A DNA stretch of 64,000 nt from Ylistrum balloti (GCF_031769215.1 NW_026782001.1:62001-126000), one strand, 5' to 3'. Shown: positions 1-64,000, counted from the first letter of the stretch. Notes: generated by a model not told the origin, from the sequence alone. Translations and numbers: made by a program.

Positions 1-479
1 GTATAACACTGGACTACCACATGGACAGTTTTCATGCAAAACCTTCATGCAACTTTGATGAACCTTCCAAAATGGGTTGGGAATTGACTCAATCTGCAAA
101 GACAAAAAAAGAAGACCTTTTACTTCCAGTTAATGTCACCTCATTTTGACAGTGTACACACTTTAATTTAAAAAGTTTATCTGAACAGTGGACGTTTCAA
201 TTGAAATATAAACTCGATGACTTGATCAGTTCTGTATCAATATACAATACGAACAGAAATTATTGATTTTCCATTTTTTTTTTTTTTTTTACAATTCAAT
301 TGTAATAATCTTACCTCTTTCTTTGTCATAATCTGCAAATATGACGTCACTAACGTCTCGGGCGCCTGCGCCTCATCTCTTCAGTCTCGTGTTTGGTCCA
401 TGTATGTGGTTGAGAGACAGTTTTTTTTTTTAATATCACAGAATGCTTCAGCACTATTTTGTTGTAGAAAGTCAATAGT

Positions 480-2841
480 TTATTTCTTCTGACCAAGGAG
501 AGCATCCTTTGGTTCGATGTACTGATTGTTGATATAAATGTTTGGACTTCCCATCACAATCGGTCCATCGTCCTCGTACACAGGCGTCAGGGATGTCTGG
601 CAACCCATCAGCACATCAGGAGACGCCGTTACCAAGGTATTACGGTACTTGTTGCTTCCGTGACAGGCTTGCTGAGATATTGTGATGTATTCTGTAAAAC
701 ATAAAAATTTGATTCGTTTTACATTTAAGAATGACTCACTACCTACTTATATTTTATTTAACAGATAGGTCTTTCTGCCCGAAGGACCTAACATATAATG
801 GATTTAACTGTAAATACAAATAGAAAATTGATTTTATCACGAGTCGCTAAAATGTAAACTTCACTGAAACGTACTCGTCTACATTAGCGAGCACTCGAGG
901 AATTTTAAACACCAAATTGGTTGATGAAACGATATCTCCTCTTTATTTTACGTTTAGGAATGCGGTCTTCACAGAAATGTATGTTTCTGAATATTCTGTT
1001 TGTAATATATATAGAATTTCAGGAATTTGAACAGGTACTCGTCTCCTTTCTAATGATATAATTACCCAATGACAATGTTTACCATGGTTAGATTGTAAAC
1101 CATACTCGGTCACTTCTTTAAACAAAGCGATTTGTCAAACTTTTGTATTGCCGTTAGGTAGTAATCCCTAAAAATATGTAAAATGTTCCGTCAAAACCGC
1201 ACTCTTTCATTTAAACCCCAAAAGAATGTTGCTGGTGTTCACAAACGGGGAGACCAATTAGTTTCACAGAGGGGAACAATGCCCTTTATATTCGTTTACC
1301 TTGTGGACAAAACAGGTGAAAAACTCCAGTAAAGCGATTCTGTGAGGTAATCATTATGGCTAAAGTTGATTGTCACATTACAAAGACGACTGATAACAAT
1401 AAGCACGATATATTACAACGATTGATTGCAATTCTAGGTGATCTATCGGTATGTGAATTCATAAATCTAATTTCGGATATAAAATCCTGTTAGGGTATTT
1501 TTCTGCTTACAGGAAGGCTCCGCTCCCCAAACCGGCTATACGAGACTCGTGCACGTTTCCTTGATTTCAAAATATAAGCTTTATAAATTGTATAGATTTA
1601 TTTTCTCTCTTTATGTCGCTACAAATGGTTGAAATTTACCCCCTCCCCCGATCCATAACAACACATCGGTGTAAATATTTCTACATCATAAATCTTTCCT
1701 AACTTCTAGCTTGGTTTTACGGCATTGTATTCCATTTTAAAAGCACATTATTTAAACAACACAATATTATCTTTGACAGTGATCTTTCAAGTTCGACCGT
1801 TAGTCACTTGAATGTTGAAAAATTCAAATATCAAGTTTAAAATCATGATAACGAAGTTTTATCTCTAAACAAAAGCTGCAGGTGTCGACTTTGGGGTAAA
1901 AAGAAATTGTGTATTATATACCTCTGGGAGTTAATTATGAACTGTTGTTGATTTTTGACGTGAAAATTTACGGTCTTAGAAACCGAAAGTTGAGATAAGA
2001 TCGAGTGAAGTATTAAATGTCGCGACCCTGACAATATTACTACACACTGGTAGAATCGCTGTAAAATTTACCTAAGTGACGTCATTTACAGGTGTGTCGG
2101 CTTTATATCGAGTCTATAACTGTCAAATTTCTGCTGATACGGCTAACTTTCTGTGGTTGAAATGATACACTTATCTGTCTACGACAATTCTATCTAAAAT
2201 CACGACCGAATTGAAGAATTAAGGATCGGCTAACAGATTTTCTTCAATTAACACCAACAATAGTCTTCAAAAAATAGAAATATTTTTACTTTTATTAATT
2301 TTTGAAAATGTCTTTAAGTTAGATTAGAATGCTCTTGTGAAAAAATATAATTACCTGGTTCACGAATGATCTCCTTGTCAGAGGCCTTCTTGCAGATGAA
2401 ACAGGCAAAGATGATGTAGAGAGCGATGGCCAGAGAGACGAAACAGAGAATTCCCAATAAAACCATGGAAATCAGGTACCACTCGTCACTGATCTCGAAA
2501 AAAGTGCCGCTGTCACTGGCACGTGGGGAGATTGTAACATCTGCGCTAGCAGACGACAGGCTACTGTCTCTCGTAATCTGTACAAAGGCCCTATTGATGG
2601 AAGATTTGCCGGATTTCTCTTGAAACTGGAAAAATTCAGTAAATTTACCACACTTGGTGTTTTCGAAATAGCCACACGGGGTAAGAATGATGGTGTTGAT
2701 AGGACACACGGCGCACGTGCGGCAATCTTCAGATTTCTTTTCGTAGTACATTCCATCTTCACACGGTTGAACATTTTTACCATACACATACTCCAAGGCA
2801 CAAATGAAAATAGCACTTAGGGTGTAAACCTCCAACTTCAT
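480..2841 (-). CDS. TNF receptor superfamily-like protein with one cysteine-rich domain (wengen/TNFRSF-like), 232 aa. Coding exons 2841-2355 and 691-480; probable non-coding exon ending at 3069 and acceptor at 2904.
   Basis: Signal peptide MKLEVYTLSAIFICALEYVYG, TNFR-type CRD (PCEDGMYYEKKSEDCRTCAVCPINTIILTPCGYFENTKC), Ser/Thr stalk, TM WYLISMVLLGILCFVSLAIALYIIFACFIC. Donor CCAG|GTAA at 2355 (phase 1) joins acceptor TTTTACAG|AA at 691, which stays open for 70 codons to TAA at 482-480. Total 699 nt. Confidence 0.82.
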
Positions 2842-5719
2842 CTTGTAAAAATAGCGTAAAATCCTAGACTATCGGTTATAAATCAACCAGATGTAAAAGC
2901 TTATCTGAAAAGAAAGAAAAAGAGATAATTTAGCTATTTTTTCTCAATACGAACAAATCAAGTTTAGCATACAATAGGTACAAGCACTGCCAACTTCAAT
3001 TTAAGTGAAAAATTGGTAGCGATTAAAAACAATAATGAAGATTGAACAATTGAAATTATATCACTTACCACTGTCAGTCAATCGGCAGACGATTTAGCAC
3101 TGGACAGCTCGTGGATTGTAGTCAGCTTTATAGGCTATATGTGAGCGTGTTCAGTCGAGAAGTGCTACCCGAGTGACAAGTCTACACACGAATCGACGCT
3201 TATATCTACCTGGATCTAGGCCGGCAGCGAAGACACGCCCACAGATACTGATCGACCAATCAGAGAGCGGCATTTCTCACTTAGGCAAATTATTCATGCG
3301 GTAAGGTCAACACACGTTTCAGCACATTGTAAACAGACGATTCTTTCATTGATAAAATAATAAAGCCATTGCTTTGCCGAGTAAAGGTTATAAATTGATG
3401 AAATGAGTAAAGCAAAATTAAATAGCAAAGTGTCAAACTAAATTCTTTCGACTAAATGTTTTGAAGCTTCATCTAAAATCTACTGACTGAATTAAAATGT
3501 GCGGAAAGTTAGTCAGACAAGTACATAACAGGTGTTCAGCGACGAGCTGGAACAGGTAGCTCAGTGCTTTGTTTGAGGCAGAAAGTTATCCCTCTTAACA
3601 CTCGAAAACAAGGAAACCATAAGAAACATGTCTGGAGCTGTCGTCTTTACAGACCTTAACGAAAGATGTACTATAAGAAATTATCAGACTGTTTCAACGT
3701 AGCTAATGATTAATAAATGACCTCATATAATGATGATAATTGATCTCGCTAAAACCTGACATTTATATTACCATATCGTAGTGTCCAAAGTAAGGACGTG
3801 GTTAAGATATGATCATGTCAGATCATCATTATCGTCTCCATTTCTCACAACGAAATGTAATTTATTAAGCTGGAGTTTTTACGTATGTTTCGTTAGATAT
3901 CTATAACATCCACATATTTCCTCAGATTAGATAAATCTGTGTGTAGAGAATTATTCATTTAATGTAATGTCTAAATAGTTCAATTGACCTGTCCATATAA
4001 GGAAGACAAATTAAACTGTACACTAACCATATTTTATTTTACGTTTTCGTATGATTAAGTCAATGAAGATTGGACCTATATAATATATACCATCAGTAAT
4101 ATCAGTGTGAAGCTGGTGTAAGATCAGTCCAGGAAAGTGTTGACACACTGACTTTGGAATGTCATTGTACATATTTACTTTGATGGCAAGTAAAATCAAG
4201 AATGAAAATAAAATATTTCCAGTATAATAAACAGCGCTACTCAATTTCAAAGATTAATGTATGAATTATTACTTGTAGTATGTTTGTATTGAATGAATTC
4301 GGTGGGTTTCGCAGACGGTGGTGTCTTTGATGTCCTCGTTAAAAGTATCTTGAAAGTCGATTTCAGGAAGAGAAACAGAAACAGGCCCCAACGAAGTTTT
4401 ATTACATCATAGTCGATGGAAGTGAACGTTTCTTGTTTATAGTATCGAGGTGTTTTTAATCTTAGTAGTTCCTTTAACCTTAATTTTGTCCTTTTGAATT
4501 AAACCAACTGTTACATCATGTTCATATTTCGCAGCTCACTAATCAACATTCAGTGTGGGTGGTATGGAGATTATCATCAAACGTATACTTGAAATAATTC
4601 AATTGGAGTGAAATATCAACATATCTGTAGATATATCCTTTGTACTTATCATAATAGCCCGATGTTGGATGTTTAGTAGCCATATTTTGTACTTTTAACT
4701 TAATCTATCTCAGAGGGTAAATGTATAAGGGTCATTGCATCTGTATATATAAAATGGTCAATGAGATTATAAAACTATAAATGTTAACATAGTACCATGT
4801 AAAATGATTGTTTTCCACGAGATGTGTTTAAAAAATGTTGTAATAGTTGTTTCTCCTGATCTTTTACCGCCAGCACAAAGTAAAAGAAACAGTAGAGTTA
4901 ATATCAGTTTAATCAACTTAGACCTATTAACAATTGCTGCACGAATCTCCAATAAACGGCACCACATTTCAAACAGCTGACACAAGATCGGTCATGACCT
5001 CTCCTTGGAAAATGTAATACTTTGTTATGATGTATCTTTTTGCCCGTGACGAAGAGATATATAAATTACAAAAGTATAACTCTGTTGAAAACAAATAATC
5101 GATCAGATTAATTACAGAACAGTTCAAACTTTCTTGATACCAAGTCCTAACATATAACAATTTATTGAAGGTTAGTAATGACAATTCATGAAATCTGTTT
5201 TATTTTAGACGTGATAATAAAAAATACAGATCATATAAATCAATAATTGATTTACGAAGATCTTTAGGGTGTCTACCTGTCATGTGTTTACAATACATAG
5301 GTCAGACAGGTAAGTGTTATTAGGAGGGCTGTGAGGACGATCTACCTGATGTCAGCTCGTGCTCTCCTAACACGAACTATCCGTTTTCTGTACCTGTCAC
5401 GTCAGCCCAGACGGACGAGTTAGACATTTTATTGTTTTAACCCAATCAGACATAACCAAAGGGAACCACCCTAAAACTCACACGCTTCTGTACGATCTGA
5501 TTTTATGATAACCCTGGGGGAACCTTCCTGGTGTGTGACTAGACACGACATTTGGACACAAATTGTGTTTTCTAAAGCACAGAAAGATTGTCTCGTCTGT
5601 TTTTAAAATTTTGTTTATCCTTAAGATATCAAGTAATAATGAAAGTAAACAATTCAATTAATTTTGTTCATAGATGCTGACTATATGAAAATCAATTTAA
5701 CAGTCTTCGATTAAATAGA

Positions 5720-5794
<75 letters not shown>

Positions 5795-5795
5795 A
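5720..5795. repeat. (AAAT)n microsatellite, about 19 units
   Basis: Perfect TAAA run read directly. Confidence 0.97.
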
Positions 5796-6431
5796 TCTGG
5801 TTGGAAATATATATGAAAACAAGTTACTTTTAGCAAAATATTATGATATATATATATAAATAAAGACTTTGTGAATAAAACATTCTAGTCAACACATTGT
5901 TTTCTAATTTCATTTATGTATGTTTGAATTTTATGTTCATTTATTTTTTGTTTTGTTTTGTAATTTTATTTTCAATGTTTAAATTAAAATTAATTAAATT
6001 CCATTCATTAATGAATATTTAACTTCAATTATTAAGTAGCTATTGTATGGGAGTATGTTTCTAATTGAGCATGGTGATTCTAACTATGAGTGGAGATATT
6101 CACTAATCAGAAAGACCATATGTTACTTGTAATTATCGAGCATACTGTACACTAATGATAACAAACTTTCTGTCTGCTAAAATAACAAAAAATCAGATTG
6201 AGGGGCTAAGCGGCTTATATTTGTCTTAACTTGTTGTATTAGCGGTGAGGGACTTGGACCAGTCAGGACGTCAGCGGTGTCAATCCTCACACCTGTGTCC
6301 ACCTTAATGGCGGACACTGGTCATCTCGTCACTTTATCACACGTTAATACGTTTGATCCTCTCCATACCATACTATGAGTTTTAATATGTCACATGTTTT
6401 ATCTTATGTACTCTTCATCAAACGGTCTAAT

Positions 6432-6449
6432 CAGAGACGTACGTCTCTG
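6432..6449. mobile_element. Minimal palindromic element CAGAGAC-GTAC-GTCTCTG with flanking direct repeat (micro-MITE or transposon footprint)
   Basis: Perfect 18-bp palindrome flanked on both sides by GTCTAAT; the same termini recur at 22441-22473. Confidence 0.4.
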
Positions 6450-9400
6450 GTCTAATTAAACAACTTTTTGAATAATCTATTGCTGACCAGAGACAAACTG
6501 CAATAAAAACCAAAACAATTATAATCTTATGATGGTTTTATTTCAACGCAGTTAAAATGTAAAATATATATATACAAAATGAGGAATATATAAGTTATCG
6601 GCACTGGGTTTAAATTCTACCGATTATGTGTAAGTCAAATCATTCAGGAAATAAAAGACACGAAAATAAAAAACTAAATAGATTTGAATGAAATTATATA
6701 AAATAGTTAAAATGGCGTGTCCGCAGTCTTAGATATAGAACTATAACTCCATGACATGTCTAAAAAATAGAAACAAAGATTTATTTCAGTGAATTATCAT
6801 CATATCTAATAGATGACATTTGTATTTTATTTTGTAAGATTTTTTTCTTACTTGATATTAGGATGTATTTGTGAGGCTACTTACTAAAATTTACAATATC
6901 TACTTGTATTTGACCTGGTGACACTTAAAACAAGCTCCCCTATCTCCACAGTTCCCTCCTAGACTTCAGCATTTTAGGTCTCTTTAGCATTGCTAATCTT
7001 TCTTTGCAGTTCGAAACAGTTGTATGGTGCAGTTTTATCAATTATTGGTCTAGAAGAATTCAATGTTTAATTAAAAAAGTGTCATTCACTTGTTCATCTG
7101 TAGCACAATCCTATTTCAAACGGTTGTTCCTGATTAATTTTTGTTAATTTATTGTTTTGCATTTTGTTTATATTTTCTATTATACATTATATAAATAATC
7201 AGAAATATTTCAATATTGTTTTTTATTTGTGAAACCGATTTTAAATTACGATCTAAACTGACAGTACCCTGATAACAGAGTTATCACAAATTATCTGTAC
7301 AATATTAAATATACAATATAATTGATCTTTTCTCCATCAATATTTATCTTTGAGACATAAACCTTTATTACCGATAGGTATATTCTCCTTTGATATCTAT
7401 AAATAATTGATCTATCTCCCTCTAAGGACGGTAAATCATGATATGATTTGTCGGTTTAGACTTAACAGATAATCTTTTTAATCGATTTTCAGACACGTTT
7501 GGTCAATATGATGACGTAATGTCCTTATTGCCAAGTAGAAGCGTAAAGCAAGCCGACACATGATTCAGATGTTACGACTTGTAGCCCCTTAGGGGAACGT
7601 TCGGTCCCTTTTTGTGGTCATGATAGGATACAGTTTAAACCCGGGGGCACGGATAAGCACATAAAAAACAACGTTTAGGTATAAATTACTCTCTCGCGTC
7701 TTCAATCTTAATCTGAATAGGTCCGATTGATGAAGTACTCAAATCATGCGTTGAGCTGCATGCAGGTGTATATTCAAGACAGGTAAACAAATAAAGGTGT
7801 AACAATAAGGGCTTTTAGAGACCCCAGATGGGTTTGTTGTCACAGGTATTACCCGACCCCTTTTTGTCGAGCCTTTTATCTTCCGACCAGTGTCGATATC
7901 AAAATAAAACGAGCATTACTGAAGAAATTGACATCAAGGTGTTACGTAATGTAACCGAAGAATGACGGCTCGGGTGTGAAATGTGACGTCATGACAAGAT
8001 TCCGAAGTTAATGTTATGGTGTCGCGTATGTTTAACAGTCTAAACCGTATTAGGCTACATACATATTTGCTTTGTAACTCTCAGAACCGTTTGATAAAAG
8101 ATTCCGTCCTAATAACACATCTACACACTATACCACACGAGCCAAACTTCATCCATTTTATTTTATCTATCTATTAGTTTTTAAACATTAGTGACAAGGT
8201 CTATTTCCCAGTTCATGGAACCACTTATCACATGAACCAAAATTCCTTAATTCAATTATTTTTTTTTAAGTATTAGTGACAAAATATAAGTCCGTGGAAC
8301 CACGATAACTACAAGCTGAGTCCCGAATTCCGATCCATGGTCAGATTACATAATTTCATAAAGTGCTGATTGCATTCCATCACTAGTGGTTCTTATCGTG
8401 GGCTGTGTACATATTGTAATATATTACAAAACATTGGCGGTAGGTTGGTAACTTTGTCACAGTATTTAACTTTTGTGTGCTTTGTATGTCGAGGAAGAAG
8501 GACAGATTAACTATATCTTTCTTGTTTATGTACTTGACTTGTTCCGACCCATTGTTCCATAGACTACAGATCTTACTGCAGTTATCACGCACTCAACCTA
8601 TATATACGATATAAGTTCATTCTTCGTGATAACACATGTTGGAATTTCATTCATCCTTCACTAACGGATAACAGCACCTACATAATGCACCCGGTATCTT
8701 ATATGCTGGATTATCGGAACAAGTCCCTTGTTATCGGCAAAGAGGGGCCGCAACTGCTTATGTGTAAGGGGATTATGGAGGATAAAATCTGTTAAATGCT
8801 CCATAAATATCTCCTTTTGATTAATTTGCCGATCCTTGAATCTCAAATATTTTTAGTATACGACCCATCAGGGCTTTGTCTGAAGCCTGAGCGTGTACGA
8901 CTAGCATATCAAAAGTATGTAATCCCTTTATCATTGTTTCACGAACCTTGACCTTTGAACCTCTCCTCCGAACCCCTTCTCCTCGACAACAGACAGTCGA
9001 CCGTCCAGTATGTTTTGTATTCACAATGGTAGTTTGTCCTGTCATAAAAGGTTAAATAGGTCATTTAGTTTAATTTCATGACGGTAAATTTAAAATATTA
9101 AATGGCCAGCGTGTGGGTTTCAAGTTCTGAAAGCTTAGTCAGATTTCAAAACCACCTTTAAAACCCCAGAAAAACTAGCATCCGTTCTTATCTATAGTAA
9201 ACTGACATGTTTAATAAAACACCATAACATACGTGTAAATTCATTCAATTAAATCTAATACGCACGCCTGTATGATATATATATATATATATATATATAA
9301 TTACGTATATCATGCTGACCAGGTGTAGATAATTCTGTCCAAACTGGAAGTCACACGACTTTTTCTGTCATTGAAATAAATCAGATTCATAAAACAGGAT

Positions 9401-12400
9401 AATGCTGGACTTATTAAAGAATGAAGGTCACTCGAGTTTGACTTCTAATGACTGACTCGCGTGTTCAGCCTGTAAACCGAACTCTAGAAATGGTCACATT
9501 TAGATTGTGCAGACATACAACGTTTTATAACAAGACATTAATATATACATCGGGTTTATGTTTACAAACGCTTAAAAATACAGAAAAGAACCCCTCTCCA
9601 CATGGTTTACACGTGTGAAAATTAAATAATAAACTCTGACCGTTCTGTTTACACTCGAGGTTTATATCGGAGATGGCCTCAGTGACATTATCAGATCACT
9701 GTCTACAGTTCACTCATTTATCAGATCAAATCCCCCGTCATATTTAATTTGACAGACTAAAGACAAGAGGGACTAAAACTTCAATATCACAACGACCCAT
9801 AGTGTATCAAAATGTTGTGACAGGTAGCCTCTCATACAAAGATCAAACAGCTTTATGAATTATGAGCCACAACTTTTGCATGGCAAATTTTCTGTCAATA
9901 CCATAAAAATACTTGCATTAAAGAGCATAAATCAACCCTATGATTTACACATGATGGCATGTCCTTTATAGATTCAAATATGAAGACCAATAGAATTCTT
10001 AATTTTTGAAAAGCTGTACACTATAATTTTCAGCTATCTATAATGAGAGATTTTAGGGGTCTCAACATATTATCGTACATCGAAGATGGATTGTAGAAAC
10101 AAACAATAAATGGTGACACATTGATGCCACAGGTAATTCATCACTGACCGAGACGCTGGGAAGAGTCGAGAAGGGGCGGGTCTCTCTTATTATGTGTACA
10201 CAAACTATCTTGATTTCTCATCAATCACCAGCGGTGTATATTTCATACAAACATTAAGGCATGTCTGGCTCTTTGTAACATCATAGATGATCCCAAACGA
10301 TTTCACCACAAACAATTTTTGTATATATCATCTAATTTTTATTTCTCCGACATGAAATTCAAGTTAGTGCAGTAAACGTCATAATAATGTATTTCTAGAA
10401 TTTTCTTTTTATTATTATTATTTTGCTCGAACCATTTTTAAATATGTCCAAAGATTACGGAACGTTCTAAGGGAAATAACTCCTGCTGTACCCTCACATG
10501 GATCAGCGAAGGAAAGGATATCTGTATCGGCCTCGCTAGTTGCCGATGTTCTTTAATCATATCAACTTGATAATCGAAATAAAAAAACAAATAAATAAAT
10601 AAATAAAAATAGACAGATAAGATATTCCAGAGACGTCTGCGTCAGTGATCTTCATTACTTAGTACTGATCTATGCTGACATTTTCTTTCCTCTGCATTTG
10701 TGATTTTCCATTACGTCATTTGTAAATCGCTATGAAATTATGCTTCAAAATTGAACTATTTCCAAACCTAACGACTAAGCTGTGTGAAAGAATAAACGGT
10801 ACACGTGGCAAAAAAGGTGAAGTTTATTTTCAAGGAATTCCAATAGAGTATAGAAGCCACCCCCAATGGCTGTAGGTGCCAACTTAAAATTCACAAGAAA
10901 GCTACATCGGGGACCGATACTGAATACCGATACCCCCGTCCCCTCTTCTTTTTTTATCAAGAAGATGCTTTCTATGTTTCAGAAAAAGGTCTCAAAATTT
11001 TAAAAATACACGTAGAAGCGAAAAATGCCTATCTTGAACCTGATCAATTGAAAAGCCCAAGTTTTCTCTGAAGAACACTACGATTGAAATTGGTTGGATT
11101 TGTGTATATTGTGTCCTGTTGGTTTCTGCCAATCAGCCAACGTTACATGTAGAGTATTTCTGCATTCCCGCGGATTCTATTTCATTTTTCAAAGAACAGT
11201 CGTTTCAGCTCTTTTTTGGTAATTCAATATTTTATCACTTTAGCTAAATAAGTATAATAATTTCGCTGCAAATATTGTTGTAAAATTGGCTCAAAATCTT
11301 TAACATGATCAAAAAATGTTCGCTAATTTTTCACCCTGGGAAAAGTCCCTGTATTAAATTTCTAAAAAATTAATGTTGGCTTTTTCTTTTTCTGAAATAG
11401 AGACATTTGAGAAAGACCAAAGTAATGAAATGTTTTTTGTTTTATTTGTATCATGGATTAGTCAAAGGTTGCAAGATATGCTTGCATACAACAAAATATC
11501 TGAAACCAAGACATTGTTTACAATTTTGTGAATTTTGGCAAGAAGTGGAAGTAAAGACACTATTGTAACATTTCATACCTACAAATAGATCAAAACTATG
11601 ATTTTCCTGACTTGATTTTTGAAAAATATTACTGACGTACAGAATTATCAGATGTGCAGAATTACAAGACATGATGTACAATATCATTACTATGATAATG
11701 AATACTTTTTCTGATAATTAATTGATTGCTACTACTGATTGTTTTAGTGACAGTTAAGACAATTTTTTGATGATGACTAATGATAATTACGATGACAAAT
11801 TAAAAGGAAATGTAGCTTTGTATGGATACTACTAACTATCATTCTTCAATAGAGATACTGGTATATTGGTGAGAATGTGTACAAATGTATTGTCATGTTC
11901 CTATGCTTAATTAAAAACTCTTGAAAATACAGACTTAGATGTCTACAGCCAGCCGCTAAAAAAAACAAAATCAAACTATTTGTTATAAACCCATAATCTT
12001 TCACTTAACATACTTTGACAGCAGAGGATAGAATTTTTTATTATTGCCAATGGAAATGATCAAACAAATATACGATGTAATTGTGGATGAGACAACAATA
12101 TAAGGGAGACAACTCAATATTGTAAGCAATACCTAGTGGAAACTTTTGACAAATAACCATGTACTCATGTTCTAATCAAATAAATAAAAAAAAAACATAA
12201 TTCTTTACACATTCACAACATTTATTCTTGCCTTATGATAACATTCAAACTTTAAAACATACAACAACAACTGATCAATTTACAGCATATTAACTAACAC
12301 ACGTCCATACTTTACACACATTCATAACTTGTTGTGTAGATCGATTCTTACTTCACAAGGAGTGATAGTCTATTGTCAATACCTAATACTGACACAAAAT

Positions 12401-12623
12401 AGTTTCTTTCCAAGTTTATGTTAAAATGAATACTAAAACCAAATCTTACTTAGTATTCAACATTTTGGTTTTAAATCGTTCAGAGAAACAGGAATGTTCA
12501 GACCTGTTCAAATCAACAATATTCCATGCCTTGGATTTGAAAGATGTCCTCCATTTTCCAAAATGTCTTATGGAATTATGCATCAGAGACAAAAAAGATT
12601 TTCCTTAGTAATATTTGCACTGT

Positions 12624-13574
<951 letters not shown>

Positions 13575-13824
13575 TTATCAAAGTTGAAATAGCTGTATTT
13601 TCTATGTTCAATAATATTGATTAACTGTCTCAACAAAGATTCTTATTGAAAAATTTAAAAGGGATCTGCGGGCAAAACAACGTGGTGTGAACCAGGGTAG
13701 GTGCAAATTGTCAAGATACCACCACAATGACTAGACTCAAATAGTTTCTCATTTCCACATAGTTCATTATGCACTAGCGATATGATATAAAAACATCAGA
13801 GCATGATGTAGTTTGAAGGGTTCT

Positions 13825-13917
13825 GAATATCTATCCATGATTTTAATTTGTCTTGGTCGCGGACTAATAGAAAATGTCAGTGACCAAGACAAAATAAAAT
13901 TGTGAATATATGTATTC
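13825..13917. mobile_element. Small hairpin MITE-like element with imperfect inverted arms of about 36 bp
   Basis: ATTTTAATTTGTCTTGGTCGC ... GTGACCAAGACAAAATAAAAT arms around a spacer of about 19 bp. Confidence 0.5.
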
Positions 13918-14450
13918 TTTATTTCCTCCTCAATGAAGATTACAATAATTAGAGAACATCAAATACATTCAACATAAATACATCAGATATTTACATTATT
14001 GCTATACATATTAAATTACAATGATAAGGTAGATAATTAGGCTGACAAGGTTGAACCTTTTTGATTAATCAAATGTTTTTAATGTGTCATTTGTAATATG
14101 ACGTTATCAATCGAAAGATTATCCTGACTGACTTTTTGCGGAACTCTTCCAAGTCGGCGTTACATAAAGATATGTTTCCTCATATCAGAACATGAAATAA
14201 TCGACTTTCCTCTAAGGCATGCAAATATACACTAAACAAAATATCACTAATATTAATTAATTTGCACCAAAATTCGTCTCTTAAATCTTCAGTTGAACTA
14301 CAATACAACACTATATGAATGACGTCATTATACAACTGACCGCACTTATGACATAATTCATTATGATCTAACCATCGCCTGGTCACAACTAATTTCATAA
14401 TACAATGAATAGCCTCCCTGTGTGGAGTGTCGATAGTTAGAAACCTTCAG
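13918..14450 (-). mobile_element. 3' remnant of a CR1/L2-like non-LTR retrotransposon
   Basis: ORF 14180-14398 has the C-x2-C...H...C pattern (CHKCGQLYNDVIHIVLYC..LRDEFW) typical of LINE ORF2 C-termini, followed by an AT-rich tail ending in AATAAAG. Confidence 0.55.
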
Positions 14451-15085
14451 ATTAAACATGTTTTGTGAACTGTTGATTTTTACTTGGGTTATTATCTGCC
14501 TGTGGTGAAGTGATTACCTGTGATTAGTTCATTTGGGTATAGTATCGGTTAGCTAAATGAAAATATCAGTATCATAACTTCGTTATCAGAAGTTGTAATA
14601 ATACACAAGCGCAGTGATCTTATGAAACAATTGAAAAAGAAAACAAAACAAAAACACATTTAAAATCCTGAAAGTGTGTCTTCGCGTGTAAGTGTGATGG
14701 TCTCCTGATGAAAACGATGTTATAGGAATATAATTGTTCATTACTTTTAACTTCATTTTAAGTCCGTGCTTTTGACGTTCAAACTATTAAAAGCAACAAT
14801 CTATGGTAACAGTAGATATATTTTTAATGTTGTTATTCACACTCCTATAAACCATTTGTGAAATATTTCTAGATACGGACCTAGAGGTTTAAACTCAACG
14901 AGATAAAATAATAGGGGCCATAATTATGGTATACAACACAATGAACAGCGTTATTACAGCAATCAAAACTTCGAGGTAAGTAATTTTAAGCAGCTTAAAT
15001 ATTAGTCAAATTAACTATTATAATTACAAGATAATGAAGCTGTCAATAGAATAAAACACTTGCTTATACTCGCAGCGATTCTTAC

Positions 15086-15500
15086 CAAACAATCATGAAA
15101 TTTCCCTCGTGTGAGTGCCACTTCCGGTTTTGAATGATAGATGGCGCTTTTCATTTTCTACACGTGCTTCCTGTTTACATTTTCATCGTCCAGAAAAGAA
15201 TAGATAATACTTCAATTTCTCGCCACTGACATCGAACGCTGATATGCATTCTTTACAATAAACCCATACTTTTAGACATGTTTTATTTTATCATGTTTTA
15301 ACTTACGTTTTTCAAGGTTTCACCGAATTTACCTGTTTGTCAGAAACTGGTCAAACAGGTTTTGCATTGCTTGAATAGAATTCTATATTTAGAAAACGTC
15401 AACACCGGGAACGGTAGATGCTGTTCCATGGTTAACTGAAACCCGTTTCGTTTTGACACTTTTTCGGATTTCGTAGTGACGTCTAAGTAACTTATATACA
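15086..15500. promoter_or_regulatory. Putative bidirectional promoter and first non-coding exons of POLR2L (-) and the tetraspanin (+)
   Basis: Minus-strand donor G|GTAAG at 15086/15085; plus-strand donor CA|GTAAGT at 15500/15501; ETS-like ACTTCCGGT at 15120-15128 and YY1-like AGATGGCG at 15139-15146. Both genes have an acceptor just upstream of their ATG (13526 and 17172). Confidence 0.45.
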
Positions 15501-16077
15501 GTAAGTATGTCTTTATGAAAATATTTCGAAAATCTCAGATTGATCTACGTTTTGTTACTAGGGTGTGCCTAATACAATCCTATACATTTCCATGTGGTCG
15601 TTTTCAGATTTTAAAAAAATAGTGATCATCCAAAAACTATCAGTAGGGACATGATTTGAAAAGATGCGTGATTTTGATATTAATTCTTACTAATTTTGTT
15701 GGCATATGAACAACAGAGGCTGTACTGACCTATTTTTAGGGGGGGGGGGTGTAGATAGACCGAATTCCTGTTTCTAAAATGATCATTTAAGATCAGTATT
15801 CACATTTATTATACTGTTATTGATATTAACATTTTTATTGACATATATATGGGGGCTAATGGTACACACAAACATCAAAACACCCCCAATCAAATGTTCA
15901 TAGTTTCACATGTTTTTTTGGTGTGGTTTTAAGCTGCATTCCTCATACCCAGCTTCCCAGACCGAGGGAAAGTCTAGTTACCTCTAATGCAAACCTAACC
16001 ATAAAATTTTGTACAATTAAAATTGGCTTCACTTGTTTCAATTCAAAGTGTTTGTCCAATAACATGATTGCAACCAA

Positions 16078-16925
16078 AGTACTGACTCCCTGTCACCACA
16101 AGGAGAGTAATATAAGTAATAACTCCTTGCCATTGGACAGAGAGGCACTAACTCTCTGTCACCACAAGGAGTACCATAGAGGCACTAACTCTCTGTCACC
16201 TCAAGGAGTACCATAGAGGTGCTAACTTCCTGTCACCACAGGTAGTACCATAGAGGCACTATCTCACTGATACCACAAGATGATTCATAGAGGCACTAAC
16301 ACCCTGTCACCACAAGGAGATTCGTAGAGGCACTAACTCCCTGTCACCACAAGGAGATTCGTAGAGGCAAGGAGATTTCATAGAAGTGCTAACTCCCTGT
16401 CACCACTGGTAGTGTCACAGAGGCACTATCTCACTGTTATCACAAGGAGATTCGTAGAGGCACTAACTCCCTGTCACCACAAGGAGATTCATAGAGGCAC
16501 TAACTCCCTGTCACCACAAGGAGATTCGGAGAGACACTAACTCCCTGTTACCACAAGGAGATTCGTAAAGGCACTAACTCCCTGTCACCACAAGGAGATT
16601 TGTAGCGGCACTAACTCCCTGTCACCACAAGGAGATTTGTAGAGGCACTAACTCCCTGTCACCACAAGGAGATTCGTAAAGGCACTAACTCCCTGTCACC
16701 ACAAGGAGATTTCATAGAGGTGCTAACTCCCTGTCACCACTGGTAGTGTCACGGAGGCACTATCTCACTGTTACCACAAGGAGATTCATAGAGGTACTAT
16801 CTCTATGTCAGGGTCTTTGAGGTACTACAGTATCTCCCTGTTGCCGCAAGGAGATTCATAAAGTTACCAACTCCCTTTCACCATCAGCTGGGTTATAGAA
16901 GAACTTACTCCTTGTCATCAGTAGA
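16078..16925. repeat. 37-bp minisatellite (GAGATTCGTAGAGGCACTAACTCCCTGTCACCACAAG), about 22 copies, degenerate at the edges
   Basis: Unit read directly; central copies are nearly identical. Confidence 0.93.
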
Positions 16926-17178
16926 TAATCCATAAAGATACTTACTTTTCACTAATTTTAATTGTTTTATATTATGAAGTCAATTTCATTTCAATTTTAT
17001 ATGGTTTCATAATTTATTTGATATAAGAATGAGAGAAATATTAATTCAGCTTGTAAAATAATGACAATCAGAAATTACTTTTGTTTTGGTTTTGTATTAT
17101 TGAGCCGTCAGTAGAATTCATCACATGAGAGGTAAACGCGTACTATAGCAGTTGTGGTTTCTTTTTTATCAGGTCAAG

Positions 17179-20100
17179 ATGGCAGGTGGAAACAAAGCAG
17201 CACGCGTTGTGTTTTTGATATGTGATTTCATTTTCCTGGTAAGTACATTGTTTTGAAACCTATTCCATATCCAATTTGCTACATGATAAAACTACATATC
17301 CCATCCCAGCTATCTTTCCCTAATCCATGTAAGATTAATAGAATCTTTCACTCCCTTTGGGGTGAGACAGGGGGATCTCAACCCGAGGGGGGGATTATTA
17401 TGTTGTCAAACACGAGGATTGTAAAATACGAAATAGAATGTTTGTAAACATAAACTTGTAGACAATATATGAATATAGTGTCGAGGCCGTCTCAACTGCG
17501 TCATGCTTAATTGTGATATCCCGCACAAATATAATTCCCATTAACGGTACAGTACAACACAAAAGGCATAATATTAATGATAAAAAACAATTTTAATGTG
17601 ACAGTATGGATGAGATGACTTAAATATATACACAAAATCAACACATATTATTAAATTGTTATTTTACAATGACGTCATTTACATGTCAAGTTCCACTTCC
17701 GGGTCAAGATAGTGACGTCACATTATTGTTGAGAACGCGCAAGGAGCGTGTGTAGCTTGTTTTAACCCTAGGGTGATATAGAAAAATCACACAACGTTAA
17801 AAACTGTGGATATCCCTGTCCGGGGTAAGATAAACAGTTATCTCATCCCTCGCAACCATAGGATCGCCCTGTAAAATTTCTGAGAAATTCATTTATTACA
17901 TATCTATATAGTATTGACTCTGTAGACCTTGATTGTAACATGCCTACAGAGTCCATTGCAAGCTGACTGAAGTTAACATTTACACTGAATAATATAAACT
18001 ATTTCAATTTTTGATTACAGTTAATGGGAATAGGCATATTCATAGCTGGAATATACCTGAAGGTCTCTCGGGCTGACTTCACAGAGGTGCTAGACAGCAG
18101 GGAGTTTAACTTTGCCACAGCACTGATGGTGTCCGCTGGAATTATTGTGGTTGTTGTTGCCATTATTGGTTTGATTGGGGAGCGCCTCCAGAATCAATGT
18201 GTACTTGGAGTCGTAAGTGTCTTCATCTTCTAATTGTGTCGAGTTTAAAGTTGGTAGGTTATTAATTGTTACTTGTAGTTTTCCCAAAACAGACAGTTGT
18301 GTTTTTATTTTTTGTTGCCTTTCTAGTCATGGTATGATGTCTATCCACCTGGTATCATTTTTTTCAGTAAAACAACTTGCATCATAACTGAAAGGTCCAG
18401 GGTCATGATGATAAGTCAGTAGCATGCTGGGATAAATTAACATCGACTTCTTTTCATGTCACAGGGGTCAAATGTGTTAAAATGTTTAAACAACTTCTTC
18501 TCATAAACAAAGAAGCCTTTAGTCATAATAGACCATTAGCATGCTCGAATGAAGGTATACAAACTTTGTTCAAATGAATTACCTTGATCTACTTTCAAGG
18601 TCGCAGGGGTCAAATGTGTTAAAACATTTTAACAAATCATCTCAGAAGAAATGAGGCCTAGAGTCATATTAGATCATTAGAATGCAAGAATGATGGTTTA
18701 CAAAGTTTGTTAAAATGAATGACCTTGATCTATTTTCAAGGTCACAGGGGTCAGATGTGTTAAACATTTTAACAACTTCATCTCAGAAGAAAAGAAGCCC
18801 AGAGTCATATTAGACTATTAGCATTCAAGAATGAAGGTTTACAAAGTTTGTTCAAATGAATGACCTTGATCTACATTCAAGTTCGCAATGGTCAGATGTA
18901 TTTAAGTCTTATCAACAAATTCTTATCAGTAACCAATAGCCCAAGGTCATGATGTTAGGTCAGTGTCCTAGAAGCATCCTAGAATAAAGGCTTCAAAATA
19001 TGTTTAATTGAATTATTTTTACTGATACAAAAGGCAACAGATGTCAAATATATCAACTTCTTTAAGGCTTTCTTGAATAAACAATAAATCAATTGTTCTT
19101 TTGTTTCACCTACAACATGCTTTAAAGATGTAGAATTGATTTTGGGATAAACATGATAATTACCATAATGAACTTGTTCCAGTGATGTCTTCTCTTCATA
19201 TACTGCAGAGAAGGTTAGAAATACAGGCCGATTAAGAAAAGAAATCCAATATTTATTTCAAGAACTGTTTCTCTGAATGGGAGTAAATATTTGTCATGGT
19301 TTAAGTTTGGCCCCTTTTTCTCTTTTATCAATAGAGTGAAATTAAAAGGTGGGTAAACATTTTAGTACAGATTTAAGACTTGGGGGTGGGGGGGGGGGAG
19401 GGGAATAGTTGTCTCTAAGGGCAGAAAAAAACCCTTGGACAAATATTTCTCTGTTTAAAATATTGATGATAGGAATTGTAAAACAAAATACAGACGATTC
19501 CTTCTAATTTCTGTGTTTGTTTTTAACCATTTCTTGGTTAATTCTCTTTTTTGCATGGATGTTTTTTATTTCAGTACCTGATTTGTGTTATACTGATCTT
19601 CTGTATGGAACTTGCAGCTGGGATTACTGGAGCCATCTACAGAAATAAGGTAGGTACCTCAATAGTCATTTAGTTTGGTGTTTTTGTATGTCTCAAGCTC
19701 CTGTCAAACAATGTTGTGTCCGAAGTAGCATCGGATGTTTTCAATTGTCAATAATTTAGTGTGGAATTATCAATGTCACCGGGGTCGTTATAGACAACAC
19801 ACACTGAGGTTCTTGTTTTCAGTTTGTTTATTTCATAAATAAGGATGAAACCTACAAAGGTAAAACAAAGAACATCACAGTGCCAAAACGGACCATACAA
19901 CAACTGGCACACCAAATCGATTCATGCACCAACGTTCAAGCACACACATATCACTTACCAGGCCTCCCACCGCAGTCGCTATATAAGTTCCCTTTGCAGG
20001 GGTATACAATGGTAAACACACAAGTATAGCAGTTCTCGCTAGCATGGTCAGAGCTCGAGTGACGGGTTGTTTAGGGACCGGGGCGGTATTAGGGGGTAAG

Positions 20101-21820
20101 TGGCGGGAAAGCCTGTGACACGCATGCAGGGTGCAGTGGTCAGTGCGTTGGTGATGAGTAGTTGTCAGTGTCATAGGTTACGTCGTATATATTTACTAAA
20201 CATACACATGTACACAGGACATCACTTGACATGATTACATTATTACAACACCGGTACATCAGTACGATGTAGATTCTGTAAAACATATGGGTTACATCAA
20301 GTTTGTAACAAGGGTATCAGAGGTAACATTTTGTCAGTCACGTAATATCTTCCTCTCTGTAGAGAAAAGTTTTAGTTAGATGGGACTTCCATAATGAATT
20401 ATGGTTGATTGAAAAATAATGAAACTATAGTTTTAAGACCTGTGTAAAATTTAAGATTGCTTCAATGGCGACCATCTTGAAAATCTTATGTTTTCTTCTT
20501 GTGAATAGAAAATTGTGTCAAAACTGCACTGTCTGCACCAGTTTTGTCCGGAACTCATGTTTTTTTTAGCTCATAACCCTAGAGTTTTAACTTATTATGT
20601 TTACAGATAGAAGATGCCCTGAGAAGTGACATGTTGTCAGGACTACAGAACTCAGACAAACGTAATGCTTGGGATGAAGTCCAGGAAAGGGTAATTATTG
20701 AACAACTTAAAAAAATACAAATAATGCTAGGAAAGCAATTCATGAGTAAATTGATAACTTAAAAAATTTATACCAAGTACTTGTGGTGAAGGATGGGTGA
20801 GGTAAGGTGTTATACTGTTTCATATATCAGCAATATACTGACAAATGCCAGTGCTGGACCAAACATTTTCCACCAAACCTATGATGTGGAAAATTAAAAG
20901 TCTTGGTGAAAACACAAAAATTCAAAGATGTACATCGTAATTAAATAATTTATTTCCTACATGTACACTTTATTTCATGAGGGTATGGAAGCATTTTTCG
21001 ACATAAATATGAATACATTTGACTTTTGGCAACCTTTTTAGTATGAATGCTGTGGCGTACATAATGCAACAGACTGGAACAACGTGTTCGACCCCAGAAA
21101 CCCGACCTGGATTCCAGACTCGTGCTGTGGCTATGAAAACTGTGGAACAACAGGAAGTCAAGTAGCTTGGACTATTGTAAGTACATTAGAGCTAACATCC
21201 ACATAATCTTATTGCTTCAGCAAACTGTTGCATTTTAGAGGCTATTGGCTGTTTAATCATGATGTGATGTAAAAACAATGTTTTCTGGGTTTTGGTCGAA
21301 CTGATATTAAACCAGTCAAGAATGATTACCTCATTATCTATTTCAGGGTTGTTTTGACGATGCAAAAGAATGGCTGGAAATGAACTACTTGACTATTGTT
21401 CTTGTAGCTATTATTGAAGCTGTTCTTCAGGTATGCATGTCATTTTATTAAACAACTTTCCAATTTGAGGAAAAGTTGTACATGGTATTAATTTTATAAG
21501 TCTTCACTCAATGAATTAATTGAAATATATTTGATTTTTTAAAACTTATTAAATTATTATATGTTATTATCTGTAATTAAAATATTCTGGAGCTCCTTAG
21601 GTTATATCTTTGTTAAATCAGCATTGTAATTTTCTTTATATACAAAATATTGTATTTAGTAAGAAATTAAAATGAAAAATATTGTTGCATTGATGTTTAA
21701 TTGACATTTTACTTTTATTCTTAATATTTTTTTTCTTATTTTTTGTAGGTATTACTTATCATAATGCCCATTGTGCTGATATACTTTATAAGACGAGAGA
21801 AAAAATACCGATACATGTGA
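17179..21820 (+). CDS. Tetraspanin, 233 aa. Exons 17179-17238, 18021-18212, 19575-19649, 20607-20690, 21042-21176, 21347-21430, 21749-21820.
   Basis: Four TM segments; large extracellular loop with CCG (YECCGVHNATDW), PDSCC and GC motifs. All six introns are GT-AG, phase 0, and the frame is continuous to TGA. Confidence 0.94.
18375..19065. repeat. Tandem repeat of about 141-142 bp, 4-5 copies, probably the internal array of a Helentron-associated (HINE-like) element, in tetraspanin intron 2
   Basis: GGGGTCA(A/G)ATGTGTTAA motif recurs at 18464, 18606, 18747 and about 18888. The TCAAGGTCACAGGGGTCA motif is the reverse complement of the motif at about 56270. Confidence 0.75.
19774..20296 (-). 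mobile_element. Solo LTR (523 bp), probably Gypsy-type, in tetraspanin intron 3
   Basis: TG...CA termini with short inverted ends (TGTCACC / GGTTACA), 4-bp direct repeat TCAA on both sides (19770-19773 and 20297-20300), GC-richer than its flanks, minus-strand AATAAA about 55 bp from the 3' end. Confidence 0.7.
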
Positions 21821-22440
21821 TGAACTGACTTGTCACCATGGTTACACAATGTTGAGAATTGATTAGCTGTGTGTGGTCACAAGTGTATGGCTGATGTAGG
21901 CTGTATGTGGTCATGATTATGAAACTGATGTTGAGTTAAATTTAAATTTGGAGAACATTTAAATGAAGTGTTTATGCAAATTGTTTTAGGAAACTAAACA
22001 AAACGTAAACACGTTTCTTGCCGTTCATTTCTGAACTGTTCCAATGGATATACCATCATCTAAAGCGATGATAACGGCCCAAAAGACATTGGTTGACTAC
22101 GAACAATCAGGAAGGGTTCTTTATCTAGGATGAAATATTGTTTACATATATTTACTGTCACAAAAATCCAGCACATACATGTAACTGCATTCCAGTAGTT
22201 TGGAAACTGGATTAAATCCAAGTGTCTCGCGTTCCTGCAGCAGCAATTACTGTTTATATCCTAATTAGCCACCAATGTATCCTTACAAATTATCTTTTGT
22301 TCTATCAGACGTGTAGATGCTTTATTATGATTGGAAGGCTATATGTAATCTTAATTCAAAACAATATGTTTTTTTAAACTTGAGAAGGCAAACCTACTGT
22401 TGTATTATTAAAATGTCTCACAATTTGCAATAATCTAGAA

Positions 22441-22473
22441 CAGAGACCTATATGTGTTATATATAAGTCTCTG
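22441..22473. mobile_element. 33-bp micro-MITE with CAGAGAC/GTCTCTG termini
   Basis: Flanked by TCTAGAA and TCTAGAG (7-bp near-duplication); same termini as 6432-6449. Confidence 0.4.
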
Positions 22474-23803
22474 TCTAGAGGAATCTTGTAACATAGTTTT
22501 ACTATGTTACATGTAAATTTTGAACTGGTTACTTGTTAACTTTAAAAAATACTTATTTCAGACACATTAAGGTTAAAAGTGTTATCACTTCGTAGATATC
22601 TACAGGATGAAGTATTGGTTTTATGTGATAGAGGTGCAAACTAATGACATATTTTGAGATCTTTTTATTATTCCTGTGAATTTATAAATATATAAATAGA
22701 TATTATATATATGTGCATATCTTGTATATTTTGAAAACAAATAAAATTATAAACCTGTAATATTAATTTTGTCTTAATTTCACCCTATAGTGTTATATTT
22801 TATTACATATCTAGCCACTCTATTATGTAGGAAGCCCGAGACCTTTATATCACTGATCTAAATATAGATTCATTCAGGATCAATTGCCCAGAGTTTTTAT
22901 CATTGCAGTCTAGATCCTTGTTGATCTTTAACAATTTCGACCAGACTTGTTAGAAGTGTGATGAATTATTCCTGGTCCTGAAGATATTTAAGTACTGCCA
23001 TTTTAAGACACGTCGTGTTAAAACTAAGTGGTAAGTCCTTGTCGATAAGTTTGACTAAGTTTAACTGTTTCCTGTGTCAAACTTTTTCATCAGTTATTAT
23101 ATATTTCAAAGACCTGTCTTCATTTACATCAAAAGTGCGCTATTTAAGCACTATTTAATGTATCTCGGTAAGGCCTCGCTGTCTCATACATTCATATTTA
23201 ACATCCAAGTAAGATAGACATCACAATGAGTACAGTATATATTGTAGATCACGTAACAGCACGCATCACATCGCCTATCAACATCATTAAAAAAAACGTT
23301 CAAGAGAGATATTTATACAAGTATGTTAATTTACAGAAATGATGGGATTTACAGAAACAAAAATTCACGGGTGATATAATTTATAGGAATGTTTACAGTC
23401 CTTGACTGAATATTGATGTATTTGAGGTAGTTGTTCACATAACTTACTTTCCGCTTTTCCAGTCAGTATACTTTATGTATGAAGATCGACTGACTTACAA
23501 CCGTTTTCTCTCAAACTGCTTCTCTCCGAACCTCAACAGCAGTAACAACTATGTTCATCAACTTCAGAATTGTTCTTCTCATTCTGTGCGGGATGAACAG
23601 TGGAAACGCTCTGTTTTTTAATGCTGTTTAAATAGACACGTAACGAACTATTCCACAGGCACAAAACAAACAGCTGCTTAGAGCAGTTTTCCTATTTTTT
23701 ACTGACGTTTCCACTCTGAAAATTTGTACTGATAAACAGCGCATTTCGGTAGATGTATTTTTATCTAATCTCACGGAGCAACAAATATGTTTTGTACAAG
23801 GAT

Positions 23804-26800
23804 TCATCGTTGGCTTTGGACCGTAAGGTTTGCGTAAATAGGTCGTGTCGTTGGAGTATCATAATCTGATTGTCCTATATTGGAGTTGCTGTACATGTGT
23901 AAAGACTCATACGAGACCTTATCTCGTTTTTCAGGTACTTGTTCATAGGCATGTTGGGGTTCCATAGTATTTCCGTAGAGATGAAGACTGTCATATGCTT
24001 CAGGAGGAGAGGTGGAGACGTTCTGTTCAAAATCCTGATACGATTCTGAAAATAAATCAAACGACAAACAGAATTATTTCGTTGTTTTTCTCTAAAAAGG
24101 AACTTGGCAACCTCCATCTTTTGATCTTTACTTGATGTTTTTATCTTTCCATTACTGTCCACTTTTTTCAGCTCTTTCCGTGTTATTATATCGACTAGTG
24201 AATGAATATTGCAGTGACATTGTAATACATTATTTTTGAATGACCCGTCCAGTACTTTCTACAAACAGTGATGACCATATACAGAATGAAATCCATGACG
24301 GACCCTCCTTGTCAATATTTTCCATCAGTTGCCATTTTGTTTTTTCTTAATCTGTCCCATCTAGTTCTCTAGAAATAACGACAACAATCTTTAGGTGTCA
24401 ATCCAATATGACAGATTTTTAGGGAAATGTACACATCAACCTCTCAGGATATAACGTTATCAAACATTAACGAAGTCCAAGCTACGCCCCGTTTTTAAAT
24501 TAACATATAGGTATTAAGGAAAAGGGAACACGCAAATGAAGTTTCAGAATGAACCATACGTGCTTATAGCGAAACAACAAACGTGAGAACCGTTTAAGGA
24601 CGGACGGATGGACGGACGAACAGCCACCATCATCAGAGGATGAAGAGACATATACATGTTCTAAAGCTTTGCCACATTTACAGCGTATACATAGTGAATG
24701 TCCCCTTTTTTCAAGGCGCTGCATTTTTTTTGGTACTGTGCATGTACATACTTTTCTATATCATATCTTTTATATTTTCGTGATGATTCTGTACTAATTA
24801 ATTTGAACAGATAGGCACACAACAGTTTTTTGCGAATTTTGTGTCGTTTTTTGACACCTAGCAATTAAGAATGGACTGTTGCTTGTCAGACATATCATCG
24901 TTGCTGGTAATGTGTACAACCACCCCCTACCCCTCCACTTCCTTGAATGAAGTGTTTTCCCAATGTCGCATAATTTGGGATGTGAAAAAAAACGCTATCT
25001 ACAAAAACCTAAACAAACATGATAAAAGTATTTTAATAAAGCGGTTTTCTCGGTTTAGTTTGTTTGAATTAATTGAAAAAACGAACCTCTATAATAATAC
25101 TCTGTAGGTTAAAATGTGAAATTAATAAATATTCACCATTATCCTGTGAAGTTGCACCTTCTGCTGCGGGTTTGACATATACACGGCCATTACTTGTCAA
25201 GTTCTTTGTATCACTGAAAATTAAATGCATCTATAACTTAAAATCAAAGTTTATTATTATTTTTTACTAAAATCACTTCATAACGTAATCTTTTTTTCTG
25301 CAAACAGTCAAAAAGGCGAGTTATGTCCAAATTTGATATTCGAATATGCTTGAATGCTGATTCGTCTTCATTCATCACAGAATTCTTCGTGCTATACAAG
25401 ACTTCACAAACGATGTACAATGACAAATCAGCTGTATGTCTTTTTTATTGGTCTGGCGACATGTCAATAATTTGGTTTTTATTATTTTTGATTAGAGTTA
25501 TGTTGCAATCATTGTTACCTCAAAAAATTGTTTCAACAGTTCTATCTTATATACAAACTTTATAGAGATACGATCAAACTATTTTTAAAATTCATATACA
25601 ATAAAGACAAACATGATAACTAGTGGTTTTCACAGTAATTAATAAGTAGAAGGTTTTGTCCATCGATTTTGTTGTCAGGGTACCTGTGTTATCGATCTTT
25701 ATTCCATCTTCGAAAGTGATATCCATTACAGTACTTATCTAATGGAATTATGTTACCATGGTTATATACTCACTCTAAGGGATTCTTCTTTCGTTTGTAT
25801 CTGACCCTGAGTAGCAATACCGCCATGACAACAGCAGCCAGCACCACCAGAGGTATCCCTATAGACAGTCCGGTGGAGGCAGGGTTGTCTTGCTCGTCTC
25901 CCTCTTCTGCGTTCCCGACGTTTGTCTCTTCTCCGGATCCCTCGGTGACGTCCTCTGCTTGTGTAGTGGTTGGTGCAACAGTGGTGGTAGTGGGCGTGGT
26001 TGTTACAAGTGGCTCGGTTGTAGTGATGGTGTTAGTGGTTATTTCAGTTCGTACGACTGTTGTAATCTGTCTTTTAGTAGTGGTGACTGTAATTGGGGCA
26101 TCTGTAACGTAGACATTGTCTGAAATAAACGTTTTAGATTTAAATCGTTTGTATTGAGAAAAAATCTCGTCGATTGTAAACGTTAGAAATGCACACGAGA
26201 TGAGTCAAATCCGCTTGACAGGAATTCCTAACTACATTTTCATCTTCATTTTTTATGTAAGCACTAATTCCTAAGTGCAGTTCATATATATATACTCTCA
26301 ACAGGTCGTCCCTAGTGTATGTGAGGCGTGTGCATGTTTTGTGTGACTTTCCGAAAGACTGTTGTATCTTCGTGTAAACTTTAAATGTTATGAGTGTGGT
26401 GTCTTGCTGGACATCACATCTGGTCACAATATACTGACAGATGATAAACCAGTTGCCATACTCTTATAATGCTGATTGTTAAACAGAGAGTTGTTACCAG
26501 CATTTTGTAGACTCTGGTGTGTCTCGGCCAGGGGACAGAACCCAAAACCTTCCTCGCAGGGGGAAACGCCCAAATAAAGGTAAAAAGTGAGGCGGTGTCA
26601 TGGGAAACAGTAGGAAGAACAAGCGTAATTTAGAAAGAAAAGATCCCAAATGTAGTCGCCTCTTAGGAATCATGCAATTGGAGAGAGCAGGTACAATTAT
26701 TAAGACCTGTCTCCAGGACAATTATACTGAACATGTCAAGATGATGATACATTTATTTATCACACGACGTCCTTAATATTATGTAGAAAGTTTGCATATT

Positions 26801-29713
26801 ACATCTACGTAATCATAAGCTAATGTGGGTCAGGGACAATGAAATGACGTTACACGATCACAGGTTAAAAATTGACACCCACAGATTCCGATATTGACAA
26901 AGGGACTTGGTGCGATCTCTCAACCCACGGTATTATAATGACACGTTAATACCGGGGGTCGGGAATACGTCATTGTACATAGTGACATAACGCTGGAGAC
27001 TACGCATGTTTAGTAATATAACATTATAAATAAGTTTGAGGATTATACACACATATTTGAGTATACTATACCATGAATATATACTTCTGGTATACATATA
27101 TTTATATAAGTATGACTTATACAACAAGCTGTTTCTCTTAGTAAGACAAGTACTCCTACAGACAATGACAAACGGACACGGTGGCTGTCTGAATCATTCT
27201 CCAATACAAAGGTCAAAGTGTGTGTACAACATGCCTATATACACATATAACCTGAATTTCTGAAGAGATTAGCCTTTTTACATACTGGACTCGCCAACTT
27301 TTAGTAAAGATGAGTGGATCAATGTCCAGGAAATGAACACATTATTATTTCATTATCGTATCCTTAATTTTGTTGCCTCGAAATTGAGACGGAATTCTTA
27401 AATATAATGGACGCTCAATAACAGAACAAGGTTTTGACATAGATGGATTTTTCCAATAAAAGCTTTTGATATAACGGGATCGGAAGTTTTGGACTTTAGA
27501 ATATATAAATAAAACGAAATTCGCCATCTACTTCAGTATAAAAGTTACACTTCATCATATCTCTCAAATTCTACAGTCAAAGAATGGGTGGGTGTGAAGT
27601 CAGGAAGTTATGACCTGTTTAAAAATATCGGTAACATTGATGTTACAATTATGATAAGTTGTGATAATATGGCTACATCTGACCTTGTTTAGATTCCCAT
27701 GCTTGTAACGGTTGACTTTATATATTAACACACATGTTAAATGTTTCAACATTACAGTTTTTTCAAAGCTCACCCAAACTTATATGTACACATGTATGTA
27801 TGCACTGTGACAGATAGGTCACACACATACAACGTTACAGGAAATAGTTGTATAAAAGAAACGCAAGGAAAAGATAAATTAAACTGAGGCATGAAACTGT
27901 TTCGTCCTTGTAGGAGTCTTCATTGATACCAGGGCTTAAATAATATAGCGACTGGCTGACGAAAAAAAGTTGGCCGAAATTAAGCCGAAATATGTATGGA
28001 GAAGAACACATACCCCATTATCTAAACGATATAATTTATTCATTCTTTTTTAATTTTCAATTCTAGATGTATTCAGAATAAGACTGTGTCACTATTCATC
28101 AGAATTAAAACAGAACATACGTGGCAACTTAATTGCAATTATCATGATGACCTTCCCAGCTTGGATTGAAGATGTAGACGTTTACATAGATATAAATTAT
28201 TTCTCGTTTTACATACAGTCATCATGAATTCCATTCTTACCTTTGACACACCGTGTTATCCCTCGATTCTTACCTTTGACACACCGTGCTATCCCTCGAT
28301 TCTTACCTTTGACACACCGTGCTATCCCTCGATTCTTAACTTTGACACACCGTGCTATCCCTCGATCTTACCTTTGACACACATTGCTATCCCTCGATCC
28401 TTACCTTTGACACACCGTGCTATCCCTCGATCCTTACCTTTGACACACCGTGCTATCCCTCGATTCTTACCTTTGACACACCGTGCTATCCCTCGATTCT
28501 TACCTTTGACACACCGTGTTATCCCTCGATTCTTACCTTTGACACACCGTGCTATCCCTCGATTCTTACATTTGACACACCGTGCTATCCCTCGATTCTT
28601 ACCTTTGACACACCGTGCTATACCTCGATTCTTACCTTTGACACACCGTGCTATCCCTCGATCCTTACCTTTGACACCGTGCTATCCCTCGATTCTTACC
28701 TTTGACACACCGTGCTATCCCTTGATTCTTACCGTTGACACACCGTGCTATCCCTTGATTCTTACCTTTGACACACCGTGCTATCCCTCGATTCTTACCT
28801 TTGACACACCGTGCTATCCCTCGATTCTTACCTTTGACACACCGTGCTATCCCTCGATTCTTACCTTTGACACACCGTGCTATCCCTCGATTCTTACCTT
28901 TGACACACCGTGCTATCCCTCGATTCTTACCTTTGACACACCGTGCTATCCCTCGATTCTTACCTTTGACACACCGTGCTATCCCTCGATTCTTACCTTT
29001 GACACACCGTGCTATCCCTCGATTCTTACCTTTGACACACCGTACTATCCCTCGATTCTTACCTTTGACACACCGTGCTATACCTCGATTCTTACCTTTG
29101 ACACACCGTGCTATCCCTCGTAGTGAATCAGGAATACAGCATGCCACCCTTATATTGTTTATCACTAAAGTTTGTCTGTAAATAGTAACAAAATCAGTCC
29201 TTGTAGTTCATGTTGAATACCGCATTACACGTAATCGTATTGTTTCATATTAAAATACATATAAAAATTAATAAATACTGCGACCAATGGAAAATATTAC
29301 ATAGAATAAATTATATCGGTGAATGAAAAAGCCAGATATGTTTCATTACATTAAAGTACACTTTGATATAATATTCTGAAGATCCATATCGGATGTCTTC
29401 TTTATTTGGTGTTCGAGTTTTTAACTTACTCCAATGACATCGAGATCAACGAATTTTTTTTTGTATTGAGACTTTCAACTGTACTCTTTCCTATTTCCTC
29501 TATTTTGAAACTAGAACCTGACATCACACAGACAAAAGCGATAATTTACCTTTCCTTGAAAACATCAAAATTGGCTATTAACTAGAAGGTTTAGAATAAG
29601 ACCAATGCTTACCTGGTAGTGCCCTCGGTACAATTAATGCGCCTCTGCGCCTCTGTCAAGTATGAGAAATGTACTAGCAACAGCATAACGAAGGAAGGCT
29701 TCAGATAATCCAT
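23804..29713 (-). CDS. Gene A: uncharacterised type-I membrane receptor, 281 aa using the first donor. Signal peptide, small 4-Cys (EMI/Nimrod-like) domain, Thr-rich mucin stalk, TM, multi-tyrosine tail. Exons 29713-29613, 29175-29096, 26119-25774, 25213-25137, 24045-23804.
   Basis: MDYLKPSFVMLLLVHFSYLTEA-QRRINCTEGTTR/QTLVINNIRVACCIPDSLRGIARCVK/DNVYVTDAPITVTTT...EGSGEE...GLSIGIPLVVLAAVVMAVLLL-RVRYKRKK/.../ESYQDF..AYDSL..AYEQV..VSYESL..DYDTP..IYANL. Four GT-AG introns with matching phases 2,1,2,1; 846 nt with no internal stop. Confidence 0.82.
26300..26600 (-). mobile_element. Degenerate tRNA-derived SINE
   Basis: Plus strand TTTGTAGACTCTGGTGTGTCTCGGCCAGGGGACAGAACCC...GAGGCGG resembles the reverse complement of a tRNA-head SINE with A/B boxes, as seen in mollusc SINEs. 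Boundaries approximate. Confidence 0.55.
28233..29120. repeat. 33-bp minisatellite (minus strand AATCGAGGGATAGCACGGTGTGTCAAAG|GTAAG), about 27 copies, straddling the exon 2/intron 2 boundary of gene A
   Basis: Unit read directly; it includes the last exon codons and the GTAAG donor. Confidence 0.96.
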
Positions 29714-31487
29714 GGCTTCTGCAATCTGATTGAAGTAAAGTATATAAGAATTTCCTAATTATTATGACGCTTACTTAATATGGAGTAAGAATTGGGTTTT
29801 ATACTGAAAACAGAAGACTTACGGTCAAATTTCAAATAAGTATGTGATACATGTTAATGAATTTAGGGTTATGGTTCCCTAGATAAAAAATATCTACATT
29901 TCAATAGAAAACTGCATATTTCTGAATTTAGCAAAATATTTAAGCGACTTTCTGTTTCTCTCAATTGGTTCCTATATATTGTAGGTTATCAGAGGCGACT
30001 AACGTGGTGTCCCATGTTGAATCGGCACCATTTTCTACAATGATGTATCTGCTGCAATTTTCACAAAACCTGATAACCTTTTTTATAGTTTTTTCCCTGC
30101 TAACTACTATTTTTTGACAATGCGTCCATTTACACCGTACAAAACACCCAGGCAGTGTCGATGACGTAAAACTATTCACAAAACACAAACAACAACAACA
30201 AAGATATGTGGGCATAGTCGCTAATACTCAATCATATAGAATGTAATATTTAGCTACAACTCTCCAAGTAAACTTAAATAACTACTATAATTACCTGAGT
30301 GTGAAAAATGTGTTATATGCTCAGATGGTTCTGGTCATGTCGGGTAACGATTTAGAAATCCACAAATCGGTATAGGTGACGTCCAGCAATGAGACTTGGA
30401 GACAAACGAGAATGAATCAGCTTACGATGAGTACAACCTGGGAACGACGAACGTCGGCTTGAGTCGATACATGACATTACAGGAAGTAAGTAGGAAAACC
30501 GTACTCACGGAACTCCATATGGATGGTGAGTGCCAGTCAGTCGTATCTGAACTTCCGGTATACTTAAGTAAGTAAATAATCACATTAGCAATCAATCAGA
30601 CATGAAGCAATCTCAGTGGACAGGTCATTTTATGTAAAATGTTTGCAAGCCAACTACAAATGAATTTACAGGAGAATTTAAACAACAACAGGGACATATA
30701 ATATACGGGTAAGAGAGAGACTTTCTATATCTCTTTGTAAATATACACCAAATAAATACGAGTTAATTAGCCTTGATGTTTCCATATGCCATTTATCTAA
30801 ATGTACATAGATAATCAATTCAAAACAGGAGTAGACAGCTGAAGAATTTTCAAACTGAGCATGTTAACGTGAACTACTTATTGCTCGTATCAATTTTCAC
30901 GAGTGCCAGAAGTGCCTTTCCGGCCATAGTTCACCTTGTCAGTATATTAAAACGCTTGAAATGATAATGACATGCATGGAATAGATATATATTTACACAA
31001 CAGTTGTAATAATTAATTGATGTTTTGGAGTTGAATTATAATCAAATATTGTGGTTAAAAAAGCCTTATATTATAATCTGCGTGCACTAAACTCAAACCA
31101 TAGCACGCCAACTCCTAACTTACACATGCAAAACATTCTGCTCTCTTCAACATGCTACTTTGAACTGTATTTACAGTTTCACCAACCCTTCACAGCAATC
31201 ACTCAACAGTTACGCAATAGTTATTGTTTTAGAACAATCTTTAACTTTTATTTTTTTGATGTCCTGTATATTGGTACGTCAGATTGTTGTGTTGTTTACC
31301 AACGTCAGTCTTTGTGCGGAAAACATTTATGCTGCAAAGGATGCCAACGTGTACACAACCATGTTGGAATTACACCATGTGTAAACTTTCATCGTCAAAA
31401 ACCCCTCTCTTATAGAATTGATATAGATCTGATTGATAACTCGTGGACCTTATATTTAAGTGATTGACTTTAGGCGGACATATTGCA

Positions 31488-32294
31488 TTATTTTTCAACA
31501 TAATCACCCCCAGTATCCACAAATTTTAGCCAGCTATATTTATGGGCCTCAATGCCACTTTTAGAGAAGAGCTTTTCTTGACCGTTCAGAAAGTCCTCCA
31601 TTGTATGTATCACCTGGCCAAAATTGGCACCGGAAATGGCTTTTGTAAGCTGATGGAGCGAGGTCATGCAAATAAGGCGGATGCTCAATTAATTCAAAGC
31701 CACCATCGTTAATGGCAGCCTTGTGTACAGAGGCTGTCCTGGTGGAACAACAAATGTTTTGCAGATGATTACTAGAATGCTATTAGTATCCCAGGAAACC
31801 GATGCCATAATTTTTCCAGCTTCCAGTCTTTGCCTTCTACAGCGGTGGTGAACCAGGGTTTTCCCATTGTTTAGGCTGTTGTTTGGCCTCTGGGGTGAAA
31901 TGATGGGCCCACGTTTGATCCATCGTCACAAACCTCTTCAGAAAGTTAGCAGAATTTGCCTCTAAAATGTTCAGATTAGCACGCGACAAAGTCTACCTTG
32001 TGTGCTTCTGATCATCTGTCAGAAGTTTCGGTAGCCAATGGGCTGGGTGCTTTCTTAATGCAAGATCTTCTCTAAGAATGGAATTGTTTTCTTGTGAAAT
32101 CCCAACTATATTGGTTATACATGTATATCTCTCTGTAACTGGCCTGTCAGCCAAAACAATATCATTAACTTTATTGACCATTTCTGGGGTTGCAACAGTG
32201 ACATATGAGCATATGAAGGTACATCATTCCCTAGTGTTGCTAGAGCTTTCTCATGCAAATATTGAATCACTTCTCTTTCAGCGATTTCGTCCAT
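31488..32294 (-). mobile_element. Decayed mariner (Tc1/mariner) transposase with internal deletions and frameshifts; element probably spans about 31420-33010
   Basis: Fragments MDEIAEREVIQYLHEK, IVLADRPVTER..VGISQE, WLPKLLTDDQKHTR, FLKRFVTMDQTWAHHFTPE, AGKIMASVSWD and KSGIEA..W.KFVDTGGDYVEK* match mariner motifs (WVPHEL-like, DETW, C-terminal GDYVEK). Confidence 0.88.
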
Positions 32295-32411
32295 TTTGCA
32301 GAAGTCACTTGCCTTATATACTTTAGAGGGCTACCTCATAAACTGATCAAATGACACTAGTCTTCGGGTACACAGCTTTAAATAGTCAGGGAATAGTAGA
32401 GCTGATGAGGA

Positions 32412-32870
32412 ACACCGTGCTATCCCTCGATTCTTACCTTTGACACACCGTGCTATCCCTCGATTCTTACCTTTGACACACCGTGCTATCCCTCGATCTT
32501 ACCTTTGACACACATTGCTATCCCTCGATCCTTACCTTTGACACACCGTGCTATCCCTCGATCCTTACCTTTGACACACCGTGCTATCCCTCGATTCTTA
32601 CCTTTGACACACCGTGCTATCCCTCGATCTTACCTTTGACACACCGTGCTATCCACTCGATCCTTACCTTTGACACACCGTGCTATCCCTCGATTCTTAC
32701 CTTTGACACACCGTGCTATCCCTCTTATTCTATTGCCTTTGACACACCGTGCTATCCCTCGCTTCTTACCTTTGACACACCGTGCTATCCCTCGATTCTT
32801 ACCTTTGACACACCGTGCTATCCCTCGATTCTTACCTTTGACACACCGTGCTATCCCTCGATTCTTACCT
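32412..32870. repeat. Second copy of the 33-bp array (about 14 units), flanked by an 83-bp direct duplication (32332-32414 and 32866-32948)
   Basis: Same unit and same order of variant units as 28340-28480; the flanking duplicates differ by one base. Confidence 0.95.
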
Positions 32871-34049
32871 CATAAACTGATCAAATGACACTAGTCTTCG
32901 GGTACACAGCTTTAAATAGTCAAGGAATAGTAGAGCTGATGAGGAACATTTCTGCCTAACTTCAAGGAACACGCCTTATCTCTTCATAAGTTATTTCTGT
33001 TTACTCGGAAAGTATCTTTTTATAAGAGGCATTACGTAAGTATTGTTGTCAGGTAGAAAATACTTATACATCTTGTAATGGATATCACATCACGGAAAAT
33101 CCAGAGAAGGTGTGACCGCCATGACATCTTTTTAAATGAATACTTCTTTGTACCACTAACATACAGAAAATATGTATTAATAATCCAAGACAAACGAATA
33201 AAGTCAGTGTAGCTTGGTGCATACGACGAGATCATGCACTCTGTACGTACTTCAAATTGGACAGTGGAGTTCCGGTATATGATAAAGATACATTACATTA
33301 CTGTGATTCACGCTCCTATTTATGTTTGTAGAGAAACTGTATGACAATATATGGAGATACCGGATGAAAGAGTAAACATCATGGACATTGCTGATGATTT
33401 TCTGTTGACGTAAATACAAGGGACAAGTATTCATTTACCAGTAACAGGTAAGTTATCAACACTTCTCATTAGTGAAGCATCAACGCTTTCATATCAACTC
33501 TTAAGACAATACAATCAGTTGACCTCAGATAACCGATTTGGAAATTCAGGCATCAAACTGATGTGAAAAAGTAAGACAATTCATAGGATATTAAAAATAA
33601 AAAATATATATCTGTAACATAACAAAGATGTTTGTATTCTGAGACTAGTCTTTTGTACAGTACTATTGAGCGACATGGTAAATGTCGTTGAAAAGTTAAG
33701 GCGTGTTACTTCCGCCATACATCACCGTTGTTAAGTTGATAATTTATACCTGACAGTTCCTATAAATCATATGCTTGCTCCATAGATGTCATGAACAAAT
33801 ATAAGAAAATGGCTTCATCGGAAACACACGCAGAGAAATAATAGGGTAATAACATCAAGATTTCAAATCTTACAGTGTGAATATCTAAATGTGATCACCT
33901 ACATGAGTGACTTCTCAATGTCATCACCTACAGTGATACCATCCAAATGTTTTCACATATAGTTGTATCTTCTAAATTTCATTAATTACGATGTGAACAT
34001 TTAAATAACAACAAATCCCTCTCCTACTCCAACCAAGAAAAAAGATTAG

Positions 34050-36722
34050 GTATCGCTCGCGATTGTATACCCTATAAGTCTGCAGTAATAAGACCACTTA
34101 ACCCGCCTTGGATGTGCAATAAAATCCGTCGACTCATTCGTAAACGCAAACGATCTTACAAAATTGCCCGTTCTTCAAATTCTCCTTCTGACTGGTTGAA
34201 ATTTCGACGCTTAAGGAATAAGAGTGCTAAGAAGGAATACTTGTGTAAACTTACCGCTTCCCTCCGCGACAAAAATAATCTGTATCGAAATTCTTGGTGG
34301 AATACTATCAAATCATTTATAGGCATTTCCAAAAAGTCAAATTCCATTCCTGCTTTATTATGTAACGGTATCCAGTACGTATCAGTTGGTGATAAAGCTA
34401 TGCTATTCAATGATTACTTCACAGCCCAGTCTACTGTGAATGATACACACTCCCAAATTCCTCCCAACCAAATTCCTGATAATAAACTTAGTGATATTAT
34501 TATAACTGAAACGGATATTCGAGATGTCTTAATATCACTTGACACTTCAAAAGCTACAGGACCTGACTTGTTGAACCCACGTTTACTTAAAGAAGGTGCC
34601 AACGAATTAGTCTTACCACTTTGTATTTTATTCAACTCTTCTTTACAACTTGGTATATTTCCTAATTCTTGGAAGATAGCCAATGTAATACCTGTACATA
34701 AAAAGAATGAAAAAAATGATGTTAAAAATTACCGTCCTATTTCTTTACTTAGTATCGTTGGCAAAGTGATGGAAAGGTGTGTATTTAAATATGTACATAA
34801 TTTTCTAAATAAATATAATTTGATAAAAGATTGCCAGTCAGGATTTAGACCGGGGGATCCTACAATTAACCAGCTACCAAATATAACTAATGACTTGGGA
34901 AGGGCAATAGATTCTGGGAGGGAAGTACGTATTGTTTTTTGCGATATAAGCAAGGCTTTTGATCGTGTCTGGCACAAAGGTCTTATACATAAACTTGTCA
35001 ATATTGGTTTAGATGGTAAAGTAATTGAATGGTTCAAAAACTACTTAACACATAGAAAACAAAAAGTTATTATTAATGGGGCTGAGTCCTATTTGTCTGA
35101 TATCACGGCGGCAGTTCCTCAAGGGTCAATTTTAGGGCCTCTTTTGTTTGTACTTTTTATTAACGATATAGTCACCGAAATTGGGTCTATAATCAAGCTA
35201 TTTGCTGATGATACGTCTGTATATGTTATTGTTGATTCACCTTTGTTGGCTGCTGAACTTCTGAATAGTGACATGGAGAAAATTTATTTATGGTCTAAAG
35301 CTTGGCTTGTTGATTTTAACCCTCAAAAAACTGAATGTATGATTGTTTCTAGAAAAGAGATCCCCTTAATCATCCTAAATTTTACTTTGATAATACCCCC
35401 ATAACAAATGTAAACTCTCATAGACACTTGGGTGTAACTCTATCTCGCGACTGTAACTGGACTACTCACGTTGATATTATTATTGGTCAAGTAACATCTA
35501 AGCTTAATATGATACGGAAATTAAAATTTACTCTAGACAGGAAAAGTTTGCAGATTTTATATTTTACCTTTATTAGGCCTGTAATTGAATACGCTGATAT
35601 TGTCTGGGATAATTTAAGCAACGAGTATGTAAATAAGCTAGAGAAAATAAATCAGGAGGCTGCCAGAATAATATGTGGGGCTACTAAATTAACTAATATA
35701 GATAAACTGTATATAGATACCGGGTGGGAAACACTAAGCGAAAGAAGGAGAAAACACAAATTAATCCAATTTTTTAAAAATGTTTCATGGTAGAACGCCT
35801 GAATATCTGTCCCGTCTGGTACCTCCTAACATATCTGACACATAATTATGGCACAAGACATGGTAACAATTTAATCGGTGTTAGATGTATGTCCGAATTC
35901 TATCGCCATTCATTTTTACCCTCAGTGATTACACTTTGGAACAATATTCCTGAAGAAATTCGTAACAATCCCTCACTATTTTCATTCAAAAAGTATCTTA
36001 ATATCAATTCCAGGGGACGTCCGCCTGAATATTATTATGTAGGGTTGAGACTAGACCAAATATACCATACTAGATTACGGCTTGGATGTAGTTCCTTAAA
36101 AGGTCAACTCTTTCGGAGAAACCTAGTTGATAGTCCCATATGTGCATGTGGATACCCATTTGAAGATAGTTTCCATTTCCTGTTGCAGTGTGCCAATCAC
36201 TCTGCCCCAAGACGAAGGTATTTAACATCATTGACTTACCATCTTAGTGTTGATTTACTTTTGTTTGGCGATCCACTTTTATCTTATGACCAAAATGTAG
36301 AAATATTCATAGCTACTCAAAAATTTATAAAATCGAGTGAAAGATTTAGAAATAGTACCTAGCATCCTATCAATCCAACCGGGGAAATTCATCAATTCAT
36401 GTATTCATGTTTACAATATTTATACTTATAAATTATGCACTCTTGCCTAATTTTATATACCCCCTTTTCTTTTCTCTTCTTCCATTTTCTCTTCCTTTAG
36501 TTGTAAACTTGTTCGTTTTATATTATAAACATTAGTTAAGTTACATTATAATCAATTCACTATATGCTGTCAGTGTAAGGGTTAACATGTAAAATTGAAA
36601 TTGCTGTATTGATGAGACGGACTTAGAATAAGTACATTTGTACTTGTTTCCAAATCATCTTTATGTTATGTATGTCACCAATATGTACATGTTTCACTTG
36701 CCAATACAAATAAAGTGTAAAC
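34050..36722 (+). mobile_element. 5'-truncated CR1/L2-clade LINE; reverse transcriptase broken by frameshifts (ORFs 34112-35404, 35428-35793, 35787-36362)
   Basis: RT motifs KATGPD, NYRPISLLSIVGKVMER, DISKAFDRVWH, VPQGSILGPLLF, LFADD; C-terminal CACG..EDSFHFLLQC; AT-rich 3' UTR ending in AATAAA. Confidence 0.95.
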
Positions 36723-37058
36723 TAATGAAAAAGATAAAAGTCTGTCTTTCTTCAGCGTCAAATACATTTGATTAAATGAACAAATTACTATGCACAGCTT
36801 AACTCAGCTTCGGCATAATTATCATAGAGAATATATTGTAAGAGATAACAAAGGATTTCGAATTCGTTACCAATTTCAGTCCTCAATACATATCGCTTTG
36901 TCGAGTTTTGGTTAATATGGGATGTTAGTTGACAACTTGCCATTCGTAGAATGGAAATATAACAACGAAAGTTAGTGAAACGTGCAATGTCTTACTTCTG
37001 TGTGAACCTTGTGCATATTATACCTATACAATGCAGGTGACGACGTCATTGATACAAG

Positions 37059-48500: not shown

Positions 48501-51500
48501 TCACCTGTCGGTACAATCAATATCATAATAAAGGAAAAACTAGGGAATATCCATGTACATCTTTTTATGTCTGTTCATTAGACCACTACACATACAGAAA
48601 AACTCATTACTGCAAATTACTAGGACTGATTTTTATCACCTCCAAAATACCTTCATTTTTCATGACAACTTAATGGTTTTGTAGGCTAAAGAACCAGACT
48701 GTGTTGACAAACTGATGCACTGTATTAAACAAGCTGTGCCACTGTTTTCAGTAAGTATGACATACAAATTTACTATGGTCCTTATTGTCTATGTTTCTCC
48801 GTTTGATTTCAAAGATATACTCGATAGCATTTCAAGTATGACAATTTTGATATTACAAGGAATCAGAAAACAGGTTGTTTTGTATTGTCATATTCAAATA
48901 TAACAAATGGGAATCCCAAAATTAAGCATAAGTAATTATAACAATAAATAAGAGAAGGGATATGGCTATCAGGGTTCCTTGAAGTAAGTAAACCCAAAGT
49001 GTAGCAAGGATCAAGTATTTAAACTTAAAACTGAATTGAGAACTAAAAGATTGTAAAGATGTGACAATGTCTGACGTTAAAAAGATTGTGGAAGATTGTG
49101 CTAAAATAATCCTTGTGGAATTATTCAGATCTGGTAAATATCATCAATAAATATGCCAAATCCTTTATACTTTAATTTACATATCATCTTTTGATTTTCA
49201 GAAAAATGTACATTCAAAGGCTTTTGTTGGTTACATTTGTGATAATGTATTACCATCATTAGACGAACTTGCAAGTCCAGAGGAAGGAGTAGATGCTCAG
49301 CTAGAAATGTTGAAATTGTTTTCAGAGATTTCAGAATTTACTGGGGATCTGGAAAATTTAGAAGACCGAGTGACAAATGTATACAACTGTTTAATTGTAA
49401 GTGTTATTTGCACCCAAATTCATAGTGAAATTTACCTTTGTTTGGATTTTTGTGCAGCAATATTTGAGTGTGGAATTTATGCCTCACCCCTAGTCTTCAA
49501 TGCTGCTATATATCTCTGTTTATAAGGACTCACCCAAATTGCAAAAAATGTGTCCTGAACCCTCCTGAAAAAAATCATAAAAAAATATCTGACCCTCTCA
49601 TGAAGAAAACTTGTTTTGTTCATTGGTAGATATATTACATGTTTATTAGTGAAAAAAGTCAACAAGTATTCAAATTTTGATTTAATAAAAGACAAACATA
49701 CATCGGAAAATGGCTTGTTGTTCAATGTCTATGAACTGAGTAGGTTTATGATTTAGCTCTGTATTATTCATTTTTAGAATTACATGCCTGTACCTCCAGC
49801 GGAAGAAAACGATGGACTTTCAGTGAACGAACAACCAAAATTCCATTTCTCTTTTGTGGAGTGTTTAATGTTTGCTTTCCATCAAATTGCAAGAAAATTA
49901 CCAGGCTTTCTAATAGATGATGCTAATGCTGAGAGATTAAAGGATTTCAAATTAAGGTATTAATCAAATATATATTCAATATACCTGTACTACTTCAAAT
50001 TTGTAACTATGGAACAAAATCATTACTAACCTGTATATTTTCATTGTACGAGTATTTACACCATATTTCAAGTTGTAGCATTATGACACAACGTTTCTGT
50101 GTTGTAACTTCCTTTTAAATGTTAAGTTGTAAGTACTTATTTTTTTATGTCCCCCAACTTATATTGTGTTTGCTCCATTTCTTATTATTATTATTTATAT
50201 TATTCTTATTTCTTCCTCTTTCCTCCGCCGGTGAGGTTTCCGACGCGTTTCTCAAAAGCTATTGCTTGGAATTTAACAAAACTTCACATACATATTCATA
50301 CATGCGAGGCGGAGTGCAGGCCCCTTGAATTTTTCCAATCGGTCATCTGAGTGGCCAGCTGTGGTCAAAATTTGGCCAAATTATAGATATTGTCCGGTTT
50401 TCATGAAAATTGGTATACATGTATTAGGTGGCACTAGGAGCAAAATGGCATAGTCCATTTTTCATTTGGCCATCGATCGGTCAGCTGTGGTCAAAATTTG
50501 ACCAAATTTTAGGTATTGTCCGGTTTTCATGAAAATTGGTATACATGTATTAGGTGGCACTAGGAGCAAAATGGCATAGTCCATTTTTCATTCGGCCATC
50601 GATCGGTCAGCTGTGGTCAAAATTTGACCAAATTTTAGATATTGTCCGGTTTTCATGAAAATTGGTATACATGTATTAGGTGGCACTAGGAGCAAAATGG
50701 CATAGTCCATTTTTCATTCGGCCATCGATCGGTCAGCTGTGGTCAAAATTTGACCAAATTTTAGATATTGTCCGGTTTTCATGAAAATTGGTATACATGT
50801 ATTAGGTGGCACTAGGAGCAAAATGGCATAGTCCATTTTTCATTCGGCCATCGATCGGTCAGCTGTGGTCAAAATTTGGCCAAATTTTAGATATTGTCCG
50901 ATTTTCGTGAAAATTGGTATATATGTATTAGGTGGCACTGGCGGAGGATAATGGCATAGTCCATGTTTGGCATGACTGCAGGTCTGATTATTTTTATCAT
51001 TTACTGCTGAAGGGGTCATTTTGGGGACATTTGTAATGGTCCTCATTACAATTAGTACTTATTACAAAGTGATTTAAACATCAAAATCATATTGGAAGTA
51101 AAGATCTTTTGGCGTTGTTGACTGGTTACTAGTGTTTTGTGAGATTTGGGTGTTTCATAGAGGTCCCAATATCTGCCTGTTTTGCCTAAACAGTTTTATT
51201 TCATAAAGAATTATATCGGAACTGAGAATTCTTAAATACCAGCAGTAAAGGGACTATGTTGTTTTATGAATACAGTTAGGTACTCCTTATGTCTTAACAG
51301 ATTCAGATTTAAGATTGGATAAACATTTCCGTTATTACTTACAGATTACAGTATTTTGCTCGAGGTGTACAGGTATATATCAAACAACTACGACAAGCAC
51401 TTCAGGGGAAGTCTGGTGATGTGTTAAAAACTGACGAGGTAAGTATTGATGCTACACACCTGTCGTCTTCTCTGTAACAGGTCTTGGTGATGTTTACATA

Positions 51501-54202
51501 CCTTGTTTGTGAAATCTTCACTCATGTGATCATATTTGTGATTGTAAGCCATATACTAGTATTTTAGCAGCAATAGCACCAATTTTACAATATATAGTGA
51601 TCAAGTTTGTGGTTTGATCACTACTCAGGGCAGTTTATGTTTCTTAGGAAACTGAGTTCTAGGTAGGTACTGCAGTTGCTCTGAATAGCTTGTGACAGGC
51701 CTCCTGTTTGTGCAGTGAGGTAACCACCAGCTACCTCAAGGAGACTTCACCTGTGCTTAAAATGACTCTGTTTACAGGTTGATAAACCCAACAATCTTAT
51801 TGTGTTCTCTAAAAACTATTTCAAATGTACCATATTCAATTGTGTGAGAGCATTGCAATTATTTTTAATGAAATATGTGGGATTTTTTTATTGAAATGAA
51901 TGTTTCAACAAACATTATTAGTGTGAACTTTGTTATTGTAATATAATGCGTGAATCCATTATTTTAGAATTAAAACAAATAAAAACTTTACATTTGTTTT
52001 AGTTTTGACATGTATTAGAGTAGATTAGAAATAACATTTTAACGAGGTTTATTTATAGCACTGTGTTGTATTTGTGATTTATGACTTCTGTAATTGATTT
52101 AATGTGTATTTACTATTCCAGAACAAAATCAAGGTTGTAGCTCTCAAGATCACCTCTAACATCAACACATTAATTAAAGACTTGTTCCACAGCCCCCCAT
52201 CATACAAGGCCATAATGACTCTCTCCTGGAAACCTCTAGTGGTGAGTATTGCTGCCCAGGCCAACATAATGCAGACAACTTGTCTGCATTTTTGCTGTTG
52301 GTGTGATTTACTCTTAACAAAATAAAAAAAATATGTGAAATTTGGTTTATAGACTAACATACTGTAAGTCTCTTAATGTCAGCTAGATGATGAAGAATCA
52401 AATTCAGTTTGGGAAATGGATTTCTATCCATCTGATATCTATGCACTAGTATAAATACCTACTACTGAGCTACGACTTTCACATTACTTTTTGTATGTGC
52501 TGAAAAACCGCTTCCCTAATTCACGAAGTTTCTGTTACACCCATTTACTGGGGTAAACATATAATATTTCCCATATATGGCTTTATTGTTAAATTGGGCT
52601 TACTCTGATCTCTGCAAGCTATAATGGAAAGTGATATGCATGCATTAAATATTGAGGATGCTTTTTGTTTAGTAGAAACCAGTTAATCATTCTTTGATGA
52701 AATTTGAAAGTAAGATGAAAATGAAAAAGTATCTGTATCAAAGAACTGATGTGTTGAGAAATAAATGTAAGAGTGTTAGTGAATTGTGATGAAAGATCTA
52801 TTCTGATTTTGAATGGCTTTTACTAAAGCTTGTGTTTGGTATCAGTGTCAAACTGTATGAAATAAACTTGAAGCAAATGAATGTGAATGAAATGTGAATT
52901 TCCAGAGACAGTCACCAGCGACGGCAACAGCTACAGACTCCAGTGCCACAGCCGCAGGGTATGTACCAGTTGCTTCCTTTTTCAGGAGTATTACCTTGAT
53001 AATGTGTTAGATGTGGTTGAATTTGGAGAGAAAAAGATCAAGGTCATATCTTCTGATACTAAATTGCTTTGAACAATAATGATCAGTTCACCAAGGTAAT
53101 CATTTGTCACACGATTTGTACATTGACTACAATTTATCCAAACAATATTTCCTTGATAAGTAAGATATATTCATAGATACTATCATAGGTTAGTTATATG
53201 TATGGAAGAAAGATTAAGCTTAAGCTTACAAACTAGATTATTTTTGGTATTGTCATAAAAAAATTCACATTTTGATACCTTATGTGATTGTTGACAACAT
53301 ATGTCCCAGTAGAATTATTGATACACTTAATTAGGAGATAATCAATATTCTGACATTAATTTGTACATCATTTCTATTTGTAAATGTTTCATTATTTCCT
53401 TTGGGGAAAGGGAACCACTCATTTCTATATTGTTTTTCTCTATATATTATTTATCATTTACTTATTTCATGTACAACAAAGCCAGCATTTTCCATTTTTT
53501 TTCCATTTTTCTTTTTTATTGGTTTCGTATCAAGACATTGTTCTTTTGTAATTGTACTTTGAGTCTTGATGAGAAGCCTATTCCTTCATACTTTTATAAT
53601 GCACATAACTACTAACTGGCATGTTGGTTATATTTCAGGCAAAAGAGAATCACCCCTATCACATTTGGCTCAGGAGACAAATCTGCTAAAAAAATATCAA
53701 AACAAGACAGGTCGTTGTACTCACCGCCGAGTGGAAAGTTTAGTCAGAGGGCTGGAGCGTTTAAGGAAATGACAGGAAACACACAGGGCTTTGGTAAATT
53801 GTTTAACTTGAAAACATGAATGTATTACAGATCTGAAAATTTATTGAAATTATGTCTTTTGAAGATCTGTTCGAGGGGTTTAGAAGGCTTTGTTGGTTTT
53901 AATTATAAATGGAGAAAAAATATAGCGATTTTCAAAATATGCCTTGGGTCCTGGACTCAGCTTGTCAGTATTTTGTAAAGATGCTCTGTGGTTTAGTAAA
54001 TGAACTTGTGAACATCTTGAAAGTGGTGTTCAGGACTGTACATTTCATTACATTTAAACATGGAGAAAACCCTCAAAGTATCAATCAGCATTGGTATCCA
54101 TAACATCTGTTCATATATATGGTTTTCATTGTGGCTTCAGGAGGACGTGGGCGTGGTCGAGGAGGGAGGCGAGGTCGGGGTGGAGGTTACAGACAGTACT
54201 GA
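45516..54202 (+). CDS. API5: Apoptosis inhibitor 5, 537 aa. Exons 45516-45584, 46077-46238, 46999-47164, 47311-47462, 48042-48182, 48685-48750, 49202-49396, 49778-49956, 51345-51438, 52122-52241, 52906-52958, 53639-53793, 54141-54202.
   Basis: MVTIEQLYKDFGVLADAKD..., EKRLASQFIVRFFKHFP, DLCEDDDV/IRKQAIKDLP, RLQYFARGVQVYIKQLR, NKIKVVALKITSNINTLIKDLFHSPPSYK, YSPPSGKF and an RGG-rich end all match API5. Twelve GT-AG introns with consistent phases; 1614 nt. Confidence 0.97.
47620..47860. repeat. 42-bp minisatellite, about 5 copies, in API5 intron 4
   Basis: GAAACTGGGACCTGTCTATAGAGACTGGTCAGTATTAAGG(T/C)A recurs at 47681, 47723 and following positions. Confidence 0.88.
50140..51065 (+). mobile_element. 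Helentron-associated non-autonomous element (HINE-like) carrying a 126-bp tandem array (about 5 copies), in API5 intron 8
   Basis: 5' ATGTCCCCCAA and 3' TTGGGGACAT inverted subterminal repeats, (TTA)n microsatellite near the 5' end, 3' hairpin TTGTAATG-GTCCT-CATTACAA, T-rich flanks; period 126 (CATCGATCGG at 50471, 50597, 50723). Confidence 0.75.
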
Positions 54203-56006
54203 CGTGCCATTCAAGGAAGTTAACCATCAACAAGAAAAGGATATTGTGGGATTTGGAAGCTATGTTATATTTATATTTGTTTTCATTTATGTTCATAAAA
54301 CATTGCTAGAAAGTAAGGTTAGTATGAGTAAATTAGAATGGATGTCTGAATGATGGCTAGTTTATAGGTTCTTCCAGGGAAAGTTAAGTATGGAAACTAG
54401 CCATCAAAAGAAATTTAGTTATGGTAGAACAGTTCAAAATTTAAATGGACACAAGGTTTTTTTATGAAATGGATTAATGGATTTCCAGAAAACTGGATTT
54501 TTAAAGTATATAGAGACAGGATATAACTTCATTTTACAGGTAAGTTGACTTGATATTTACTACTTTGATCATTTTTGGAATTAAATTACGTATATGTATT
54601 AATTATAGATATTGAACTGGATTTTTATTTATATAAAGTAACTGTTTTTAACCAAGGTTTAAGACTGTATGGAATGAGACATTGAGAGCACTGTATGTAA
54701 AGGTGAGTTATATAAGACTGAAGTAGCTGTTATGTCTTAAGGATTGTACATGTAAGTATATTAGGTTTGTCCTCTATGTAAGTTTGTCAGTGGTTTTGAC
54801 ATCAAAGTGTAAGGATTGTTGGCAGCTATTGAGCAATTATCATTGACACATAAAAGTGCTGCTGGCATTTTTGTTCATCCTAATGGTACAAGCTTCCAAA
54901 TCCCACATTTCTTGTCTGGTGGTTTCTGGCAGATGTTTGTATCCAGGAGCCATTTTTACCACAGGCCATATCTGTGACGAGGGAACAAAGATTGCTGAGG
55001 CTGCACTCTAACACTATGAAAGGGGAAACATCATGTATCTTGTTGGAAGCCTCTCCATATGGAATTGTGATACGATGGAGCATATCCGTAGCTCTGTTAT
55101 ATTTCTCAAAATACTTACAGACTAGTTAAAGATTATTCATTACATTTGTGTTTGTTTATGGTAAAGAATATGGCTTTTACCATATTTTTAAGATGAAGGA
55201 TATGGATGTCTCCATATTGTGGACACTTGTGATGTACCACTGACTGAAGATGATTTCAAATAACTCATTGGTTTTGAGAAGATGGATGTCAAATTTCCAT
55301 TTTCTTTCTTTTATTAAGAATTTATAGAATGTATATTTCCCTCAAGTGTAAGACAAATCTGATATAACTAGAATCTAGAGATATTGCGTAGGACTGTCAC
55401 AAAATGTTAAAGCTTTTGTTTTACAAGCATATCTCTTTACTGTCCATTAAATGATACTTCATTTTTTTCTCCATGACTCCATTTTCAATGGATTATTAAT
55501 TTCTTTTTTTTTTCTTGCTTCTGACAAAATTTTCAACTGAATTTTAGTGGCACATATATTAATGGTTTGCTATACATAACTCATAACAGCTTGAAAAGAC
55601 AATTTCATGTGATCATTGTCATGTTTTACACTGTACTGTCATTGACTTGGTGTTTATGGTATACTATAATCGAACAGTTAGCATAGCACTGTTTAATTGA
55701 TAATTCATTCACATTACAATCCATCATATGTCATATCACTGTAGGTTTGAAGGATAGTTCTACATGTAAATGACAAGGTTTCAAAAACTAGTTCTCATTT
55801 TCCTGCTGTAGCAGAGATGACATGTATTTTGAAAATAAAAGTGATTTTTTAATCTGTATCATTGTTATGAATGTAATGTATCGGTTCGCTGTAGCGTTGG
55901 TTACCGAAATAAGAATCAAAGTAAAACTATCGCCAATGTTACTCTAATATTCCATGTAGAGGAACCATACTACATCTGATTTCTATCCTACATATATGTA
56001 AAGGTT

Positions 56007-56250
56007 GGGTGGTCGGGTGGCGCAGTGTTAACGCACTCGCCTTTCACCTAGCCGACCGGGGTTCGATTCCCGGAACGGACGTGAAAAGGTAAGGGGTCAC
56101 CTGTCCGACCGCGTGGGTTTTCCCCGGGTACTCCGGCCTTTCCTCCCACAATAAGGCCCCTCGCGCGCTTACATCCGGGCCAACAAGAGTGATTAGTATA
56201 AGTTTAAATAACTTGTTTCGCAATTGTTGTAAAACAAATAAAGTTTATAT
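56007..56250 (+). mobile_element. tRNA-derived SINE with a conserved central domain (Deu/Nin/Meta-type; class not determined)
   Basis: A box TGGCGCAGTGT, B box GGTTCGATTCC, central GTGGGTTTTCCCCGGGTACTCCGG..TTTCCTCCCACA, AATAAAG tail, 8-bp direct repeat TAAAGGTT at 55999-56006 and 56251-56258. Confidence 0.82.
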
Positions 56251-56258
56251 TAAAGGTT

Positions 56259-56465
56259 TTAACAAATCTGACCCCTGTGACCTTGAATATACGTCAAGAT
56301 TATTTCTTTTCGCAAATTTTGTCAGGTTTTATCCTAGGATCATTCCAGCCAAATATCAAATCATTTGGTCAATTGGTCCATAGGTTGTTTAAAGAAAAAA
56401 TGTTGATGACGAAAACCGCACCACAGCATAAGTCATTTGGCCCTTCAGGCCAGGTGAGCTAAAAA
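56259..56465 (+). mobile_element. 3' end remnant of a HINE-like element related to the 18.4-19.0 kb array
   Basis: GACCCCTGTGACCTTGA core and terminal GGCCCTTCAGGCC hairpin followed by AGGTGAGCTAAAAA. Confidence 0.5.
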
Positions 56466-57128
56466 CAGCTTCATTTTATGGAGGTAATGGTACAAGGATC
56501 GACAGCATGGTCAAGACCTGTAGGATTAGACCTTTAGACAAAGAAAAAAACAGACAAAACCATACAATATGTGCCGTCGATAATTTGACTGGTACATGTA
56601 TCTAACAATTGGATTTGGCTTGATGATTACTTAGGTAATTAATAATATAACACGTGTCTTTGTATAGAATACAATTTATTTTTACTATAAATGATTTTAT
56701 AAATGCATGATCATGGACGGAGGAAGCTGTTATTGTAAAAATCATACACAACCGGTAATTTACATAGACAAAATAGTGTATCAGGTATTCACTGTACACC
56801 AGCTTATCAACCACACGTCTTTACATCAGCATGATCGAAAACAAAAATGTCAAAACATGGGCAGTATTCTAAATTACTTTCATAACATCCAAGTAACTCA
56901 GTTTTTAATTTACTTTACCAAATTCATTGAAAGCGTAGGTCAATGGATGTAACTTCTGCACTCAGGAAAATTCCACACAGGTTTTCCTGTTTACAGTCTT
57001 AGGTTTGAGTGCTTGCTTTGATTGATTAACTTAACGTTAAAAACAAGCAGTGTACATAGAGTGTCAAGTTTACAAATCCAATCTTCATCAGACTCAACAT
57101 CAAATGGTAAACAATGAGCACTCCAATA

Positions 57129-57400
57129 CATACAGGAATTCAGTAAATACTGCTCTATATATATATATACAGGAATTCTGTTAATACTGCTATATATATA
57201 TATACAGGAATTCAGTAAATACTGCTATATATATATACACATACAGGAATTCAGTAAATACTGCTCTATAGATATATATATATATATATATATACAGGAA
57301 TTCAGTAAATACTGCTATATATATATACACATACAGGAATTCAGTAAATACTGCTATATATATATATACAGGAATTCCGTTAATACTGCTATATATATAT
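57129..57400. repeat. Composite minisatellite: ATACAGGAATTCAGTAAATACTGCT plus variable (AT)n, 7 copies
   Basis: CAGGAATT recurs 7 times, separated by (TA)n tracts of different length. Confidence 0.9.
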
Positions 57401-58747
57401 ATAACAGTGGCACAAACTAAATAAAGAATCATATTACCTCGATCACTTCATCACCATTATTACAACAGTTAATAATATCAACTAAGCTTCATTCTGACGA
57501 AAATGTGCAAATCATTGTGTAGTCGTCTAGAAGTACATGGAATGTTTGTCCACTTTATCACAGAAATCTATTGGTACAGGTTATTACCTAGTCAAGGGAG
57601 ACAACACAACTGTGGACAACTTGTCTTGTATAACTTGGTGTGTATGTGACAAACAGATTAAAAGTAGGTTAATATTTTTTGTATGTCTATGCTGTATAAC
57701 TATAAATCATTTGTATTAAAATTTTGTGGAAAAACAGCACGCCAAAATACACCAAATATTTCATCCTCCCTAACTTCTTTGCAATAAGAGCTTGCTGCAG
57801 TTGCATAGGTAATTAAGCTGTTTGAATTTGATAATCAGGGAAGAAAATATGATATTTAAAATGTCAATAGAATTATTGAACAATATCCCACAGTGAATGA
57901 ATTCACACTTTGATAGACTTTGATAGCACAGGTAGCAACATAAAAAAAACTGAGATTTTAAACTATCAAAGTCAATACATATATATACAAAACTAAACAC
58001 CGACATTTTCTATGATACAATATACTCTCAAATTTACTTTCAATCCTGACTCACTCAACACTGTTATGTATAAAAATATAGTTACTCTTGACATTCATTC
58101 CCTCATACATGAAGATTTTTGTGAGTTTCTCTCGTACAGTATTAAATATCCGTCTTACAAGAGATCTTTTAAAACATTTTTATTCCGTCAATGTACACAG
58201 TCTAACATTCTTTCTTACATTCTGGTATACAGTGTTTCTAAGGAAATGCAAAGATTCAATTTTCAGTCTAATAGAACTAGCCTATGATACAACTCCAACT
58301 AAAAACTTTTAATCTTAAAAGGATTAATACAATTTTGAATAACATTCATTCACACTTATTCATACACAAATATCATACATTAATCACATTTCAATAAATA
58401 TCCCTTCTCATATAAACATCTCTAGTCATCCCTTCTCCACACCAAGGCCAACAAAGAAACCGTACTTTTACTGTTTCCTCAATATCTATAAATGCTTATA
58501 ATTAATCCTCTTTATGATACTGTTGATCAATATCTCCATATTTAGATAATGCTTGCTCTTTTGTTTCTATAGCAAATATAGCATCTGTACTATTGAAAAG
58601 AATTACTTAAAACAGAACATCAGAAAACATGTAATCTTGGATCTTCAAAATAAAATTTTTTGTTCTTTAAAAATTGACACGTTTACATTATCTTCCACAC
58701 CAATGAGTTATTTACTAGGTAAGTGTTCAACATAAATTAAAACAATG

Positions 58748-61700
58748 CTATAACATAATTTTGACCAGGCACAGTAGTGTGGTCAGTAACACACTGCTGC
58801 TGACTGTCTGCTGACCAGCAGACTGAAGGAAGGGGTAGAAGAAATCATATGGCAGTTTGGCGAGGAAGATAGGTGGTTCTCCTACGTAGCCAGTGCTAGG
58901 CTTTGATACATCTATAAATGTCACTGATTGGCTGATCTCCACGGACTGGGTGAGGGCAGAGCTTCCAGGAGAACAAAACACGCCAATACACTGAAATCAA
59001 AGACCAGATTGGACCACAATTAGAGAAAAAAGTTTTATGATCTACAGAAGTCTAACTAATGTTTTCTCTTCAAAAATCAAATGATCAACTGATCAACCAT
59101 GTTTACATGCATTTTAAATTAATCCCAAAAAATGCAGGTTTTCTCAGAAATTTCCATAACATTGAATTTGAGACAATAACATAGCAAAAACCTAACATTT
59201 AGAGTAAAATATTCTATCAAGTTGCCTATGAAAATGTATTTAGGAGAGTTTTGAGTCTCTGTTGAAAACGTTGACCAACCAATTCAAAACATGGTTATTT
59301 TTAAATCTGATTTTTTAATCTCTACTTTGACAAGAATTAAGGAAAGATCTAGACCCATCACCTTATTCCTAACCTTTGTTGTATGTAATATGTGATATTC
59401 TTGAATTATGTCTCAATAGAGTAGTATTTAGTACTGTACCTTGAAAAGAATTTGAATGGACAGTATTTTTTAAAATGTTCATAACAATAAAGTGGAAAAT
59501 TTACTTTAGCCAGAGGATTTTTATATACTTACCCTGAATGTAACAAGCTGTGGATCTTCATAATTAAACTGAACACCAAGAATTTTCCTTTGTGGGTTGA
59601 CCAGTGCTCCAATGTTTGCGTAAAGAATCTGGACATGCATGCCAGTTGTCACAGAACAGGTCGGTCCAGTCATGGAACTGATCACCTACAAAACAGATGT
59701 ATTGCAAAAAACAACATGTCAGACTATTACTGAATGTGTAACATATAACAACAGTAAACTATTTCTACGTCAATGTTGTACCATCTAGTATTTGTTTAGG
59801 AGAACATGAAAGGTAAAATAACACACCAGGACCAACAAACAGTAATGCAATAATTGTATTATCATATATACAGTAACATATTTCTGGATTTATCTAAATA
59901 ATAAGCCCATACTTGTATTGAGCCCTTGATATCTCTTTGCTGTTTAGTATAAATAACAAAAAATTTGATTCAATTGTTCTGTGATAAACCTGCCCTGAGG
60001 TACACACATTAAGTCAGAATGACAGCCGCCAGGGTTTAGAGCAAAATAAATTCAAGAATATACATAGTCAAGCCAGTTTTGTATAAGATATACATTGCCT
60101 AGTCAGCACTGTATAAGACATACATAGCCTAGTCAGTACTGTATAAGATATACATTGCCTAGTCAGTACTGTATAAGATATACACAGTCTAGCCAGTACT
60201 GTATAAGATATACAGTCTAGTCAGTACTGTATAAGATATACATAGTCTAGTCAGTACTGTATAAGATATACATAGTCTAGTCAGTGCTGTATAAGATATA
60301 CATAGTCTAGTCAGTACTGTATATGATATACATAGTCTAGTCAGTACTGTATAAGATATACACTGCGTAGTCAGTACTGTATAAGATATACATAGTCTAG
60401 TCAGTACTGTATAAGACATACATAGTCTAGTCAGTACTGTATAAGACATACATTGTCTAGTCAGTACTGTATAAGATATACATAGTCTAGCCAGTACTGT
60501 ATAAGATATATATAGTCTAGCCAGTACTGTATAAGATATACATAGTCTAGTCAGTACTGTATAAGACATACATAGTCTAGTCAGTACAGTATAAGATATA
60601 CATAGTCTAGCCAGTCTAGTCAGTACTGTATATGATATACACAGTCTAGTCAGTACTGTATAAGACATACACAGTCTAGTCAGTACTGTATAAGATATAC
60701 ATAGTCTAGTCAGTACTGTATAAGATATACACAGTCTAGTCAGTACTGTATAAGATAGATATACATAGTCTAGCCAGTACTGTATAAGATATTACCTGTG
60801 CTGCAGTAGGTGCATTCCTGATGATAGGTACCCAATCACCAGTGACTAGAGGGTCAGAGTTACCAAATATAGCCACAGATCTGTTACCAGGGTCATAAGT
60901 TACTCCGTCTAAACCCTCCAATGCATTGATTATCTGTTGTTCAATGGCAGTACAATACTCTGTCACATTTTCATAGTTGAATCTGACAAGAAGACAAAAC
61001 AAGTGTTACTTGCTTTCGAAATTTAACTTTTTAAAAAGAGAATTACTTCCCACATTTTTGCACTGCAGACCCATTGCTTTTTCATATTCTTGTTGTAAAA
61101 TCCTTAAAAACAGTTATTCAAATATGTAAGCAAAACGTGATATTGATTTTTGTCTCTACTCCAGATATCGGCATGGTTTTCTACACAAAATAAGAGATAC
61201 TATATTTACTGTTACATAAAATGTTTCATTTTACAAATCTTTGCCACTATTTACCCTCTCACTTGGTGGCAAATGCAACCACAGCATTAGACATTGTAAC
61301 ATAATACCTGGAAATACATTACATGATAGTAAAGAGAAACAAGATTCAAATTTGAATCCCCTGTGATGGTCACACAGCTGTAACCATGATTACCTTATCA
61401 GACAACCTGTCCTTACATCTTCTCCAAAGTTCACCTGAAGTCTGTTGGCTGAGCCAGTAGCACAGTCACCAGAGCCTGTTGACTTGACGAGGGTGAGGTC
61501 ATATAAACTCTCCGATATGGCAAAACTTAAAGAGAAAAATATATTTTGGTATTGTATTTATTTATAGTTACAATCAAGAATGAAATGTTTTGGTCCTAGT
61601 TTGTTATGGTTTAAGTGTACAAAAAACAAGGGGGATAACTGACTGTAAACTTTGTGTTCTGCTCTCAGTTACTATTTACTTAGTTTTATTAATAAAATAT

Positions 61701-63899
61701 TCCTTTTCTTGTCAGGCAAAAAATGCAGTGAATGAGTTTTGCATAATAAAGAAAATATGTTTTGAAGCATATTGTACATCTAAGAAGTTAAACGTAGCTT
61801 TTTACCTTGACAACACATACTTATGGTACATGTCAGAGATATGTAAAGCACAACCATTAGCTTAAATATCAATTGTTTGGTGATTTGTGACAAACTGTAC
61901 AATTATATATACTGACCCTGTTATCGTGACGTTCACTCTTGTTGTATCTGTTTTAAATCATCAGAACAAGAAATTTCCTTCTTTTTTTTCTTCATACCAT
62001 AGGTACTTTAGTCTCTATTAGTCTCTATCATTCTTCAGTATTTCTATCTTTAAGTAAAGATTTACCTGGAGTTGCCAGCATCTTCATGTATAAATTATTT
62101 CACTCTCTAAGTAAAGATTTACCTGGAGTTACCAGCAATGTTGTAGCGGATTCCAGCTCTCACAGGCTTTCCAAACAAGTAGCCAGGGTTTCCACTCTTT
62201 TCCACCACATTTGCCTCGGATGACTGTAACAGACAGAATGCAATCTCTGATATTAAGCAATGACCTTTACCGAAGTTAAACCTATTAGCTAAGGCATGTA
62301 AACAAAGAGTTCAAACTTGTTATTAGAAGATATGAAAAATATGACCAATGCAAGTTGAATATTTTGTATAATGAAATTTCGAGTGATATTGACATTTTCC
62401 ATTTTCCAGCACACAAAAAAAAAAAAAAAAAAGAGAAAAAACCCTAGAGCCAATAAATTTGTCCACCTTTTAGCATGGCCAGGTCAAATTCATAAGGGAG
62501 CTGAGGATTTGATTGAGCAGATAGGAATGTATTTAAATATGTTCAATAGACTGGTGACGTTTGTGGCTAAACCTAACACAGATCTTAGTTTCAGCCTATT
62601 GTCACAGAACAATACTTCCAGCCATAGCTCTCTGATTGGTAAAGAAAATTCCAATCAGTTTACTACTCTACCCAGCAACAGTTGTATGCTAAAAACAATG
62701 CCACAATTTTTCAGATGAGTGTTATGCATGCATATGATCACTCTGAGGCAAAGGAGTATTATACTATAAACTTAAAAAAAAAACAAAACCCTGACAGGCT
62801 AAGGTGTTCCTGATACCGTTCAGATTAAGATTAGCATCAATTAGGAACTAGTATTGATCTGCTTTGAAAGTAATTCTCAGCCAGGACATTATGTTAGAAT
62901 GCACAGGATTATGGTATTAGGACATCTATTTTAGTTGTCTTTCTAGTCAGTTACAGTAAAAGTCACAGACTAAGATATCTTAAAGAAAATCAAGATAGTA
63001 GGTAATATAGATATGATTATAATACATCTTTGCACCAAGTTTCAAGTTGATATTTGTAGAGTTGATTGAGTATAATTTTCCTTGATCACAGAGTATATTT
63101 TGTATCACACTTGAGGACAGCATCTTTTTTATGAAAATGAATAACACATTTTAATACAAATTTAGGGTTAGATACAGTAGAGCCAAACAATGAATTCAAC
63201 TGCATCATACTAAGACTTGTCAGTGATGTTAGAGTTCTAAATTTTGAAGCCTAGGAGGCGAGAAAAATTCAAAGTGATTTAAAGAAAACAAAAAATTTAG
63301 ATGTGGATGTGCACAAGCCCTATATTTCAATAAATTCCATAATTTTCATAGATCAGATAATTTTAGAACAACAGGAAGTATATGTATATTCTAGATCATA
63401 CCACTATTCAAATGAATTGAAATGAACACAGAGAATGAAAGTGATGGTAACCCCTGGAGTATTGAGGATGATGACCTGCATGCTACGTTTGAATTCATTT
63501 GAATAGTGGTACAGTTCAGAATTTGCAGTGTCAGGTACGTCTGGATTTGATAGGAAAGTGATTATGCTTTACTTATCAAAAATGTTCCAATTTCATATTT
63601 ATGTACATTTTTTTCCCAATTTCATACCATTACATCCAGAAAGCAGAAAAGATGGGCATCTTTGTGCCAGTTTTCATCAGTATATATAAAAGATGTTTTT
63701 ATCTTTTGTTGAAATATTTCAACAAGTAGCCTACTATCATACTTACTCCTACAAATTTAGTGCTGTATTTCTGAGTGATTGGTAGACTGGTCTGGTCAAT
63801 ATTTCCCAGAGTCAATTTAACCCTGGCAGAGGTCACGACCTGCTGTACGTCTATCAGGAATTCAGGTATATCACTTCCATAACCAAGAATATACTCCAC
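58748..63899 (-). CDS. TCTN1: Tectonic family protein (TCTN1/TCTN3-like), 3' six exons; 5' part lies beyond the window. Exons 63899-63747, 62223-62123, 61525-61394, 60982-60796, 59685-59533, 58990-58748.
   Basis: KSGNPGYLFGKPVRAG, GDC...RLQVNFGEDVRTGC, AIFGNSDP...DWVPI, ILYANIGALVNPQRKILGV and VTFIDVSKP..PPIFLAKLPYDFFYPF match tectonic motifs; phases are consistent (0,2,2,0,0). The paralogue symbol is uncertain. Confidence 0.9.
60070..60792. repeat. 30-bp minisatellite (CATAGTCTAGTCAGTACTGTATAAGATATA), about 24 copies, starting directly after a tectonic splice donor
   Basis: Unit read directly; line 60241 shows two exact 30-bp periods. Confidence 0.95.
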
Positions 63900-64000
63900 C
63901 TGGAAACAAATTGATGCAAGATCCGACATGATCATTGAATGAATAAAATAAAATCTTCAGTTAAAAATTTTGGCATCCTTACATTTAACTGCCACAGACT

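What the first reader, a model, noticed from the sequence alone, without database searches (positions are those of the whole stretch)
28233..29175. Minisatellite made of an exon end plus splice donor: 13 tandem in-frame 5' splice sites in a receptor gene
Seen in sequence: exon 2 of gene A (29175-29096, minus) ends CGA GGG ATA GCA CGG TGT GTC AAA G|GTAAGAAT, and this exon-end plus donor is the 33-bp unit of an array of about 27 copies. Because 33 is a multiple of 3 and the frame is stop-free (ORF 28665-29165), donors at 29096, 29063, ... 28700 (13 sites, all phase 1) can each splice in frame to the exon at 26119. Each further donor adds GKNRGIARCVK (one Cys, four K/R). A 2-nt deletion near 28676 then creates a stop, so the distal donors would be non-productive. 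Inference: donor choice, together with copy-number variation between individuals, could tune ectodomain length, charge and Cys parity (odd Cys allowing covalent dimers), a VNTR-driven way to diversify a receptor. It may instead be neutral slippage with only the first donor used.
Basis: partly seen in the sequence, partly recalled or inferred. Interest (0 to 1): 0.85.

Follow-up and report, generated by a model that had tools for sequence, protein, structure and literature searches.

The report
Splice-donor minisatellite in scallop gene
A 33-base piece made of the end of a conserved exon plus its splice signal has been copied 27 times in a row into the following intron of a scallop membrane-protein gene; the structure is real, but this kind of repeat is already known in humans and amphioxus and nothing here shows that the extra splice signals are used.

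Summary
A 33-bp x 27.0 tandem array lies at 28233-29120. Its first unit is the last 25 nt of exon 2 plus the first 8 nt of intron 2 of a gene on the minus strand. That gene is NCBI LOC132545397 of the scallop Ylistrum balloti (281 aa), which the window reproduces exactly. Thirteen donors (29096 to 28700) are in phase 1 with an open frame. A 2-nt deletion then puts a stop at 28667-28665.

Exon 2 and its first donor are orthologous in Pecten maximus and Mizuhopecten yessoensis. Neither has the array, and every orthologous protein carries one copy of the motif. The array is therefore a young expansion in the Ylistrum lineage.

The functional reading, that donor choice tunes the ectodomain, could not be tested. 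The only public run served behaves as DNA, not RNA.

The kind is already known. In humans, IFI6/6-16, CBS, F7, LMNB2 and PDGFA carry minisatellites whose first monomer spans an exon-intron junction. Amphioxus has the same thing under the name "mirages". In the tested cases only the first donor, or the first three, are used.

This scan has already noted the same kind of array elsewhere in this genome (s1-258768, s1-262771).

Most likely this is a neutral intronic minisatellite in which the first donor dominates. It is a new member of a known kind, of modest interest.

The parts
29613..29713 (-). Exon 1, coding part: start codon, signal-peptide-like N-terminus, ends in phase 2, donor GTAAGC
   Evidence: tblastn of P0001; sequence; exact model
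29096..29175 (-). Exon 2 (80 nt; ...CCIPDSLRGIARCVK), ends in phase 1. Its last 25 nt are the exon part of the repeat unit
   Evidence: acceptor and donor orthologous in P. maximus and M. yessoensis
28233..29120 (-). 33-bp x 27.0 minisatellite. The first unit spans the exon 2/intron 2 junction; every unit but one carries AAG|GTAAG
28692..29120 (-). Proximal 13 units. Their donors are all phase 1 in an open frame. Units 4-11 are identical, which points to recent expansion or homogenisation
28661..28691 (-). 31-nt unit with a 2-nt deletion. It shifts the frame; the stop follows at 28667-28665
28233..28660 (-). Distal 13 units, behind the stop. They include a 32-nt unit (28365-28396) and a destroyed donor (GTTAAG, unit starting at 28364)
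25774..26119 (-). Exon 3: Thr-rich stalk, transmembrane helix, RVRYKRKK. Its acceptor at 26119 is the one all the array donors would join
25137..25213 (-). Exon 4
23804..24045 (-). Exon 5, coding part: Tyr-rich cytoplasmic tail and stop codon
32412..32870 (-). Second array of the same unit (13.8 copies), upstream of exon 1. It shares a run of derived unit variants with array 1 (28396-28462), so it is a copy of part of array 1
32332..32414 (.). 83-nt direct repeat on one side of array 2; its partner is at 32866-32948 (99% identical)
   Evidence: family D3

Best explanation
This is a minisatellite that spans an exon-intron boundary, of the 'mirage' or F7/IFI6 type. In the Ylistrum lineage, a 33-bp segment made of the last 25 nt of conserved exon 2 plus the first 8 nt of intron 2 was amplified. 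The likely route is replication slippage or unequal exchange (inferred). The result is 27 head-to-tail copies that now form the start of intron 2 of LOC132545397. That gene encodes a small type I membrane protein with a 4-Cys N-terminal module, a mucin-like stalk, a transmembrane helix and a Tyr-rich tail.

The array behaves as neutral intronic DNA. The exon-side half is young or homogenised; the distal half is decaying through substitutions, two frame-breaking indels and one dead donor.

The authentic, most upstream donor at 29096 is predicted to be the one mainly used. It is the orthologous site, it gives an 80-nt exon, and it is favoured by exon definition or 5'-to-3' selection (inferred from the human cases). 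At most, the next one or two donors contribute minor in-frame isoforms of +11 or +22 aa.

That the period is a multiple of 3 with an open frame is most simply chance, by my own estimate: about 1 in 3 for the period, and only three intron-derived codons (GGT AAG AAT) had to be stop-free.
For: - **Array and unit anatomy:**
- **Exon 2 and the first donor are authentic.** The five-exon GT-AG model reproduces NCBI protein P0001 exactly. The acceptor and donor align with those of P. maximus and M. yessoensis.
- **One motif copy in every orthologue.** P0002 to P0005 each have one copy of the LRGxARC motif. P0005 comes from a 1227-nt Logan contig with an uninterrupted ORF, so it is a spliced mRNA.
- **No array in the orthologous intron 2 of two scallops**. 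The sequence beyond the distal end of the array aligns weakly with the start of the P. maximus intron.
- **No annotated isoform with extra units** within 155-492 aa or 93-296 aa.
- **Neutral decay.** The proximal 13 units carry 5 substitutions and no indel. The distal 14 carry more substitutions, a 2-nt and a 1-nt deletion and a destroyed donor.
- **Not an assembly artefact.** A run from another individual (11 differences in about 700 bp) contains contigs that span unit-unit junctions, at 5-8.5 times the depth of the flank.
- **Precedent.** PMC1557585 reports that only the most upstream of the identical donors in F7 is used. It also reports that 6-16 and CBS use the first three, and LMNB2 and PDGFA only the authentic one. 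PMC3087553 reports that amphioxus 'mirages' do not disturb normal splicing.
Against: - No transcript of this species could be examined, so first-donor dominance is inferred, not shown. I do not know whether the NCBI model rests on RNA evidence.
- The donors are strong (AAG|GTAAGA) and the first eleven are practically identical in context. In human 6-16 and CBS two extra donors are used constitutively.
- The first 13 units keep the frame. That is also what selection on translated units would produce, although 0 of 13 against 2 of 14 units with indels is not significant.
- If the rule 'the donor nearest the acceptor wins' applied (my recollection of work on competing 5' splice sites, not checked here), distal non-productive donors would be used instead.
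Confidence: 0.68

Rival explanations
1. Several of the 13 in-frame donors are really used, giving a ladder of receptor isoforms that differ by GKNRGIARCVK units. Copy-number variation between individuals adds to this, so ectodomain length, charge and Cys parity are tuned.
For: Period 33 = 3 x 11. There are 13 identical strong donors in phase 1 with an open frame. In human 6-16/IFI6 and CBS, extra donors of such arrays are used (PMC1557585). Unit-word depth in another individual is lower relative to the flank than in the assembly (5-8.5x against 19-20x), which may reflect a length difference.
Against: No RNA evidence. There is a single annotated isoform using the first donor. All orthologues have one unit, and four Cys are invariant (C28, C46, C47, C58). 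An extra unit would add an unpaired Cys inside this conserved module. The array is absent in two other scallops. The distal units are decaying. In every documented case no more than three donors are used. The same kind of array is noted elsewhere in this genome, for example in two housekeeping genes (s1-258768, not checked here). That points to a general mutational process rather than something specific to receptors.
Confidence: 0.12
2. The array acts on expression rather than on the protein. It would be a row of 26 strong U1-binding sites at the start of the intron. These could act as decoy donors, sending part of the transcripts to out-of-frame splicing and decay. They could also change splicing efficiency, or pair with the exon body, so that array length sets the gene's output.
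For: Thirteen of the 26 intact donors are non-productive. The exon 2 body is predicted to pair with a downstream unit (MFE -46 kcal/mol, z = -2.9 against shuffles). A CBS repeat is reported to be associated with reduced enzyme activity (title of Lievers et al. 2001 in the reference list of PMC1557585).
Against: Purely inferential and nothing was measured. The predicted fold is of one short construct with a modest z-score. The F7 work shows downstream pseudo-sites staying silent without affecting normal splicing.
Confidence: 0.12
3. The array is a satellite carried by a mobile element, or an assembly artefact, that merely happens to abut an exon.
For: A second array of the same unit lies 3.3 kb away, next to what look like transposon remnants. 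A Logan contig of run X1 joins both flanks through a single unit.
Against: The exon part of the unit is homologous to the orthologous exon ends in two other scallops and encodes conserved residues (RGxARC). The unit therefore derives from the exon, not the reverse. Array 2 carries derived variants of array 1 and is the copy. Unit-unit junction words are present at 5-8.5x flank depth in an independent individual. The one-unit contig is what a k=31 assembler can produce from a 33-bp repeat, so it does not show absence.
Confidence: 0.04

Closest known systems
Human 6-16 (IFI6/G1P3) exon 2/intron 2 minisatellite (Turri, Cuin & Porter 1995, as cited in PMC1557585)
   Same: The first unit of the minisatellite spans the exon 2/intron 2 boundary, so the authentic donor is followed by about 25 identical pseudo-donors. 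The title of that paper says it 'provides multiple splice donor sites'. The copy number is similar (26 against 27).
   Different: In 6-16, use of the authentic donor plus the two nearest pseudo-sites is shown in transcripts. Here no transcript could be examined. From my own recollection, which I could not check because the paper is not held, the human unit is 12 nt. Here it is 33 nt, adding 11 aa with one Cys per unit. The host is a bivalve, not a mammal.
Human F7 intron 7 37-bp VNTR (PMC1557585)
   Same: The first monomer contains the exon-intron junction, the donors are identical and reiterated, and the array varies in length. It serves as a model for choice among identical 5' splice sites.
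   Different: F7 has 5-9 units of 37 bp, which is not a multiple of 3, and only 4 exon bases per unit. Only the most upstream donor is used. Here there are 27 units of 33 bp with 25 exon bases per unit, in frame, and usage is unknown.
Amphioxus 'mirages' (Adh3, globin genes; PMC3087553)
   Same: Minisatellite-like tandem duplications of exon-intron boundaries in an invertebrate. They recur across genes, are unstable in length, and are reported not to disturb regular splicing.
   Different: Mirages occur at both acceptor and donor boundaries, with units of 10-160 bp.
Human CBS intron 13 31-bp VNTR, LMNB2 100-bp repeat and PDGFA 81-bp repeat (as summarised in PMC1557585)
   Same: Arrays that reiterate an exon-intron junction.
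   Different: CBS uses two pseudo-sites. LMNB2 and PDGFA use only the authentic site. None has been described as an in-frame coding ladder in a receptor.

Membership tests
Exon-intron-boundary minisatellite ('mirage' / F7-, 6-16-type) | Head-to-tail tandem array with a minisatellite-sized unit (about 10-100 bp) | tested here: met
   33 bp x 27.0, 96% matches, score 1650
Exon-intron-boundary minisatellite ('mirage' / F7-, 6-16-type) | The first monomer spans an authentic exon-intron junction | tested here: met
   The unit is the last 25 nt of exon 2 plus the first 8 nt of intron 2. The exon model reproduces P0001 exactly, and the donor is orthologous in two scallops
Exon-intron-boundary minisatellite ('mirage' / F7-, 6-16-type) | [quoted passage not shown] | tested here: met
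   26 intact (A/C/T)|GTAAG donors at 33-nt spacing, and one destroyed
Exon-intron-boundary minisatellite ('mirage' / F7-, 6-16-type) | Length polymorphism between individuals (VNTR) | tested here: inconclusive
   In run X1, canonical unit words lie at 5-8.5x flank depth, against 19-20 copies in the window. Contig word depths from a k=31 assembly cannot give an array length
Exon-intron-boundary minisatellite ('mirage' / F7-, 6-16-type) | The authentic (most upstream) donor is used in mRNA | not testable with these tools
   No RNA run was served. Indirect support: the NCBI model and the orthologues have one unit
Multi-donor coding minisatellite (6-16/IFI6-like usage) | Extra units keep the reading frame | tested here: met
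   13 donors in phase 1 with an open frame up to 28700
Multi-donor coding minisatellite (6-16/IFI6-like usage) | Two or more donors are used in transcripts | not testable with these tools
   No transcript data. No annotated isoform with extra units
Dispersed or transposon-borne satellite | The unit originates outside the gene and occurs at unrelated loci | tested here: not met
   The exon part of the unit is homologous to the orthologous exons. The only other copy seen is a derived partial copy 3.3 kb away. A genome-wide search was not possible
   The Pfam scan of P0001 gives nothing above cut-off, only compositional matches to mucin/TM families. The ectodomain module has just 4 conserved Cys

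The most novel reading that the evidence does not exclude
The in-frame donor ladder is really used. Transcripts of this scallop membrane protein would carry 1, 2, 3 or more GKNRGIARCVK units depending on donor choice and on the individual's array length. That would be an invertebrate counterpart of the human 6-16 case, but with 11-aa, Cys-bearing units inserted into a conserved 4-Cys module of a putative signalling receptor. It would make a minisatellite-encoded source of differences between individuals in a receptor.
Probability: 0.1. Interest if true: 0.6.

Novelty: new member of a known kind. Interest (0 to 1): 0.3.

Why it matters
If the extra donors were used, this would be a clean natural system for studying how the spliceosome chooses among up to 13 identical, in-frame 5' splice sites. 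It would also be a case of a VNTR directly encoding protein length variation in an invertebrate receptor-like gene.

As things stand, it is a well-documented, datable example of a boundary-spanning minisatellite in a mollusc. It is absent in two other pectinids. It adds to this scan's earlier notes that such 'donor-echo' arrays recur in this scallop genome. That recurrence, rather than this single locus, is the more interesting open question: why do exon-donor junctions seed minisatellites?

Tried and rejected
- **RNA evidence.** The look-up of sequencing runs (kind rna) returned one run, X1, of unknown kind. It covers intron 1 evenly at depth 9.3, so it behaves as DNA. No splice junction could be read.
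- **Read laying.** I then laid 28758-29800, which holds 11 units. That used the single call allowed.
- **The one-unit contig.** The X1 contig joins the distal flank, one unit and exon 2. I could not decide whether this is a collapse by the k=31 assembler or a genuine one-unit allele.
- **Isoform search.** Searches with the array ORF and with P0001 found no protein with more than one unit.
- **P0004** (Argopecten) has no gene on record for fetching its locus.
- **Turri et al. 1995** (PMC306954) is not held. Its content is cited only through PMC1557585.
- **Pfam.** The scan of P0001 gave only sub-threshold compositional matches. The scan of three transposase-like fragments at 31491-32223 gave nothing.
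- **Rejected explanations.** Assembly artefact, transposon-borne satellite and chance ORF. On the last: three of the six frames of the unit are open, and only three intron-derived codons needed to be stop-free.
- **Recursive splicing.** I considered the AG|GTAAG sites as recursive splice sites and set the idea aside, because no pyrimidine tract precedes them.

Full report
**1. The observation**

Read on the minus strand, 29175-28233 shows ...CTA CGA GGG ATA GCA CGG TGT GTC AAA G|GTAAGAAT followed by the same 33 bases again and again. Tandem Repeats Finder reports a single array at 28233-29120: period 33, 27.0 copies, 96% matches, score 1650. The consensus unit with up to 3 mismatches is found 35 times in the window and never in 100 shuffles.

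A script listing every donor gives the following.
- There are 27 donor positions, 33 nt apart.
- The first 13 (last exon base 29096, 29063 ... 28700) are all phase 1 and lie ahead of any stop in the exon-2 frame.
- Unit 14 is 31 nt (GT lost from GGTGTGTC), so its donor is phase 2, and the frame stops at 28667-28665.
- Unit 23 is 32 nt.
- Unit 24 has lost its donor (GTTAAG).

Each extra unit would add GKNRGIARCVK.

**2. The gene**

A search with the translated array ORF found one protein, P0001. It is 'uncharacterized protein LOC132545397 [Ylistrum balloti]', 281 aa.

tblastn places its pieces in the window at 100% identity within exon bodies. A brute-force GT-AG model translates exactly to P0001:
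- E1 29713-29613
- E2 29175-29096
- E3 26119-25774
- E4 25213-25137
- E5 24045-23804

So the window comes from this scallop, 'exon 2' is the annotated exon, and the annotation uses the first donor.

The protein has a signal-peptide-like start, a short Cys-containing module, a Thr-rich stalk, one transmembrane helix and a Tyr-rich tail. Pfam finds nothing above its cut-offs, only compositional matches. 'Receptor' is therefore a reasonable inference from the architecture.

**3. Orthologues date the array**

A search with P0001 finds single orthologues in Pecten maximus (P0002), Mizuhopecten yessoensis (P0003) and Argopecten irradians (P0004). It also finds P0005, from a 1227-nt Logan contig whose ORF is uninterrupted, so it is a spliced mRNA of a more distant relative.
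- **One copy of the motif.** In the alignment the end of exon 2 is conserved: xIRVxCCIPxxLRGxARCxx, with C28, C46, C47 and C58 invariant. Every orthologue has exactly one copy.
- **Orthologous junction.** The genomic loci of P. maximus (L001) and M. yessoensis (L002) were fetched. The exon 2 acceptor (TATTTnCAG) and donor (A|GTAAG) align with those of the window.
- **No array in the orthologous intron.** Intron 2 of those two species has no repeat of the exon end. L001 has only an unrelated 26-bp array inside the intron.
- **Distal flank.** If the array is collapsed to one unit, the sequence beyond its distal end aligns weakly with the start of the P. maximus intron, ATGA...CTGT(A/T)TGTAA.

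The unit therefore derives from a conserved exon end. The array is an expansion that arose after Ylistrum split from those lineages.

**4. Internal structure**

The unit map shows units 4-11 identical to the consensus and only five substitutions in the first 13 units. The distal 14 units carry more substitutions, both indels and the dead donor.

This is the usual picture of a minisatellite with a recently expanded or homogenised block and an older, decaying end. It gives no sign of selection for the frame: 0 of 13 against 2 of 14 units with indels is not significant.

The open frame is not remarkable either. Three of the six frames of the unit are open. The exon part is open by definition, and only GGT AAG AAT had to lack a stop. 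A period divisible by 3 has a prior of about one third.

**5. A second array**

The same unit forms a 13.8-copy array at 32412-32870, upstream of exon 1. It contains the run 'GGAT, GGAT, 32-nt unit with AATG and a lost A' that is also found at 28462-28396 in array 1. It is therefore a copy of part of array 1. It sits between two 83-nt direct repeats that are 99% identical. The scan has noted this separately (s1-254329). For the present finding it shows that the array DNA has been copied as a block, and that the unit does not come from a mobile element.

**6. Independent reads**

Only one public run was served (X1, kind unknown). I then laid 28758-29800.
- **What the run is.** X1 covers intron 1 evenly at depth 9.3, so it behaves as DNA. 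It differs from the window at 11 positions plus a 2-nt indel in about 700 bp, so it comes from another individual or haplotype.
- **Tandem units are present.** Short contigs that span unit-unit junctions have depths of 49-79, which is 5-8.5 times the flank. The same 31-mers occur 19-20 times in the window. The tandem arrangement therefore exists outside this assembly, possibly with fewer canonical units.
- **An ambiguous contig.** One 2406-nt contig joins exon 2, one unit and the distal flank. With k = 31 and a 33-bp period, no word can tell one unit from many. This is either assembler collapse or a one-unit allele, and I cannot tell which.
- **No splicing information** could be obtained.

**7. 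How it most likely works**

What is shown: the array, its origin from the exon-donor junction, its youth, and the annotated use of the first donor.

What is inferred: the first donor is the one mainly used. The reasons are as follows.
- It is the ancestral site.
- It defines an 80-nt exon.
- Orthologues, and the one mRNA-derived relative, have one unit.
- Extra units would add an unpaired Cys to a conserved 4-Cys module.
- In the human cases summarised in PMC1557585, identical downstream donors stay silent (F7, LMNB2, PDGFA) or only the two nearest are used in addition (6-16, CBS).
- PMC3087553 reports that amphioxus 'mirages' do not disturb normal splicing.

Minor +11 or +22 aa isoforms remain quite possible, because the donors are strong (AAG|GTAAGA) and identical. 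Use of many donors as an adaptive tuning device is unsupported.

A regulatory effect of the array remains an open rival. It could work through decoy donors or RNA pairing. The exon 2 body is predicted to pair with a downstream unit, z = -2.9.

**8. Comparison with what is known, and novelty**

Minisatellites whose first monomer spans an exon-intron junction are an established kind. In humans they are described in 6-16/IFI6, CBS, F7, LMNB2 and PDGFA (PMC1557585 and its references 9-13). In amphioxus they are the 'mirages' (PMC3087553).

The idea that such an array 'provides multiple splice donor sites' is the title claim of Turri et al. 1995, cited there. I could not read that paper.

The same scan has already described such arrays elsewhere in this genome (s1-258768, s1-262771). 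The lead to 'mirages' and F7 came from s1-258768, and I checked both in the papers themselves.

This locus meets the structural criteria of the kind. Length polymorphism is inconclusive, and donor usage cannot be tested here. It is a new member of a known kind.

Its particular features are the 33-bp in-frame unit, the large exon share of the unit (25 of 33 nt), the 27 copies, and the secondary copy 3.3 kb away.

**9. Verdict**

Interest is modest.

Noticed in passing
window 32332-32948: The second array (32412-32870) sits between two 83-nt direct repeats that are 99% identical. Its proximal end breaks off inside a unit (CGAGGGATAGCACGGTGT|TCCTCATCAGC). The scan has already noted this as s1-254329. 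I confirmed the repeats and that array 2 shares derived unit variants with 28396-28462 of array 1.
   Followed up: partly
window 29088 / 28232 (run X1): A 2406-nt Logan contig from another individual joins the distal flank of the array to exon 2 through exactly one unit. This is either a collapse by the k=31 assembler or a real one-unit (ancestral-type) allele. Summed unit depth (about 180-205, against 9.3 on the flank) is roughly half of what the window's 41 units in both arrays would give.
   Followed up: partly
window 31491-32330, minus strand: Broken reading frames with motifs that I recall from mariner/Tc1-type transposases (for example ...HPPY.HDLAPS.Y...). They lie just downstream of array 2, and the 83-nt repeat lies next to their start. 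Pfam gave no hit for three of the fragments, so the label rests on recollection only.
   Followed up: partly
window 33986-36359, plus strand: A non-LTR retrotransposon remnant: a 472-aa stop-free stretch with a reverse-transcriptase domain (PF00078, E = 4.5e-29), followed by two further open frames. It lies between gene A and the putative paralogue on the plus strand. A second element that looks similar, with endonuclease- and RT-like ORFs, starts near 42725.
   Followed up: partly
window 37100-37140, plus strand: The neighbouring head-to-head gene has CIPDSHQNIGK followed by a GTGAGT donor. This resembles the CIPDSLRGIARCVK|GTAAG exon end of gene A, but no repeat follows it. It fits a paralogue in which the junction did not expand.
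   Followed up: no
window 28990-29180, minus strand: The unique body of exon 2 (GGUGGCAUGCUGUAUUCCUGAUUC) is predicted to pair with a downstream repeat unit, looping out the first donors (MFE -46 kcal/mol, z = -2.9). The significance is unknown.
   Followed up: no
window 16141-16810, 18458-18899, 50329-50968, 60058-60792; L002 7008-8822: Several other sizeable minisatellites occur in the window: 37 bp (5.8 + 11.9 copies in two overlapping rows), 141 bp x3, 126 bp x5 and 30 bp x24. There is also a 46-bp x 39.5 array in intron 4 of the M. yessoensis orthologue. By eye none carries a strong donor consensus. I did not check whether any abuts an exon.
   Followed up: no
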